Shown here in pieces: positions 1 through 64,000 of a stretch of 64,000 nucleotides of DNA. The notes under the pieces were generated by a model that had not been told where the DNA came from, did not search any database, and saw only the letters and a list, made by a program, of their open reading frames with translations. The DNA comes from an uncultured Actinomycetes bacterium. GTDB lineage: Bacteria; Actinomycetota; Thermoleophilia; Gaiellales; Gaiellaceae. The position numbers were made by a program, and so were the translations under genes. Where the stretch lies: positions 135,310 through 199,309 of the forward strand of contig CAWJXV010000008.1 of assembly GCA_963846915.1 (NCBI GenBank). Reading direction: 5' to 3'. How positions within the stretch are numbered: the first letter of the stretch is position 1; each line of letters begins with the position of its first letter.

Positions 1-268
1 AGCCCGTCTGGATGTCGCGCGCGAGGTCGGTGCCCGCGTTCATCGTCGAGAACAGCGCGCCCTGGATGAAGGGCACGGCGATCGCGAAGGCGAGGAACGA
101 GTTCGTCGGGAATCCGTGGAGGGCCGTCGACGGCCGCAGGCCCGCCGCGTTCACGGCCACGAGGAGGGTCGGGAAGACGAGCGGCGGAATGACGTAGGCG
201 GGCTGGCGCAGGGTACGCACGATGCTCCGCCGCGCGAGATTGCCGATCTGCGTCCTGGTCGAGCTCAC
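1..268 (-). CDS. ABC-2 type transporter permease, N-terminal part (gene runs off the window start)
   Basis: Reverse-strand reading from GTG at 268 gives (M)SSTRTQIGNLARRSIVRTLRQPAYVIPPLVFPTLLVAVNAAGLRPSTA..., a typical ABC-2/DrrB-like permease N-terminus. Its GTG overlaps the TGA of the upstream ATPase gene (GTGA at 265-268). Absent from the ORF track because it is truncated by the window edge. Confidence 0.7.
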   Translation of the reverse strand, partial: MSSTRTQIGNLARRSIVRTLRQPAYVIPPLVFPTLLVAVNAAGLRPSTALHGFPTNSFLAFAIAVPFIQGALFSTMNAGTDLARDIQTG

Positions 269-1260
269 TTGACGAGCTCGGCCTTCTGCTCCTCTTCCTC
301 CTCCTGCTCTTTCTCCGCGCCTTCGAGCGTTCGACCCGTCTTGGCGAGGAACACGTCGTCGAGGCTCGGCGCATGCAGCTGGAGCTGCTCGACCTCGAGG
401 CCTTCGGCGTCGAGCGCGCGGATCACCTCGGCGAGCCCGATGTCGTCGGCGGAGAGCAGCACGGCGATGCCGTGCGGCGAGCCCTGCGTCAGCTCGCCGA
501 ACTGCGAGAGCACGTCGGCGACCCGGTCGCGCTGCTCGTGATCCTTGGGGACGACGTCGACCGTGGAGCGTGCGATCGTCGCCTTCAGCTCGGTGAGGGT
601 CCCCTCGGCCACGATCTGGCCACGGTCGATGATGCCCACGCGGTCGCAGAGGACGTCGGCCTCCTCGAGGTACTGCGTCGTCAGGAAGACGGTGACGCCG
701 TCCTCCTTGGCGAGTCGCGCCACCTCCTGCCAGAGCGCGCTCCGCGACTGCGGGTCGAGGCCGGTCGTCGGCTCGTCCAGGAAGAGGATGCGAGGACGGT
801 GGACGAGCGCAAGCGCGAGGTCGAGGCGGCGCTTCATCCCGCCGGAGTACGTCTTCACCTTGCGGTCGGCGGCGGCCGTGAGCCCGACGCGCTCGAGCAG
901 CTCGTCGCCGCGCGGCTTGCGCTCCTCGCGCGGCAGGGCGTGGAGAGCCGTCTGAAGCCGCATGTGCTCGCGGCCGGTCAGGATCGGGTCGAGCGCTGCC
1001 TCCTGCAGCGCAGCGCCGATCGCCTTCCGGACGGCCGGGCCCTGCTTGACGATGTCGAACCCCGCGACGGTCGCCGTGCCCGAGCTCGGCGGCAGGAGCG
1101 TCGTCAGCATGTGGACGGTGGTCGATTTTCCCGCGCCGTTCGGGCCGAGGAAGCCGTAGATCTCGCCCTCGTCGACGTGGAGGTCGATGCCGGCGACCGC
1201 GACCACGCCGCTCTTGTACTCGCGGGCAAGCGACCGTGCTTCGATGCCCTTCGGGGCCAT
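265..1260 (-). CDS. ABC transporter ATP-binding protein (DrrA/ABC-2 type)
   Basis: ORF 265..1260. Walker A GPNGAGKST, signature YSGGMKRRL, Walker B ILFLDEPTTGLD. Glu-rich C-terminal tail. Confidence 0.95.
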   Translation of the reverse strand: MAPKGIEARSLAREYKSGVVAVAGIDLHVDEGEIYGFLGPNGAGKSTTVHMLTTLLPPSSGTATVAGFDIVKQGPAVRKAIGAALQEAALDPILTGREHMRLQTALHALPREERKPRGDELLERVGLTAAADRKVKTYSGGMKRRLDLALALVHRPRILFLDEPTTGLDPQSRSALWQEVARLAKEDGVTVFLTTQYLEEADVLCDRVGIIDRGQIVAEGTLTELKATIARSTVDVVPKDHEQRDRVADVLSQFGELTQGSPHGIAVLLSADDIGLAEVIRALDAEGLEVEQLQLHAPSLDDVFLAKTGRTLEGAEKEQEEEEEQKAELVK

Positions 1261-1281
1261 TCGCCGAGCCTACCGGCTCGA

Positions 1282-1989
1282 CTAGAGGTCGCCGCGGTAG
1301 GCCCGTGCCTGCTCGACGAGCTCCTCGAAGAGGCGCAGATCCTCGCCCTCCTCGGGGTGCCAGAGCACGCCGACTGCGAAGCGTCGAGACGGGTCCTCGA
1401 TCGCCTCGACGGTGTCGTCCTCCGCCCGCGCAGCCTCACGAAGCCCGTCCCCGAGCCGACCGTAGCCCTGGTGATGGTGGGACTTGACCGTCGGGCGCTC
1501 GCCGATCAACGGTGCCAGGCACGTGCCTGGCACCGCCTCGACGCCATGCTCCGAGAAGGTGCCCGGCACCTCGCGATGGCCCTCGTGGCCGACACGCTCG
1601 GGCACGTGCTGTTCGAGATCCCCGCCGAGCGCGACGTTCAGCACCTGCGAGCCGCGGCAGACGGCGAGGACGGGCATGTCCCGCTCGAGCGCGGCCGTCA
1701 GCAGGGCCAGCTCGGCACGGTCGCGGCCGGGCCGCGTGCCGAGCGTGGTCGGGTGCGCATCGGCGCCGTACGCCTCGGGGTCGATGTCGGAGCCGCCCGA
1801 GAAGACGATCCCGTCGAGCCGGTCGAGCGTCTCCTCGACGCCGTCCTCGGAGGGCGGGATCAGCAGCGCCCGACCGCCCGCGAGCTCCACCGAGCGCACG
1901 TACGAGAGCGGGATCAGCGCGGCCGGCAGCGTCCAGACACCCCACGTCGCCTCCTCGGCATACGCTGTGATCCCGATGACCGGCCGCAT
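1282..1989 (-). CDS. Class I glutamine amidotransferase / gamma-glutamyl-GABA hydrolase family (peptidase C26, PuuD-like)
   Basis: ORF 1282..2067 trimmed to ATG 1989 (MRPVIGITAYAEE...). Family-typical VLAVCRGSQVLNVALGG (nucleophile Cys), SHHHQGY and WHPE motifs. Confidence 0.85.
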   Translation of the reverse strand: MRPVIGITAYAEEATWGVWTLPAALIPLSYVRSVELAGGRALLIPPSEDGVEETLDRLDGIVFSGGSDIDPEAYGADAHPTTLGTRPGRDRAELALLTAALERDMPVLAVCRGSQVLNVALGGDLEQHVPERVGHEGHREVPGTFSEHGVEAVPGTCLAPLIGERPTVKSHHHQGYGRLGDGLREAARAEDDTVEAIEDPSRRFAVGVLWHPEEGEDLRLFEELVEQARAYRGDL

Positions 1990-2764
1990 CCTGCGATTGT
2001 CGCCGATCGCCCTGGTGCTCGTCGCGGCCGCGTGCGGAGGAGGAGGCGGGTCGAAGACGACGACCACCTCTTCGCCGACGACGACCCCGACGACGACGAC
2101 GGCAACGACTCCGACCGGAACGACGAGCTTCCGCGTCTACTTCCTGCTGAACGGAAAGGTGCAGCCGGTCGCGCGCACGGTGCCGAGCACGAGGGCCGTC
2201 GCGACCGCCGCGTACACGGAGCTCGTGAAGGGACCGACGCTGCAGGAGACGGGGATCGGGCTGACCACGTCGATGCCGGCCGACGCGGGCAGCGGCTGGA
2301 AGATCGGGATCGGCAGCGACGGCCTGCTCACGCTCGACTCCGACCCGCTCGCAGGCGCGGCGCTCGCCCAGGCCGTCTACACGCTGACCCAGTTCCCCGG
2401 GCGGCAGACGGTGGTCGTGAACGGCACGAAGCACACGCGCAACGATTTCGAGGACGTGACCCCCGCGATCCTGGTGGAGCTGCCGCTGCCGTTCGAGCGG
2501 GTCGCAGGCAAGCTCCGGCTCGCCGGCTCGTCGAACACGTTCGAGGCGACGTTCCAGTACGAGCTCGCGGACGCGTCCGGCACGGTGCTCGCGAAGCACT
2601 TCGTCACGGCGACGTCCGGAAACGGCGTCCGTGGCACGTTCGACGTCACGATCCCGTTCACCGTCGCCGGCGTGCAGGACGGCACGCTCGGCGTCTACGA
2701 GAACAGCGCCGCGACGGGAAAACGCGTACACGAGGTCGACATTCCACTGACGCTCCAACCCTGA
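1976..2764 (+). CDS. Lipoprotein with GerMN-like and Gmad2 Ig-like domains
   Basis: In-frame ATG 1976 inside ORF 1484..2764. MTGRILRLSPIALVLVAAACGGGG carries a lipobox Cys and is followed by a Thr/Pro-rich linker. Then FRVYFLLNGKVQPV... (GerMN-like) and a C-terminal Ig-like part (RLAGSSNTFEATFQYEL...GTFDVTIPF). It overlaps the divergent gene's start by 14 nt, so one start could be slightly different. Confidence 0.72.
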   Translation: MTGRILRLSPIALVLVAAACGGGGGSKTTTTSSPTTTPTTTTATTPTGTTSFRVYFLLNGKVQPVARTVPSTRAVATAAYTELVKGPTLQETGIGLTTSMPADAGSGWKIGIGSDGLLTLDSDPLAGAALAQAVYTLTQFPGRQTVVVNGTKHTRNDFEDVTPAILVELPLPFERVAGKLRLAGSSNTFEATFQYELADASGTVLAKHFVTATSGNGVRGTFDVTIPFTVAGVQDGTLGVYENSAATGKRVHEVDIPLTLQP

Positions 2765-2785
2765 TCCGGACGGCAGACTGGTGCG

Positions 2786-5083
2786 GTGAATCTCGCCGCG
2801 CGAGCCGGGCGCTGGAGCGCCGCCCACTGGAAGACCGCGTTCGTCGCCTGGATCTGCTTCGCCGCGGTCTTCTACTTCCTCGGGAACGCCGTCGGCTCGG
2901 TCAAGCTCGCCGACGCGGACACGGGCTCGGGTGAGACGGCACGGGCGCAGTCGATCCTCAAGCACGCGAACTTCACGCAGAGGGCGACCGAGGAGGTGCT
3001 CGTCCAGAGCCCGGCGCTGACCGTCGGCTCGCCCGCGTTCCGCCGGGCGATCCGCGACGTCGAGGCACGGCTACGGACGTTCCCGGTCATCGACCTGATC
3101 CGCTCGCCGCTCGACCCGAGCCGCAAGGGCATGGTCTCCGCCGACCGCCACTCGGCGCTCGTCCAGTTCGAGATGCGCGAGGTCGGCCAGGTCGCGCGCA
3201 AGCACGTCCAGCCGATCCTCGACGCGGTCGCCGCCGAAGAGAACGCGCACCCCGGCTTCAAGATCGAGGAGTTCGGCCTCGCGAGCTCGCAGCATGTCCT
3301 GAACAAGACCGTCGGCGACGACTTCCGCAAGGCGGAGCAGCTCACCGTGCCGATCACGCTGGTGATCCTGCTGTTCGCGTTCGGCGCGCTCGTCGCCGCA
3401 CTGCTCCCGGTCGGCCTCGCGTTCACCGGCTTCCTCGGCGCGCTTGGCTTCGCCGCCGTCGTCAGCCACTTGCAGCCGTCCTCGGACGCGACCAGCTCGG
3501 TGATCCTGCTCATGGGCATGGCGGTCGGCGTCGACTACTCGCTCTTCTATCTCCGGCGTGAGCGCGAGGAGCGGGCGCGCGGGCGGTCGCCACGCTCGGC
3601 GCTCAGCGTGACCGCGGCCACGTCGGGTCAGGCTGTGCTCGTCTCGGGCCTGACCGTCCTGATCGCGATGGCCGGGATGCTGCTCGCGGGCAACCCCGTG
3701 TTCACGTCGATCGGGATCGGGACGATGATCATGATCTCGGTGGCGATCGTCGGCTCGCTGACGATCCTTCCCGCCCTCCTCTCGAAGCTCGGCGACCGGG
3801 TCGACCGCGGCCGCGTTCCGTACGTCTCGCGGTTCGTCCGCGCCGACGGCGAGTCGCGCTTCTGGGGCGCGGTCGTCTCGGCCGTGATGCGGCGCCCGCT
3901 CGTCTCGCTCCTGCTGGCCGTGGCCGCGCTGCTCGCGATCGCCCTCCCGGCGACCGGCATGCACACCCGACTCCTGAGCTATACCGACCTGCCCCAGAAC
4001 CTGCCGGTGATCAAGGCCTACGCGGACATCCAGGCGGCCTTCCCGGGCGCTCAGACACCGGCCGAGATCGTCGTCAAGGCGCCGAACGTGCGCGCGCCGA
4101 AGGTCGTCGCCGCCGGGGAGGAGCTGGTCAGGCGGGCGCTCGCGACGCCGGACATGAAGCTGCCAGTCTCGGCGACAGTCAGCCCGGACGGAACCGTCGC
4201 CCGGATCAACATCCCGCTCGTCGGCAACGGCACCGACGCGAGCTCGGACCGCGCCCTCCAGCTGCTGCGCGGGAAGCTGATCCCCGAGACGCTTGGCAAA
4301 GTGCCGGACGTCGAGACCGCCGTGACCGGGATCACCGCCGGCACGAAGGACTTCAACGACCAGATGAAGAGCCGAGCGCCCCTCATCTTCGCGTTCGTGC
4401 TCGGGCTGGCGTTCTGCCTGCTCCTGCTCACCTTCCGCTCGATCGTGATCCCGATCAAGGCGATCCTGCTCAACCTGATCTCGGTCTTCGCCGCCTACGG
4501 CGCGCTGGTGCTGATCTTCCAGCACCACTGGGCGGAGGGCATCCTCGGCTTCCGCTCGAACGGCGCCGTCGTCTCGTGGCTTCCGATGTTCCTGTTCGTC
4601 GTCCTCTTCGCCCTGTCGATGGACTACCACATCTTCATCCTCACCCGGGTCAAGGAGCTCGTCGACGGAGGCGTGCCCACCGAGGAGGCCGTCGAGCGCG
4701 CCGTCAAGAGCACGGCCGGGACGGTGACGAGCGCGGCCGTCGTCATGGTCGCCGTCTTCGCGGTCTTCGCCACACTCCGCTCGCTCGACATCAAGCAGAT
4801 GGGCGTCGGCCTCGCGATCGCCGTCTTCCTGGATGCGACGATCGTGCGCGCCGTGCTGCTCCCGGCGGGGATGAAGCTGCTCGGCGACTGGAACTGGTAC
4901 CTGCCCCGCTGGCTCGACTGGCTGCCCTCGCTGTCGGCCGGCAGTCGGCCGGCGCCGCGTTCAGCGGACGAACTCGACCTCGCCGGACTCGACGGGGCGG
5001 CCGTCGACGATCAGCCGGCCCGCGCGGTCGAGCCCGCCGCCCACGCCTTCGAGGCCGTTGACCGAGACGCGGCGGCCACGTAG
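2786..5083 (+). CDS. MMPL family (RND superfamily) transporter
   Basis: ORF 2786..5083 (765 aa, GTG start). Two blocks of transmembrane helices separated by soluble loops. MMPL-typical stretches VILLMGMAVGVDYSLFYLRRERE and FALSMDYHIFILTRVKE. The 3' tail overlaps convergent birA by 123 nt. Confidence 0.9.
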   Translation: MNLAARAGRWSAAHWKTAFVAWICFAAVFYFLGNAVGSVKLADADTGSGETARAQSILKHANFTQRATEEVLVQSPALTVGSPAFRRAIRDVEARLRTFPVIDLIRSPLDPSRKGMVSADRHSALVQFEMREVGQVARKHVQPILDAVAAEENAHPGFKIEEFGLASSQHVLNKTVGDDFRKAEQLTVPITLVILLFAFGALVAALLPVGLAFTGFLGALGFAAVVSHLQPSSDATSSVILLMGMAVGVDYSLFYLRREREERARGRSPRSALSVTAATSGQAVLVSGLTVLIAMAGMLLAGNPVFTSIGIGTMIMISVAIVGSLTILPALLSKLGDRVDRGRVPYVSRFVRADGESRFWGAVVSAVMRRPLVSLLLAVAALLAIALPATGMHTRLLSYTDLPQNLPVIKAYADIQAAFPGAQTPAEIVVKAPNVRAPKVVAAGEELVRRALATPDMKLPVSATVSPDGTVARINIPLVGNGTDASSDRALQLLRGKLIPETLGKVPDVETAVTGITAGTKDFNDQMKSRAPLIFAFVLGLAFCLLLLTFRSIVIPIKAILLNLISVFAAYGALVLIFQHHWAEGILGFRSNGAVVSWLPMFLFVVLFALSMDYHIFILTRVKELVDGGVPTEEAVERAVKSTAGTVTSAAVVMVAVFAVFATLRSLDIKQMGVGLAIAVFLDATIVRAVLLPAGMKLLGDWNWYLPRWLDWLPSLSAGSRPAPRSADELDLAGLDGAAVDDQPARAVEPAAHAFEAVDRDAAAT

Positions 5084-5695
5084 AAAGTCACGCGAGCCGA
5101 TCCCGTCGAACACCGCGTCGAGCCCGCCCGCCACCCAGGCGTCGTAGTGCGCCTCGAGGCGGGTGAGCAGATCGGCGAGAAGCGAAGCCCGATCCCGCTC
5201 GACGCCGTCAACGGTGCGAAGCGAGGCCGCCGGAACACGCGCGTCCTCCGGAAGCTGCTCGCGCGTCTGGTTGACGTTGAGGCCGATCCCGAGCACGACG
5301 ATCCCGTCGCGCGCCTCGGCGAGCACGCCCGCGACCTTGCTCCGGTTGACCATGACGTCGTTCGGCCACTTGATCTGCGCCGAGAGGTCGAGCGCCTCCT
5401 CGACGGTCTCCGCGACGGCGAGGCCGCCGACGAGCGAGAGCTGCTGGATCGGCGCGCCTCGGGGCGGGCGGAGCAGCACCGAGGCGGTGATCGCGGTGCC
5501 GGGCGGCGCCGCCCAGCGGCGGCCGAGCCTGCCCCGGCCCGCGGTCTGGTGGTCGGCGGCCGCAACGGCTCCCTCCTCGTCGTCCAGGCCGAGAAGCGCC
5601 TGCGTCGTCTCGGCTTCGCCCGCGTAGCGGTACGGCCGGCCGAAGCGTCCCGTGAGCAGCGGCTCGACGGCCGGCGGAGCGAGCGAGTCCGCCAT
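4961..5695 (-). CDS. birA: Biotin--[acetyl-CoA-carboxylase] ligase
   Basis: C-terminal 244 aa of ORF 4961..6634, starting at ATG 5695 (MADSLAPP...). BirA motif HQTAGRGRLGRRW, then KWPNDV. The ATG overlaps the upstream gene's stop (ATGA). Confidence 0.85.
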   Translation of the reverse strand: MADSLAPPAVEPLLTGRFGRPYRYAGEAETTQALLGLDDEEGAVAAADHQTAGRGRLGRRWAAPPGTAITASVLLRPPRGAPIQQLSLVGGLAVAETVEEALDLSAQIKWPNDVMVNRSKVAGVLAEARDGIVVLGIGLNVNQTREQLPEDARVPAASLRTVDGVERDRASLLADLLTRLEAHYDAWVAGGLDAVFDGIGSRDFLRGRRVSVNGLEGVGGGLDRAGRLIVDGRPVESGEVEFVR

Positions 5696-6825
5696 CAGTG
5701 GAACTCGATCACGGTGCGGATGCCTTCCTGGCGCTCCATCGCGTGGAAGGCGTCGTTCACGTCGTCGAGGGCGACCCGGCTCGTGACGAGGCGGTCGACG
5801 TCGATCTCGCCGGCCAGCCAGCGGTCGACGAGCTGCGGGACCTGCGAGCGGCCCTTGACGCCGCCGAACGACGTTCCGGCCACGCGGCGGCCCGTGATCA
5901 GGAGGCGCGGAACGACGTCGAGTGTCTCGCCCTTGCCGGCGACGCCGCACATCGTCGCGAGACCCCAGGCCTCGCGCGCCGCCTCGGCGGCCTGCCGCAT
6001 CACCGCGACGTTGCCGGTCGCCTCGAAGGTGTAGTCGGCGCCGAAGCCGCCGGTCTCGCCGCGGATCCAGTCGACCGTGTCCTCGGCGGCGACACGCGTG
6101 TCGGTGGCTCCGTGGTGGCGCGCTTCCGAAAGCCGACCCTCGGAGAGATCGACCGCGACGACCCGCTCGGCGCCGGCGAGGCGGCAGCCGATCACGCAGC
6201 CGAGCCCGACGAGCCCGCAGCCGAAGACGACACAGGTCGAGCCGGGCTCGACCTTCGCCGTGTAGAGCGCGGCGCCGATGCCGGTCGAGAGGCCGCACGC
6301 GAACGGCGCGCAGCCGGCGAGCGGCGCCTCGCCGCTGACTTTCGCGAGCGCGATCTCGGGGATGACGGCGTACTCGGCGAACGTGGACGTGCCCATGAAG
6401 TGGCGTAGCGGCTCGCCGTCCCGCTCGAGCCGCGCGGTGCCGTCGGGCAGGAAGCCGAGGCCTTGCTGGTCGCGGATCGCGACGCAGCGGTTCGTCCGCG
6501 GGCTCAGGCAGTGAACGCACTCGCCGCACTCGGGCGCGAAGAGCGTCACGACGTGGTCGCCGGGAGCGACAAGGCTGCGGCCGCCCTCGCCGACGCGCTC
6601 GACGACGCCGGCGCCCTCGTGCCCGAGGACGCACGGCGCGTAGCCGGTCGGGTCGGCGCCTGATGCCGTGTACAGGTCGGTGTGGCAGACGCCGCAGGCG
6701 GCGAGCCGGACGAGCGCCTCACCAGCCTTCGGCTCGTTCAGCTCGACGTCCTGGACGACGAGCGGCTGGCCGAACTCCTCCAGCACCGCGGCGCGGATCC
6801 TCACGGTGCCAAGCGTAATCGCCAA
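5695..6825 (-). CDS. Zinc-dependent alcohol dehydrogenase, class III / NDMA- or mycothiol-dependent type
   Basis: ORF 5695..6825. CGVCHTDL, GHEGAGVVE, structural-zinc Cys cluster CGECVHC, Rossmann motif VFGCGLVGLG. The start could instead be GTG 6804 (VRIRAAVLEEF). Confidence 0.9.
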   Translation of the reverse strand: MAITLGTVRIRAAVLEEFGQPLVVQDVELNEPKAGEALVRLAACGVCHTDLYTASGADPTGYAPCVLGHEGAGVVERVGEGGRSLVAPGDHVVTLFAPECGECVHCLSPRTNRCVAIRDQQGLGFLPDGTARLERDGEPLRHFMGTSTFAEYAVIPEIALAKVSGEAPLAGCAPFACGLSTGIGAALYTAKVEPGSTCVVFGCGLVGLGCVIGCRLAGAERVVAVDLSEGRLSEARHHGATDTRVAAEDTVDWIRGETGGFGADYTFEATGNVAVMRQAAEAAREAWGLATMCGVAGKGETLDVVPRLLITGRRVAGTSFGGVKGRSQVPQLVDRWLAGEIDVDRLVTSRVALDDVNDAFHAMERQEGIRTVIEFH

Positions 6826-6928
6826 CCGTTGGCCGCCGCGACCGGCGTGACGGGCGCGGCTCGTTGCGGCGAGGCTACGGGGTCTGGGGGAACCCCAGAG
6901 GCGCAGCGCCGGATTGGCGCCAGCCAGG

Positions 6929-9664
6929 CTAGATCGGCTCGACGCGGACGGCGCTGACCTTGTACTCGGGCGTGCCGATCAGCGGGTCGCCCACGTCGTG
7001 CGTCAGCCAGTTCACCTTCGCCTGCGCGAAGTGGAGCGCCATCCAGACGAGACCCGGGTACACGCGGTCGGTGATGCTCGCGCGCGCCTCGAGGTCGCCG
7101 CGGCGAGACACCAGCCGCGCCCAGTCCCCGTCGGCGAGGCCCAGGGCGGACGCATCCTCGGCGGAGATCTCGAAGAACGGATCCTCCTGCTTGTCGGTGA
7201 TGCCCGCTTCCCGCATCGTCATCGTGGCCGAGTTGTAGTGGTAGAGCGTGCGCCCGGTCGAGAGCGTCAGCGGATACTCGTTGTCGGGAAGCTCGATCGG
7301 CGGCTGGTACTCGACCGGCCAGAGCTTGCCCTTGCCGTTCGGCCGTGACGGTCGCGGCGCGTGCAGGATCTTCGACCCGGGGTCGTCGCGGTCGAGGCAC
7401 GGCCACTGGATCCCTTGCTCCTCGAGCCGGTCGTAGCGGATCCCGTACCAGTTCGGCGAGAGGTCGGCGAGCTCGTTCCAGACCGACTCGGCGTCCGGGT
7501 ACGCGGGCCACGACGCGCCCATCGCACGCGCCAGCCCGACGACGATGTCCCGGTCGACCCGCGCCTCGCCGGGACACGGCACGCCGGCGCGGACGCGGTT
7601 CACGCGCCGCTCCGTGTTCGTGAACGTCCCGTCCTTCTCGGCGAAGCTCGACGCCGGGAAGACGACGTCGGCGTGCGCGGCCGTGAGTTCGTTCAGGAAG
7701 AGATCCTGCGCGACGACGAAGTCGAGATGCTCGAAGCCCTCCTCGACGTGCTTCGCGTTCGGCTCCGTGTGTGCGGGATTCTCGCCGACGAGGTACAGCG
7801 CCTTGATCCGTCCGTCGTGGAGGCCGGAGATCATCTGGTCGAGTCGGTAGCCGAGCGTCTCGGGCACGTCCACGCCCCACGCCGCAGCAAACTTGGCGCG
7901 TACCTCCGGGTCGTCAGCGGCCTGGTAGCCGGGGTAATAGGCCGGGTTGGCGCCCGAGTCGTTCAGGCCCTGGACGTTGTTCTGGCCGCGCAGCGCGTTG
8001 AGCCCGGTCGATTCGTAGCCGAGGTGGCCGGTCGCGAGCACCAGGTTCGAGAGCGACCAGATGTTGTCGACGGCGCAGGCGTGCTCGGTGATGCCAAGCG
8101 TGTAGAAGATCGCCGCGTACCGCTCTGACGCGTACTCGCGCGCCGTGGCGCGGATGTCCTCGGCCGGCACGCCCGTGACCTTCTCGGCCGCCTCCGGTGT
8201 GTAGCGCCGGACGATCTCGCGTACCGCGTCGACGCCCTCCGTGTGCTCGGCGAGGTACTCGTCGTTCTGCAGGCCCTCCTCGAAGATCACGTGCAGCATC
8301 GCGTTGATCAGCCAGACGTCCGAGCCCGGCCGCAGCTGCAGGTGGCGCTTGGCGATCTTCGTCAGCCAGATCTTCCGCGGGTCGGCCACGACCAGCGTCG
8401 CTCCCCTCCGCACCGCCTTCTTCATTCGCAGCGCGAGCACGGGGTGCGCCTCGGTCGTGTTCGAGCCGATCACGAGCAGGAAGCGACAGTCCTCGATCTC
8501 CGGGATCGAGTTGGTGCTGGCTCCTCTGCCCAACGACCTGACCAGGCCGTAAAGAGTCGGCGCGTGTCAGGTGGCTTCGCAGGAGTGGATCGAGTTGGTC
8601 CCGATCACCCCCCGCGCCAGCTTCTGCAGCAGGTAGTTCTCCTCGTTCGTCAGGCGCGCCGACGCGAGGATGCCGATCGACTGCGGGCCGTGTCGCTCGC
8701 GGACGAGGGACAGACCCTCGGCCGCGGCCCGGAGAGCCGTGTCCCAGTCGGCCGGGTGGAGCTCGCCGTCCTCGCCGCGGACGAGGGGCTGCGTCAACCG
8801 GTCCGGATGGTGGACGAAGTTGAAGGCGAAACGGCCCTTCACGCAGAGGTTGCCGTCGTTCGAGACGTAGCCCGGGTCGGACGTGACCTTGACGATTCGC
8901 TCGGTCTTCGGGTCGACGTTGAGGTCGATCTGGCACCCGACGCCGCAGAACGTGCAGGTCGTCTTCGTCTTGACGAGCGCCTGCTCGTGCCCGGCCGGCG
9001 CGCCCGCGAGGAACTGCTCGTGGATCGCCCCGGTCGGGCACACCGAGAGGCAGCCGCCGCAGAGCTCGCACTCGGTGTCGAGCCAGGAGTGGCCGTGCGT
9101 CGGCACGACGCGGGCCTCGGCACCGCGCCCCTCGAACACGAGCGCCGAGCACTGCATGACCTCCTGCGTGTAGCGCACGCAGCGGTTGCAGAGGATGCAC
9201 GCGTCGGGGTCGTAGCCCATGAGCTTGTTGCGGTCCGAGTACTGCTCGCGGCCTGCGTCGGGGAGCAGGAACGGCGCCTGCGCGTCGAGCTCCTCGGCAA
9301 GGTCGGTGAGCTCGTTCGGCCGCCCGCCCGGGCTCGGGCTCAGATGCTCGGCGAGCAGCATCTCGGTCAGCGTCTTCCGGAGCGCGCCGTTCTCGCCGTT
9401 GGTCGAGACGACCATTCCCTCGCGCACCCGTTGCGCGCACGCGGGCACGGGACGCGGTGCGCCCTCGAGGTCGACGAGGCACATGCGGCAGCCCCCGTAG
9501 GGGTCGAGCTTGTCGTCGTGGCAGAGAGTCGGGATGAAGGTGCCGACGCGCGCGGCGGCGTGCACGAGCAGCTCGCCCTCCTGGGCCGAGATCCGCTTCC
9601 CGTCGAGGGTGAACTCGACCACGGCCTGATCGTACTCCGCCGGGCCGGCGCCCACGATGCGCAT
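6929..9664 (-). CDS. fdhA: Formate dehydrogenase alpha subunit (NuoG-like N-terminus, molybdopterin enzyme) with in-frame UGA read as selenocysteine
   Basis: ORFs 8567..9910 and 6929..8533 are in the same frame and separated only by TGA (8567-8569). The joined sequence ...GTNSIHSCEAT-U-HAPTLYGLVRSLGRGASTNSIPEIEDCRFLLVIGSNTTEAHPV matches the FDH active-site region (E. coli FdhF ...ARV-U-HGPSVAGL...). The N-terminus has 2Fe-2S and 4Fe-4S Cys clusters (CRMC, CILCNRCVRYT, CELCGGCLSVCP). Start placed at ATG 9664 (MRIVGAGPAEYDQAVVEFTLDGK). Confidence 0.85.
8530..8569 (-). promoter_or_regulatory. UGA(Sec) codon plus candidate bacterial SECIS hairpin
   Basis: mRNA after the UGA reads CACGCGCCGACUCUUUACGGCCUGGUCAGGUCGUUGGGC. 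By-eye fold: inner stem GGCCU/AGGUC closing a GGUC loop, and outer helix CCGAC/GUUGG (with G-U pairs). No energy calculation was done. Confidence 0.45.
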
Positions 9665-9676
9665 AGACTCGCGCAG

Positions 9677-10465
9677 TTGCCGGGCAGGCGGATCCGCACG
9701 AGATCGGCGCAGGGCCTGGCGGTCCTGTTCACGCTCGTCTGCTGGACGGCGCTCTTCGGGCTCAGCGATCTCGCGGACGGGTTCAGCGGCTTCGTCGACG
9801 GCGGCCGGAACACCGCGCTGGACGCCGGCTGGGGCATTCTCTTCGGCATCGTCCTGCCCGTCGGCCTCCTCGCGCAGCTGCGGTCGTCCTCGAGAGTCGC
9901 GGGGGTGCACGTGCTGCTGATCGCCGGGATTTCACTCGCCGCCTGGGGCGCCGCCGGCGAGGCGTGGGGCTACCTGGTGCTCGGCTCGGCCACAGTCGCC
10001 CTCGCGGCGCTCTTCGTCGCGCTGAGCGGCGAGCGCGCGTCCGTCCTGCGCCGGCGCGTCCCGGTGTTGCCTCCCTTGCTGCTCCTCGGCGCAGCGGCGA
10101 CGGTGCCGGCCGGTCTCTACGCGGTGCGCATGAGCTCGAACGCTAGGCAGCATCTCCCTCCCACCGATGCCGTATCGCTCGGCATCCCCCACTGGCCGGC
10201 ACTCGGGGCGCTCGCCTCGACCGTGGTGCTGCTCACGGTCGCGGCCGGGCTCGGCGTCCGCGGGCGTCTACTCCTCGGAAGCCTGGCCGGGCTCGCGGCG
10301 TGCCTGTGGGGCGTGTCGTGCCTGCTCTACCCCGGCGTCGCGGGGAGCGAGGGCCGAGGCTGGGCAGCGGCGGCAATCGTGTGGGCGGCGATCACGCTGG
10401 CAACCGTCGCGGTCGAGCGGCAGCGCGACGGTGCGCGAGCGGCCCCGGCGCCCGGCCCGGCCTAG
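9677..10465 (+). CDS. Hypothetical integral membrane protein
   Basis: C-terminal about 260 aa of ORF 8243..10465. Several hydrophobic helices (LAVLFTLVCWTALFGL, GILFGIVLPVGLL, LLIAGISLAAWGAAG, LPPLLLLGAAATVPAGL, TVVLLTVAAGLGV, AAAAIVWAAITLATVAV). The start is uncertain (TTG 9677 proposed). Divergent from fdhA. Confidence 0.45.
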   Translation: MPGRRIRTRSAQGLAVLFTLVCWTALFGLSDLADGFSGFVDGGRNTALDAGWGILFGIVLPVGLLAQLRSSSRVAGVHVLLIAGISLAAWGAAGEAWGYLVLGSATVALAALFVALSGERASVLRRRVPVLPPLLLLGAAATVPAGLYAVRMSSNARQHLPPTDAVSLGIPHWPALGALASTVVLLTVAAGLGVRGRLLLGSLAGLAACLWGVSCLLYPGVAGSEGRGWAAAAIVWAAITLATVAVERQRDGARAAPAPGPA

Positions 10466-10807
10466 GCTGGCGGCGTCGAAGGTGACGACGAGCCGCGCGA
10501 TCCGGTCCCCGTCCCGGGTCAGCCGCAGATCGCCTGCAGCCCGCCTCTCGTCGCGCGACCACGCGTAGCGCGCGACGACCTCGTCGCCTTCCTCGGACGC
10601 CTCCAGCACCTCGATCTCGTCGTCCGGCGGCTGCTCCCGGTACGCGGCCGCGATCGCCTCTCGCCCGTGGAACGGGCCGACCGGCACGCCCTCGAATTCG
10701 AGCGTGGCGTCGTCGGCGAACAGCTCCACCATCGCCGCGAAGTCGCCCGAGCGCACGCCCGTGTTGAAGCGCTCGACGTGCTCCGCCAGCAGCTCGAGCC
10801 CGGTCAC
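10268..10807 (-). CDS. SnoaL-like / NTF2-fold protein
   Basis: Part of ORF 10268..11614 from GTG 10807: VTGLELLAEHVERFNTGVRSGDFAAMVELFADDATLEFEGVPVGPFHGREAIAAAYRE...RLVVTFD is NTF2-like. The last roughly 65 aa are an Arg-rich tail overlapping the convergent membrane gene, so the true 3' end is doubtful. Confidence 0.55.
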   Translation of the reverse strand: MTGLELLAEHVERFNTGVRSGDFAAMVELFADDATLEFEGVPVGPFHGREAIAAAYREQPPDDEIEVLEASEEGDEVVARYAWSRDERRAAGDLRLTRDGDRIARLVVTFDAASLGRAGRRGRSRTVALPLDRDGCQRDRRPHDCRRCPASALAPRDAGVEQARHAPQARREPGQASEE

Positions 10808-10870
10808 GGGCGCGAGCACACCCCTCGCTCGAGGTAGTGGAACCCCGGGCCTCGAGCCGATATCCGGGAC

Positions 10871-11551
10871 GTGAAGCTCGCCTCGATCGCTCTCGTCGCC
10901 GGGGCCGCCGCGATCCTGTCGACCGGGACCGCCGCCGCCCCGACGCCGCTCTCGCCTGCGCCCGGGAGCTCGACGACGTCGACGCATCCGACCTTCCGCT
11001 GGACGGTGAAGGCGCCCGAGGTGTCCGACTCGATCGCGATCGCGAAGTCGCCGCGGCTCACGGCAAGCGGCGAGTTCGTCACGGCCAACATCGTCGACGT
11101 CGCCGACCTCGAGGAGGACGCCACGAGCTGGTCGCCGACGAGGCCGCTGCCCGTCGGCACGTTCTACTGGCACGTCGGCTCGATCGACACGACCCCGGGC
11201 TCGAACGCGAAGACGTTCACGGCAGCGGCGAAGCTGACGATCCGCGCCTCGGTCGTCGCCCAGTCCTTCCAGCTCCAGTGGTCGGGCCGCCAGTTCCTGG
11301 AGACGCTGACGCTGAAGGCGAATGTGCAGCAGGTCAATGTCCTGGTGAAGCTCCTCGCGGGTACGCGCGTGCTCGGTGCGCACAGGGCGACGACGAACAA
11401 CTTCCTCGTCGACGCGCCCACGCGCGACCAAGGCGTGTTCACGGTTCCGACGTCGGTCAAGCGCGGCACGAAGCTCCGCCTCGTCGCGACGCTCACGGCC
11501 AAGGGCGACACGGCGAAGGCGACGGTGAGCAAGACCCTCCGCGCACCGTAG
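10871..11551 (+). CDS. Secreted hypothetical protein
   Basis: ORF 10871..11551 (GTG start). Signal peptide MKLASIALVAGAAAILSTGTAAA, then a beta-rich sequence with no motif I recognise. Confidence 0.6.
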   Translation: MKLASIALVAGAAAILSTGTAAAPTPLSPAPGSSTTSTHPTFRWTVKAPEVSDSIAIAKSPRLTASGEFVTANIVDVADLEEDATSWSPTRPLPVGTFYWHVGSIDTTPGSNAKTFTAAAKLTIRASVVAQSFQLQWSGRQFLETLTLKANVQQVNVLVKLLAGTRVLGAHRATTNNFLVDAPTRDQGVFTVPTSVKRGTKLRLVATLTAKGDTAKATVSKTLRAP

Positions 11552-11595
11552 GCGCCCGCGGCGGGACACCGACCGCGTTTTGATTGAATCGAGGG

Positions 11596-14352
<2,757 letters not shown>

Positions 14353-14426
14353 CCGAGCGCGTCCTCAACTGGGAGGGCTGCCTGAACGTCCGCGACCTGG
14401 GCGGGCATCCGACTGCCGACGGCAGC

Positions 14427-15083
14427 GTGACGAGCTTCGGCGCCGTCGTGCGGGCGGACAGCGTCCAGCACCTCACGGCGGCGGGGCAGCGTGCGCTGCT
14501 CGACTACGGCGTGCGCACGATCGTCGACCTGCGCCGCCACGACGAGCGAACCCGCGACGTGCCGCTCGAGCTGCCCGTGGAGCTCGTGCACGTCCCGCTC
14601 GACGACTGGCACCACGAGGCGATCCACCTCGTCTGGCGAGGCGAGGGCGACGACGAGGCCGGCGTCCGGGCCGCGTACGGGCTGATGACGGAGGAGCTCG
14701 CGCCGAAGTTCGTCCAGGCGATCGAGGCCGTCGCCGACGCGCCTCCGGGCGGGGTCGTCGTCCACTGCTACGCGGGCAAGGACCGGACCGGCCTGACGTG
14801 CGCCATGCTCCTGCGGCTCGCGGGCGTCGGGATCGAGGACATCGCCGCCGACTACGGGCTCTCGGGCGAGAACATCCGCCCGCTGATCGAGCCGTGGGCG
14901 AACGCCGCGCCGGACGACCGAGAGCGCGCGCTGCGGTTCCGGATCGGCTCGTCTCCCCCGCGCGTGATGACGGACGTGCTGGCCGCGCTCGAGGAGCGCC
15001 ACGGCGATGTGCGCGGCTACCTGCTCGACGCCGGTGCGGGCCCGGCCGCGCTCGACCGCGCGCGCGGGCGGCTGTTCGGATGA
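14427..15083 (+). CDS. Protein-tyrosine phosphatase family protein (Y_phosphatase3-like)
   Basis: ORF 14427..15083. CX5R P-loop VVVHCYAGKDRTGLT. The family's conserved N-terminal NxRDLGG motif (CLNVRDLGG) lies upstream of the first canonical start. The real start is therefore probably upstream (CTG 14349, see findings). Confidence 0.8.
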   Translation: MTSFGAVVRADSVQHLTAAGQRALLDYGVRTIVDLRRHDERTRDVPLELPVELVHVPLDDWHHEAIHLVWRGEGDDEAGVRAAYGLMTEELAPKFVQAIEAVADAPPGGVVVHCYAGKDRTGLTCAMLLRLAGVGIEDIAADYGLSGENIRPLIEPWANAAPDDRERALRFRIGSSPPRVMTDVLAALEERHGDVRGYLLDAGAGPAALDRARGRLFG

Positions 15084-15616
15084 GCGACCCGCCGCTGCTC
15101 GTCGTCGTCACGGGCATGCCGGCGGCCGGGAAGACGACGCTCGCGCGCGATCTCGCCGCGCGCCTCGAACTGCCACTCGTCGAGAAGGACGAGATCAAGG
15201 AGTCGCTCTTCGACACGCTCGGCGTCGGCGACGTCGATTGGTCGCGACGGCTCGGGAGCGCGGTCTACCCGCTGATCTTCCTGTTCGCGGGCCACGTACT
15301 CGCTGCGGGTCGCCCGGTGATCGCCGAGGCGAACTTCTTCCGCGGCGATCAGGAGCCCCGCTTCCGGGAGCTGCCCCCGCACCGCGTCGTCCAGATCCAC
15401 TGCCACGCGCCGCTCGACGTCCTGCTCGAGCGATACGGCGCGCGACCCGAACGCCATCCGGGGCACCTCGACGGCGTGCGCGCCGACGAGCTCGTCGAGC
15501 GGTACGAGAGCGGCCGCAACGGGCCGCTCGACCTCGACGGCGAGCTGATCGAGCTCGACACGAGCCGTCCTGTGGACGTGGGCACGCTCGCCGAGCGGCT
15601 GGGCGCCCTGCTCTAG
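15080..15616 (+). CDS. P-loop kinase / AAA family ATPase (chloramphenicol-phosphotransferase-like fold)
   Basis: ATG 15080 within ORF 14798..15616: MSDPPLLVVVTGMPAAGKTTLARDLA (Walker A). ATGA overlap with the phosphatase stop. Confidence 0.7.
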   Translation: MSDPPLLVVVTGMPAAGKTTLARDLAARLELPLVEKDEIKESLFDTLGVGDVDWSRRLGSAVYPLIFLFAGHVLAAGRPVIAEANFFRGDQEPRFRELPPHRVVQIHCHAPLDVLLERYGARPERHPGHLDGVRADELVERYESGRNGPLDLDGELIELDTSRPVDVGTLAERLGALL

Positions 15617-15619
15617 CAG

Positions 15620-18007
15620 TCAGTCGTCGCCGAAGAACCGGCTCCAGCGGTGCAGCGCCCAGCCCGGGATGAAGCGGTTGTCCGTGAGGACCAGGCCGCA
15701 GATCGCGAGGGCGGAGCCGCAGATGATCGCGAGCCACGAGAGCAGGCCGGGAACCTCGAGCGCGTAGAAGTGCCGTCCGAACGGCAAGATCAGGACGGCC
15801 GCGTAGACGCCGCCGAGCGCGGCGCAGAGCGCTCCGACCCAGGCGCCGCGCCGCGCCGTCGTCGACTCGAGTGCGAGGATCAGGTACAGGCCGACGATCA
15901 GCAGGACCGTGGCAGCCACCGTTCGCGACTCCTTCAACGAGTGGGCGAGCACCTCGTGGACGAACAGGTAGCTGGAGAGCACCCCGAGGCCGGCGGCTGT
16001 TCCCGCCGGAATCGCGAACCGTGCGATGTCCCGGAGGAAGCCCTTGATCCTGAAGTCGCCGACGCTCGGCGAGAGCGCCAGGAAGAAACCGGGAATCCCG
16101 ATCGCGAGCGAGGCGACCAGCGACAGATGACGCGGCAGCAGCGGGTAGGCGATCGGCGTCAGCCCGATCGACACGACGAGGAAGACCGCGAACGCCGACT
16201 TGGTCACGAACAGCTTCGTGACGCGCGTGAGGTTGCGCAGCACCTTCCGCCCCTCGACGATCATGTCCGGCACGGCACCGAAGTCGTTCTGCACGAGCAC
16301 GAGGTCGGCGACGCTTCTCGCCATCTGCGACCCCGAGCCCTGCGCGATCCCGAGGCGCGACGCCTTCAGCGCCGGTACGTCGTTGACGCCGTCGCCGATC
16401 ATCGCCACGTACCGGCCCTCGGCGCGCAGCGCCTCGACGACGCTCTTCTTCCCCTCCGGTGAGATGCGACCGATGACCGAGGTCCCGAGCACCGCCCTCG
16501 CGAGCTCGGGCGGGCTCGTCGGCAGGTCGCTCCCGTCGAGTGGCGGGCCCTTCTCCGGCACGCCGGCCTCGCGGGCGATCGCGGCCACGGTCTCCGGCCG
16601 ATCGCCGGAGAGCACGCGCAGCTCGATGTTCTGCGCGAGCAGGTACTCGACCGTCTCGCGCGCGTTCGGCCGCAACTCCTCGCCGATCAAGACGATGCCG
16701 ATCGGGCGCAGGTCGGGCGGTGGCCCGTCCTCGGGCTTCGCGTGCTCGAGGTCGGTCGTCGTGGTGCCGATCGCGACCACTCGGCGCCCCTCCGCCGCTT
16801 CGGATTCGGCCCGCTGCTTGAGTCCGTCGAGTGGGAACAGCTCCGGCGCCCCGAGCACGTACTTGTCGTCCCCGATCTCGATTGCGCTCCAGCGGCGGCT
16901 GGACGAGAACGGCACCTCGGTCGTCGGGCGCTCGGCCGCGGCCGGAAACGCCGTGTGGATCGCCTCGAGCGTCGACGTCCGGCTCGCTGCGTTCGACCCG
17001 TAGCGAGCGAGCGCCTGGTCGAGCTCGTCCTTCGTCGTTCCCGGCGCCGGCACGGTCCCTAGCACTTTCGGCTCCGGCTCGGTCAGCGTGCCCGTCTTGT
17101 CCGTGCAGACGAGGTCGACCGAGGCCAGCGACTCGAGCGCGTTCAGCTGCTGGACGAGCGCTCCCCGCCGTGCCATTCGCAGCGCTGCGACGGCAAAGGT
17201 CAGGCTCGTGAGCAGAATCAGTCCCTCCGGCACGATCGTGACCGTGGCCGCGACCGCAGTCGGCACCGCATCGCTCAGCCTGGTGTGCCGGTGGTAGAGC
17301 GCGTAGCCGAGGAGAAGGCCGAGCGGCACGATCACGGCGACGAGGATGAGCAGCAGGTTGTTGAGGGCCCGCTCGAGCGGTGAGCGCGGATGCCTGAACG
17401 AGCGTGCCTCGCCGGCGATCTTCGACGCGTAGCTCTCCTCGCCGACAGCCGTCACCTCGAACTCGCCGATGCCTTCGGCCACGAACGAGCCGGAGCGCAC
17501 CTCCTCCGAGGGTCCACGATCCACAGGTCGCGACTCTCCCGTCAGGATCGACTCGTCGACCCTGAGGCCGGAAGCGGTCCTGACGTGCCCGTCCGCGACG
17601 ATCTGGTCGCCTGCCTGCACGCGGAGCAGGTCGCCGACGACGACCTTGTCGACGCTGACGTGCCGGGCAGCGCCGTCCCTGACAACGGACGCCGTCGGCG
17701 CGACGAGCGCGGCCAGCCGGTCCAGCGCCCGCTTGGCCCTCACCTCCTGGACGATCCCGATCGTCGTGTTGAAGAACAGGATCCCGAGGAAGAGGGCGTC
17801 CTGCCACTCGCCGAAGGCGATCGTCACCGCCCCGGCGACGGCCAGGATCAGGTTGAAGATCGTGAAGACGTTGGCGCGGACGATGCTCGCGTACGACCGG
17901 CTCGTCGCGAGCTTCCGCTGCGGCCCCCGGGCCTGGAGGCGCCGCGCCGCCTCGGCCTCGGTGAGCCCGCTCGGCGGCACCGCCACAGCCGTCGTCGCGG
18001 TCGCCAT
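15620..18007 (-). CDS. Cation-translocating P-type ATPase (HAD superfamily)
   Basis: ORF 15620..18007. TGESRPV, phosphorylation site CTDKTGTLTE, hinge GDGVNDVPALK, about 10 transmembrane helices. No N-terminal CxxC metal-binding domain and no CPC motif, so it is not a CopA type. Confidence 0.93.
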   Translation of the reverse strand: MATATTAVAVPPSGLTEAEAARRLQARGPQRKLATSRSYASIVRANVFTIFNLILAVAGAVTIAFGEWQDALFLGILFFNTTIGIVQEVRAKRALDRLAALVAPTASVVRDGAARHVSVDKVVVGDLLRVQAGDQIVADGHVRTASGLRVDESILTGESRPVDRGPSEEVRSGSFVAEGIGEFEVTAVGEESYASKIAGEARSFRHPRSPLERALNNLLLILVAVIVPLGLLLGYALYHRHTRLSDAVPTAVAATVTIVPEGLILLTSLTFAVAALRMARRGALVQQLNALESLASVDLVCTDKTGTLTEPEPKVLGTVPAPGTTKDELDQALARYGSNAASRTSTLEAIHTAFPAAAERPTTEVPFSSSRRWSAIEIGDDKYVLGAPELFPLDGLKQRAESEAAEGRRVVAIGTTTTDLEHAKPEDGPPPDLRPIGIVLIGEELRPNARETVEYLLAQNIELRVLSGDRPETVAAIAREAGVPEKGPPLDGSDLPTSPPELARAVLGTSVIGRISPEGKKSVVEALRAEGRYVAMIGDGVNDVPALKASRLGIAQGSGSQMARSVADLVLVQNDFGAVPDMIVEGRKVLRNLTRVTKLFVTKSAFAVFLVVSIGLTPIAYPLLPRHLSLVASLAIGIPGFFLALSPSVGDFRIKGFLRDIARFAIPAGTAAGLGVLSSYLFVHEVLAHSLKESRTVAATVLLIVGLYLILALESTTARRGAWVGALCAALGGVYAAVLILPFGRHFYALEVPGLLSWLAIICGSALAICGLVLTDNRFIPGWALHRWSRFFGDD

Positions 18008-18060
18008 CGAGAGAACCTACTGCGATTCGGGCTCCTCGGGGATCCGAGCGCCTCGGTCGA

Positions 18061-18094
18061 GTGCCTGGCACGTGCCAGGCAGGTGCCTGGCACC
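18061..18094. promoter_or_regulatory. Array of three GTGCCWGGCAC palindromic units (candidate operator)
   Basis: GTGCCTGGCAC GTGCCAGGCA G GTGCCTGGCAC C lies between the ATPase start (18007, minus strand) and the regulator start (18127, plus strand). 18062-18081 is a perfect 20-bp palindrome. AT-rich stretch TAAATCGTGCTAAGGTGTTTTTAG follows. Confidence 0.4.
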
Positions 18095-18126
18095 GATTCG
18101 GTCTAAATCGTGCTAAGGTGTTTTTA

Positions 18127-18843
18127 GTGGACGCTCTGTCGGGGATCGCACAGCCGGAACTGCGGGAGATGGTGCTCTTCGCGCGCGCACAGGCGCACGC
18201 CGTGAGCGCGGACGACGTCGCAGGGCGCTTTCGCATCCATCGCACCGTCGCGCGGGCCCGGCTCGAGCGACTCGCCGCGGCCGGGCTCCTCACCGTCTCC
18301 TTCGAGCGGCGCTCAGGCAGGTCCGGCCCGGGAGCGGGCCGGCCGACGAAGCTGTACAGCGTGCCGCCGGAGACGAGCGCGATCGAGTTCCCGCAGCGCC
18401 ACTACGACCGGCTGCTCGGGCACCTCGTCGACGCGATACCCGAGGAGGAGCGCCGAATTGCACTCACCCGAGCCGGCGTCTCGTTCGGCGCCGATCTCGC
18501 CGAGACGGCCGGCCTCACGCGCACAAAGGGCATCCGCTCGGCGGCCGAGCGGGCCTGCGCGGCGCTCGGCAAGCTCGGCTTCCAGGCCTCCGTGGCCGAG
18601 TCCACCGAGGACAGCGTGACGATCGCGACGCCGACGTGTCCGCTGCGCCCGCTCGTCGTCGCCAACCCGGAAGCAGCGATCGTCGACCGGGGCATGTGGA
18701 TGGGGCTCCTCGACGCCTACCTTCCGCGCAGCCGGCCCTGCAGCGTGAGCTGCGAGACGCGAGGATGTCTCGACAGCCACGAATCGTGCCGGGTCCTACT
18801 CAGGTTCGAGACCGACAGTCCAAATACCATCCGGCACTCGTAA
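18127..18843 (+). CDS. Winged-helix transcriptional regulator with Cys-rich C-terminal domain
   Basis: ORF 18061..18843 trimmed to GTG 18127 (VDALSGIAQPELREMVLFA...). wHTH-like region ADDVAGRFRIHRTVARARLERLAAAGLLTVSFERR...GRPTKLY. C-terminal Cys residues (TPTCPLRP, CSVSCETRGC, HESC). Divergent from the P-type ATPase. Confidence 0.6.
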   Translation: MDALSGIAQPELREMVLFARAQAHAVSADDVAGRFRIHRTVARARLERLAAAGLLTVSFERRSGRSGPGAGRPTKLYSVPPETSAIEFPQRHYDRLLGHLVDAIPEEERRIALTRAGVSFGADLAETAGLTRTKGIRSAAERACAALGKLGFQASVAESTEDSVTIATPTCPLRPLVVANPEAAIVDRGMWMGLLDAYLPRSRPCSVSCETRGCLDSHESCRVLLRFETDSPNTIRHS

Positions 18844-18865
18844 GAAGCCCGAGGAAGGAGAACCC

Positions 18866-20005
18866 GTGAGCTCGTACCGCTATCTGATCGTCGGAGGAGG
18901 CATGACCGGCGATGCCGCCTGCCGCGGGATCCGCGAGTACGACGGCGACGGCTCGATCGGGCTCGTCGGCGCCGAGCCGCACCCGCCCTACGATCGGCCG
19001 CCGCTCTCGAAAGCGCTCTGGCAGGGCAAGGACGAGAGCTCGATCTGGCGCGGGACGGAGGAGCTCGGGGCCGAGCTGCACGCCGGCCGCCGGATCGTCT
19101 CGCTCGACCTCGAACGCCGCACCGCGACCGACGACCAGGGCGACGAATACGGCTACGAGCGCATCCTGCTGGCGACGGGCGGCAAGCCGCGTCAGATCGA
19201 CGGCCTCGACGATGCGATCTACTTCCGCACCTTCGACGACTACCAGCGCCTTCGCCGGCTCTCCGGCGACGACGGGCGGTTCGTCGTCGTGGGCGGCGGC
19301 TTCATCGGCTCCGAGATCGCGGCGGCGCTCCAGTCGAGCGGCGCGAACGTGACCATGCTCTTCCCCGACGACGGGATCTGCGCCCGCCTCTTCCCCGCCG
19401 CGCTCTCGCAGTTCGTCACCGACTACTACCGCGAGAAGGGCGTCGAGGTGCTGACGGGCGAGCGGGTCCAGGCCGGCGACTCCCGGCTCGACGGCGCGGA
19501 GGCCGTCGTCGCGGGGCTCGGCATCGAGCCCGACACGGCGCTCGCCTCCGAGGCCGGCCTCCCGGTCGACAACGGCATCGTCGTCGACAGCTACGGGCGC
19601 GTCGGCCGCAACGACGTCTACGCAGCGGGCGACGTCGCGCGGTTCCCCGTCCCGGCGCTCGGCACCGAGATGCGCGTCGAGCACGAGGACCACGCACGCG
19701 CTCACGGCAGGGCGGTCGGCGCGAACATGGCCGGCGCGAACACGCCCTACGACCATCTGCCCTTCTTCTACTCCGACCTGTTCGACCTCGGCTACGAGGC
19801 GGTCGGCGAGGTCTCCTCGCGCCACGACACCGTCGAGCACTGGAAGGAGCCGGGGCGCGAAGGCGTTGTGGCGTACGTGGACGACCGGCTCGAGCCGCGT
19901 GGATTCCTGCTCTGGAACGTCTGGGGCAAGGTCGACGCCGCCCGCGACCTGATCCGCGCCGCGCAGCCGGTCGACGAGTCGACCGTGAGGGAGCTCGCCG
20001 GCTAG
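18866..20005 (+). CDS. FAD-dependent pyridine nucleotide-disulfide oxidoreductase (ferredoxin reductase / AIF-like)
   Basis: ORF 18866..20005 (GTG start). Dinucleotide folds YLIVGGGMTGDAA and FVVVGGGFIGSEIAA. YAAGDVA motif. Confidence 0.88.
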   Translation: MSSYRYLIVGGGMTGDAACRGIREYDGDGSIGLVGAEPHPPYDRPPLSKALWQGKDESSIWRGTEELGAELHAGRRIVSLDLERRTATDDQGDEYGYERILLATGGKPRQIDGLDDAIYFRTFDDYQRLRRLSGDDGRFVVVGGGFIGSEIAAALQSSGANVTMLFPDDGICARLFPAALSQFVTDYYREKGVEVLTGERVQAGDSRLDGAEAVVAGLGIEPDTALASEAGLPVDNGIVVDSYGRVGRNDVYAAGDVARFPVPALGTEMRVEHEDHARAHGRAVGANMAGANTPYDHLPFFYSDLFDLGYEAVGEVSSRHDTVEHWKEPGREGVVAYVDDRLEPRGFLLWNVWGKVDAARDLIRAAQPVDESTVRELAG

Positions 20006-20823
20006 TGACGGTCGCTGCCCACGCCGACCTCTACCGGCGCTCGATCAAGCGCCGGCCCGGAACCGAATTCGTCTGCGAGTACGTCTTCCGGCCCGCGGCG
20101 CAGCTCGTCGTGCTCGCGCTGCGGCCCTTGCGGGTCGCCCCGCCTGCGGTCGTGCTCGCGAACGCCGCCTGCGGCTTCGCCGGAGCGGTCGCGATCGCGC
20201 GAGGGAACCTGGTTGCAGGCGCACTGCTCCTGCAGGCGAAGACGCTGCTCGACAACGCCGACGGTCAACTCGCGCGAGCCACCGGCCGCGTCTCCGTCCT
20301 CGGCCGCTATCTCGACTCGGAGTCGGACCTGCTCGTGAACGCCGCCGTCCTCGCCGCGGTCGGCTACGCGGTCGACGGCCCCCTGCTCGCGCTCGCAGCG
20401 TTCGTCGTACTGACGATGGTGCTCAGCCTCGACTTCGACCTCGAGCGCCTGTTCCGGCGCGAGCACGGAGACGAGCGCGACCCGGCGCCGCCCGCCACGC
20501 AAGGCCTGGCCGGCCTGCTCGCGCGCGTCTACGCCGTGGTCTACGGCACGCAGGACCGGCTGATCGAGCGCTTCGTCGACTGGCGGCTGCGCGGCGCCGG
20601 CCCTGCCGAGCGCCTCGCCTACCACGACCGCGCCACGCTTCAGGTCCTGGCCAACTTCGGGCTCTCGACGCAGCTCGCCGCGCTCGGTCTTTGCCTGGCG
20701 ATCGGGCGTCCCGAGATCTACCTGTACGTCGTGCTCGGCTGCGGTGTCGCGGCCATGCTGCTCCTTCTGCGGAGAGAACTGCTCGCACACCGGGCCGGAC
20801 GCGTATCGACCACGAGGAGGTAA
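20005..20823 (+). CDS. CDP-alcohol phosphatidyltransferase family protein
   Basis: ORF 20005..20823. Exact family motif D-x2-DG-x2-AR-x8-G-x3-D-x3-D in DNADGQLARATGRVSVLGRYLDSESD. Multi-pass membrane protein. GTG overlaps the upstream TAG (TAGTG). Confidence 0.82.
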   Translation: MTVAAHADLYRRSIKRRPGTEFVCEYVFRPAAQLVVLALRPLRVAPPAVVLANAACGFAGAVAIARGNLVAGALLLQAKTLLDNADGQLARATGRVSVLGRYLDSESDLLVNAAVLAAVGYAVDGPLLALAAFVVLTMVLSLDFDLERLFRREHGDERDPAPPATQGLAGLLARVYAVVYGTQDRLIERFVDWRLRGAGPAERLAYHDRATLQVLANFGLSTQLAALGLCLAIGRPEIYLYVVLGCGVAAMLLLLRRELLAHRAGRVSTTRR

Positions 20824-20826
20824 CGA

Positions 20827-21477
20827 GTGCAGAGTGAGAACGTCGTCGATCTTCGGGAGGCCATCTCCCACCGGGCCGAGCCCGCGCCGCGAGAGATCGG
20901 CTCCGACGAGTGGCGGCGCTACGAGGAGTACATGCAGGAGATCTTCACCGCGCTCGGCATGGAGCCGGACACGCCCGGCACCCGCGAGACGCCGGCCCGG
21001 TTCCTGCGCGCGCTCTACGACGCGACCGCCGGCTACGACGGCGACGCGAAGCTGCTGACAGCCTTCCCGGCCGAGGGCCGCGGCGGCCCCGACAGCCTGG
21101 TCAGCCAGGTGGTCGAGGGGCCGATCTCGTTCCACTGTTTGTGCGAGCACCACGCGCTGCCGTTCTTCGGCGCCGCTCACGTCGCCTATGTCCCCCGGGA
21201 CGAGATCATCGGCATCTCCAAGCTGACGCGGCTCGTCCAGCTCTACGCACGGCGCTTCACCGTGCAGGAGCGGCTCGGCGAGCAAATCGCGGACTCGCTC
21301 GTCGACCTGATCGAGCCGCACGGCGTCGCCGTCCACCTCGAGGCGGCGCACCTCTGCACGCAGATGCGTGGCGTGCGCGAGGAGAACTCCCGGACCGTGA
21401 CGACGTTCTGGCGCGGCGGCTACTCGGACGACCAGGCGCTGCGACAGGACTTCCTCGCGCTCGTCCAGCGCTCGTGA
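20827..21477 (+). CDS. folE: GTP cyclohydrolase I
   Basis: ORF 20827..21477. FHCLCEHHALPFFG, GISKLTRLV, RFTVQERL, HLCTQMRGV. Confidence 0.93.
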   Translation: MQSENVVDLREAISHRAEPAPREIGSDEWRRYEEYMQEIFTALGMEPDTPGTRETPARFLRALYDATAGYDGDAKLLTAFPAEGRGGPDSLVSQVVEGPISFHCLCEHHALPFFGAAHVAYVPRDEIIGISKLTRLVQLYARRFTVQERLGEQIADSLVDLIEPHGVAVHLEAAHLCTQMRGVREENSRTVTTFWRGGYSDDQALRQDFLALVQRS

Positions 21478-22286
21478 ATCCGCTCGAGCTCCTCTACGAA
21501 ATCGACGGCCTCCCCGCCTTCGACCTTCCCGAGGAGCTCGAGCAACAGTACGGCGGGCGGTTCGGCATCGCGCCGCCGCTGCTCTACACGAACTTCGTCG
21601 AGACGCTCGACGGCGTCGTCGCGATCCGCTCGGAGCCGCTCACGAACCGGCTCGTGAGTGGCAACAGCGACGCAGATCGCTTTGTGATGGGCCTCCTGCG
21701 GGCGTGCGCCGACTGCGTGCTCCTCGGCTCGGGCACGCTGCACGGGTCGCCGAAGTCCGTCTGGACGGCGGAGCGCGCCTACCCCGACGGGGCCGCCGCG
21801 TTCGCCGAGCTGCGCCGCCGGCTCGGGCTGCCCGCCGAACCCGAGCTCGCCGTGATCACCGCGAGCGGCGCGCTCGACCCAGACCATCCCGCGCTCGAGC
21901 GGGGGGCGGTCGTGCTGACGACGAAGCACGGCGCATCCACCTGCCGGGGGCGGCTTTCCAGCGCGGTCGAGATCGTCGTGCTCGAGGGCGAGTCGGCCAT
22001 CGACCCGGCCGAGGCGGTCGACGTCCTGCGACGGCGGGAACGCCGGTCGATCCTCTCGGAGGCAGGCCCGCACGTCTTCGGCTCGCTGCTCGCGGCAGGG
22101 CTCGTCGACGAAATGTTCCTGACGGTCTCGCCGCTCCTCGCCGGCCGCTCGCCGCTCGCCGAGCGACTCGGGCTGGTCGAAGGACAGGAGCTCCTCCCCG
22201 GCCGGGCCGAACAGGCGCGCCTGCTGGGCGTCCGCCGCGACGAGGCGCATCTCTTCCTGCGCTACGGGCTATCGTCCGGCGCGTGA
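21474..22286 (+). CDS. RibD C-terminal domain / dihydrofolate-reductase-like reductase family protein
   Basis: GTG 21474 within ORF 20910..22286 (GTGA overlap with the folE stop). VETLDGVVA..., ADCVLLGSGT, ILSEAGPHVFGSLLAAGLVDEMFLTVSPLLAG are typical of the RibD_C fold. Confidence 0.78.
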   Translation: MNPLELLYEIDGLPAFDLPEELEQQYGGRFGIAPPLLYTNFVETLDGVVAIRSEPLTNRLVSGNSDADRFVMGLLRACADCVLLGSGTLHGSPKSVWTAERAYPDGAAAFAELRRRLGLPAEPELAVITASGALDPDHPALERGAVVLTTKHGASTCRGRLSSAVEIVVLEGESAIDPAEAVDVLRRRERRSILSEAGPHVFGSLLAAGLVDEMFLTVSPLLAGRSPLAERLGLVEGQELLPGRAEQARLLGVRRDEAHLFLRYGLSSGA

Positions 22287-23747
22287 CGACCGGGCTGAAC
22301 GAGCTTCCGCGCGAGCGCACGCAGCTCCTCGACAACCTCGGCTGGATCCGCCGGAACCTCGGCCCGGTCACGCCCGAGCTCTCGGACGCGCTCGCCGACC
22401 ACATGAACATCCGCCGCGGCGAGGTGGCCGAGGTGGCCTCGTTCTACTCGTACCTGCGCCTGCCGGCCGACGTCGTCCGGGTCTGCACGGGGCCGGTGTG
22501 CGACTGCCTCGGCGGCCGCGCGCTGCTCGAGCAGAGCCCGGGCGCGGTCGAGGTGCCGTGCATCGGCCACTGCGACCTCGCTCCCGCGATGATGCGCGGC
22601 GACGAGGTCGTGCCCGGCGTGACGCACGCGGCGAATCACGGTCGGTCGATCGACCTGCTCGCGCCGGACGAGCCGCGCGACCCGCCCGCGCTCGATCCCG
22701 ACCGGATCGTGGCCGAGCTCGAGGCCTCCGGGCTCGTCGGCTACGGCGGCGCCGGATTCCCGACCTTCCGGAAGTGGGCCGCGGTGCGCGACTACCCCGG
22801 CCCGCGCGTCGTGATCGTGAACGCCGACGAGGGCGAGCCCGGGACGATCAAGGACCGCTACGTCATGGAGCTGCGGCCGCACCTGCTCGTCGAGGGGATC
22901 GAGATCGCGATGCGGTTCGCGGAGGCCGACGAGGGCTACGTCTACCTCCGGGAGGAGTACACGACGGCGCGGGAGCGCCTGTCCGCGGCGCTGGCCGCAC
23001 GTGGGCTCCCGGTCACGATCGTCACCGGCGCCGGCTCGTACGTCTGCGGCGAGGAGACGGCGATGCTCGAGTCGATGGAGGGCCGCCGCGGCATGCCCCG
23101 CCTGCGCCCGCCGTTCCCGGTCGAGGCCGGCTTCCTCGGCCGCCCGACGCTGATCAACAACGTCGAGACGCTCGCTCACATCCCGGCCGTCCTGCGCCTC
23201 GGCGGCGCGAGTCTGGCCGCGCGTCCGTCTCTGGTCGGTCTCGGGCGCGGTCGCGAAGCCGGGCTGCTACGAGGCGCCGGTCGACGCCACCGCCCGGCAG
23301 CTGATCGACGACTACGCGGGCGGCGCGACCGGGGACATCGGCGCCGTCGTACCGGGCGGCGCCGCGTCCGGGATTGTCCCGCCCGCTGCGCTCGACGCGC
23401 CGCTCACGCGCGAGGGCCTGGCGCCGTGGGGCTCCGGCCCCGGCTCGGCCGGCCTCCAGGTCTTCCCCGCGTCCTACTCCGTGCTGCGGCTCCTGCGCGA
23501 GACCATGCGGTTCTTCGCCGAGGAGTCGTGCCAGAAATGTACGCCGTGCCGCATCGGCACGCGCGGGCTCGAGCACGTCCTCCACGAGCTGGAGGAAGGC
23601 AGACCGGCGATGCCCGGCTGGCAGCTCGAGGAGTGGCTCGTCGCGATGGAGAAGGGCTCGATCTGTGGGCTCGGCCAGGGCGCGCCCATCCCCCTGCGCG
23701 GCGCGATGCGCCACTGGCCGGAGCTCTTCACGCCGCTCGCCAGCTAA
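22283..23747 (+). pseudogene. NuoE/NuoF-like (FdsB-type) NAD(H)-FMN iron-sulfur protein, reading frame broken once near 23207-23229
   Basis: GTG 22283 (GTGA overlap). N-terminal thioredoxin-like part (EVASFYSYLRL, CTGPVCDC, CIGHCDLAP). NuoF core GYGGAGFPTFRKW, VIVNADEGEPGTIKDR, GAGSYVCGEETAMLESMEG, PFPVEAGFLGRPTLINNVETLAHIPAVLRLGG. The conserved continuation LWSVSGAVAKPGCYEAP...FFAEESCQKCTPCRIG...GSICGLGQGAP then runs in the +1 frame (ORF 23481..23747 is its end). Total length 1465 nt is not a multiple of 3. Confidence 0.8.
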
Positions 23748-23844
23748 GCAAGCGCAGGTCCGATACGGTGGTGTCAATCGTTACATTTCCGGGCTGGGAC
23801 TTCGGGCTGGGTCAACCTGACCGGTTCGCTTATCAGGAGGCGCC

Positions 23845-24579
23845 ATGCGTGGTGGTGTAAGGGTCGTCCTCTTTGCAGCTCTGGCGGTGGCTGGTCTTGC
23901 CGCGGGAGTGTTCGTACCGGGCGGCGAGGCTGGCTCCACAACCTCGCACGCGAGATCCCATGCGGAGGCGACGACCCGCGTGACGGTCATTGCCAGAGAC
24001 TCCAGGTTCACGCTCTCGAGGCGCAGCGCCCCCATCGGAAAGGTGATCTTCGCCGTCACCAACAAGGGCAAGATCTCCCACGATTTCAAGATCGCCGGGA
24101 AGAAGACTCCTCTCCTCGCACCCAGGCACTCCGCGACGTTGCGGGTCACGTTCTCGAAGAAAGGCCGGTACCCCTACCTCTCCACCGTTACCGGACAGGC
24201 AACCGCCGGCATGAACGGTGTCTTCACGGTTGTGGCCGCGGTCGCGCCCACACCCACACCACCCCCACCCCCTCCGTACGCCCCGCCGACCGGGCCGGTC
24301 GGAACGGCCAGCACGACGGTCACCGTCACACTGTCCGACATCAGGTTCCCCGGCCGCATCGATCTCTCTCAGACGACGATGCCGTCGGGCATGGTCACGT
24401 TCGTGATCACGAACCACTGCTCCGATCAGTGCAGCTTCGACCTCGAGGGCATCAAGGCGGGCGCGATACTCAACACCGGCCAGTCCGAGACGTGGACGGT
24501 GCCGCTGCCGGGAGGCACGTACCAATACCACTGCGACGTAGACCCCAACATGAAGGGGTCGTTCACCGTCACGCCCTGA
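23845..24579 (+). CDS. Secreted tandem cupredoxin-like domain protein
   Basis: ORF 23845..24579. AGGAGG lies 7 nt upstream of the ATG. Signal peptide. Two repeats of a cupredoxin-like module (VIFAVTNKGKISHDFKI...GRYPYLS and VTFVITNHCSDQCSFDL...GTYQYHCDVDPNMKG) joined by a Pro-rich linker. The type-1 Cu ligand set is incomplete. Confidence 0.72.
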   Translation: MRGGVRVVLFAALAVAGLAAGVFVPGGEAGSTTSHARSHAEATTRVTVIARDSRFTLSRRSAPIGKVIFAVTNKGKISHDFKIAGKKTPLLAPRHSATLRVTFSKKGRYPYLSTVTGQATAGMNGVFTVVAAVAPTPTPPPPPPYAPPTGPVGTASTTVTVTLSDIRFPGRIDLSQTTMPSGMVTFVITNHCSDQCSFDLEGIKAGAILNTGQSETWTVPLPGGTYQYHCDVDPNMKGSFTVTP

Positions 24580-24587
24580 ACCCGTGC

Positions 24588-25787
24588 CTAGAGCAGGCCG
24601 AGCTCGCGACCGACGCGCTCGAATGCCTCGAGCGCCCGGTCGAGGTGCTCGTCCTCGAGCGCGGCCGACATCTGCACCCGGATCCGCGCCGTTCCCTCCG
24701 GCACGACCGGGAAGCCGAAGCCGGTGACGAAGATCCCTTCGTCGAGCAGCCGCCGGGACATCCTGATCGCGAACGCGGTCTCGCCGACGATGATGGGGAT
24801 GATCGCCGCCTCGCCGTCGAGCGGCGAGTAGCCGATCTCCCGAAGCTGCTGCCGGAAGCGCGCCGTGATCTCTTGCAGCCGCTCGACGAGCGCCGGCTCG
24901 CGGCGGAGGACGCGGACGGCCTCGAGTGCCGAGCACGCAACCGTCGGAGGCAGCGCGTTCGAGAACAGGTGCGGCCGCGAGCGTTGGAAGAGCACGTCGC
25001 AGACCTCCTCGCTGGCCGCGACGTACCCACCGGCCGCGCCGCCGAGCGCCTTGCCGAGCGTGCTCGTGATCACGTCTACCTCGCCGAGGACGCCGAAGTG
25101 CTCGGCCACGCCGCGGCCCGTCTCGCCCATCACGCCCGTCCCGTGCGAGTCGTCGACGAGGACGACGGCCTCGTGCTCGCGCGCCAGCTCGAGGATGTCG
25201 GGGACCCGCGCCAGGTCGCCCTCCATCGAGAAGACACCGTCCGTGATCACGAGCTTGCGCTGCCCCGACTCGCAGGACACGAGCCCGGCGCGCAGCTCGT
25301 CCATCGAGGAATGGCTGTAGATCACCTTCCGCGCGGGCTTCGAGAGCCGGATCGCGTCGATGATCGAGGCATGGTTGAGCGCATCGGAGAGGATGACCGT
25401 GTTCTCGTCGGTCAGGCTCGGGATCGACGCCTCGTTCGCGTTCCAGCACGAGACGTACGTGAGCGACGCGTCGGTGCCCGAGAAGTCGGCGAGCTCGCGC
25501 TCGAGCTCGAGATGCGGCTCGAAGGTGCCGCAGATGAAGCGCACCGAGCCCGTACCGGCGCCGTAGCGGCGCAGTCCCTCGATCCCCGCCTCGACCACCT
25601 CGGGATGCCCGGCGAGGCCGAGGTAGTTGTTCGAGGAGAGCACGAGCACCTCGCCGCGCCCCTCCATCTCGACCACCGGCCCCTGCGGCGACCGGAGCAC
25701 GTTGGGATGCTTGTACGTGCCCGCCTCCCGGAGCCCGTCGAGCTCCGCGCCGAGCGCGTGGTCGAGCCCTGTTCCGGCAGCGCTCAC
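24588..25787 (-). CDS. kbl: Glycine C-acetyltransferase (2-amino-3-ketobutyrate CoA ligase)
   Basis: ORF 24588..25787. SSNNYLGLAGHPEV, DDSHGTGVMG, TSTLGKALGG (PLP Lys). GTGA overlap with the tdh stop. Confidence 0.93.
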   Translation of the reverse strand: MSAAGTGLDHALGAELDGLREAGTYKHPNVLRSPQGPVVEMEGRGEVLVLSSNNYLGLAGHPEVVEAGIEGLRRYGAGTGSVRFICGTFEPHLELERELADFSGTDASLTYVSCWNANEASIPSLTDENTVILSDALNHASIIDAIRLSKPARKVIYSHSSMDELRAGLVSCESGQRKLVITDGVFSMEGDLARVPDILELAREHEAVVLVDDSHGTGVMGETGRGVAEHFGVLGEVDVITSTLGKALGGAAGGYVAASEEVCDVLFQRSRPHLFSNALPPTVACSALEAVRVLRREPALVERLQEITARFRQQLREIGYSPLDGEAAIIPIIVGETAFAIRMSRRLLDEGIFVTGFGFPVVPEGTARIRVQMSAALEDEHLDRALEAFERVGRELGLL

Positions 25788-26908
25788 CTATGCGTCCACC
25801 TCCCCGGCCCGGACGTCGCCTCGACCGGCTCGCGCACCGGGCTCTCGGCGGGCTGGACCGCGCTCGGGCGGCCGCCGGGATAGACCACGATCTTGCATGC
25901 CTCGCCCGCCTCGAGCTTCTCGAACGCCTCCTCGAAGTCGTCGAGCGGGATCTCGTCGGTGATCAGCGGCCTCAGGTCGACGACGCCGCTCTCGAGAAGC
26001 CAGCGGGTCTTGTACCAGGTAGCGAAGATCCGGCGGCCGTTGACGGCGAGCACGTCGAGGTTCTTGAAGATCAGCGACTCGGCGACGTCGATCTCGACCG
26101 GGCGCGACGGGATGCCGAACAGCAGCACCCGGCCGCCGTTGCGTGCGATCCGGAACGCGTCGGCGATCGCGCGCGGCGAGCCGGACATCTCGAAGACGAC
26201 GTCGAAGCCGTGGCCCTCGTTGCGCTCGCGGAACCACGTCGCGGCGTCGGGCGTCTCCTCGACGTTCACGGTCGTGTGCGCCCCCATCGTCTCGGCCAAC
26301 GCGAGCCGGAACGGCGTCCGGTCGGAGGCAGAGACGACCGCAGCGCCGGACGCGCGGGCGATCGCGATCGTGAACAGGCCGATCGGGCCACAGCCGAGCA
26401 CGGCGACCGAGCGCCCCGCGAGGTCCTGCTCGCTCGTCGCGAAGACGGCGTTGCCGAACGGCTCCTGCAGCGTCGCGATCTCGGGCGGCAGCTTCGTCCG
26501 GTCGTTCTGCCAGATCACCGACTCCGGGACGGCGACGTAGCGTGCGAAGGCGCCCTCGCGGTCGACGCCGAGAATGCGCGTCCGCTCGCACATGTGCGCC
26601 TGGCCGGTGCGGCACTGGAAGCACATGCCGCAGGTGATGTGGCTCTCGGCCGAGACGTAGTCGCCCACCTGGACGTGGTCGACGTCGTCCCCGATCTCGA
26701 CGACGGTGCCTGCGAACTCGTGGCCGAGCGTGAGCGGCGGATGGATGCGCTGCTGCGACCACTCGTCCCACTTCTTGATGTGCAGGTCGGTGCCGCAGAT
26801 CGACGCGGCCTCGACCTCGACGACGACCTCCCCCGTCCCCGCGACCGGGTCCGGAATCTCGGCGAGCTCCAGCCCGGGCCCCGACTCGACCTTCCGCAAC
26901 GCCAGCAT
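25784..26908 (-). CDS. tdh: L-threonine 3-dehydrogenase
   Basis: ATG 26908 within ORF 25784..27721 (MLALRKVESGPGLELAEIPDP...). ICGTDLHIKKWDEW, GHEFAGTVVEIG, CGMCFQCRTG, VLGCGPIGL. Confidence 0.93.
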   Translation of the reverse strand: MLALRKVESGPGLELAEIPDPVAGTGEVVVEVEAASICGTDLHIKKWDEWSQQRIHPPLTLGHEFAGTVVEIGDDVDHVQVGDYVSAESHITCGMCFQCRTGQAHMCERTRILGVDREGAFARYVAVPESVIWQNDRTKLPPEIATLQEPFGNAVFATSEQDLAGRSVAVLGCGPIGLFTIAIARASGAAVVSASDRTPFRLALAETMGAHTTVNVEETPDAATWFRERNEGHGFDVVFEMSGSPRAIADAFRIARNGGRVLLFGIPSRPVEIDVAESLIFKNLDVLAVNGRRIFATWYKTRWLLESGVVDLRPLITDEIPLDDFEEAFEKLEAGEACKIVVYPGGRPSAVQPAESPVREPVEATSGPGRWTHR

Positions 26909-26949
26909 GACGGCGTCACTTTCGCACAACCGTACGGCTCGGCCCCGCG

Positions 26950-27495
26950 TCAGTGACTGCTGCGACGGCGCTTGCCGATGCGCAGGCCGCCGAGCTCGGC
27001 TGGATGGTAGATCTGCGGCTCGTCCTTCTTGAACATGGAGATCGTCCCGTTCGTCTCCAGGATCGCCGTGTGCACCTCGCCGAGGTCGTCGTAGCCCTGC
27101 CGGCGCGCGATCGCGCGCAGCTCCGGAAGGGAGATCCCCGCGCGGAAGAGCGCCTTTTCGACCGGCTTGCCCTTCTCGATCAACAGCGTCGGGTCGCCCT
27201 CGAGAACGCGTGACAGCCACGGGAACGTGTACTCGGCCCGGTTCAGCGCCTCGTTGACGGCGAAGAGCGTGGACGCCGCGATGACGGCGCCGGTGACCGT
27301 GTTGTCGTTGCCGATGATCCCGTTCTGCACGGCGTTCGCGACGAGGAGCAGCACGATCAGGTCGAGCGTGTTCGACTGGCCGAGCTCGCGCTTGCCGACG
27401 ACGCGGAGCGCGACGACCATGAAGGCGTAGATCAGAACGGCCCGGATGACCCGCTCGCTCGCCGGGATGCCCAGGTGGAAGATCGAGGACCACAC
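26950..27495 (-). CDS. DUF421 (YetF-like) membrane protein
   Basis: ORF 26950..27495. N-terminal transmembrane helices, GKRELGQ(S)[17 protein letters not shown], and a C-terminal soluble domain. Confidence 0.85.
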
Positions 27496-27536
27496 GGGTC
27501 GAAGGTGCGACGCGGAAGGGCCGTCTCCTTCCGTTC

Positions 27537-27553
27537 ATACCCGTAGGGGGTAT
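27537..27553. promoter_or_regulatory. CsoR-type operator ATACCC-N5-GGGTAT
   Basis: ATACCCGTAGGGGGTAT is a perfect 6-N5-6 dyad lying 11 nt upstream of the copA ATG. It overlaps a TATACT -10-like hexamer. It matches the GC-rich ATACCC/GGGTAT dyads reported for CsoR repressors in Bacillus and Streptomyces. Confidence 0.6.
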
Positions 27554-27563
27554 ACTGCAGACG

Positions 27564-29654
27564 ATGGAGCGCGCCACGCTCGAGATCCAGGGCATGACCT
27601 GCGCCTCGTGCGCGGCCGGGATCGAGAAGCGGCTCGGCACGCTCGACGGCGTCGAGTCGTGCTCGGTCAACTTCGCCACGCACGAGGCGTCGGTCGCCTT
27701 CGACCCGGCGCAGGTCGACACGGGGCGGCTGGTGTCCGCCGTCGAGGACGTCGGCTACGGCGCCTCGCTGCCCGGCGAGCACGACCACGCGCACGTGCAC
27801 GACCATGGCCCCGACGTCCGCCTGCTCGTCTTCTCCGCCGCGCTGACGCTGCCGCTCGCGCTCGTCGCGATGATCCCGGCGCTCCACTTCTCCGGCTGGG
27901 AGTGGTTCGCCTTCGCGCTCGCGACGCCCGTCGTCCTCGTCGGCGGTTTCCCCTTCCACCGCGTGACGCTCATGCAGGCGCGCCACGGCCGGGCGACGAT
28001 GGACACGCTGATCTCGATCGGCACGCTCGCTGCCTGGGGCTGGTCGACAGTCGTTCTCTTCGCCTCGCTCGACGCGGACACGTACTTCGAGGTCGCCGGC
28101 GTGATCACGACGCTGATCCTGCTCGGCCGCTACCTCGAGGCGCGCGCGACGCGGCGCGCGGGCGCGGCACTGCGCGCGCTGCTCGAGCTGGGCGCACGCG
28201 ACGCGAGCGTGCTGCGCGACGGTGTCGAGGTCCGCGTGCCCGTCGACCGGCTGGAGGTCGGCGACGTCTTCGTCGTCCGGCCCGGCGAGAAGATCGCCAC
28301 CGACGGCGTCGTCGTCGAGGGCCGCTCGTCGGTCGACCGCTCGATGCTCACCGGCGAGCCCGTCCCCGTCGAGACCGAGCCCGGAGACGATGTCGCGGGT
28401 GCGACGATCAACGCCGACGGCCGGCTCGTCGTGCGCGCGACCCGGGTCGGGGCCGAGACTGCCGTGGCGCAGATCGCGCAGATGGTCGCCGACGCGCAGG
28501 CAGGGAAGGCGAGCGTGCAGCGGCTCGCCGACCGCGTCTCGGCGGTGTTCGTGCCGATCGTGATCGGCATCGCGCTCGCGACGCTCGCGGGCTGGCTGGC
28601 GGTGACCGGCGACGCGTCGAGCGCCTTCACGGCCGCCGTCTCGGTGCTGATCATCGCCTGCCCCTGTGCGCTCGGCCTGGCGACGCCCGTTGCACTGATG
28701 GCCGGGACCGGCCGCGGCGCACAGCTCGGCATCCTCGTCCGCGGGCCGGAGGTGCTGGAGCAGACGCGCCGGATCACGACGGTCGTGCTCGACAAGACCG
28801 GCACGGTCACGGAGGGCCACATGGTGCTGACCGGCGTCGAGCCCCTGAACGGCGCCAGCCGGGAGGACGTGCTGCGTCTCGCCGGGGCGCTCGAGGACGC
28901 GAGCGAGCATCCGATCGGGCGGGCGGTCGCGACCGCAGCCCGCGCGGAGGTCGGCGCGCTGCCCCAGGTCGAGTCCTTCCTGAACCGGCCGGGCACCGGC
29001 GTCTCCGGGCGGGTCGAAGGACATGACGTCGAGGTCGGGCGCTCCGACGGTCGCCTCGTCGTCGGCTGGGACGGCGTGCCACGCGCCGAGCTCGTGGTCG
29101 AGGACACGGTCAAGCCGACGAGCGCGGAAGCCGTTCGCGCACTCGAGCAGCTCGGGCTGACGCCGGTCCTCCTGACCGGCGACGCGGAGGAGAGCGCGCA
29201 CCGGATCGCCCGCGCCGTCGGGATCGAGCGGGTCGTGGCCGAGGCGCTTCCCGGCGACAAGCTCGCCGAGATCGCGCGGCTGCAAGCCGCAGGCGAGGTC
29301 GTCGCGATGGTCGGCGACGGTGTCAACGACGCGCCGGCGCTCGCCCAGGCCGACCTGGGCATCGCGATCGGCACGGGCACGGACGTCGCTGTCGAGGCGA
29401 GCGACCTGACGCTCGTCTCGGGTGACCTGCGCGCCGCCGCCGACGCAATCCGGCTCGCGCGGCGGACGCTGCGGACGATCGAGGGGAACCTGTTCTGGGC
29501 CTTCGCGTACAACGTGGCCGCGATCCCGCTCGCCGTCGCCGGCCTGCTCAATCCGATCGTGGCGGCGGCGGCGATGGCCGGGTCGAGCCTGTTCGTGGTC
29601 GGCAACTCGCTCCGGCTGAAGCGGTTCCGGAGCCGACGGGAGGAAACGCGATGA
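27564..29654 (+). CDS. copA: Copper-translocating P-type ATPase
   Basis: ORF 27564..29654. N-terminal HMA domain [13 protein letters not shown], transmembrane CPC motif [32 protein letters not shown]. Confidence 0.95.
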
Positions 29655-29941
29655 CGCACGGGTATGCGGAGAACAAGGAGGCCCTCGTCAAGCGCCTGCA
29701 CCGCATCGAGGGCCAGGTGCGCGGGATCGAGCGCATGGTCGAGGAGGATCGCTACTGCATCGACATCCTCACCCAGCTCGGCGCCGTCACGACCGCGCTC
29801 GAGAGCGTGGCCTTCCGGATCCTCGACGACCACGTCCAGCACTGCGTGGCGGGAGCGCTCGCGTCAGGCGACGCGGCCGAGGCCGACGCGAAGAGCAAGG
29901 AGCTCCTCGACGCCGTCCACCGCTTCACGCGCACGCGCTGA
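29651..29941 (+). CDS. csoR: Copper-sensing transcriptional repressor, CsoR family
   Basis: ORF 29651..29941. [28 protein letters not shown] and HVQHC (Cys-His-Cys ligand pattern). ATGA overlap with the copA stop. Confidence 0.9.
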
Positions 29942-30132
29942 AAGCATCCCTCGAACGGGGGATTCCCGAAGGGAAGAAACCGTCTCAAGCTCAGAGCATG
30001 ACCGCACGCCTTCGAACCAGGCAGTCCACAGGCGAGCGGGCCCGGCCGGACATCTTGGGCGAGGCCGGCTACTAGCACACGGCGACGGAGCGCGGACTGC
30101 GGCCCCGCGCTCCTCCCCGTTCCTCCCGTCGC

Positions 30133-30339
30133 CTACTCGCGCGCGAGCAGCACCTCGGTGGCCTTGATCACCACCGTGATCGTGTCGCCCTCCTTCAGGC
30201 CGAGATTCTCGGCGCTCTTCCGGGTGACCACGGAGACGAGCTCCTGGCCGTTCACGTCGACGGTGACCTCGGCCATCACCCCTCCGAGCAGGATGCCCGT
30301 GACCGTTCCCTTGAGCTGGTTGCGAGCGCTCAGTTCCAT
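30133..30339 (-). CDS. mop: Molybdenum-pterin-binding protein (Mop, single TOBE domain)
   Basis: ORF 30133..30339, 68 aa. MELSARNQLKGTVTGI...VTVDV...LKEGDTITVVIKATEVLLA is a canonical TOBE/Mop module. Confidence 0.85.
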   Translation of the reverse strand: MELSARNQLKGTVTGILLGGVMAEVTVDVNGQELVSVVTRKSAENLGLKEGDTITVVIKATEVLLARE

Positions 30340-30380
30340 GCTTGTCTCTCCTTTGCCGATCGAAGAGGATCATAGGCTGC

Positions 30381-30397
30381 TAGTCATCCACTGACTA
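30381..30397. promoter_or_regulatory. Dyad TAGTCA-N5-TGACTA, copy 1 (candidate molybdate-regulon operator)
   Basis: TAGTCATCCACTGACTA lies between divergent mop (start 30339) and the CBS gene (start 30404). Confidence 0.4.
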
Positions 30398-30403
30398 TCG
30401 GCG

Positions 30404-30817
30404 ATGAGCGCACTGCTCGGTGAGTACGATCCCAGGGTGGCTGCCGAGAGCGAACGCGTGACGGAGGTGATGCTGCGCCGTCCGAAGACCCTGCCCTCGA
30501 GCGCGACGGTGGGAGACGTCCGCGCGTTTTTCCAGAACCCACACGTCATGACGGCGCTGCTCGTCGACGACGGCGACTTTCGTGGGGCGATCGACCGCGG
30601 AGGCCTGCCCGCCGACGCTCCCGACGGAGTGAGCGCGCTCGAGTACGCGGCGGCCGACACGCCGACGATCTCACCGGACGCCGGGGTCGAGGACGCTCTC
30701 GCGGCGCTTCGGGGTGTTGCGTCGCGACGCCTCGTCGTCCTCGACGCAGACGGCGCCAGGCTCCTCGGACTCGTCTGCCTGAACACGACCGGCACCCGGT
30801 TCTGCACCAAGCCGTGA
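30404..30817 (+). CDS. CBS domain-containing protein
   Basis: ORF 30404..30817. Tandem CBS-like halves (VTEVMLRRPKTLPSSATVGDVRAFF... and ...RRLVVLDADGARLLGLVC). Confidence 0.78.
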   Translation: MSALLGEYDPRVAAESERVTEVMLRRPKTLPSSATVGDVRAFFQNPHVMTALLVDDGDFRGAIDRGGLPADAPDGVSALEYAAADTPTISPDAGVEDALAALRGVASRRLVVLDADGARLLGLVCLNTTGTRFCTKP

Positions 30818-30854
30818 CCATCAGCACGGCCGGTCCGGTCGCGTTCGCTGCGAC

Positions 30855-31346
30855 GTGAGCGAGGTCGTCTACCGGCCGATCGGCGTCGTGCGATCTCCCT
30901 TCACGGCGCTCGAAGGAATGCCGCTCCAATCAGTTGCGGCCGAGGACGTCCGCGGCACGATCGAGATCGACCCCGCCTTCGCCGACGGCCTCCGCGACCT
31001 CGACGGCTTCTCGCACCTCTACGTCCTCAGCCATCTCCATCGAGCGCGGCCCGAGGGCCTGATGGTCACGCCGTTTCTCGACGACACTCCACGCGGCGTC
31101 TTCGCGACCCGGTCGCCGCGACACCCCAACCCGGTTGGGCTATCGGTGGTCCGGCTCGACCGTGTGGGGCGAACAACGTTGCACGTCACGGGCCTCGATC
31201 TCCTCGACGGCACGCCGGTCATCGACCTCAAGCCTTATGTCCCTGCCTTCGACAGCATCGTTGCCGAGCGAATCGGCTGGTTCGCCGGCAAGACCGATCG
31301 GGTGCACGAGGTCAGAGCCGACGGTCGCTTCGACGACCGGCGCTGA
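30855..31346 (+). CDS. trmO: tRNA (N6-threonylcarbamoyladenosine(37)-N6)-methyltransferase TrmO (YaeB family)
   Basis: ORF 30855..31346. IGVVRSPF, GFSHLYVLSHLH, RSPRHPNPVGLSVVRL, LDLLDGTPVIDLKPY. Confidence 0.9.
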   Translation: MSEVVYRPIGVVRSPFTALEGMPLQSVAAEDVRGTIEIDPAFADGLRDLDGFSHLYVLSHLHRARPEGLMVTPFLDDTPRGVFATRSPRHPNPVGLSVVRLDRVGRTTLHVTGLDLLDGTPVIDLKPYVPAFDSIVAERIGWFAGKTDRVHEVRADGRFDDRR

Positions 31347-31368
31347 GCAGGTCGCCCGCGCGAAGCCT

Positions 31369-31710
31369 CTAGTTCCGGCTCGCTCGACCAGCGTGATCCG
31401 CGACGGTCCGGTGACCGTCGCACTGGATCTCGGTCACCTCGGCCCACCACCTCGGCCCGTACACGGACCGGAACACTCTCGTAACGGTCGCCAGGACTTC
31501 ATCGACGCTGTCCGACCTGAGCTCGAGCGAGTAACGCCTCTCCTGCTCGATCGCGATGCTGAGGCTGCCGGCCCCAGCCTGAGCGAGCGCCGTGAGCAGC
31601 CGCGAGTCTGTTTCCGGGTCGTCGGCTCCCGGATGCAGGCCGACAACGACGCAGAAACGTCTCGACGCCGCAGAAGGCTCGTTGTCCGGATCCTTCCTTT
31701 CGCCGGCCAC
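31369..31710 (-). CDS. Hypothetical protein (113 aa)
   Basis: ORF 31369..31710. No motif recognised. The start lies 13 nt from dyad copy 2. Coding status rests only on ORF length and position. Confidence 0.4.
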   Translation of the reverse strand: MAGERKDPDNEPSAASRRFCVVVGLHPGADDPETDSRLLTALAQAGAGSLSIAIEQERRYSLELRSDSVDEVLATVTRVFRSVYGPRWWAEVTEIQCDGHRTVADHAGRASRN

Positions 31711-31722
31711 AGTCTGGGATGG

Positions 31723-31739
31723 TAGTCAAGAATTGACTA
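31723..31739. promoter_or_regulatory. Dyad TAGTCA-N5-TGACTA, copy 2
   Basis: TAGTCAAGAATTGACTA is perfect in both arms. It lies in the AT-richer gap between ORF 31369..31710 (minus strand) and ORF 31753..32082 (plus strand). Confidence 0.4.
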
Positions 31740-31752
31740 AAGTCCGGGAGAC

Positions 31753-32082
31753 GTGGGTGCCTCGCCTCACGAAGGTCAGGACGGTCTCCGGGCGCGGGCC
31801 GACCTGTTCAGCGCCGTCGTATCGTCGTGTCAGGGCTGCGGGGCGATGTTCGGGGATCCTCACTGGCCAGGCTGTCCGATCGACATGTTCGACCTGGGTG
31901 ACGCAATGCGGACGTGCCGGGAGCGTGGCTGGGCCGTGGCGTATGTGGACGAGCAAGGTTTCCGGCCCTGCCATCCAGACGAGCCGGGCGGCTCACCGGA
32001 TCGGGATCAGGCGTGTTCCCGCGGCCTTGAAGGACGCGATCACTCGTTGCCCGGTGGCGAGCTGCAGGCGCTCCACCGATGA
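31753..32082 (+). CDS. Candidate small Cys-rich protein (very uncertain)
   Basis: ORF 31753..32082. SSCQGCGAMFGDPHWPGCP...CRERGW...PCHPDE. Third-position GC looks lower than in neighbouring genes. The last 90 nt overlap the convergent modC 3' end. Confidence 0.25.
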   Translation: MGASPHEGQDGLRARADLFSAVVSSCQGCGAMFGDPHWPGCPIDMFDLGDAMRTCRERGWAVAYVDEQGFRPCHPDEPGGSPDRDQACSRGLEGRDHSLPGGELQALHR

Positions 32083-33024
32083 GGCCGTCACCTCGGCCAC
32101 GAGAGGCCCCAGCCCGACCCGCACGCGGTTGGCGACCGGGACGAGCGACGTGATCTCGGCCCAGATGTGGTTGAGCGCCGAGTCCGAGACCGGCTCGTGG
32201 GCGATCGAGATCTCCCAGGGGTAGACGATGGCGTTGACGTCTCCCTCCACCTCGTCGGTCGAGTAGATCCGCTCGCCGCCGGCGAGGGTGACCTCCGCGA
32301 GGCCGTTCCCGCTGCGCCTGGCGACGCCGCGCAGCACGTTGGCGCCGCCCAGGCTGGCCACGAACGAGTCGGCAGGCGACGCCACGAGCTCGGCCGGCGA
32401 CGCGAGCTGGACGAGCTTCCCATCGACGACGACGCCGACCCGGTCGGCGAGCGTCGCCGCGTCCTCGAAGTCGTGCGTGACGAGGATCGTCGGCAGGCCG
32501 CAGTTCTCCAGCAGCTCGTGCAGCTCTCCGCGAACGCGCGTCTTCGTGTGCGCGTCGAGCGCCGACAGAGGCTCGTCGAGGAGCAGCACCGCCGGGTCGC
32601 GGGCCAGGGCACGCGCGAGGGCGACCCGCTGGCGCTCGCCCCCCGACAGCTTGGTCGGACGGGCACCTGCGAGGTGGTCGATCCGGAACCGCTGCAGGAG
32701 CCCGTCGACGTTGCCGTCGCCGCCGAAGGCGACGTTGCGGCGGACGTCGAGATGCGGGAACAGCGCGTACTCCTGGAAGACGAGGCCGACGGAGCGCTCC
32801 TCGGGCGGCAGGAAGACACCCTGCTCGCTGTCGAACCAGCTCTGGCCGCCACAGCTGATCCGCCCGCGCTCGGGCCGCGCGAGGCCCGCGATCGCCCGCA
32901 GCACGCTGGTTTTCCCGGCCCCCGAAGGCCCGACGAGCGCGACTGTCTCGTTCCCGACCTCGAGGGCTAGCTCGAGGACGAACGAGCGAAGAGGAAGGGA
33001 GATGTCGAATCGGAGCGTGTCCAT
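31993..33024 (-). CDS. modC: Molybdate ABC transporter ATP-binding protein
   Basis: ORF 31993..33024. GPSGAGKTS, LSGGERQRVALARAL, LLLDEPLSALD, C-terminal TOBE domain. Confidence 0.92.
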   Translation of the reverse strand: MDTLRFDISLPLRSFVLELALEVGNETVALVGPSGAGKTSVLRAIAGLARPERGRISCGGQSWFDSEQGVFLPPEERSVGLVFQEYALFPHLDVRRNVAFGGDGNVDGLLQRFRIDHLAGARPTKLSGGERQRVALARALARDPAVLLLDEPLSALDAHTKTRVRGELHELLENCGLPTILVTHDFEDAATLADRVGVVVDGKLVQLASPAELVASPADSFVASLGGANVLRGVARRSGNGLAEVTLAGGERIYSTDEVEGDVNAIVYPWEISIAHEPVSDSALNHIWAEITSLVPVANRVRVGLGPLVAEVTASSVERLQLATGQRVIASFKAAGTRLIPIR

Positions 33025-33806
33025 GCGGGCCGGAGCTTGACTGCCAGCAGGATCATGGCGCTGATCAGGACGAGCAGGGCGCTGATCGTCAGGGCGACGT
33101 CGAAGTTGACGTCGAACTCCGCGTAGATCGCGAGCGGCAGGGTCTGGGTGACGCCCTGGAAGCTGCCTGCGAACATGATCGTCGCGCCGAACTCGCCGAT
33201 ACCGCGGGCAAACGCCAGAGCTGCACCGGCGCTGAGACCGGCCATCGCGAGTGGCAGCGCCACCCGGAAGAAGACCCGGGCCGGTGATGCTCCGAGCGTG
33301 CGGGCGGCGTCGATCAGATTCTGGTCGAGGGTTTCGAATGCGGCGATTCCCTGGCGCAGATAGAACGGGCTGGCGACGAAGGCGATCGCCATCACCACGG
33401 CGACCTGGCTGAACGGGATCTGGACGCCGAGCCAGTCGATCGGAGTCCCAAGCAGACCGACGCGGCCGAACGCTGCGAGGAGCCCGATGCCGGCGACGGC
33501 GGGCGGCAGGACGAGCGGCAGCTCGACGAGCGTGAGTGCGAAGCTCCGCCCGCGAAAGCGCCGCGTCCCGATCAGGTACGCCGTCGGTGTGCCGAGCAGG
33601 AGGATCAGCGCCATCGCGATCGCATTCGTCTTCAGGGTGACGAGGAGCGCGTCGGTGACGACCGGGTCGCCGAGCTGTCCGATCAGCTTGCCGGGCGGGA
33701 CACGCAGGAAGATCGCGAGCAGCGGCAGCAGCAGGAACAGCGCCGCTATCCCGGTGGCGAGGAAGAGGCCGAAGCTGAACAGCCGCCTGCTGAGCGTAGG
33801 CGCTAC
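32967..33806 (-). CDS. modB: Molybdate ABC transporter permease
   Basis: 3' 280 codons of ORF 32967..34574. PLVLPPAVAGIGLL, EAA-loop region DAARTLGASPARVFFRVALPLA, ARGIGEFGATIMFAGS. No ATG/GTG/TTG near the expected N-terminus. The upper boundary is placed at the GTA codon overlapping the modA TAG, so the start is unresolved. Confidence 0.85.
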   Translation of the reverse strand, partial: VAPTLSRRLFSFGLFLATGIAALFLLLPLLAIFLRVPPGKLIGQLGDPVVTDALLVTLKTNAIAMALILLLGTPTAYLIGTRRFRGRSFALTLVELPLVLPPAVAGIGLLAAFGRVGLLGTPIDWLGVQIPFSQVAVVMAIAFVASPFYLRQGIAAFETLDQNLIDAARTLGASPARVFFRVALPLAMAGLSAGAALAFARGIGEFGATIMFAGSFQGVTQTLPLAIYAEFDVNFDVALTISALLVLISAMILLAVKLRPAWTRSDSTSPFLFARSSSS

Positions 33807-34591
33807 TTCTTGACCGTCCCCTTCGGGCCGCCGAAGCCGGCTGCCTTGAGGAGCTTCTGCCCCGGCTTCGAGAGCACCTTGGCGATGAACGCGGCCGCCG
33901 CCGTCTGGTTCGACGAGCTCTTGAGGACGGCGATCTCGTACTTCACGTGCGGCTGCGCCCACCCGGGCAGGAACATCGTCTTCACCTTGCCGGGCACCGT
34001 CTTCGCGTCGGTGATGTAGACGAAGCCCGCGTCGGCCTCGCCGAGCGAGACCTTCGTGAGGATGTCGCGAACGTTCTGCTCGTTCGAGACGACGTGCGTC
34101 AGCACGCACTGCAGGCCGAGGTTGGTCAGGACCTGCCGCGTGTAGGAGCCGATCGGCACGGCCTTGTCGCCGATGTCGACCTTGACTCCCGACTTGCACA
34201 GGTCGTAGGCGTTCCTGATCCCGGCAGGGTTCGAGGTCGGCGTGATCAGGACCAGCCGGTTGGTCGCGAACACGACGGGCTTGAGCACGAGACCCTTCTG
34301 GAACAGCTGCTCCGGGTACTTCGGGCTCGCCGCGGCGAACACGTCGGCCGGCGCACCCTGCTGGATCTGGGCCGCCAGCGTGTCCGAGCCGCCGAACGAG
34401 TACTTGTTCGCCGAGTCGATCTGCGGGAACACGTTCGTCAGGGAGGAGGCCGCAAGCACGGTCAGTCCCGAGTTCGCCTTGCCCGACCGGGCAGGGCCGG
34501 CGCTCGCTGCACCGGCGAAGGCAGAGGCGACTCCGACCAGAACGAGGACTGAAGCGGCGACGTGCAGCCGCCACCGGACAGGACTTCTCAC
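33803..34591 (-). CDS. modA: Molybdate ABC transporter substrate-binding protein
   Basis: ORF 33803..34591 (GTG start). Signal peptide, then LTVLAASSLTNVF, GGSDTLAAQIQQGAPADVFAAAS, ADAGFVYITDA. Confidence 0.92.
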   Translation of the reverse strand: MRSPVRWRLHVAASVLVLVGVASAFAGAASAGPARSGKANSGLTVLAASSLTNVFPQIDSANKYSFGGSDTLAAQIQQGAPADVFAAASPKYPEQLFQKGLVLKPVVFATNRLVLITPTSNPAGIRNAYDLCKSGVKVDIGDKAVPIGSYTRQVLTNLGLQCVLTHVVSNEQNVRDILTKVSLGEADAGFVYITDAKTVPGKVKTMFLPGWAQPHVKYEIAVLKSSSNQTAAAAFIAKVLSKPGQKLLKAAGFGGPKGTVKK

Positions 34592-34612
34592 GTCGACCCC
34601 CTCCTCTGACGG

Positions 34613-34990
34613 TTAGCGCTGGACCATGACCGAGGTCGCCTTGACGACCGCGGTCGCATCCATCCCGGGGCGAATCCCGAGCTCCTCCAGTGACTCGCGC
34701 GTGATGATCGAGACGACTCGACCGGGCTCGGTGACCTCGATGTCGACCTGGGCGAGCAGCCCGTCGACCTTGATCTCGCGGACGATGCCGCGAAACCGGT
34801 TGCGGGCGCTGAGCGTTCCGTCGCCGTCAGCTCCGCGGATGCGCTCGATCTCGGCCGCGGCGACGACACGCCGGTTGCCTCGATCGCGGCTCGTTTCGAT
34901 CCGGCCGTCGCGGTCCCAGCGCCGGATCGTGTCGATGCTGACACCGAGTGCACGGGCGGCCTCGCCGATCGAATACTGCTGCTTAGGCAC
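34613..34990 (-). CDS. Molybdate-responsive transcription regulator candidate (MerR/excisionase-type HTH fused to a TOBE domain)
   Basis: ORF 34613..34990 (GTG start). HTH region YSIGEAARALGVSIDTIRRWDRDG. TOBE region SARNRFRGIVREIKVDGLLAQVDIEV...ATAVVKATSVMV. Sits directly upstream of modABC. Confidence 0.85.
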   Translation of the reverse strand: MPKQQYSIGEAARALGVSIDTIRRWDRDGRIETSRDRGNRRVVAAAEIERIRGADGDGTLSARNRFRGIVREIKVDGLLAQVDIEVTEPGRVVSIITRESLEELGIRPGMDATAVVKATSVMVQR

Positions 34991-35021
34991 TGCCTAGAAC
35001 CTATCAGCCGGCCTCGGACGG

Positions 35022-35621
35022 TCACGAGATGAAAGGATCGAGCGCCGCCGAGCCGTCCTCGACGCTGAGCGGAACCGGGAACGACAGCCCGATCGGTCTG
35101 TCGAGGACGATTCGCGAAAACACGCTCAGATGCTGGGCATGGCTAGCAGCGATGCGCGCGAACGCGCCGCGCGTGCCGGCATCTTGCAGCGATCCTGCAC
35201 CGCCCAGGTAGATGCCCAGGAACGCCGTCTCGAGCTGGAGGCCGAGCTGCGCCGTGCTGCGCCTCGTCGCGAACGCCTTGGCCGGGAAGGTGAAGTCGAA
35301 GTCGCCGGCCTGACCCGGCGTCTGGCCGGCGTCGGTCAGGAACTTGGCGGTCGCGGTGTAGTGCTCGCCCTCGTTCGAGAGCGCCCGCTTCAGGTATCGG
35401 GTCTCGTTCCCGCCGAAGACCTTCGCAGCCAGTGCCTGTGTGTAGAACTCGGCTCCGAGGAGCTCCGCTGCGAGCGCCAGCGTCACCACCGGGATGTCCC
35501 CCGGGCCGATCGCCTCGGCGCCGGCCGCTGCTTCGGACGCAAAGACGCCGCCGGTCAGCGCGAAGGCGGCGCCCCCTGCCGCGGTCCGAGCCAGCAGTTG
35601 ACCCCGAGTCAGTCCTGTCAC
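35022..35621 (-). CDS. Ferritin-like domain protein with N-terminal export signal
   Basis: ORF 35022..35621. LTRGQLLARTAAGGAAFALTGGVFA signal-like N-terminus. LALAAELLGAEFYTQAL...NEGEHY...IAASHAQH resembles ferritin-like (Ferritin_2/DUF4439-type) helices. Confidence 0.7.
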   Translation of the reverse strand: MTGLTRGQLLARTAAGGAAFALTGGVFASEAAAGAEAIGPGDIPVVTLALAAELLGAEFYTQALAAKVFGGNETRYLKRALSNEGEHYTATAKFLTDAGQTPGQAGDFDFTFPAKAFATRRSTAQLGLQLETAFLGIYLGGAGSLQDAGTRGAFARIAASHAQHLSVFSRIVLDRPIGLSFPVPLSVEDGSAALDPFIS

Positions 35622-35670
35622 CCGCTCTCCTCTCCCACGACCTAGGCAATGCCTGGCTACAGGCGCAGGA

Positions 35671-35687
35671 TAGTAACAGACTGACTA
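35671..35687. promoter_or_regulatory. Dyad TAGTAA-N5-TGACTA, copy 3 (one mismatch)
   Basis: TAGTAACAGACTGACTA lies 50 nt upstream of the ferritin-like gene that heads the ferritin-like / HTH-TOBE / modABC gene string. An extra half-site TGACTA occurs at 35699-35704. Confidence 0.35.
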
Positions 35688-35701
35688 CTGCCCTGGGCTG
35701 A

Positions 35702-36286
35702 CTATCGCACTCGGGCGGTGAGCAGGAAGCGCAGGACGGCGCGGGTGGACTCGAGCCGCCACTCCACGAGCGTCCGTTCGAAGCCCTCGAGCTCGCGCGC
35801 CTGCTCCTCCAGCGCCTCCGCAACCGGCTCGAGCAGCGCCTGCTCGGCCTCGAGCAACGGCGCCGGATCGCCGCCGGAGCGGTCGAGGAAGAGGAGCTTG
35901 AGCATCAGCAGCGAGCGAACGTCGCGCACGTGCTCCACGGGCTCGTTCAACCACCGGCCCAGACGGCGGCGTCCGAGCGCCGTCGCCCGGATCGATCTCC
36001 GGTCCGGACCCCGATCGCTCGGCTCGACGGCTCCCTTCTCCACGAGCCCGGCCTCGACCAGCTCGTCGAGCGCGCGATACACGAGCGGCCGGGAGAGCGA
36101 CCACACGCGCCCGATCTCGCCGTCGGAGCCGAGCGCCTTCGCGACCGCGAACCCGTGCGTCGGGCCCTCCGCGGTCAGCGCGAGCACGGCCCACGCGCCG
36201 GCGCCCAGCGATTTCTCGGCCACGGAGAGACCATAACTTCCCCATCCCTGGATCGAGGGATGCCGGGCCGTGGCCGGCTGGTCCAT
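35702..36286 (-). CDS. PadR family transcriptional regulator
   Basis: ORF 35702..36286. WAVLALTAEGPTHGFAVAKAL...WSLSRPLVYRALDELVEAGLV is PadR wHTH, followed by a C-terminal coiled region. The start may be GTG 36223. Confidence 0.85.
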   Translation of the reverse strand: MDQPATARHPSIQGWGSYGLSVAEKSLGAGAWAVLALTAEGPTHGFAVAKALGSDGEIGRVWSLSRPLVYRALDELVEAGLVEKGAVEPSDRGPDRRSIRATALGRRRLGRWLNEPVEHVRDVRSLLMLKLLFLDRSGGDPAPLLEAEQALLEPVAEALEEQARELEGFERTLVEWRLESTRAVLRFLLTARVR

Positions 36287-36644
36287 GCTGAGGAGTGGCG
36301 TGACGTTCGTCTACCTCGCTCACCGGCGCTCGCAGGACGTGCTCACGGCGTTCCAGGCGCGGCCGATGATCGTGTCGCTCCGCACCCAGCGCCGGCTCAT
36401 CTCGGCGACCGACGCGCACTTCCTGGTGACAGAGCTCGCCCGCCTCCCTGAGACACGCTGGCCGGCGGCCCCGGCGCTCAGGGAGCGCATGGTCACGGGC
36501 CTCGCGAGGGGCTGGCCGATCACGCTGACCGCGGACGAGGAGCCGACGTTGCTCCGCGCGGTCGCGGGTGCCCGAACGCGGCGCCCGCTCACGGCGGGCC
36601 TGCGCCTCCTGCGCGATGCGCTCGCTCCCGGCAGCGTCGGTTAG
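36270..36644 (+). CDS. Hypothetical protein
   Basis: ORF 36270..36644, divergent from PadR. No recognisable motif. An alternative ATG lies at 36285. Confidence 0.4.
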   Translation: MAGWSMLRSGVTFVYLAHRRSQDVLTAFQARPMIVSLRTQRRLISATDAHFLVTELARLPETRWPAAPALRERMVTGLARGWPITLTADEEPTLLRAVAGARTRRPLTAGLRLLRDALAPGSVG

Positions 36645-36645
36645 A

Positions 36646-36732
36646 GTCTCGTCACCGGGGTGCCCCGGCGGGTCCGGGGCTGAGATCACACCCGCTGAAC
36701 CTGATCCGGTTCGTACCGGCGAAGGGAGGCGT
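36646..36732 (+). promoter_or_regulatory. TPP (THI-box) riboswitch
   Basis: GUCUCGUCACCGGGGUGCCCCGGCGGGUCCGGGGCUGAGAUCACACCCGCUGAACCUGAUCCGGUUCGUACCGGCGAAGGGAGGCGU. It contains the conserved GGGGUGC, CUGAGA, ACCC..GAACCUGAUC.GG...ACC.GCG.AGGGA elements. Candidate P1 is GUCUC/GAGGC, whose 3' strand overlaps the GGGAGG Shine-Dalgarno of the ATG at 36733. Confidence 0.85.
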
Positions 36733-36936
36733 ATGAGCGTAGGCTCGACGGAGCTCACGGAGGAGCGGAGGCGGTGGCTCCGCCGCCGCCGGGAGCGGGC
36801 ATGAGCGTAGGCTCGACGGAGCTCACAGAAGAGCGGAGGCGGTGGCTCCGCCGCCGCCGGGAGCGGGCATGAGCGTAGGCTCGACGGAGCTCACAGAAGA
36901 GCGGAGGCGGTGGCTCTGCCGCCGCCGGGAGCGGGA
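36733..36936 (+). repeat. Tandem repeat, 3 x 68 bp
   Basis: Units 36733-36800, 36801-36868 and 36869-36936. Unit 1 vs unit 2 has 2 substitutions (ACG/ACA, GAG/GAA). Unit 2 vs unit 3 has 2 substitutions (CGC/TGC, GCA/GAA). Each unit starts with ATGAGCGTAGGCTCGACGGAGCTCAC. Confidence 0.95.
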
Positions 36937-36940
36937 ATGA
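36733..36940 (+). other. Three chained 23-codon mini-ORFs (MSVGSTELTEERRRWL[R/C]RRRER[A/E]) between the riboswitch and cytX
   Basis: ORFs 36733-36804, 36801-36872 and 36869-36940. Each TGA overlaps the next ATG (ATGA), and the last overlaps the cytX ATG at 36937. A GGGAG lies 5 nt before every ATG. Translation is not demonstrated. Confidence 0.35.
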
Positions 36941-38286
36941 GCTCGGAAACGCCTCCGTGGGGCATCGAGCCCGTCCCCGACAGGCTCCGCGTCCTCGGCT
37001 TCCTCGACTCGCTCCTGCTCTGGGGGAACCTCTCCGTCTCGCTGCTCGTGATCGTGATCGGCGCCCTGCTCGTGCCGGCGCTCTCGCTTCGCGACGCGCT
37101 GCTCGCGATCGTGGTCGGCGCGATCGCCGGCAGCGCACTCCTGGCCGCCGCGGCGCTGATCGGCGCCGACGGCCGCGTGCCGGGAATGGTGCTGCTGCGC
37201 GCGCCGCTCGGGAGGCAGGGCTCGTACGCGCCGACCGTCCTCAACATCGCGCAGAACGTCGGCTGGTCGACCTTCGAGCTGATCATCATCGCCGCCGCCG
37301 CCGGCGCGCTCTCGAAGCACCTGTTCGGCTGGCAGGGCACGTGGTTCTGGACGATCGTGTTCGGACTGCTCTCCTGGGCGCTCGGGATGCTCGGGCCGAT
37401 CGGGTTCGTGCGCCGCTACGTGCGGAAGTTCGCGTCGTGGGCGCTGATCTTCGCGATGGCGTACCTGACCTACTGGGCGATCGAGAAGGCCAACCTCCAT
37501 GCGTTCTGGGCGCAGCCGGGCAAGGGCGGCTTCCCGACGTTCGGCCAGGCGATCGACCTCGTGATCGCGAGCGTCGTCTCCTGGACACCGCTCGCCGCCG
37601 ACTACACACGCTTCTCGCGCTCACGGCGCGGCGCCTTCTGGGGCGCGGGGCTCGGCTACGTCGTGCCGACGATCTGGTGCATCGGGCTCGGCATCCTCGT
37701 CGTCCTCGCGCGGGGGATCGCCGATGCGCAGTCGCTGCCGGCCGGCGTCGCGGCGGCGGGAGGTGTCGCGCTCGTCGCCCTCGCGGCGATCACGATCGAC
37801 GAGAGCGAGAAGGCGTTCGCCGACATCTACTCGACCGCGGTGTCGATCCAGAACCTGCTCCCGCGCGTGTCGCAGCGGCTCCTGATCACGCTCGTCTCCG
37901 CGGCGGCGACCGGGCTCGCGCTCGCGCTCGACCTCGGCAACTACCAGAACTTCCTCTACCTGCTCGGGTCGTGCTTCGTCCCGCTCTTCGGCGTGCTGCT
38001 CGCCGACTGGCTCGTCGCCGGCGCGCACTACCGGGAGCAGGACATCTTCGGCGCGCCCGCCTTCCGGTTCGAGCAGATCGCGGCGTGGGTCGTCGGCTTC
38101 TGCCTCTACCAGTGGCTGTCGCCGGTCGGGCCGAACTGGTGGACCCACCTCGTCGCCCACACGCATCCGGGCTACGTGAGCTTCACCGCCTCGTTACCGG
38201 CCTTCGGAGCCTCGTTCGCGCTCGCGGCGGCCGGCGCGTTCGTCTATCGGCGCGTCCGCACGCGCAGCGCGCTGGCCGAGGCCTGA
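36937..38286 (+). CDS. cytX: NCS1-family transporter, CytX-like (putative hydroxymethylpyrimidine/thiamine-precursor permease)
   Basis: ORF 36910..38286 trimmed to ATG 36937 (MSSETPPWGIEPVPDRLRVLGFLDSLLLWGNLSVSLL...). 12 transmembrane helices. Lies downstream of the TPP riboswitch, as is usual for cytX. Confidence 0.85.
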   Translation: MSSETPPWGIEPVPDRLRVLGFLDSLLLWGNLSVSLLVIVIGALLVPALSLRDALLAIVVGAIAGSALLAAAALIGADGRVPGMVLLRAPLGRQGSYAPTVLNIAQNVGWSTFELIIIAAAAGALSKHLFGWQGTWFWTIVFGLLSWALGMLGPIGFVRRYVRKFASWALIFAMAYLTYWAIEKANLHAFWAQPGKGGFPTFGQAIDLVIASVVSWTPLAADYTRFSRSRRGAFWGAGLGYVVPTIWCIGLGILVVLARGIADAQSLPAGVAAAGGVALVALAAITIDESEKAFADIYSTAVSIQNLLPRVSQRLLITLVSAAATGLALALDLGNYQNFLYLLGSCFVPLFGVLLADWLVAGAHYREQDIFGAPAFRFEQIAAWVVGFCLYQWLSPVGPNWWTHLVAHTHPGYVSFTASLPAFGASFALAAAGAFVYRRVRTRSALAEA

Positions 38287-38324
38287 GCGGACTAAACCGC
38301 CCGCGAGTCGTCTAAGTTCTCGGC

Positions 38325-39185
38325 ATGGCGACTCGCCGGAACCTCTGGCTCGCGGGCGCGCTGCTCGGCCTGGTCGTGCTCGTCGCGGTCGCGAGTCGCG
38401 GGCACTCTCCGGCCGGCGGGGGCGGGACGCACGGGGTCGACTCCAACCTCATCTGGGAGTTCATCCTGATCGGCTTCTTCGGGCTGTTCCTGCTCTGCCT
38501 GCCCGTGGCGATCTGGGTCGTCGTCACCACGCGTCTCGACGCGCCGCCGAATCGCAGGAAGAAGAAGAACCGCACCGTCGGAATCGCGATCGCCCTTGCA
38601 ATCTTCCTGTTCGCGATCGTCGTCGCGGCGGAGCGCTATTACGCAAACAACAACCATGGAAACAAGCAGCCGAAGCAGCAACAGCTGCTCCAGAATGGGC
38701 CGATCAAGCCGAACAAGCTCGGCAAGAAGGTTCCGTTCGACTGGCTGCCGGCGATCGTGATCCTGTCGATCGCGGGCGTCGGCGGGGTCGTGGTCGGCTA
38801 CACGCTCTTCCGCAAGCCCTACAGGCGCGTGCCGACCCAGGCCGAGCTCGCGGCGCAGCTCTCTGCGGTACTCGACGACTCGCTCGACGATCTGCGCGCC
38901 GAGAGGGACCCGCGCCGGGCGGTGATCGCGACCTACGCGCGGATGGAGCGGACGCTCGCCGGCGCCGGCCTGCCGCGTGAGGCGTCCGAGACGCCGCTCG
39001 AGTACCTCGGGCGCGTGCTGCGCGAGCTCCTGCACGCGAGCGCCGACGCGGTCGCGCGGCTGACCGCCCTCTTCGAGCGGGCGAAGTTCAGCCCCCACGA
39101 GATCGACAGCGCCATGAAGCGCGACGCGATCAACGCACTCGTCGCGGTTCGCGACGAGCTGCGGGCGGAGGCGACCGCGGCGTGA
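38325..39185 (+). CDS. DUF4129 domain-containing membrane protein
   Basis: ORF 38325..39185. N-terminal transmembrane helices. C-terminal ETPLEYLGRV...LTALFERAKFSPHEID is typical of DUF4129 proteins that accompany MoxR/DUF58. Confidence 0.78.
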   Translation: MATRRNLWLAGALLGLVVLVAVASRGHSPAGGGGTHGVDSNLIWEFILIGFFGLFLLCLPVAIWVVVTTRLDAPPNRRKKKNRTVGIAIALAIFLFAIVVAAERYYANNNHGNKQPKQQQLLQNGPIKPNKLGKKVPFDWLPAIVILSIAGVGGVVVGYTLFRKPYRRVPTQAELAAQLSAVLDDSLDDLRAERDPRRAVIATYARMERTLAGAGLPREASETPLEYLGRVLRELLHASADAVARLTALFERAKFSPHEIDSAMKRDAINALVAVRDELRAEATAA

Positions 39186-39715
39186 ACGAGAAGCCGAAGC
39201 GGCCCTGGGTCCGCCTCGCCGTCGTCTGCGTGTTCGGCGCCGTCGCACTCACGGTGGCGCTCGTCGTCCGGCCCGGAGACGCGAGCCTGGCGGCCGAGGC
39301 GTTCGTCCTCTTCCTCGGCGCGCTCGGCGCAGCCGTGCTCACCCGCGCGACGTCGACGGCGTTCGCGGCGCCGACCGAGTCGCAGGTTGCCGTCGCGCTG
39401 CGCCCGCGGCGCCCGAAGGTCCGGCGCGTCCCCGAGCTCGAGCGGCTCGAGCGCGAGCTCGAGATGTCGACGCAGAGCGCCTACGACACGCACTACCGGC
39501 TGCGGCCGATCCTCCGCGAGATCGCCGCCGGCCGGCTCGGTCACAGCGCCGTCGAGCTCGACCGGCCCGGGAGCCGCGCCGAGGAGCTGCTCGGCCCCGA
39601 CGCGTGGGCGCTCGTCCGTCCGGACTCGCAGCGCCCCGCCGACCACCACGCTCCCGGGGCCAGCCTGGCGGAGATCGAGCGCGCGATCGATGCGCTGGAA
39701 GCGGTCGGCCGATGA
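39182..39715 (+). CDS. Hypothetical membrane protein
   Basis: ORF 39182..39715 (GTGA overlap with the upstream stop). Two N-terminal transmembrane helices. No motif recognised. Confidence 0.5.
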   Translation: MNEKPKRPWVRLAVVCVFGAVALTVALVVRPGDASLAAEAFVLFLGALGAAVLTRATSTAFAAPTESQVAVALRPRRPKVRRVPELERLERELEMSTQSAYDTHYRLRPILREIAAGRLGHSAVELDRPGSRAEELLGPDAWALVRPDSQRPADHHAPGASLAEIERAIDALEAVGR

Positions 39716-39814
39716 GCGTCGCTCGCTGTCGCTCGCCCCACGACCCTCGAGGCCGATTCGCTGGGAACCTTCCGGTTCCCCTGGACCCCCACCCTCATCG
39801 GCCAGGGTCGGCCG

Positions 39815-39821
<7 letters not shown>
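39703..39821 (+). repeat. 16-bp direct repeat GGTCGGCCGATGAGCG flanking an 87-bp spacer with a hairpin
   Basis: Copies at 39703-39718 and 39806-39821 (period 103). The first contains the upstream gene's TGA. The second contains the MoxR ATG. The spacer holds GGGAACC-TTCC-GGTTCCC (39763-39780). Confidence 0.8.
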
Positions 39822-40794
<973 letters not shown>

Positions 40795-40798
<4 letters not shown>

Positions 40799-42069
40799 GG
40801 CGCTCCGCCGCGCCGAAGCTCGGCGCGTACGCGGCGCTCGCCGGGCTCGGGCTGCTCGCAGCGCTCGTCCTCGGACAGCCGCTCCTCGTGACGATGGCGG
40901 CGCCGTTCGCCCTCGTCCTCGTCGGCGGGCTGATCCTCGGCGACGATCCCGGGCTGCGCGCGAGCGTCGAGCTCGACCGCGAACGGGTGCTCGAGGGCGA
41001 CGAGATCGTGCTCGAGCTCGAGGTGTGGGCGGTGCGCGGTATCCCGCGGCTCGACATCCTCGTGGGCGTGCCGGAAGGCCTCGTCGTCGAGAGTGGGCGC
41101 AACCCGGTGTCGATCAGGCTCGAGCCGCGCGAGCCGCAGACGGTCGAGCTCCGTCTGCGGGCGAGCCGTTGGGGCGCCTACCTCCTCGGCGACGTCCTCC
41201 TCCGTGGGCACGACACGCTCGGCGTGTTCCGATTCGACCAGGCGCTGCCGCGTGACCGGCAGCTACGCGTCTTCCCGCGCGAGGAGCAGCTGCGCAAGCT
41301 GCTGCGCCCGCGCGACACGCAGCCGTACGCGGGCGACGAGGTGGCGCGCCGGCGCGGCGACGGGATCGAGTTCTCGGACATCCGCCCGTTCGCGTTCGGC
41401 GACCAGGTGACGCGCGTCAACTGGCGCGCGACGGCGCGGCGCGGCGAGCTGTGGGTGAACGACCGCCATCCCGAGCGGAACAGCGACATCGTGCTCTTCC
41501 TGGACACGTTTACCGAGGCGCGCCGCGGCAGCGCGAGCACGCTCGACCACGCGCTGCGCGCAGCCGCCACGCTCGCGCGTGGGTACATCGGCTCGCGCGA
41601 CCGGGTCGGGCTCGTCAGCTTCGGCGGCGCACTCCGCTGGCTGAAGCCGGGGACGGGCGAGGCGCAGCTCTACCGGATCTGCGAGGCGCTGCTCGACACG
41701 CAGATCCTGCTCAACTACGCGTGGCGCGACATCGCCATCGTGCCCGCCCGCGTGCTGCCGCCGCAGTCGCTCGTCGTCGCCCTGACGCCGCTCCTCGACG
41801 AGCGCAGCGTCGGCGCCCTCTTCGACCTGCGGGCGCGCGGCCACGACATCGCGGTGATCGAGACGTCGCCCGTCCCGTACATGGATCCGGGGCGGACGGC
41901 GGCGGAGCGGCTCGCGTTCCGTCTCTGGCGGCTGCGCCGCGACGCGCTGCGTGACCGGCTGCGCCAGGGCGGGGTGGCGGTGGTCGAGTGGCAGGAGGGG
42001 ATGCCGTTGGCAGTCGGGATCGAGGAGGCGGGCGCATTCAGGCGCCACGCATTCGCCGGCCGCGGTTGA
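40795..42069 (+). CDS. DUF58 domain-containing protein
   Basis: ATG 40795 within ORF 40372..42069 (ATGA overlap). N-terminal transmembrane helices. GDGIEFSDIRPFAFGDQVTRVNWRATARRGELWV is the DUF58 signature. VWA-like remainder. Confidence 0.9.
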
Positions 42070-42587
42070 GCTTCCGCTGGCCGCGCCTCAGCCGGGCGAC
42101 CGGAGCGCTCGCCTGCGCTGGCGCGCTCGCCGCCTACCCCGCGGCCGCGACTGCGCGACTCGGCTGGATGCTCGCGACGCTCGGCGTGATCGCCTTCGGA
42201 ACGCTGGCGGTCGGCCTCGTCCTCCGGCGTGGCCAGCTCTTCGTCTGGGCACTCGTCCTCCTCGGCGCCGAGTACGCCGTCTGGCTCGAGCTCGGGACGC
42301 ACGCGCTCGACCAACGCGCGCCGATCGTCGGCGCCGGCCTCTTGCTGACGGCCGAGCTCGCGTTCGACTCGCTGGAGCCGGAGATCGGCTCGCTCAGGTC
42401 GACCGCCGTGCTGGCGCGGACGATCGCGCTCGCCGTCGTCATCCTCGCATCCGTCGGAATCGGAGCGCTCGTGATCGGCGCCGCGTCGATCCCGATCAGC
42501 GGCGGCGTCGCGCTCACCGGCGGCGGCGTGGTCGCCGCCGTCCTCGCGCTCGCGTTGATCACCCGGCTCGCGACCGCACGCCGCTAG
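42066..42587 (+). CDS. Hypothetical integral membrane protein
   Basis: TTG 42066 within ORF 41988..42587 (TTGA overlap with the DUF58 stop). Four or five hydrophobic helices. Confidence 0.5.
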   Translation: MSFRWPRLSRATGALACAGALAAYPAAATARLGWMLATLGVIAFGTLAVGLVLRRGQLFVWALVLLGAEYAVWLELGTHALDQRAPIVGAGLLLTAELAFDSLEPEIGSLRSTAVLARTIALAVVILASVGIGALVIGAASIPISGGVALTGGGVVAAVLALALITRLATARR

Positions 42588-42591
42588 CCAG

Positions 42592-42996
42592 ATGGCGAGC
42601 GCGTCCGTGCTGACCGTCGAGGGCGTCTACCTCGTCGACCTCGAGGACGCGACCGTGCTCGGCCCCTCCGCCGACGCTGTCTTCGATCCGCCGCCCGCGC
42701 AGGCGACGCGCCCGTTCCTGCCTCGCCTGGTCGCCGCGTCGAGTGTCGGCTCGACGGTGGCGGCCGTCGTCGACGCCAGGCCCCCGCTCCTCGTCTCGCA
42801 CGACGCCGGCGTGACGTGGAAGGACTCGGGTCGCGGCCTGCCGCCCGGCCACGCGGTCGCCGTCTCCTCCGACGATCCCGACCGGCTCCTCTACGCCGCC
42901 CGCAACCGCCTCTACCTCTCGACCGACGGCGGGCGCTTCTGGCGCTCGCTCGAGATCGAGCTGCCCGACATCGAGAACGTGGCCTTCGCCGAATAG
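42592..42996 (+). CDS. Small BNR/Asp-box repeat protein
   Basis: ORF 42592..42996. Two Asp-box-like motifs, SHDAGVTW and STDGGRFW. Confidence 0.6.
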   Translation: MASASVLTVEGVYLVDLEDATVLGPSADAVFDPPPAQATRPFLPRLVAASSVGSTVAAVVDARPPLLVSHDAGVTWKDSGRGLPPGHAVAVSSDDPDRLLYAARNRLYLSTDGGRFWRSLEIELPDIENVAFAE

Positions 42997-43035
42997 CCTC
43001 AGGCCCTCGTCCCTGCCGTGTGAGAGCCTGCCTGC

Positions 43036-44721
43036 TTGGGCAGAGCTCGATCCACACGAGTCGTCCAGGTCTTCGCAACGATCGCGAGGAACCCCGAGCT
43101 GCGGCGCCTCCAGCTTGCGTTCTTCGGGTTCAACGCGTCGGAGTGGGCGGTCTGGATCGCGATGCTCGTCTACGCCTACGACCACGGAGGCGCGACCGAG
43201 GCGGGCCTGGTCGCGGTGATCCAGCTCGTCCCGGCGGCGATCCTCGGCCCCGTCCTCGCCGTGCTCGCGGACCGCGAGTCGCCCGCGCACACGCTCCGGC
43301 GCGGCTACCTCGTCCAGGCCACGCTGATGGCGATCGTGGCTGCGGTCCTGATCGCCGGCGGGAACCGCTATCTCGTCTACGCCCTCGCGGCCCTCGCCGC
43401 AACGGCCATGACGATCACGCGCCCCGCACAGACGGCGCTCGTGCCGCATCTCGCCCGCCGGCCCGAGGAGCTGACCGCCTCGAACGTCGTCTCGGGGTGG
43501 ACGGAGAGCGTCGCCATGCTGACCGCACCGGCCGTTGCCGGCGTGCTCCTCGCGACCACGGGCCCCGGCTGGGTGTTCGCGGTCATGGCCGTCGCGACGC
43601 TCGGCTCGTCGCTGCTCGTCGCGCCGCTCGACACGGCCACAGCTGCCGTGCACGACGACGAGGACGAGCCCGCCGAGGAGGCGCAGGCGAGCGTACGCGC
43701 CGAGCTTGCCGCCGGCATCCACGTCCTGCGCACGGAGCGGGCGGCGCGGATGCTCGTGATCCTGCTCGGCATCCAGTTCGCCGCGATCGGGGCGCTCGAC
43801 GTGATCACCGTCGTCATCGCGCTCTCGGTCCTCCACCTCGGCCAGGGCGGCTCCGGCTACCTGAACGCGGTCTTCGGCCTCGGCGGTGTGCTCGCGATCC
43901 TGCTGACGGCGACGTTCGTGGGCAGCAAGAAGCTGATCCCCTGGCTGGTCGGCGCGGCAATCGCCTGGGGCAGCGCGTTCCTCGTCCTCGGCCTGCGCCC
44001 GACGGTGGCCGGCGCCGTGCTCCTGCTGATCGTGGCCGGCGTCAGCTACATGCTCTTCGACGTCGCCGGGCGGACGCTGCTGCAGCGCTGTGCTCCCGCC
44101 GACGTCGTCTCGCGCATCTTCGGCCTGCTCGAAGGCGTCTCGGCGGCCGGCATTGCCGCCGGCTCCCTGCTCGTACCCGTGCTCGTGTCGGTGCTCGGCA
44201 CGAAGGCGGCGGTGATCGGGACCGGAGCGGTGCTGCCGCTGGCCGTCCTGCTCTGCGGCAAGTCGCTGTTCGAGGTCGACGCCTCGGCGACGGTGCCGGT
44301 GGTGGAGATCGCGCTGCTCCGGTCCGTGGCGTTCCTGCAGCAGCTGCCCGCGCCGACGGTCGAGAGCCTGGCGCGAAGCCTGATCCCGATCGACGCCGCC
44401 CCCGGTGACGTGCTGATCGCGGAGGGCGACGTCGGTGACCGCTTCTACGTGATCGCCGATGGCGAGGTGGAGAGCACTGCCGGCGGCAGGGAGCTCGGCC
44501 GGCTCGGCCGCGGCGACGGCTTCGGTGAGATCGCGCTCCTCCAGGACGTGCCCCGGACGGCGACCTGCACCGCCGTCGGCCGCGTCCGGCTGTACGCGCT
44601 CGAGCGCGAGACCTTCCTCGCCGCCGTGTCCGGGCATCGCCGGTCACTCCACGCGGCCGCGCGGCTCGTCGAGCGGCGCCTCGCGAACACGCCCGCTGCG
44701 GCTCCGGCCGCCGAGGGCTAG
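43036..44721 (+). CDS. MFS transporter fused to a C-terminal cyclic-nucleotide-binding domain
   Basis: ORF 43036..44721 (TTG start, uncertain). 12 transmembrane helices. The cNMP-binding module is [12 protein letters not shown]...[22 protein letters not shown]...[21 protein letters not shown]. Confidence 0.85.
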
Positions 44722-45564
44722 CAGCGAGAACTCGCCGCGCGCGACGATCACTGCGCTGCCGCCGACGTCGACGCGCGCGATCGCATCCGGCGTGCCCTCG
44801 ACCCGGGCGTAGAGCCTGGACGGCCGGTCGATCTCGACGCCCTGCGTGATCTCGATCTCCTCGCCCGGTTCGACGCGGCCGTGGCGGACGAGGTGGACGG
44901 CGAGCGGGCCTGCCGCCGAGCCCGTCGCGGGATCCTCCGAGACGCCGGCGCCGGGCGCGAACATGCGCGTCTTCCACGCATTGCCGGAGCCGGCGAAGCA
45001 GTTGATCCCGAGGACCTTGCCGAACTCGGCCAGGCGCGACATGTCCGGTCGCAGCGCCGCAACGTCGTCCGTGGACGGCAGGCACACGTACACGTTGCGC
45101 ATGCCGTTGTCGTAGAGCTCGACCGGGAGCTCGGAGCGCTCGACGCCGACCGCGGCGAGCAGCGCCTCCGCGTCGTCGAACGGCTCGACCGACGGGAGCG
45201 GCTGCGACATCCACCCGAACACGATCCGCGCACCCTCACGTTCGAGCAGGACGGGAACGACGCCGGAGCCCGTCTCGAGCAGGATCTCGACGAGCTGCAG
45301 CGGGCCGCCGAGCACGAACGCGGTGCCGAGCGTCGGATGCCCGGCAAACGGGATCTCGACCGCAGGCGTGAAGATGCGCATACGCGCGTGCCCGCCGTTC
45401 TCGGCCGGATAGACGAACACCGTCTCGGAGTAGTTCATCTCCCGCGCTAGCGGTTGCAGCGTGTCCTCGGGCAGGTCGCGCGCGTCGGTGAAGACCGCGA
45501 GCTGGTTGCCCTCGAGCGGCGTGTCCGTGAAGACGTCGCAGACGACGTAGCGGAACCGTGCCAT
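44644..45564 (-). CDS. PhzF family isomerase
   Basis: ORF 44644..45564. [46 protein letters not shown]. The 3' tail overlaps the convergent MFS gene by 78 nt. Confidence 0.9.
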
Positions 45565-45610
45565 GCGGGCAATCTACTGTCCGGCCCCGGAGCCAATCCG
45601 GAAGCCTTGG

Positions 45611-45902
45611 CTACGGCATGGCGGACTGCTCGTACTGCGGCACGATCGAGATCGACACCGATGCCGCCTCGTTGTAGGGATCGGGTCGAGGCCGCCGGTG
45701 ATCTTGAAGAACGCGCGCGTGCCGGGCAGGAGCTTGAAGTAGCCGCTGCCGACTTCGCGCGGCCGCCCGGATCGACCTCGAGCCTGGAGATCGCCGGTGC
45801 GCCGACGAAGCCGATCTCGCCGCCGAGGTCGTACTGCGAGCCGGCGTTGATGATCGGGATCGTGGCACTGGCCGATCCGATCAGGTGGTTGCCAGGCAGC
45901 AC
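45611..45902 (-). pseudogene. Frame-broken ORF remnant of unknown family
   Basis: Protein-like segments sit in three different frames. They are VLPGNHLIGSASATIPIINAGSQYDLGGEIGFVGAPAISRLEVDPGG, then EVGSGYFKLLPGTRAFFKITGGLDPIP, then YNEAASVSISIVPQYEQSAMP-stop. No family assignment is possible by eye. Confidence 0.3.
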
Positions 45903-45943
45903 GATGTTGATCAGGACGCCGAACGAGGGAACGCGGCGAGGCT

Positions 45944-46387
45944 TTACGAGTCTTGCTCGGGCGGCCAGCTCAGGTCGGCGCCCGGGATCGGGTCGCCGTG
46001 CGGATCGCGCGTCGGGAAGCCGAGCGACTCGTCGATCCGGGCTTCCAGCTCCTCCGAGAGCGCGTGCTCGAGCCGTTCCGCCTCGGCGTGCACGTCGTCG
46101 AGGGGCAGGCCGAGCGTCTCCGACAGGTACTGCTCGAGCAGACGGTGGTGCCTGATCACCTCGATGGCCGCCTTCTCACCGGCCCGGGTCAGCGTGACGC
46201 CGTGATACCGCTCGTGCCGGACGAGCTTGAGCTCGGCGAGCTTCTTCAGCATCGCCGTCGCCGACGGCGGCGAGACGCCCACGCGCTCGGCCAGGGCGGA
46301 GGTCGTGGCGCGCCCCTGCTCGGTCTGCAGCTTGTAGATCTCCTTGAGGTAGTCCTCGGCCGTCTGGCTGAGCGGCGCGGTCGTCAT
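45944..46387 (-). CDS. DtxR/MntR family metal-dependent transcriptional regulator (two-domain, no SH3 domain)
   Basis: ORF 45944..46393, start at ATG 46387. [33 protein letters not shown], metal-site region [10 protein letters not shown]-terminal [12 protein letters not shown]. Confidence 0.88.
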
Positions 46388-46396
46388 GCACACAAG

Positions 46397-46412
46397 TTTA
46401 GACGCGGCTAAA
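46397..46412. promoter_or_regulatory. Palindrome TTTAG-N6-CTAAA just upstream of the MntR-like gene
   Basis: TTTAGACGCGGCTAAA lies in the 54-bp divergent gap (46394-46447). Candidate autoregulatory box; weak evidence. Confidence 0.25.
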
Positions 46413-46447
46413 GGTCATCCTGCCCGGCGCGAAACTATCCTGGGCTC

Positions 46448-46852
46448 GTGCGGCTCTATCTCGTCCGTCACGCAGAGGCTGCGGCCGGTGAGCCCGACGA
46501 CCTGCGCCCGCTGACCGCCACCGGCCGCCGGCAGGCGCGGGAGCTCGGCGCGAGGCTCGCCGCGGAGGGCGCCGCGGGTGCCGCGGTGATCACGAGCCCG
46601 CTCCTGCGGGCCCGCGAGACGGGAGAGGAGATCGCTCGGGCGCTCGGCACAGAAGCCCGCCCCGACGAGCGGCTCGCGCCCGGCGCAACCGCGAGCAGCG
46701 TCCGCGAGGCCGTCGAGGAGGAGCACGGCGACGCAGTGGTCGCGGTCGGCCACCAGCCCGATTGCGGCCGCATCGCCGCGGAGCTGACAGGCGGCCCCGA
46801 GCCGCGCTTCCACACGGCCGGCACGGTCGTGATCGAGCTCGCCGACGCATGA
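46448..46852 (+). CDS. sixA: Phosphohistidine phosphatase SixA / histidine phosphatase family
   Basis: ORF 46448..46852 (GTG start). LYLVRHAEA (RHG-type motif), SPLLRARETGE, VGHQPD. Confidence 0.8.
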   Translation: MRLYLVRHAEAAAGEPDDLRPLTATGRRQARELGARLAAEGAAGAAVITSPLLRARETGEEIARALGTEARPDERLAPGATASSVREAVEEEHGDAVVAVGHQPDCGRIAAELTGGPEPRFHTAGTVVIELADA

Positions 46853-47697
46853 CGCCAGCCATCACCGTCAGCGACCTGCGCAAGTCGTACGGCCAGGTCG
46901 AGGCCGTTCGCGGCGTCAGCTTCGAGATCGAGCAGGGCGAGGTCTTCGGGCTGCTGGGCCCGAACGGCGCCGGGAAGACGACGACCGTCGAGGTCCTCGA
47001 GGGCTACCGCAAGCGCGACGGGGGCAGCGTCTCCGTGCTCGGCGTCGACCCTCAGCACGCCGGGGGCGACTGGCGCGAGCGGATCGGCATCGTCCTCCAG
47101 TCCTCGGCGATGTACCCGAACCTCACCGTCGACGAGCACGTGCGCGTGTTCGCCGGCTACTACTCGCGGCCGCGCGACCCGGGCGAGGTGATCGCGCTCG
47201 TCGGGCTCGAGGAGAAGCGGAGCGCGCGCGTGAAGACGCTCTCGGGCGGCCAGCAGCGTCGGCTCGACCTCGCCCTCGGCCTGGTCGGCGACCCCGAGCT
47301 GATCTTCCTCGACGAGCCCACGACGGGCTTCGACCCGCAGGCCCGGCGGGCCGCGTGGGAGATGATTCGCTCGCTGCGGGAGCTCGGCAAGACCGTCCTC
47401 CTGACGACGCACTACCTCGACGAGGCGGAGCAGCTCTCCGATCGCGTAGCCGTGCTGCGCGAGGGCCAGATCGTCGCGCTCGGGAAGCCGTCGGAGCTCG
47501 CCGGAGCGCGCGTCGCGACCGAGGTCAGGTACCGGCTCGACGGCCAGGAGGTCGTCGTCGAGACGCACGAGCCGACGAAGCTGCTCCACGAGCTGACCGG
47601 CCGGGCGCTGGCCGAGGGCAAGGAGCTCGAGTCGCTCGAGGTGCGGCGGCCGACGCTCGAGGAGATCTACCTCTCGCTGACGGGGAGCGACGAATGA
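46849..47697 (+). CDS. ABC transporter ATP-binding protein
   Basis: ATG 46849 within ORF 46762..47697 (ATGA overlap). GPNGAGKTT, LSGGQQRRLDLALGL, LIFLDEPTTGFD. Confidence 0.93.
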   Translation: MTPAITVSDLRKSYGQVEAVRGVSFEIEQGEVFGLLGPNGAGKTTTVEVLEGYRKRDGGSVSVLGVDPQHAGGDWRERIGIVLQSSAMYPNLTVDEHVRVFAGYYSRPRDPGEVIALVGLEEKRSARVKTLSGGQQRRLDLALGLVGDPELIFLDEPTTGFDPQARRAAWEMIRSLRELGKTVLLTTHYLDEAEQLSDRVAVLREGQIVALGKPSELAGARVATEVRYRLDGQEVVVETHEPTKLLHELTGRALAEGKELESLEVRRPTLEEIYLSLTGSDE

Positions 47698-48443
47698 GCG
47701 ACCTCCTCCACGAGCTCCGCACCGAGCAGCTCCTCTTCTGGCGCAGCCGCGAGCTCGCGTTCTTCACCTTCCTGCTGCCGATCATCTTCTTCGTCCTCCT
47801 CGGATCCGTGTACGGCACGGACAAGATCGAGCACGTGAAGGGCTCCAGCTACCTGCTGGCGGGCATGCTCGGGTACGGCGTCGTCGCGACGGCCTTCGCG
47901 GGGCTCGCGATCACGATCACGATCAGGCGCGAGTCGGGCGTGCTCAAGCGCCTCCGCGGCACGCCGCTTCCGGCCTGGGCATACGTGGGCGGGGTGCTCG
48001 GCTCGACCATCGCCGTCTATGCGATCGAGGCTGCGGCGCTGATCGTGCTCGGCAGGGCGCTGTTCGACGTCCCGTTCCCGGACCGCTGGTTCTCGCTCGT
48101 GCTGACCCTGCTGCTCGGGGCGGTCGCGTTCGCGGCGCTCGGCATCGGCCTGACGGCCGTGATCCGCTCGGCCGAGGGCTCGTCGGCGCTCGTGAACGCG
48201 ATCTACCTGCCGATGGCCTTCATCGCCGGCGCCTTCTTCTCGCCGCACTCGTTCCCGCAGTTCCTGCGCGGAATCGCGGACGTGCTGCCGCTCACCTACT
48301 TCATCCGCCTCGTGCGCGACGTCCTGCTGCACGGTGAGCAGATCTGGGATCAGCCCGAGGCGGTGGCCGTGATCGCCGCCTGGGGCGCGTTCGGCGCGCT
48401 GGTCGCGTTCCGCCGCTTCCGCTGGGAGCCGCGGGAGGCGTAG
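47694..48443 (+). CDS. ABC-2 type transporter permease
   Basis: ATG 47694 within ORF 47355..48443 (ATGA overlap). Six transmembrane helices. GVLKRLRGTPLP is typical of ABC-2 permeases. Confidence 0.9.
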   Translation: MSDLLHELRTEQLLFWRSRELAFFTFLLPIIFFVLLGSVYGTDKIEHVKGSSYLLAGMLGYGVVATAFAGLAITITIRRESGVLKRLRGTPLPAWAYVGGVLGSTIAVYAIEAAALIVLGRALFDVPFPDRWFSLVLTLLLGAVAFAALGIGLTAVIRSAEGSSALVNAIYLPMAFIAGAFFSPHSFPQFLRGIADVLPLTYFIRLVRDVLLHGEQIWDQPEAVAVIAAWGAFGALVAFRRFRWEPREA

Positions 48444-48473
48444 AAGCCGTTGGGACGGGGAACCGGGTCCCCC

Positions 48474-48857
48474 ATGCTGCGCACCGACGTCCCGATTGCG
48501 TTCGTTGCGCCGGATGGAGAGCCGTCGGAGCTCGAGATCCGGATCAACTTCGGCGTCCTCGCAGGCCGTGAGGCGACGCCGGCCGAGCTGGACGAGCTCG
48601 GCCGCGCGGTCATGGCCGAGGTCGAGCACGTGACGCTGGTCTCGGAGCACCGGCACGAGCTCGAACGCGACAGCGAGACGTCGCTCCACCAGGTGCGGAT
48701 GGACATCCCGGAGGCCGCGCTGCCCGTCGACACAGCCGAGGCCGAGTGGACGCGCGACCGCATCCTCAGGCTGGCCGAGCGCTGGACGCAGAGCTGCTTC
48801 GACGCCCGCCACGCCGAAGTGATCGAGCTGTTCCCGGACGAGCCGCGCCGGCGGTAG
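48474..48857 (+). CDS. Hypothetical protein
   Basis: ORF 48450..48857, ATG 48474 preferred. Acidic soluble protein with no motif recognised. Confidence 0.45.
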   Translation: MLRTDVPIAFVAPDGEPSELEIRINFGVLAGREATPAELDELGRAVMAEVEHVTLVSEHRHELERDSETSLHQVRMDIPEAALPVDTAEAEWTRDRILRLAERWTQSCFDARHAEVIELFPDEPRRR

Positions 48858-48871
48858 CGCGACGAAGGCTC

Positions 48872-50260
48872 CTAGCGCGCGGCCCGGACGCGGGGGCGTC
48901 CGGCGCGCGCGGCCTTGAGGGCGAAGCGCGTCATCGCCGAGGGCATCTTCTGCGCGCGGGCGACGACCTGGTCGAGCGCGTCGGCGAACCAGTCCACGTC
49001 CTCCTCGGACAGGATGAGCGGGGGCATGGCCCGGACGACGTTCATGTTGTGGCCCGCGACCTGGATCAGCACGCGATGGTCGGAAAAGAGCGGCACGACG
49101 ACGAGCTGCGAGAAGATCCCCGGCTGCAGGCGCTCGAGCATCCGCCACGTCGTCGAGCTCCCGGGCTCGCCGAACTCGATCGCCCAGAAGAGGCCGAGCC
49201 CGCGGACGTCGCGGACGACGCCGTAGCGCTCGATCAGCGGGCGCGTGCGCTCGAGCAGCAGCGCGCCGATGCGCTCCGCCCGCGCGACCAGCCCCTCCGA
49301 CTCGAGCTCGTGGAGCGTGGCGAGGCCGGCGACGACGCCGAGGTCGTTCGGCGCGAACGTCGACCCGTGGCTGAGCGCGTGCTCCATCGAGTCGAAGACG
49401 GCGTCGAACACCTCCGGCGTGAACAGCGTCGCGCCGATCGGGACGTAGCCGCCGGAGAGCGCCTTCGACACCGTCATCACGTCGGGCTCGAGCCCCCAGT
49501 GCTCGCATGCGAACAGCCGACCGGTGCGGCCGAAGCCGGTCGCCACCTCGTCGACGCAGAAGAGCGTGCCGTAGCGTCGGCACAGCGCCTGCGCGCCCTC
49601 GAGGTAGCCGGGCTCGGGGAGCCGGACGCCGTGACCGACGATCGGCTCGGTGACGAACATCGCCACGTCCTCGGTGCGCAGCGCCGCCTCGAGCGCGTCG
49701 AGGTCGTTGAAGGGAACCTGTGAGAAGCCCGGGACGAGCGGCGCGAAGCGGGACGTGAAGGCGTCGCCGCCGTTCGCGGAGAGCGCTCCCAGCGTGAGCC
49801 CGTGAAAGCCGTGCTCGACGGAGACGACGCGCGAGCGCCCGGTGGCGGCGCGGCCGATCTTGAGCGCCGCCTCGATCGACTCGGCGCCCGAGCTCGTGAA
49901 CAGGACGCGTCCGAGCCCGCTCGGCGCGCGTTCGATCAGCGCCTCGGCGAGCGCGCCCGCGGGCTGCGTGATCCCGAGCGCGACCCGGCCGGGGAGCTCG
50001 AGGTCGAGCGTCTCGTGCAACGCCGCCCGGACACGCGGGTTGGAGCGGCCGACGTTGTACATCCCGAAGCCGCCGAGCATGTCCAGAAAGCGGTTGCCGT
50101 CCGTGTCGTAGAGGTAGGCGCCCTCGCCGCGGGCCCAGTGCCGGTCGAAGCCGATCGTGCGCAGCATGCGCAGGAATTGCGGGTTGATCGTGCGCCCGTG
50201 CAGCTCCAGCTCGCTGCCCTCGCCCTCCTCGATGAGCGTGCGGATGCTGAACTCGCTCAC
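48872..50260 (-). CDS. Class-III pyridoxal-phosphate-dependent aminotransferase
   Basis: ORF 48872..50260. FTSSGAESIEAALK, FHGLTLGALS, CVDEVATGFGRTG, TVSKALSGGYVPIG (PLP Lys). Confidence 0.92.
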   Translation of the reverse strand: MSEFSIRTLIEEGEGSELELHGRTINPQFLRMLRTIGFDRHWARGEGAYLYDTDGNRFLDMLGGFGMYNVGRSNPRVRAALHETLDLELPGRVALGITQPAGALAEALIERAPSGLGRVLFTSSGAESIEAALKIGRAATGRSRVVSVEHGFHGLTLGALSANGGDAFTSRFAPLVPGFSQVPFNDLDALEAALRTEDVAMFVTEPIVGHGVRLPEPGYLEGAQALCRRYGTLFCVDEVATGFGRTGRLFACEHWGLEPDVMTVSKALSGGYVPIGATLFTPEVFDAVFDSMEHALSHGSTFAPNDLGVVAGLATLHELESEGLVARAERIGALLLERTRPLIERYGVVRDVRGLGLFWAIEFGEPGSSTTWRMLERLQPGIFSQLVVVPLFSDHRVLIQVAGHNMNVVRAMPPLILSEEDVDWFADALDQVVARAQKMPSAMTRFALKAARAGRPRVRAAR

Positions 50261-50293
50261 GCACTGAGCCTAGCGCGCGTCATACTGGTCCGC

Positions 50294-50536
50294 ATGAGCA
50301 CGCCCGAAGGCTGGAGCGAGGTCGACGGGGCGCTGCAGCGCGAATTCCGATTCCCGGACTTCGCCGAGGCGCTCGCGTTCGTGAACCGCGTCGGCGAGCT
50401 GGCGGAGGCCGAGAACCACCATCCAGACATCGAGCTCGGCTGGGGCCGGGTGCTCCTGCGCTGGCGGACCCACTCCGCGGACGCGATCACCGACCGCGAC
50501 CGCGACATGGCAGCTCGCTCGGCCGCCCTCGCCTAG
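50294..50536 (+). CDS. phhB: 4a-hydroxytetrahydrobiopterin dehydratase (pterin-4-alpha-carbinolamine dehydratase)
   Basis: ATG 50294 within ORF 49802..50536. FRFPDFAEALAFVNRVGELAEAENHHPDIELGWGRVLLRWRTHS is the PCD signature. Confidence 0.88.
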   Translation: MSTPEGWSEVDGALQREFRFPDFAEALAFVNRVGELAEAENHHPDIELGWGRVLLRWRTHSADAITDRDRDMAARSAALA

Positions 50537-50576
50537 CCCGTCGCGGGCGCTGCGGCCGTCCGCGCACACCCCTCAC

Positions 50577-50593
50577 CCGGTGTCAGACACCGG
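50577..50593. terminator. Palindrome between convergent genes (candidate bidirectional terminator hairpin)
   Basis: CCGGTGTC-A-GACACCGG is foldable as a 6-7 bp stem with a 3-5 nt loop. No U-tract, so support is weak. Confidence 0.3.
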
Positions 50594-50641
50594 TTGGCGC
50601 AGGCCTGGAAGAGACCTGGCCGGAGGGGACTCGAGAGCGTG

Positions 50642-51695
50642 TTACCCGGGGAGGCAGCAGCCGGGCTGGCAGACGTCGTGGCTCGGGCCGAAGCGGCCGA
50701 GTGCGCGTCGCGGAACCTGCGGGTCGAGCCGTTCCTGGATGAGCTCGCGGATCATCGCCACGAAGGCCGGGTGCGTGCCGGCCGTCGGCGCGCGGACGAG
50801 ACCGACGCCAACCTCCTCTGCCGCCTCGCGCGCCTCGACGTCGAGGTCGAACAGCACCTCCACGTGGTCGGAGATGAAGCCGATCGGCGAGAGGACGACG
50901 TCGCGAACGCCTCGCTCGGCGAGCCCCCGGATGTGGTCGCAGACATCCGGCTCCAGCCACGGCGCCCGCGGCGAGCCGCTGCGGCTCTGGTAGACGACCG
51001 CCCGGTCGGAAACGCCCACCTCGTCCGCCACCAGCCGGGACGCCTCCTCGAGCTGGCTCTCGTACCGGGACTGCCTCGCCATCGCAAGCGGAATCGAGTG
51101 CGCAGTGAAGGCGAGGTGCACGCCCGCACGCCGGTCCTCGGGCACGGCAGCTGAGCGCATCCGCGACGTGCTCCGCGTTCGCCTGGACGAATCCCGGGTG
51201 GTTGTAGAACATGCGCGTCCGCGCGACCTCGGGCGCGTCCGGACCGACCTCGGCCTGCGCGGCGAGGATGTTCTCGCGGTACTGACGGCAGCTCGAGTAC
51301 GAGCTGAAGCCGCTCGTGAAGAAGGCGAGCGCACGCCGCACCCCGTCGTCCCGCATCTCGCGCAGCGTGTCCGCGAGGAACGGGCGCCAGTTGCGGTTGC
51401 CGAGATAGATCGACAGGTCGATCCCGTGCCCGGTGAGCTCCGGATGGAGCGCCTCGATCAGCGCCCGGTTCTGCTCGTTGATCGGGCTGACGCCGTCGAA
51501 GCGCGCGTAGTGATGAGCGACCTCCTCGAGCCGCTCCGGCGGAACGCTCCGCCCCCGCGTCACGTTCTCGAGGAACGGCATCACGTCGTCCATCCCCTCG
51601 GGTCCGCCGAACGCGACGACGAGGATCGCGTCGAAGGTCTCGGGCTCGGAGCCGCGGACGCCGTCGGCAGGCGGCTTCGGCGTCGTCGTGGCCAT
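50642..51695 (-). pseudogene. hemH: Ferrochelatase (coproporphyrin-type, C-terminal Cys cluster), frame broken once near 51150
   Basis: The N-terminal half from ATG 51695 is in the frame of ORF 50583..53867 (FDAILVVAFGGPEGMDDVMPFLENVT...MFYNHPGFVQANAEHVADAL). The C-terminal half is in the frame of ORF 50642..51334 (AVPEDRRAGVHLAFTAHSIPLAMA...SRSGSPRAPWLEPDV...SPIGFISDHVEVLFDLD...CQPGCC). Length 1054 nt is not a multiple of 3. Confidence 0.8.
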
Positions 51696-51791
51696 ACGAT
51701 TGACGCTAGCTGAACAGCAGCCCCGGAAGGCCGGAGACGCGGAAAAGAGCCGCAGCGGTGGCGAACCGATGAACCGAATGAAAGGAGCACC

Positions 51792-52235
51792 ATGGCCCCC
51801 ATCACGGCAACGATCGAGATCGCGCGGACGCCGCAGGACGTCTTCGACTACGTGGCCGACATCGAGCGGCAGGGCGAGTGGCAGGAGGCGATCGTGAGCG
51901 TCGAGGTCGAGACGGAGGGCCCCACACGCGTCGGCACCAGGGCGGTCGAAACCCGGAAGGTGCCCGGCGCCACCCGGACGTTCCCGTTCGAGGTGACCGA
52001 GCACGATCCGCCGAGCCGCACGAGCTTCAAGGTGACCGGCGGGCCTGTTCGGCCGGAAGGGACGATGACGTTCGCGCCGCTCGACGGCGGAACGCGCACG
52101 CGGGTCGACTTCGAGATCGAGTTCCACGGGCACGGCCTCGGCGTGCTGCTCCTGCCGATCGTGAACCGCGACGCGAAGAAGCTCGTCCCGCAAGACCTCG
52201 CGCTCCTGAAGCAACGGCTCGAGTCCGCGGGCTGA
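51792..52235 (+). CDS. SRPBCC family protein (polyketide cyclase/dehydrase-like)
   Basis: ORF 51792..52235. IEIARTPQDVFDYVADIERQGEWQ and the overall START/Bet v1-like pattern. Confidence 0.82.
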   Translation: MAPITATIEIARTPQDVFDYVADIERQGEWQEAIVSVEVETEGPTRVGTRAVETRKVPGATRTFPFEVTEHDPPSRTSFKVTGGPVRPEGTMTFAPLDGGTRTRVDFEIEFHGHGLGVLLLPIVNRDAKKLVPQDLALLKQRLESAG

Positions 52236-52276
52236 CGAGCTCGCCAGCTCGACGGTGCGGATCTGTGCGCAGCGCG

Positions 52277-53375
52277 TCACTGATTCGTTAGCACTCGCCG
52301 GACGTCGTGGGCGATCTGGAGGTCTTCGCGAGCCTTGATGACGAAGGCGCGCACCGGTGCGTCTGGTGCTCCGATCTCTGTGTCGAGCTGCGGCGCGGCC
52401 GTTTCGCGCAGGGTCGAGCCTGACGCCGAGAAAGCCAAGACCGGCCGCGGAGCGGGCACGGATCGCCGGGGCGTTTTCGCCGACGCCACCGGTGAAGACG
52501 AGTGCGTCGAGGCCGTCCATCGCGGCCGCCATCGCGGCGATGCCTGCGCGAAGGCGGTGGACGTAGACGCCGATTGCGAGTGTCGCGTCAGCATCACCGT
52601 TCTCCTCCGCCGCGAGGATCGCTTGCATGTCGGCAGTGCCGGCGAGCCCGAGCAGGCCGGAGCGGTATTCGAGCGCAACGGCAAGCTCTGCTGGAGGGAT
52701 GCCGACGTGTTCCTCCAGCCAGAGGATCAGCCCTGGGTCGAGCGAACCAGAGCGGGTCGCCATCACGAGCCCCTCGAGCGGCGTGAAGCCCATGGTGGTG
52801 TCGACCGATACCCCGTATTCGACCGCAGCCAGCGAGGCGCCCGCACCGAGATGGCAGATGACCATTCTCAATCCCTCGAGGCGCTGCTGCATCAGCTCCG
52901 CGGCGCGCCGGGAGGCGTATGCATGCGAGAGGCCGTGGAAGCCGAAGCGGCGCAGGTCCCAGCGATTGCGCCACTCGGGCGGCAGCGCGTAGGTCGAAGC
53001 GGCGGCTGGGAGGTGTGCATGAAAGGCGGTGTCGAAGCAGCCGACCTGCGGAAGATCGAGAAGAACCCGGCTGACCAGCTCCAGCGCGCGCAGCGACTTG
53101 GGCTGGTGCAAAGGAGCGAGATCAACCAGCGCCTGCAGTCGGCTCAGCACCGGTTCGTCGATCAGAACCGGCTCGACGAACTCGCTGCCTCCGTGAACGA
53201 TCCGGTGACCGACGGCATCGACCCCTCCGGCCCGGTCGAGCTCCGCGCGTAGCGCTTGCTCGTCGACCTGTCCGCTCGACGAGGGCAGGCTGCTCGAGAA
53301 CAGCGGTCGATCCTCCGCACTGAGCAGCGACAGCTTGAGGCTGCTCGAGCCGGCGTTCACAACCAGGACCCGCAC
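52277..53375 (-). pseudogene. ackA: Acetate kinase, frame broken once near 52385-52415
   Basis: From GTG 53375, VRVLVVNAGSSSLKLSLL...HRIVHGG...DTAFH...RRFGFHGLSH...HLGAGASL...TRSGSLDPG...VFTGGVGEN...LGVRLDPARN runs in the frame of ORF 50583..53867. The conserved C-terminus APDAPVRAFVIKAREDLQIAHDV runs in the frame of ORF 52277..52684. Length 1099 nt is not a multiple of 3. Confidence 0.8.
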
Positions 53376-53522
53376 GCAAGCCAGCGTACGCGCAGCGCTC
53401 GGCTCCAGCGGCGCACCTGACGCCCGACTTCCTTTCATTGGCGGTCCGGCGTAAGATCCTGGCCTCGGCAGTCTTCTCTGGAGCCGAGGCGACAGTCCGG
53501 ACGTGCCCGACGGGAGGCGAGG

Positions 53523-53951
53523 TTGGAACACCACTTCTCGGTTTCGACAGGCGCGCGCAAGCGTTTCCAGATCGTGGTCGTCCGGGGCGACCTGGACGCG
53601 GCGCCTGCGGCGGAGTTGGACGATGCAATCGACGGCTGCCAAGACGGCCGGCCTGTGATCATCGATCTGAGTGGGGTCGACTTCATCTCGTCGGCGGGCC
53701 TGGACGTCTTGTTGCGCGATCGACGTGCGGGGACGGCGCTCGTCTGCCCGCCGGGGAATGTCACGCGACTGTTCGAGGTCGTGCGCACAAACCGCCGCGT
53801 CCCGATCTTCGAGGATCTGGACAGCGCGATCCAGAGCATTGCGCTCGGCCGAAGCGCGAAGCCTCATGCGCCGTCGCGCAACACCTCGCGGGTAGGCACG
53901 CGGAAGCCCGTTCGTGCGCGTGAAGCGACTCAGCCTCCGGCCTACGTCTGA
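53523..53951 (+). CDS. STAS domain protein (anti-sigma-factor antagonist family)
   Basis: ORF 53523..53951 (TTG start). VVRGDLDAAPAAELDDAI...VIIDLSGVDFISSAGLDVLL is the SpoIIAA-like signature. Confidence 0.78.
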   Translation: MEHHFSVSTGARKRFQIVVVRGDLDAAPAAELDDAIDGCQDGRPVIIDLSGVDFISSAGLDVLLRDRRAGTALVCPPGNVTRLFEVVRTNRRVPIFEDLDSAIQSIALGRSAKPHAPSRNTSRVGTRKPVRAREATQPPAYV

Positions 53952-54046
53952 GGTCCCGGTTCGTCTGATGCCTGAGAGTCGCGGTCCTCCTCAGCCCGTT
54001 CGGATGGTCTTACTCGAGTCAGACGTGCAATAGACGGGAGGCTGGT

Positions 54047-55069
54047 ATGCAGCTCGGGATGATCGGTCTGGGGCGGATGGGTGCGAACATGGTCAGGCGC
54101 CTGATCAAGGACGGCCACGACTGCGTCGTCTTCGACGTGAACCAGGACACCGTCTCGCAGCTCGAGTCGGAGGGCGCGGCGGGTTCAGCCTCCCTCGCGG
54201 AGTTCGTCTCGAAGCTCGAAAAGCCGCGCTCGGCGTGGATCATGGTGCCGGCGGCGCTCGTCGGCCGAGTCGTGGACGAACTGATGGACCACCTCGAGCC
54301 CGGCGACGCGATCATCGACGGCGGCAACAGTTACTACCGCGACGACATCGACCGGGCCGCCTTGCTGGCTCCGAACGGCGTTCACCTCGTCGACGTCGGC
54401 ACCTCCGGCGGTGTCCACGGTCTCGAGCGCGGCTTTTGCCTGATGATCGGCGGCGACGACGAGCCCGTGCAGCGCCTCGAGCCGATCTTCGCGTCGCTCG
54501 CGCCCGGCGTCGATACGGCGCCGCGCACCGAGGGCAAGACGGGCGACCCGTCCCCGGCCGAGCAGGGCTATCTCCACTGTGGGCCGAACGGCGCCGGCCA
54601 CTTCGTGAAGATGGTGCACAACGGCATCGAGTACGGGATCATGGCCGCCTACGCAGAGGGGCTGAACGTGCTCAACAAGGCAAACGCCGGCAAGCTCCAG
54701 CCGACAGAGGCGAGCGCAGAGGTGACACCGCTTCGTCAGCCCGAGTACTACCAGTACGACATTCCCGTGCCCGACGTGGCGGAGGTCTGGCGACGCGGCT
54801 CGGTGGTCGCCTCGTGGCTTCTCGACCTGACCGCGCACGCGCTCTCCGAGTCGCCCGAGCTGGAGGACTTCGGGGGGTTCGTGTCGGACTCGGGCGAGGG
54901 CCGCTGGACCGTGCTCGCCGCCGTCGAGGAAGCCGTACCCGTCCCGGTGCTGTCGAGCGCGCTCTACGAGCGATTCTCGTCCCGCGGCGAGGCGCAGTTC
55001 GCCGACAAGCTGCTCTCGGCGATGCGCAAGGAGTTCGGCGGCCACACCGAGATGTCCATCGACAGTTGA
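54047..55069 (+). CDS. gnd: 6-phosphogluconate dehydrogenase, decarboxylating (short YqeC-like form)
   Basis: ORF 54047..55069. MQLGMIGLGRMGANMVRRL, IIDGGNSYY, DVGTSGGVHGLERG, GAGHFVKMVHNGIEYG. Confidence 0.93.
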   Translation: MQLGMIGLGRMGANMVRRLIKDGHDCVVFDVNQDTVSQLESEGAAGSASLAEFVSKLEKPRSAWIMVPAALVGRVVDELMDHLEPGDAIIDGGNSYYRDDIDRAALLAPNGVHLVDVGTSGGVHGLERGFCLMIGGDDEPVQRLEPIFASLAPGVDTAPRTEGKTGDPSPAEQGYLHCGPNGAGHFVKMVHNGIEYGIMAAYAEGLNVLNKANAGKLQPTEASAEVTPLRQPEYYQYDIPVPDVAEVWRRGSVVASWLLDLTAHALSESPELEDFGGFVSDSGEGRWTVLAAVEEAVPVPVLSSALYERFSSRGEAQFADKLLSAMRKEFGGHTEMSIDS

Positions 55070-55234
55070 CCCCGCCGGGACTTCGACCCCTCGTCTCTTA
55101 CACGCTCTAAGCTCCCGGGATGGACCGTGATCACCCGGATCCTCGCCGTCCCCGGGCCTCGCGGGAGCCTGACGCTGGAGGCGAGCTGATCCCCGTCGAC
55201 GAGCTGCTGGACTGTCTTCCGGGGTAGCGCCGTC

Positions 55235-55831
55235 GTGTTCATCGTCCTTGCCCGGCACGCGTACTCGGAGTTGAACGTCGAGCATCGAGTCAACGGCGAC
55301 CCGTCGCTGCCGGTGCACATCACCGACGAGGGCCGGGAACAGGCCAGTGTGCTCGGGCTTCAGCTTTCGAACCTGCCGTTCGATCTCTGCGTGCACACAC
55401 GCTTCGGGCGCACACGGGAGACGGCGGCGCTGGCCCTGGCCGGCCGGGATGTCCCGGTTGAAGTCGACCCGCTGCTCGACGACGTGTACGTCGGCGAGCT
55501 CGAGGGCGTGTCTCTCGATGAGTTCCGTGCGTGGAAGGCAGAGCACACTCGCGCGGACCGATTCCCCGGCGGGGAAAGCCTCGACGACGCGGCGCGCCGC
55601 TACGCGGAGGCCTACCGGAGGTTGCTCGGAAGCGGCCGGCGCTGTGCGCTCGTCGTCTGCCACGAGATTCCGATCCGATACGCGCTCAACGCCGCGGCGG
55701 GCTCGACCAACCTCGACGGTCCGGCGCACGCGATTCCGAACGCAAAGCCTTTCCTCTTCGACGCGGTGTCGCTCGAACGGGCTGCAGACCGGATCGAGGA
55801 GCTGAGCCGGGCGACCGGCGCGCCGGTCTAG
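55235..55831 (+). CDS. Histidine phosphatase family protein (phosphoglycerate-mutase-like)
   Basis: ORF 55235..55831 (GTG start). LARHAYSELN (RHG-type motif), TRFGRTRETA, VVCHEIPIRY. Confidence 0.85.
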   Translation: MFIVLARHAYSELNVEHRVNGDPSLPVHITDEGREQASVLGLQLSNLPFDLCVHTRFGRTRETAALALAGRDVPVEVDPLLDDVYVGELEGVSLDEFRAWKAEHTRADRFPGGESLDDAARRYAEAYRRLLGSGRRCALVVCHEIPIRYALNAAAGSTNLDGPAHAIPNAKPFLFDAVSLERAADRIEELSRATGAPV

Positions 55832-57841
55832 CGGACCCGGATCAGCAGCCGCTGGACGATCTTGCTCCCGGCCCGCAGCTCGGCCGTCCAGTTGCCCTTG
55901 GGGAGTGAGTCGGCGGCCGGCACCCGGATGAAGCTGACGATCGTCGGGCGGTTCGACTTCTTGATCGAGCCGAGGAGCTTGCCGTTCGGCCAGTACCAGC
56001 GCACCGTCACGGCCTTGCCGCGCACGGGCTGGGTCTGGAGGACGAAGTTCGCATACGCCTGGCGCCCGCTCGCCGGGACGGACCTCAGCGGCTTCGTCGC
56101 CTGCGCCGCGCTCAGGTAGGCGGTTCGCACCACGCCTTCGGGCGGCGCGGGCAGCGTCACGGTCTGGATCTGCAGCGGCATCTTCAGCCTGCCGCTCGTG
56201 CCCGTCAGCGAGATCATGAAACCGCCCGGGAAGAGCTTGGCGCCGTGGGCGAGCAGACCGGGGAGCAGCTTGGGCAGGAGCACGAATTTCCCCGCGTCGA
56301 GCGTCTGCGTCTCCGTGAGGAGCGCCCCGCCGTGCGGGCGGCGGAGCTGGACCTTCGCGAGCGCCGGCTTTCCGACTGCCCCAGAGACCCTGAGCAGGCC
56401 GCGGCCGATGCTCGCCCTCCACGCGACCCGGAACCGGGGCGCGGGCGCGAGGCCGGCCGCGAACGTGCTCGACGCGACCTTGGGAGCGAAGTGCGCCGAC
56501 ACCGTCCGCGCGCCGGCAAGCCCGACCTGGCACGAGACGCCCTTGACGGTGCACGGGCCGCTCCAGCCGACGAACTTGTACCCCGGCCCCGCCTTGGCCA
56601 GCAGGACCAGGACGGCCCCGGGGGTCACCGTCGTGTAGCACTGGAAGCCGGCCAGCCCGCACTTGACCGGGGCGGGAGCCGCCGACGCCCGGCCGGCGAC
56701 CGAGAGGTTGCGCGAGGCCACGCTGACCACGGAGCCGTCACCGGACACGTTCACCGACAGAGCCGAGCTCGGGGGCGGATACTTCGGCGGCAGCTGCGGT
56801 GTCTGGGCGTCGCCGATCGTCGGAGCGGGCTCGAAGTCGGCCGTCACGTCCTTGCTCCCGTTCATCGTCAGGCTGCACGTCGACGTCGTTCCCGAGCAGT
56901 CGCCCTTCCAGCCCGCGAAGAAGAACGCCTTCGACTCCGGCGTCGCCGTCAGCACGACTGCCTGACCGTTCTTGAACGACGGCCGTGCACGTGCCGCCGC
57001 AGGAGATCCCGGCCGGGCTGCTCGAGACGGATCCCTTGCCCGCGCCCGTCGTGTGGACGGTCAGCCGGCTCGATCCCGGCGGGGGCGGAGGCGGAGGCGG
57101 CGGCGGAGGCGGCGGCGGGGGCGGAGGAGGCGGGGGCGGGGGCGGAGGCGGCGGCGATCCTGCGGTCGAGAACGACGCGTCCACGATCAGGTCGAAGTTC
57201 ATCTGCACCGTGCACTGCGACGACGTCCCGGAGTTCAGCAGGCGCCGCCCCAGCCGGTGAACGACGCGCCGGTGCTCGGAGTCTCGGTGAGCGTGACCGA
57301 GCTGCCCTGCGGATAGCTCGCCTGGCACGTCCCCGGGCAGCTGATCCGCGGACCGCCACGGTGCCGTCGCCGCTGACGTTGACCGTCAGCGTTCGCGTCG
57401 CTTGCAGAACGTCGCGGTGACGGAGTCGCTGTCAGGCCCATCGAGCTTGCCGAAGTCGACAGGGTGCAGTCCGAGCCCGAGCAGTCCCCGCCCCAGCCCG
57501 CGAAGGTCGTAGCCCGAGTCGGGAGACGCGTGATGAGCGTGCACGCCGAACTGGTAGAGGTCGGAGCACTGGGACGGACAGTGATCTGTGCGTCGTCGGT
57601 CACGTTTCCAGTATGCCGTCAGAAGACGCTGCTGCACGCCGTTACCGTGACGGCGACCCTGGCAGCACAGCTGCTCCGCTGGGAAGCAGGCTGCGTGCGT
57701 AAGGGCGGACGCGGGCGACAGGAAGAACGCGCACGCCACGAGTCCGGCGAGGAGCACGAGCCCGAGCAGGCGCACCCGCGAGGCCTTCCCCCCGATCCCC
57801 CGCCGCAGCTTTTCGAGCCTGGTGAACTCGAATCGCGTCAT
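55828..57841 (-). pseudogene. Secreted multi-domain protein with divergent InlB-B-repeat-like modules and a poly-Pro linker; reading frame broken about six times
   Basis: Signal peptide from ATG 57841 (MTRFEFTRLEKLRRGIGGKASRVRLLGLVLLAGLVACAFFLSPASA). Repeat-module pieces follow in alternating frames: ASPDSGYD / FAGWGGDCSGSDCTL / VDFGKLDGPDSDSVTATF / TLTVNVSGDGTVAV / ISCPGTCQASYPQGSSVTLTETPSTGASFTGWGGAC / SGTSSQCTVQMNFDLIVDASF-(P)26-SRLTVHTTGAGKGSVSSSPAGISCGGTCTA / SFKNGQAVVLTATPESKAFFFAGWKGDCSGTTSTCSLTMNGSKDVTADF. The 3' 1.1 kb (ORF 55828..56955) is intact. Confidence 0.7.
57077..57154 (-). repeat. Low-complexity GGN tract (plus strand) encoding about 26 consecutive prolines on the minus strand
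   Basis: 78 nt of GGC/GGA/GGG triplets, bounded on both sides by GGATCG (Gly-Ser) on the coding strand. Confidence 0.9.
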
Positions 57842-60425
57842 AACTCTGAGCGCCGCAATCTACCCGATCGTCGGCGTCGTCGGCGGCGGAGGCGGCGGCA
57901 GGAGACACGGGTGGTGGAGGGGAAGGCGGGGACACGGGCGGTGGAGTCGGAGGCGGGGAGACGGGCGGGGACACGGGCGGGGGCGGCGGCGAGGGCGCTG
58001 CGGCCTTCGTGAACACGAGCGCGACGGACCGGCGGTCCGGGGCGAGGTTCACGGCCAGGTGGGTGAAGGCTCCCTTGTTCGCCGCGGCGGTCACGATCAG
58101 CCGGCCCGGCTGCGGCGCGAACGCGATCTTCACCCCGGACCCTTGCCGAGGGCCGACCTTCGTCACGATGCCGCCCTGCCACATCGCGACCGTGGCGTTG
58201 CCGAGGTTGATCCGGTCGTCCTTGGTGACGAGACCCTGGGCGGCGAGGGTGCCACCGTCCAGGTGGATGACGGCGGTCACCTTCCGGCCGGCGCTCGTGA
58301 ACGTGACGTCGCTGACCTTCAGGGCAGGCGGCGTCGCCTGCTTCAGCGCACCGACCACCCTCGAGATGACGACCCTGCCCGTCAGCGGGTCGAGCCGCGC
58401 GACCCGCCCGTTCGCCTGGTTGGCGACATAGACCGCCTCGTCGCCGGAGGCGAGCCGGCCCCCGCCGAGCGATGCGGCTCCTTTCCCGACCACGATCAGC
58501 CGGGGCCGGAGCGACGGTGCCGTCACGTCGGCGACGGCGACCTTGCCGAGGCTCGGGAGGGCGGCGAACAGGCGCCCCGTCGTGGCGACCCAGATGTCGC
58601 TCGGGCGTGCGGGAAGCTTGATCGTCCGCTTGAGGCTCCCGCTCGTGAGATCGAGGACCGCGACGCCGCCGGCGACCGGCACGAACAGGTTGTCGCGGAA
58701 CGCGATCAGCCTGCCGGCGGGTTGCGAGCCCGCGGCGTGCTCGGAGCCGGCCACGAGCTGTCCACGTCGGACGGTCAGCTGCTCGACCATGCCGCCGTCG
58801 CGGTCGGCGACGAGTACGCGGCCGCCGGAGGCGACGCCGAGGCCCGCCGGTGCGAAGCCGGCCGTGTCCACGCACGGCTCGAGCATCCTCGTGGGATCGG
58901 TCGCGGTCGCGTGGACGACGCAGATGCGACCGCCCGCCGGTCCGGTCGTCCGGGCGATCGCGATCGGGGCGTTCGTGGCTCCCGCGGCGAGAATCGGCTT
59001 CGACCCGAAGCCCGCCGCGCCGACCGGCGTGAAGTTGGGCGTCCGGTACGCGGTGACCGTCTGGTCGTTGGCGGTGACGATCCTGTTGCCGCTCGCCACC
59101 ATCGCCCGCGGGTGGGAGGGATCCGGGATCGCGTTGACCTGACGGAGCGTGGCCGGATCGAGCTGCGCGATCGCCCCCTTCGGGTTCGTGGCGTACAGCG
59201 AGCCGCCGGCGCTCGCCAGCCAGGGCCGAGCCGTCGTCGGGACGACCGCACCGGCGCCGGTACCCGCCGGGGGAGGCGGCGGCGGCGTCGAGCTGCTCGA
59301 GCCTCCCCGCGTGGCGAGGACGGCGACGGCGGCGGCCACGGCCGCGAGCACGACGACGCCGACGACGATCAGCGTTCGGCGCGACAACGGGAGTCGACGA
59401 GCGGCTTTGCCCGCGACCGTCGGCTCCGCCTGCTCGCCCTCGACCAGAGGGGAGGCCTCGGTCGGTAGAGCCGTCTCGGGGGCCGCCACCGTCTCAGGCG
59501 CAGGCAGCACGACGGCCTCGACCGTCTCTGTGGCCTCAGCCTCCCGCGATGGACCGGTGGGCGCAGCGACCGTCTCGGTCTGCGGTGCCGTCATGGCTTC
59601 GTGGGCGGCGGTCACGAGCTCGCCCGCCGTCTGGTAGCGATCGTCCGGCCGCTTGGCCATCGCCTTGCCGATAACCGCGTCGATAGCCGGCGGCAGGTTC
59701 CCGCGAACCGAGGAGATCGTCGGCGGAGGATCGAGCAAATGCGCGGTGATCACGGCGACATCGGAGTCCTTGTCATACGGGGGCCGCCCCGCCAGACAGT
59801 GGAAGAGCACTCCCCCGAGCGCGTAGATGTCCGAGCGGGCATCGATGGTCTTGCCCTCGATCTGCTCGGGCGAGCAGTAGTCGACGGTCCCGACGAAGAA
59901 CCCGGTGCGCGTGAGCCCCGGAGCCGCCAGCCGCTTCGCCACCCCGAAGTCGGTCAGGTACACGTGGTTCCCGCCACCCGCGATGAGGATGTTCGCGGGC
60001 TTGACGTCGCGGTGGACGAGGCCAGACGCATGTGCAGCGTCGAGTGCCGAGCCTGCCTGGCCGATCACGGAGACGGCCAGCGCCGGGTCGAGCGCGCCGT
60101 CGCGACGGAGCATCGATCCCAGGTCCTCGCCCTCGATGAACCGCATCGCGATGTAGAGGACGCCGTCCTCCTCGTCCGAGTCGTAGACGGGCACGATGTT
60201 CGGGTGCTCGAGCGACGCCGCGAGCTGCGACTCGCGGATGAACCGCTCCCTGAAGCTCTCGTCTGCGGCCAGCTCCGGCAGGAGCACCTTGATCGCAACC
60301 CTGCGCTCGAGCCGGAGATGCGTCGCCAGATACACCGCGCCCATGCCGCCGTGGCCGAGCACGGAATCGATGCGGTATCCACGGAAGACACTTCCGATTT
60401 CGAGCCCGGATGCGACCCCCGCCAT
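57642..60425 (-). CDS. Ser/Thr protein kinase with transmembrane helix and extracellular beta-propeller-like repeat domain (PknD-like)
   Basis: ORF 57642..60425. GHGGMGAVY, VAIKVL, HRDVKPANILI, DFG, SPEQ. Transmembrane helix LIVVGVVVLAAVAAAVAVLA. Long repeat-rich ectodomain and Pro-rich tail. The 3' end as read overlaps the next gene by 200 nt and is doubtful (see findings). Confidence 0.9.
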   Translation of the reverse strand: MAGVASGLEIGSVFRGYRIDSVLGHGGMGAVYLATHLRLERRVAIKVLLPELAADESFRERFIRESQLAASLEHPNIVPVYDSDEEDGVLYIAMRFIEGEDLGSMLRRDGALDPALAVSVIGQAGSALDAAHASGLVHRDVKPANILIAGGGNHVYLTDFGVAKRLAAPGLTRTGFFVGTVDYCSPEQIEGKTIDARSDIYALGGVLFHCLAGRPPYDKDSDVAVITAHLLDPPPTISSVRGNLPPAIDAVIGKAMAKRPDDRYQTAGELVTAAHEAMTAPQTETVAAPTGPSREAEATETVEAVVLPAPETVAAPETALPTEASPLVEGEQAEPTVAGKAARRLPLSRRTLIVVGVVVLAAVAAAVAVLATRGGSSSSTPPPPPPAGTGAGAVVPTTARPWLASAGGSLYATNPKGAIAQLDPATLRQVNAIPDPSHPRAMVASGNRIVTANDQTVTAYRTPNFTPVGAAGFGSKPILAAGATNAPIAIARTTGPAGGRICVVHATATDPTRMLEPCVDTAGFAPAGLGVASGGRVLVADRDGGMVEQLTVRRGQLVAGSEHAAGSQPAGRLIAFRDNLFVPVAGGVAVLDLTSGSLKRTIKLPARPSDIWVATTGRLFAALPSLGKVAVADVTAPSLRPRLIVVGKGAASLGGGRLASGDEAVYVANQANGRVARLDPLTGRVVISRVVGALKQATPPALKVSDVTFTSAGRKVTAVIHLDGGTLAAQGLVTKDDRINLGNATVAMWQGGIVTKVGPRQGSGVKIAFAPQPGRLIVTAAANKGAFTHLAVNLAPDRRSVALVFTKAAAPSPPPPPVSPPVSPPPTPPPVSPPSPPPPVSPAAASAADDADDRVDCGAQSYDAIRVHQARKAAAGDRGEGLAGAPARARAPRRTRGVRVLPVARVRPYARSLLPSGAAVLPGSPSR

Positions 60426-60430
60426 CGCGC

Positions 60431-61951
60431 CTAGTCTGCCAGCAGCGTCCCCGCAGCGCGAATCTCGAGCCTGTCCTGCATGTCTCCCCGGACGCTCGTA
60501 GGAGCCGGCTCCAGCGCGTCCATCTCGTCGCCGAGCCAGGCGAAGACGTCGTGCCGGGCGACCCGCTCGGCCATGCGCTCGATGCGCGTCCGGCGGTCGT
60601 CCTCGTCGAGGATCAACGCCTCGGCCAGGACACCGGCCAGGCCCTCGACGTCGAACGGGTTGCAGGGCAGCGCCTCGAGCAGTTCCTCGGAAGCGCCTGC
60701 GAACTCGCTGAGGACGAGCACACCCGCCTCCTGCCCCGCACCCTGGCAGACGACGAACTCCTTCGCGACGAGATTCATCCCGTCGCGCAACGACGTCACC
60801 AGGCAGACATCCGCCAGGCGATAGTAGGCGAGCAGCCGGGTCGGCGAAACGCCGCGATAGAGGTAGTGGACGGGGACGTCCTCGCCGGACCGCGTGAAGC
60901 GTCCGTTGATCCGGCCCACCATCTCCTCGACCTCGGAGCGCAACTCTCGGTACTCGCGGATGTCACCGCGACTCGGCACGGCGATCTGGACGAAGGCGAT
61001 CCTGCTGCGCAGGTCGCGTCGCTCCTGGAGCAGTAGCTCGATCGCGCGCAGCCGCTCGACGATTCCCTTCGTGTAGTCGAGGCGATCGACGCCGATGAGG
61101 ACGCGCCTCCCGGCGAACTGTGCCCGCAGTCGTTCGACCGCGCGCTCGACCGCCTCCGACTGGGCCTGGGCACGAATCCCGTGCGCGTCGATCGAGATCG
61201 GATGCGTCGCCGTCAGGACCGATCGTCCGTCGCCGAGACGCAGCACCGCGCCCTCCGCCGTGGCGTCCGGCCGCAGCCGCAGGCACGCTCGGAGGAAGTT
61301 CTCCCGATACTCCTCGGTCTGGAACGACACGACATCTGCCCCGAGAAGACCCTCGAGCAAGGTCTCGCGCCACGGCAGGCGTGCAAAGAGTTCCTGGGCC
61401 GGGAACGGAATGTGCAGGAAGAAACCGATCGGCTGGGTCGCCCCTAGCGTCCGGAGCATCAGCGGGACGCAGGCGAGTTGGTAATCGTGGACCCAGAAGA
61501 CCGCGTCCGGGGACGCCGTCTCGATCGCCCGCTCCGCGAAGCGCAGGTTCACGGCGCGGTACTGGTGCCACCAGCGTCCGTTGATCGTCACCCGGTCTGG
61601 CAGGCAATGAAAGAGCGGCCACAGGGTGCTGTTCGAGAAGCCGTGGTAGTGGCCCTCGACGTCCTTCCGCGTCAACGGCACCTGCACGAGCTCCGCGCCG
61701 AGGCCCGGCACCTTTCGCGGAGGACCGGAGGGATGCCCCGCCCAGCCGATCCACACGCCGCGTCTCGACTCGAACGCGGGCTTGAGAGCGGCCACGAGAC
61801 CGCCTGGGGCGGTGCGCCAGCCCGCCGGTGTCTTCACGACCGGCAGACGATTGGCGAGCAGGACAAGCTGAGACTGGACGTCGAGAGCTCCGACGGACAG
61901 GCGGTCGAATGTCCGGATGCGACTACCGGTCCGTGGTTCCGTCAGCGTCAA
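60431..61951 (-). CDS. otsA: Alpha,alpha-trehalose-phosphate synthase (GT20)
   Basis: ORF 60431..61951. LLANRLPV, GGLVAAL, YHGFSNSTLWPLFH, WVHDYQL, FLHIPFP, LRDGMNLVAKEF. Confidence 0.93.
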   Translation of the reverse strand: MTLTEPRTGSRIRTFDRLSVGALDVQSQLVLLANRLPVVKTPAGWRTAPGGLVAALKPAFESRRGVWIGWAGHPSGPPRKVPGLGAELVQVPLTRKDVEGHYHGFSNSTLWPLFHCLPDRVTINGRWWHQYRAVNLRFAERAIETASPDAVFWVHDYQLACVPLMLRTLGATQPIGFFLHIPFPAQELFARLPWRETLLEGLLGADVVSFQTEEYRENFLRACLRLRPDATAEGAVLRLGDGRSVLTATHPISIDAHGIRAQAQSEAVERAVERLRAQFAGRRVLIGVDRLDYTKGIVERLRAIELLLQERRDLRSRIAFVQIAVPSRGDIREYRELRSEVEEMVGRINGRFTRSGEDVPVHYLYRGVSPTRLLAYYRLADVCLVTSLRDGMNLVAKEFVVCQGAGQEAGVLVLSEFAGASEELLEALPCNPFDVEGLAGVLAEALILDEDDRRTRIERMAERVARHDVFAWLGDEMDALEPAPTSVRGDMQDRLEIRAAGTLLAD

Positions 61952-62158
61952 ATCCGGCTCGACTTCATGTGACCTCTCTCACGAACGGAGCCAGAACCTA
62001 CCATGATCGAGGCGGATTCGGCGGAATCCGACATGGGCATCTGGAGGGCGCAGTCCTCGATCTCGAACCCGAGATCGTCGAGCATCGCCCGGTCGCCCGG
62101 GCGCCCTGACCCTCCGTGGTCAGTTCCGGCGCGCGCCGCCCAGTCGGCCGTCAGCAGC

Positions 62159-62659
62159 TCAGTCAGACGACACCTCCCGGATCGCACCGCTCCCCACGTC
62201 GTAGACGAAGCCGGTCACCCCGTACGAGTCCGGCAGGAACGGGCACTCCCGAACTCGCTGCATGCTCGTGCGCACGGCTCGCTCCAGATCGTCGAAGGGC
62301 AGGAAGTCGATGTCGCCTGCGTCGTGGCCGGTCTGCTCCTGGAGCGTCCGGCGGAAATCGTGGTTCGAGAACGCGAGCATGCCGCAGCCCTCGTGCGCGA
62401 CGACGACGACCTCCTGCGTACCGAGATGCCAGTGGGAGATGATGAGCGAGCGCAGCGCATCGTCGGTGACGAGTCCGCCGGCGTTGCGGATGACGTTCGC
62501 GTCGCCGGGCTCGAGCCCGAGGAACCTCGCCGGGTCGAGGCGCGCGTCCATGCAGGTGACGACGGCGAAGCGGCGGACGGGGGGAGCCGCCAGGCCCCCG
62601 TTCGCGAAGGTCGACGCGTACGCCTGGTTTGCGGCTCGAACTTGCGGGACGACGCTCAT
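62159..62659 (-). CDS. Beta-class carbonic anhydrase
   Basis: ATG 62659 within ORF 62159..63208 (MSVVPQVRAANQAYASTF...). VVTCMDARLDP, VIRNAGG, VVAHEGCGM (Cys-His-Cys zinc ligands). ATGA overlap with the fba stop. Confidence 0.9.
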   Translation of the reverse strand: MSVVPQVRAANQAYASTFANGGLAAPPVRRFAVVTCMDARLDPARFLGLEPGDANVIRNAGGLVTDDALRSLIISHWHLGTQEVVVVAHEGCGMLAFSNHDFRRTLQEQTGHDAGDIDFLPFDDLERAVRTSMQRVRECPFLPDSYGVTGFVYDVGSGAIREVSSD

Positions 62660-63687
62660 CGGGCCGCGATCGACTTGCCCGCCGATCCGAGCTCCTCGCA
62701 CGCCTGGACGACGCGCGCCGCCATCGACGCCTCGCCCTTCCGCCCCCAGGCCCGCGGGTCGTAGGCCTTCTTGTCCCCGACGCCGCCGTCGACCTTGAGG
62801 ACGCCGGAGTACGACTCGAGCATGTGGCCGGCGATCGGCCGCGTGAAGGCGTACTGCATGTCGGTGTCGACGTTCATCTTCACGACGCCGTAGGAGACCG
62901 CCTCGGCGATCATCTCCGGCTCGGAGCCCGAGCCTCCGTGGAAGACGAAGTCGAAGGAAACGCCCTCTCCGTATCGCCCGGCGAGCGCCTGCTGACCCTC
63001 GAGCAGCACCTCCGGCCGGAGCTTGACGCTCCCCGGCGCGTAGACGCCGTGGACGTTCCCGAAGGTCGCGGCGAGCAGATAGCGGCCGCGCTCGCCGGTG
63101 CCCAGCACCTCGGCGACGCGGAGCAGGTCCTCGGGCGTCGTGTAGAGCTTCTCGCTCGGGGCGTCCTCCCCGGAGACGCCGTCTTCCTCGCCGCCGACGA
63201 CACCGCACTCGACCTCGAGGATGATGTCAGCCTCCACGCACTCGTCGAGCAGTGCCGAGGCGATCTCGAGGTTCTCGTCGAGCGGCAACGTGGAGCCGTC
63301 GAACATGTGCGAGTTGAAGAGCGGGCTCTCGCCGCGACGTCGGCGCTCGAGCGAGATCGCGAGCAGCGGCCTCAGATATCCGTCGAGCTTGTCGGCGGTG
63401 CAGTGATCCGTGTGCAGCCCGACCAGCACCGGGCATCGCCCGCCGACGACCTTGGCGAACGTGGCCAGCGCCTGGGCGCCGAGCGACATGTCCCTGGCGA
63501 GGCCGGAGGCGAACTCGCCGCCCCCCGTGGACACCTGGACGATTCCGTCCGAGCCGGCCTCGGCGAACCCCTGGAGAGCAGCGTTGAGCGTCTCGGACGA
63601 GCTGACGTTCACGGCCGGGAACGCGAACCGTCCGGCTTTCGCGGCATCGATCATCTCCACGTACTGGGCGTGGGTCGCGATCGGCAT
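62656..63687 (-). CDS. fbaA: Class II fructose-bisphosphate aldolase
   Basis: ORF 62656..63687. FAFPAVNVSS, VGLHTDHC, FNSHMFDGS, LEVECGVVGGEEDG, GNVHGVY, VFHGGSGS. Confidence 0.95.
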   Translation of the reverse strand: MPIATHAQYVEMIDAAKAGRFAFPAVNVSSSETLNAALQGFAEAGSDGIVQVSTGGGEFASGLARDMSLGAQALATFAKVVGGRCPVLVGLHTDHCTADKLDGYLRPLLAISLERRRRGESPLFNSHMFDGSTLPLDENLEIASALLDECVEADIILEVECGVVGGEEDGVSGEDAPSEKLYTTPEDLLRVAEVLGTGERGRYLLAATFGNVHGVYAPGSVKLRPEVLLEGQQALAGRYGEGVSFDFVFHGGSGSEPEMIAEAVSYGVVKMNVDTDMQYAFTRPIAGHMLESYSGVLKVDGGVGDKKAYDPRAWGRKGEASMAARVVQACEELGSAGKSIAAR

Positions 63688-63724
63688 CAGGCCTTCCTTC
63701 CTTCGTGTCCTGCCGGTCTGCTCG

Positions 63725-64000
63725 CTAGCTCGAGGACCACTTCCATTCCTGGATCTCCGGCATGTCGTCGCCGTACCGGCGGACGTAGTGGTGGTGATCG
63801 ACGAGCTTGTCGCGCAGCTCCTGCTTGACGTACGCGGCGGATGCGCCGAGGCCGGGCACCCGGTCGATGACGTCCTCGGCGAGGTGGAAGCGGTCCAGAT
63901 CGTTCCGCACGACCATGTCGAAGGGTGTCGTGGTCGTGCCCTCCTCCTTGTATCCGCGAGCGTGAAGATTCACGTGCCCCGCACGGCGGTACATGAGGCG
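63725..64000 (-). CDS. Phosphoketolase (xylulose-5-P/fructose-6-P), C-terminal end; gene continues past window end
   Basis: ORF 63725..63994 and beyond. [42 protein letters not shown]...[13 protein letters not shown] matches the conserved phosphoketolase C-terminus. Confidence 0.85.

What the first reader, a model, noticed from the sequence alone, without database searches (positions are those of the whole stretch)
36646..36940. TPP riboswitch drives a chain of three 68-bp tandem repeats, each a 23-codon Arg-rich mini-ORF linked ATGA-to-ATGA onto the cytX start codon
A good THI-box aptamer lies at 36646-36732. Its candidate P1 3' strand (GAGGC) overlaps the GGGAGG Shine-Dalgarno of an ATG at 36733. 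That ATG does not start the transporter. It starts the first of three near-identical 68-bp units (36733, 36801, 36869). Each unit reads ATG AGC GTA GGC TCG ACG GAG CTC AC(G/A) GA(G/A) GAG CGG AGG CGG TGG CTC (C/T)GC CGC CGC CGG GAG CGG G(C/A)A TGA, giving MSVGSTELTEERRRWL(R/C)RRRER(A/E). Each TGA overlaps the next ATG, and the third overlaps the cytX ATG at 36937. Because 68 is 2 mod 3, every unit shifts frame, and three units bring the frame back to that of the first ATG. A GGGAG precedes every ATG. Each unit can also form a bulged hairpin (GAGCuCAC ... GUGGCUC) whose loop contains GGAGG-like strings. The two unit-1/unit-2 differences are synonymous; the two unit-2/unit-3 differences are not. 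In this reading the riboswitch gates only the first mini-ORF, and cytX expression would depend on three successive termination-reinitiation events. I know of no TPP-riboswitch expression platform built this way. It could be a multi-step translational relay, an attenuator, or a recent slippage expansion of the leader.
Basis: partly seen in the sequence, partly recalled or inferred. Interest (0 to 1): 0.85.

Follow-up and report, generated by a model that had tools for sequence, protein, structure and literature searches.

The report
MIRU-like mobile repeat behind TPP riboswitch
The three 68-bp repeats between a thiamine riboswitch and its transporter gene are copies of a small dispersed repeat that lands on start codons in related soil actinobacteria and carries its own mini-gene, so that ribosomes can pass through it; this is a new example of a kind known from mycobacteria, not a new kind of riboswitch.

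Summary
In detail: a TPP aptamer (RF00059, 61.9 bits), three 68-bp units (36733-36936, 97% alike), three 23-codon ORFs chained by ATGA, then a cytX-like permease. The interpretation needs recasting.

- **Clean insertion.** Close relatives (88-94% CytX identity) have the aptamer's GGGAGG followed directly by the cytX ATGAGC (empty site). Two other species carry exactly one unit. A second strain of the window's species carries at least four. The insert is 68 bp flanked by duplicated ATGAGC.
- **Dispersed family.** The same unit sits at unrelated same-strand gene junctions in other metagenome contigs: nuoJ|nuoK (with empty-site relatives), paaA|paaB, a two-component operon and others. It always lies in the sense orientation, with NTGA stop/start overlaps.
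- **Frame is kept.** Copies with indels still keep an unbroken ORF chain.

These are the defining traits of mycobacterial MIRUs, found here in Gaiellaceae. Sequence homology to MIRUs was not tested.

The element landed on the riboswitch-gated start codon and expanded as a variable-number repeat. Relay of TPP control to cytX by serial termination-reinitiation is plausible but inferred. The unit's own GGGAG may allow TPP-independent starts.

Verdict: new member of a known kind; moderate interest.

The parts
36642..36647 (+). TAGAGT hexamer, a possible actinobacterial -10 (TANNNT). It is conserved in position ahead of the aptamer in nearly all related cytX leaders.
   Evidence: TAGAGT, TAACCT, TAGGCT, TACACT and similar hexamers lie at a fixed distance before the CCGGGG core in 20+ loci. 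The sigma-70 consensus scan found nothing. This is inference only.
36646..36745 (+). TPP riboswitch aptamer (RF00059 match). The core helices P2-P5 span about 36656-36725. The last ~13 nt of the match are already unit 1.
   Evidence: 61.9 bits against a gathering score of 54.3. P2-P5 are 99-100% paired with compensatory changes across 23 relatives; P1 is not resolved.
36724..36729 (+). SD1 (GGGAGG). It overlaps the aptamer's invariant 3' AGGGA and lies 3 nt before the ATG at 36733. This is the riboswitch-gated ribosome-binding site.
   Evidence: Sequence. Empty-site relatives use the same SD and ATG for cytX itself.
36733..36936 (+). Array of three 68-bp MIRU-like units (36733-36800, 36801-36868, 36869-36936).
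   Evidence: TRF: period 68, 3.1 copies, 97% matches. (nhmmer unit profile: 68.9-74.8 bits per unit). Unit 3 is identical to the cytX-proximal unit of strain L001. It shares T49 with the single unit of both L034 and L002, and A68 with L034.
36733..36804 (+). Mini-ORF 1, 23 codons (MSVGSTELTEERRRWLRRRRERA). It starts at the riboswitch-gated ATG, and its TGA overlaps ATG 2.
36801..36872 (+). Mini-ORF 2, 23 codons. ATGA overlaps at both ends.
36869..36940 (+). Mini-ORF 3, 23 codons (…WLCRRRERE). Its TGA overlaps the cytX ATG.
36937..36942 (+). Terminal ATGAGC direct repeat (also at 36733, 36801 and 36869). It is the duplicated target, made of the start codon plus AGC.
   Evidence: Empty sites read GGCG(C/T)|ATGAGC|TC…. 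Filled sites read GGCG(C/T)|ATGAGC|[62 nt + ATGAGC]n|TC….
36770..36790 (+). G+C-rich hairpin of unit 1 (GGCGGUGGC-UCC-GCCGCCGCC). The same hairpin lies at 36838-36858 and 36906-36926.
   Evidence: consensus structure, columns 38-58. (present in most single-unit folds, but z-scores of only -0.05 to -2.5).
36927..36931 (+). Unit-borne SD (GGGAG), 5 nt before the cytX ATG. The same motif lies at 36791-36795 and 36859-36863, before ATG 2 and ATG 3.
   Evidence: Sequence. Predicted mean P(unpaired) is 0.68 for this SD and 0.54 for the cytX ATG.
36937..38286 (+). cytX-like NCS1 permease (putative hydroxymethylpyrimidine transporter), 449 aa.
   Evidence: PF02133; TIGR02358 at 269.8 bits, below its cut-off. 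(Gaiellaceae orthologues).

Best explanation
The 68-bp unit belongs to a small dispersed repeat family of Gaiellaceae (Thermoleophilia, Actinomycetota). [quoted passage not shown]

**What the element is**
- It sits in the sense orientation exactly at the start codon of a gene and duplicates (N)TGAGC.
- It carries a 23-codon ORF. The ORF's start takes over the original initiation signal, or overlaps the upstream gene's stop as NTGA.
- The ORF's TGA overlaps the displaced start codon (ATGA).
- The unit also carries its own GGGAG Shine-Dalgarno (SD) motif 5 nt upstream of that start.

**What happened at this locus**
- One unit landed on the cytX start codon. In the ancestral state that codon lies 3 nt after the SD embedded in the 3' end of a TPP riboswitch aptamer.
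- The unit has since been amplified in tandem, to three copies in this genome and at least four in a sister strain.

**Shown**
- The insertion, its dispersal to other loci, the copy-number polymorphism, and retention of the ORF chain.

**Inferred**
- TPP binding occludes SD1 and so blocks mini-ORF 1.
- Ribosomes that do translate mini-ORF 1 terminate and reinitiate at each ATGA and finally at cytX.
- The element would then be largely transparent to riboswitch control, and each added unit would probably attenuate output.
- The repeat would be a tolerated, selfish or neutral passenger that may incidentally tune expression, not an evolved expression platform.

The confidence of 0.8 is for the identity of the repeat (a MIRU-like dispersed element inserted at the start codon and expanded in tandem). 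For the inferred relay of TPP control through the mini-ORFs I would put about 0.55.
For: **1. Empty and filled alleles at cytX**
- L049, L050, L051 and L052-57 (88-94% CytX identity to the window) read …CGAAGGGAG(G/A)CG(C/T)|ATGAGC|(TC/AC)… with no unit.
- L034 and L002 have one unit, the window has three, and L001 has at least 4.2.
- L001 is the same species: 5 differences in the 1350 nt of cytX, and an identical protein.
- Gene spacing on contigs held without DNA fits 0 or 1 unit: gaps of 88 or 158 nt, against 292 nt in the window.

**2. The same unit at unrelated junctions**
- All copies score 50-75 bits against the unit profile.
- nuoJ|unit|nuoK in L048. paaA|unit|25-nt spacer|unit|paaB in L045. 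VOC-type enzyme|unit|PLP enzyme in L047. Unknown gene|unit|helicase-like gene in L046. Response regulator with HD domain|2 units|LuxR-type regulator in L064-68.
- Two further loci are known only from called proteins, P0262 and P0263.

**3. A second empty/filled pair**
- In relatives L058-60, nuoJ and nuoK are natively coupled as …gagcaATGAGTGGGCC.
- L048 reads …cggaGTGAGC[62 nt]ATGAGCGGGCC.

**4. Chain retention**
- Every junction is an NTGA overlap, except one that has a 2-nt gap.
- All four copies with indels keep an uninterrupted ORF chain. L046 has +3 nt. L047 has -1 and +1. L045a has -1 and reads on to an ATGA on the next unit. L064 unit 1 has +1 and is fused in frame to unit 2.
- On a naive 1/3 chance per case, p is about 0.01-0.04. 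This is my inference.

**5. The peptide is not conserved as such**
- There are 6 synonymous and 8 non-synonymous variants over 18 and 48 sites.
- Variable columns fall 5/2/4 by codon position and lie mostly in hairpin loops.

**6. Literature**
[quoted passage not shown] 1997).
- MIRUs are 40-100 bp, show direct repeats at filled sites, and have ORF ends that overlap the adjacent genes (PMC3184786).
- Riboswitch > uORF > AUGA termination-reinitiation is experimentally shown for M. tuberculosis ppe2 (PMC11260477).
Against: - All sequences are metagenome assemblies or MAGs, and no reads were examined.
- Dispersal within one genome is not shown. The unit profile finds no other copy in this 64-kb window, and the other loci come from different contigs or samples. 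L065 and L001 do share one sample.
- Filled and empty cytX alleles are interleaved on a simple NJ tree. This requires repeated precise loss or repeated insertion, or the tree is unreliable.
- No mobilising enzyme is identified, and sequence homology to mycobacterial MIRUs was not tested.
- Against the inferred relay: the unit-borne SD and the cytX ATG are predicted to be fairly accessible (P unpaired 0.68 and 0.54). De novo, TPP-independent initiation at cytX is therefore possible.
- The aptamer's P1, and hence the exact way SD1 is occluded, is unresolved.
- Hairpin stability is not better than that of shuffled sequence.
Confidence: 0.8

Rival explanations
1. Riboswitch bypass. The element is the same MIRU-like insertion, but ribosomes load de novo on the unit-borne GGGAG in front of cytX. 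The insertion, and even more its expansion, would then partly or wholly uncouple cytX from TPP control. The mini-ORFs would be irrelevant to cytX output.
For: - GGGAG lies at an ideal 5-nt spacing before the cytX ATG.
- Predicted P(unpaired) is 0.68 for that SD and 0.54 for the ATG, higher than for SD1 at 0.34.
- At operon junctions the unit must in any case supply initiation signals for the downstream gene.
Against: - Indel-bearing copies keep the ORF chain and the 4-nt overlaps, which suggests that translation through the unit matters.
- The native nuoJ-nuoK junction was itself ATGA-coupled.
- The aptamer is still intact and conserved in the filled alleles of three species. That would be unexpected if it no longer regulated anything, although the time elapsed may be short.
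Confidence: 0.25
2. Purpose-built multi-step translational relay or attenuator. This is the first reader's main reading: the three mini-ORFs evolved as the expression platform of this TPP riboswitch.
For: - The ATGA chain runs from the riboswitch-gated ATG to cytX.
- A single unit is retained in two other species.
- An unrelated 47-codon uORF with a GTGA overlap lies between the aptamer and cytX in L009, so uORF coupling behind this riboswitch recurs.
Against: - Most close relatives lack the unit and use the same SD and ATG directly.
- The same unit occurs at nuoJ|nuoK, paaA|paaB and a two-component operon, none of which has a riboswitch.
- Copy number is polymorphic within the species.
- No terminator-like or alternative-hairpin logic was found.
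Confidence: 0.04
3. Assembly artefact. The tandem array, or its copy number, is a product of misassembly of a single unit.
For: - A short-read contig (L001) breaks inside the array.
- The copy number cannot be checked without reads.
Against: - The three units differ from one another by two substitutions each, so they can be ordered.
- An independent assembly from another sample carries at least four units with its own variant, GTAAGC.
- Tandem pairs are also assembled identically at the two-component locus in five loci fetched from five different samples.
Confidence: 0.04
4. The mini-ORF encodes a functional Arg-rich micropeptide, and the repeats are gene duplications of it.
For: - The first 9 residues (MSVGSTELT) are nearly invariant among copies.
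- There is a slight excess of synonymous change per site: 6 per 18 against 8 per 48.
Against: - Frameshifted copies encode unrelated peptides yet keep the chain: L045a, the L047 tail, and the L064 fusion.
- The invariant 5' part is equally explained by constraint at the DNA or RNA level.
- Variable columns are not biased towards third codon positions.
- The protein search found only three called proteins containing the peptide, none with a family assignment.
Confidence: 0.05

Closest known systems
Mycobacterial interspersed repetitive units (MIRUs / MIRU-VNTR loci; Supply et al. 1997, as summarised in PMC12548453 and PMC3184786)
   Same: - The unit is 40-100 bp.
- It is dispersed at junctions between same-strand genes in operons and lies in the sense orientation.
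- It is inserted at start codons, with short direct repeats at filled sites.
- It has an internal small ORF whose ends overlap the flanking stop and start codons by 4 nt.
- It occurs as tandem arrays whose copy number varies between strains.
- One locus lies between two-component system genes, as did the founding senX3-regX3 MIRU.
   Different: - The host is Gaiellaceae (class Thermoleophilia), not Mycobacterium.
- Sequence similarity to MIRU consensus sequences was not tested.
- The number of copies per genome is unknown.
- Here one copy lies behind a riboswitch-gated start codon rather than between two cistrons. In the papers I searched I found no MIRU reported in that position.
M. tuberculosis ppe2 B12 riboswitch with the uPPE2 uORF (Kipkorir et al. 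2024, PMC11260477)
   Same: An actinobacterial translational OFF riboswitch controls a short uORF. The uORF's stop overlaps the main start codon (AUGA), and the main ORF is expressed mainly by termination-reinitiation.
   Different: - That system has a single, locus-specific uORF shown by experiment to be required.
- Here the uORF is a repeat-family unit, present in 0, 1, 3 or at least 4 copies, and nothing has been tested experimentally.
- The ligand class differs (B12 there, TPP here).
Ordinary actinobacterial TPP riboswitch acting on translation initiation (RF00059 with the SD at or next to the aptamer's 3' end)
   Same: The aptamer core and the SD GGGAGG embedded in the conserved AGGGA are as in the empty-site relatives. 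This is the ancestral architecture of the locus.
   Different: The start codon that follows no longer opens the regulated gene.
REP/BIME elements and MITEs (small non-autonomous intergenic repeats)
   Same: Small, dispersed and G+C-rich, with hairpins, found in transcribed intergenic regions.
   Different: - The unit has no terminal inverted repeats.
- Its orientation is strictly sense.
- It is ORF-bearing, and its placement preserves the reading frame at start codons.

Membership tests
MIRU-type interspersed repeat | Unit of about 40-100 bp | tested here: met
   68 bp. Variants of 69 and 71 nt exist, plus a 67-nt degenerate copy.
MIRU-type interspersed repeat | Dispersed at many loci of a genome | tested here: inconclusive
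   At least 8 distinct loci across metagenome contigs, but no second copy in this 64-kb window.
MIRU-type interspersed repeat | Lies between same-strand genes of operons, in the orientation of transcription | tested here: met
   nuoJ|nuoK, paaA|paaB, VOC-type enzyme|PLP enzyme, response regulator with HD domain|LuxR-type regulator, and riboswitch|cytX. All are in the sense orientation.
MIRU-type interspersed repeat | Small internal ORF whose start and stop overlap the flanking stop and start codons (-4 nt) | tested here: met
   GTGA, ATGA or TTGA overlaps at all junctions examined, except a 2-nt gap before paaB. The overlaps are kept in indel-bearing copies.
MIRU-type interspersed repeat | Tandem arrays with variable copy number between strains (VNTR) | tested here: met
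   cytX locus: 0, 1, 3 and at least 4.2 units. Two units at each of two other loci. Two tandem units inside the antisense ORF P0262.
MIRU-type interspersed repeat | Empty versus filled sites with short direct repeats, indicating insertion | tested here: met
   cytX: ATGAGC is duplicated. nuoJ-nuoK: ATGAGT in the empty site against GTGAGC…ATGAGC in the filled site.
MIRU-type interspersed repeat | Sequence homology to mycobacterial MIRU consensus sequences; host in the genus Mycobacterium | not tested
   No MIRU sequence was available in the tools. The host is Gaiellaceae according to the record titles of the closest relatives. I therefore call it MIRU-like, meaning it works like a MIRU, not a member by descent.
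TPP riboswitch (RF00059) | Covariance-model score above the gathering threshold, with P2-P5 supported by covariation | tested here: met
   61.9 bits against 54.3. P2-P5 are 99-100% paired with compensatory changes in 23 relatives.
TPP riboswitch (RF00059) | A closing P1 helix whose 3' strand sequesters the SD | tested here: inconclusive
   GUCUC/GAGGC pairs in 56% of cells and CGUC/GGCG in 44%. RNAalifold finds no consensus P1. A conserved TANNNT may place the transcription start inside the proposed 5' strand.
Riboswitch-gated uORF with termination-reinitiation (ppe2 type) | The uORF start lies under riboswitch control, and the uORF stop overlaps the main start (AUGA) | tested here: met
   Sequence. 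The same SD and ATG serve cytX directly in empty-site relatives.
Riboswitch-gated uORF with termination-reinitiation (ppe2 type) | Main-ORF expression depends on uORF translation | not testable with these tools
   This needs reporters or ribosome profiling. The folding prediction does not show that the cytX SD is sequestered.
Leader-peptide transcription attenuator | An intrinsic terminator with alternative hairpins, and regulatory codons matched to the pathway | tested here: not met
   No terminator-like site in 36400-37100. Arg-rich codons have no relation to thiamine, and the same unit sits inside unrelated operons.
MITE | Terminal inverted repeats | tested here: not met
   By inspection of alignment A1, the ends GTAGGCTCGACGG… and …CCGGGAGCGGGCA are not reverse complements of each other.

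The most novel reading that the evidence does not exclude
The unit is an active, non-autonomous element that specifically targets NTGAGC start codons through an as yet unknown enzyme. It would be a second family, in a different class of Actinomycetota (Thermoleophilia), of the MIRU type, whose mobility mechanism has never been explained. Its variable copy number in the TPP-cytX leader (0, 1, 3, at least 4) would act as a heritable rheostat that scales riboswitch output through serial termination-reinitiation.
Probability: 0.3. Interest if true: 0.65.

Novelty: new member of a known kind. Interest (0 to 1): 0.45.

Why it matters
- **A new host for a known kind of element.** MIRUs have been used for decades to type M. 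tuberculosis, yet how they spread and what they do to expression is still unclear. A family that behaves the same way in Thermoleophilia, a different class of Actinomycetota, shows the design is not a mycobacterial oddity. The design is a sense-oriented mini-ORF with NTGA overlaps and its own SD, and it lands on start codons.
- **A route to the mobilising function.** The new family offers clean empty/filled pairs and a defined duplicated target (TGAGC). Comparative genomics could use these to look for the mobilising function.
- **A natural allelic series.** The TPP-cytX locus carries 0, 1, 3 and at least 4 units. This series could measure how well riboswitch control survives one or several termination-reinitiation steps.
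- **A caution for annotation.** Tandem uORF chains behind riboswitches can be repeat insertions rather than new expression platforms.

Tried and rejected
- **Other copies near cytX.** An nhmmer unit profile run on the 64-kb window and on the ~7-kb cytX loci of 43 relatives found no other copy.
- **Viral contigs.** A scan of viral contigs for the unit found nothing.
- **Unit as an exceptionally stable RNA.** Single-unit z-scores are only -0.05 to -2.5, and the consensus fold shows one compensatory pair. The structure is plausible but not demonstrated.
- **Sequestration of the cytX SD.** A fold of 36640-37000 gives a tangled MFE with long-range pairs between units and no sequestration of the cytX SD. 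It therefore gives no support for obligatory coupling.
- **P1 of the aptamer.** Two candidates were counted on 23 relatives and neither is convincing.
- **Selection on the peptide.** The synonymous/non-synonymous counts are too small to decide.
- **Single insertion followed by vertical descent.** The NJ tree interleaves filled and empty alleles, so this is left open.
- **The 68 bp as a diverged duplication of the cytX 5' end.** Dropped once the same unit was found at unrelated loci.
- **Intermediate copy numbers.** Four look-ups returned gene coordinates but no DNA. For those, only gene spacing could be used.
- **Uninformative protein hits.** NuoK hits P0141 and P0142 are chimeric duplicated assemblies.
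- **Literature.** Searches for MIRU-like elements outside mycobacteria, and for TPP riboswitches with tandem uORFs, returned nothing relevant.
Full report
**1. What is in the window**

- Rfam's TPP model (RF00059) matches 36646-36745 at 61.9 bits, above its gathering score of 54.3. It is the only Rfam family found in the 64 kb.
- Tandem Repeats Finder reports a 68-bp period, 3.1 copies, 97% matches and no indels at 36733-36942.
- Each unit reads as a 23-codon ORF that begins ATGAGC and ends in a TGA overlapping the next ATG. The third TGA overlaps the ATG at 36937.
- That ATG opens a 449-aa NCS1 permease. It matches PF02133 and best matches TIGR02358 (CytX) at 269.8 bits, below that model's cut-off.
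- The unit-to-unit differences are as stated: two synonymous between units 1 and 2, two non-synonymous between units 2 and 3.
- The DNA is about 71% G+C. The closest relatives are MAGs labelled Gaiellaceae or uncultured Actinomycetes.

**2. The repeat is an insertion, and its copy number varies**

I fetched cytX loci from 43 reference genomes and from metagenome contigs that encode near-identical CytX proteins.
- Only the window and L001 have a tandem array.
- L001 comes from another sample. Its CytX protein is identical and its gene differs at 5 of 1350 nt. The contig starts inside the array and holds at least 4.2 units, three of them with a private GTAAGC variant.
- The two next-closest species, L034 (94% amino-acid identity) and L002 (93%), carry exactly one unit, again with ATGA overlaps.
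- Other close relatives carry none. These are L050 (94.4%), L051 (92.4%), L049 (89.5%) and L052-57 (88.4%). In them the aptamer's …CGAAGGGAG(G/A)CG(C/T) is followed directly by ATGAGC and the cytX coding sequence.
- Placing empty and filled alleles side by side shows a clean 68-bp insertion flanked by a duplicated ATGAGC.
- The Shine-Dalgarno (SD) motif and ATG that the riboswitch abuts are therefore the ancestral cytX initiation signals. In the window they now open mini-ORF 1.
- Unit 3, next to cytX, is identical to the last unit of L001. It shares T49 with the single units of L034 and L002, and A68 with L034. It therefore looks like the oldest copy, with the extra copies added on its 5' side.
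- On a simple NJ tree of cytX, filled and empty alleles are interleaved. Either the unit has been lost precisely more than once, or it has inserted more than once, or the tree is not reliable. I leave this open.

**3. The same unit sits at unrelated gene junctions**

One exact-pattern scan of the metagenome collection, using 24 specified bases from the middle of the unit, returned four contigs that have nothing to do with cytX.
- L048 has the unit between nuoJ and nuoK.
- L045 has two units, separated by a 25-nt spacer, between paaA and paaB.
- L047 has it between a VOC-type enzyme gene and a PLP-dependent enzyme gene.
- L046 has it in front of a helicase-like gene.

A protein search with the unit's three relevant reading frames found three more loci.
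- P0261 is a 46-aa called gene made of two units fused in frame. It lies between a response-regulator/HD-domain gene and a LuxR-type response regulator, with 4-nt overlaps at both ends. It is assembled identically in five loci fetched from five different samples, one of which is the sample that gave L001.
- P0262 is an antisense ORF containing two tandem units.
- P0263 contains one unit.

All copies lie in the sense orientation of the flanking genes.

For nuoJ-nuoK I also recovered empty sites. Relatives L058-60 read …gagcaATGAGTGGGCC, a native ATGA overlap. L048 reads …cggaGTGAGC[62 nt]ATGAGCGGGCC. The element has therefore landed twice, independently, on an NTGAG(C/T) start codon and duplicated it.

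**4. What is conserved in the element**

- *Alignment.* Ten distinct copies were aligned. Columns 2-26 and 31-40 are almost invariant, as are the GGGAGCGG near the 3' end and the terminal NTGA. Variation falls mainly in columns 27-30 and 43-54.
- *Structure.* RNAalifold places three hairpins at columns 3-14, 21-34 and 38-58, and most variable columns are in their loops. There is only one compensatory pair, and single-unit folding energies are not better than shuffles (z = -0.05 to -2.5). Structure is plausible but unproven.
- *Peptide.* It is not clearly under selection: 6 synonymous against 8 non-synonymous variants over 18 and 48 sites, and variable columns split 5/2/4 by codon position.
- *Reading-frame chain.* This does look selected. 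All four copies with indels keep it.
  - L046 has a 3-nt insertion, giving 24 codons with the TTGA overlap kept.
  - L047 has a -1 and a +1 that restore the TTGA overlap.
  - L045a has a -1 and reads on for 31 codons to a TGA that overlaps the ATG of the next unit.
  - L064 unit 1 has a +1 that fuses it in frame to unit 2, which ends ATGA on the downstream gene.
  - On a naive one-in-three expectation per case, this is p of about 0.01-0.04. That figure is my inference, not a formal test.

**5. How it most likely works**

*Shown*
- An intact TPP aptamer, with P2-P5 99-100% paired and covarying in 23 relatives.
- An SD (GGGAGG, 36724-36729) that includes the aptamer's invariant 3' GGGA and lies 3 nt before the first ATG.
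- A chain of three ORFs linked by ATGA to cytX.

*Inferred from what is known of TPP riboswitches that act on translation*
- Ligand binding occludes this SD and so blocks mini-ORF 1.

*Inferred from the MIRU model and from termination-reinitiation studies*
- Ribosomes finishing each mini-ORF reinitiate at the overlapping ATG, helped by the unit-borne GGGAG.
- TPP control would then be passed on to cytX, with some loss at each step.

*Two caveats*
- P1 is unresolved. A conserved TANNNT hexamer (TAGAGT, 36642-36647) may be a -10 element, which would put the transcription start inside the proposed 5' strand.
- The GGGAG before cytX and the cytX ATG are predicted to be fairly open (0.68 and 0.54 unpaired). 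Some TPP-independent initiation at cytX cannot be excluded. I rate that bypass variant at about 0.25.

**6. Comparison with what is known**

- *MIRUs.* The behaviour matches published descriptions of mycobacterial interspersed repetitive units.
  - They are 40-100 bp, show direct repeats at filled sites, and have ORF ends that overlap the adjacent genes (PMC3184786).
[quoted passage not shown] 1997).
  - They are also the classic variable-number tandem repeats of M. tuberculosis.
  - Every behavioural criterion I could test is met.
  - Sequence homology to MIRUs was not tested, and the host belongs to a different class of Actinomycetota. I therefore call the element MIRU-like.
- *Riboswitch-gated uORFs.* A riboswitch gating a uORF that drives the main ORF through an AUGA overlap has experimental precedent in the M. 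tuberculosis ppe2 B12 riboswitch (PMC11260477).
- *Literature gaps.* I found no report of MIRU-like elements outside mycobacteria, nor of a TPP riboswitch followed by tandem uORFs. These searches cover open-access text only.

**7. Verdict**

- The interpretation as a novel riboswitch expression platform is not supported.
- The real finding is a previously undescribed MIRU-like repeat family in Gaiellaceae. One member landed on a riboswitch-gated start codon and became a variable-number repeat.
- I classify it as a new member of a known kind, of moderate interest.
- The main weaknesses are three: all data are metagenomic assemblies, dispersal within a single genome is not shown, and nothing about translation has been measured.

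Noticed in passing
L009:1693-1930 (Gaiellaceae MAG DASUWJ010000153.1): A different, unrelated 47-codon uORF (TTG, 1783-1926) lies between the TPP aptamer and cytX. Its TGA overlaps the cytX GTG at 1923 (GTGA). Riboswitch > uORF > 4-nt overlap > cytX has therefore arisen a second time in this family. I did not check whether this ~140-nt insert is itself a repeat.
   Followed up: partly
window 36642-36647 and the equivalent position in 20+ related loci: A TANNNT hexamer (TAGAGT, TAACCT, TAGGCT, TACACT and similar) is conserved at a fixed distance before the aptamer core, whatever gene lies upstream. It is probably the -10 promoter element. If so, the transcript starts at about 36653-36655 and the aptamer has little or no conventional P1 5' strand.
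   Followed up: partly
cytX loci L050, L051 versus window, L001, L034, L002: On an NJ tree of cytX DNA, alleles with and without the unit are interleaved. This implies repeated precise loss or repeated insertion at the same start codon.
   Followed up: partly
L064-L068 (e.g. L064:1501-1641): Two units fused into one called 46-aa gene sit between two response-regulator genes downstream of a histidine kinase. This echoes the senX3-regX3 locus where MIRUs were first described. The array is identical in five loci fetched from five different samples.
   Followed up: partly
window 35022-36644: The upstream neighbours are a Ferritin_2-like gene (35022-35621, - strand; family assigned from the equivalent 199-aa gene called in related loci L052-55), a PadR-family regulator (35702-36286, - strand) and a 124-aa ORF with no Pfam match (36270-36644, + strand). 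The TAG stop of that ORF is part of the TAGAGT hexamer. This 124-aa ORF is kept in several relatives (L034, L002, L050, L051).
   Followed up: no
proteins P0141, P0142 (NuoK search): Two database NuoK entries of 168 and 155 aa contain an internal duplication of about 65 residues. They are most likely assembly chimeras from short contigs.
   Followed up: no
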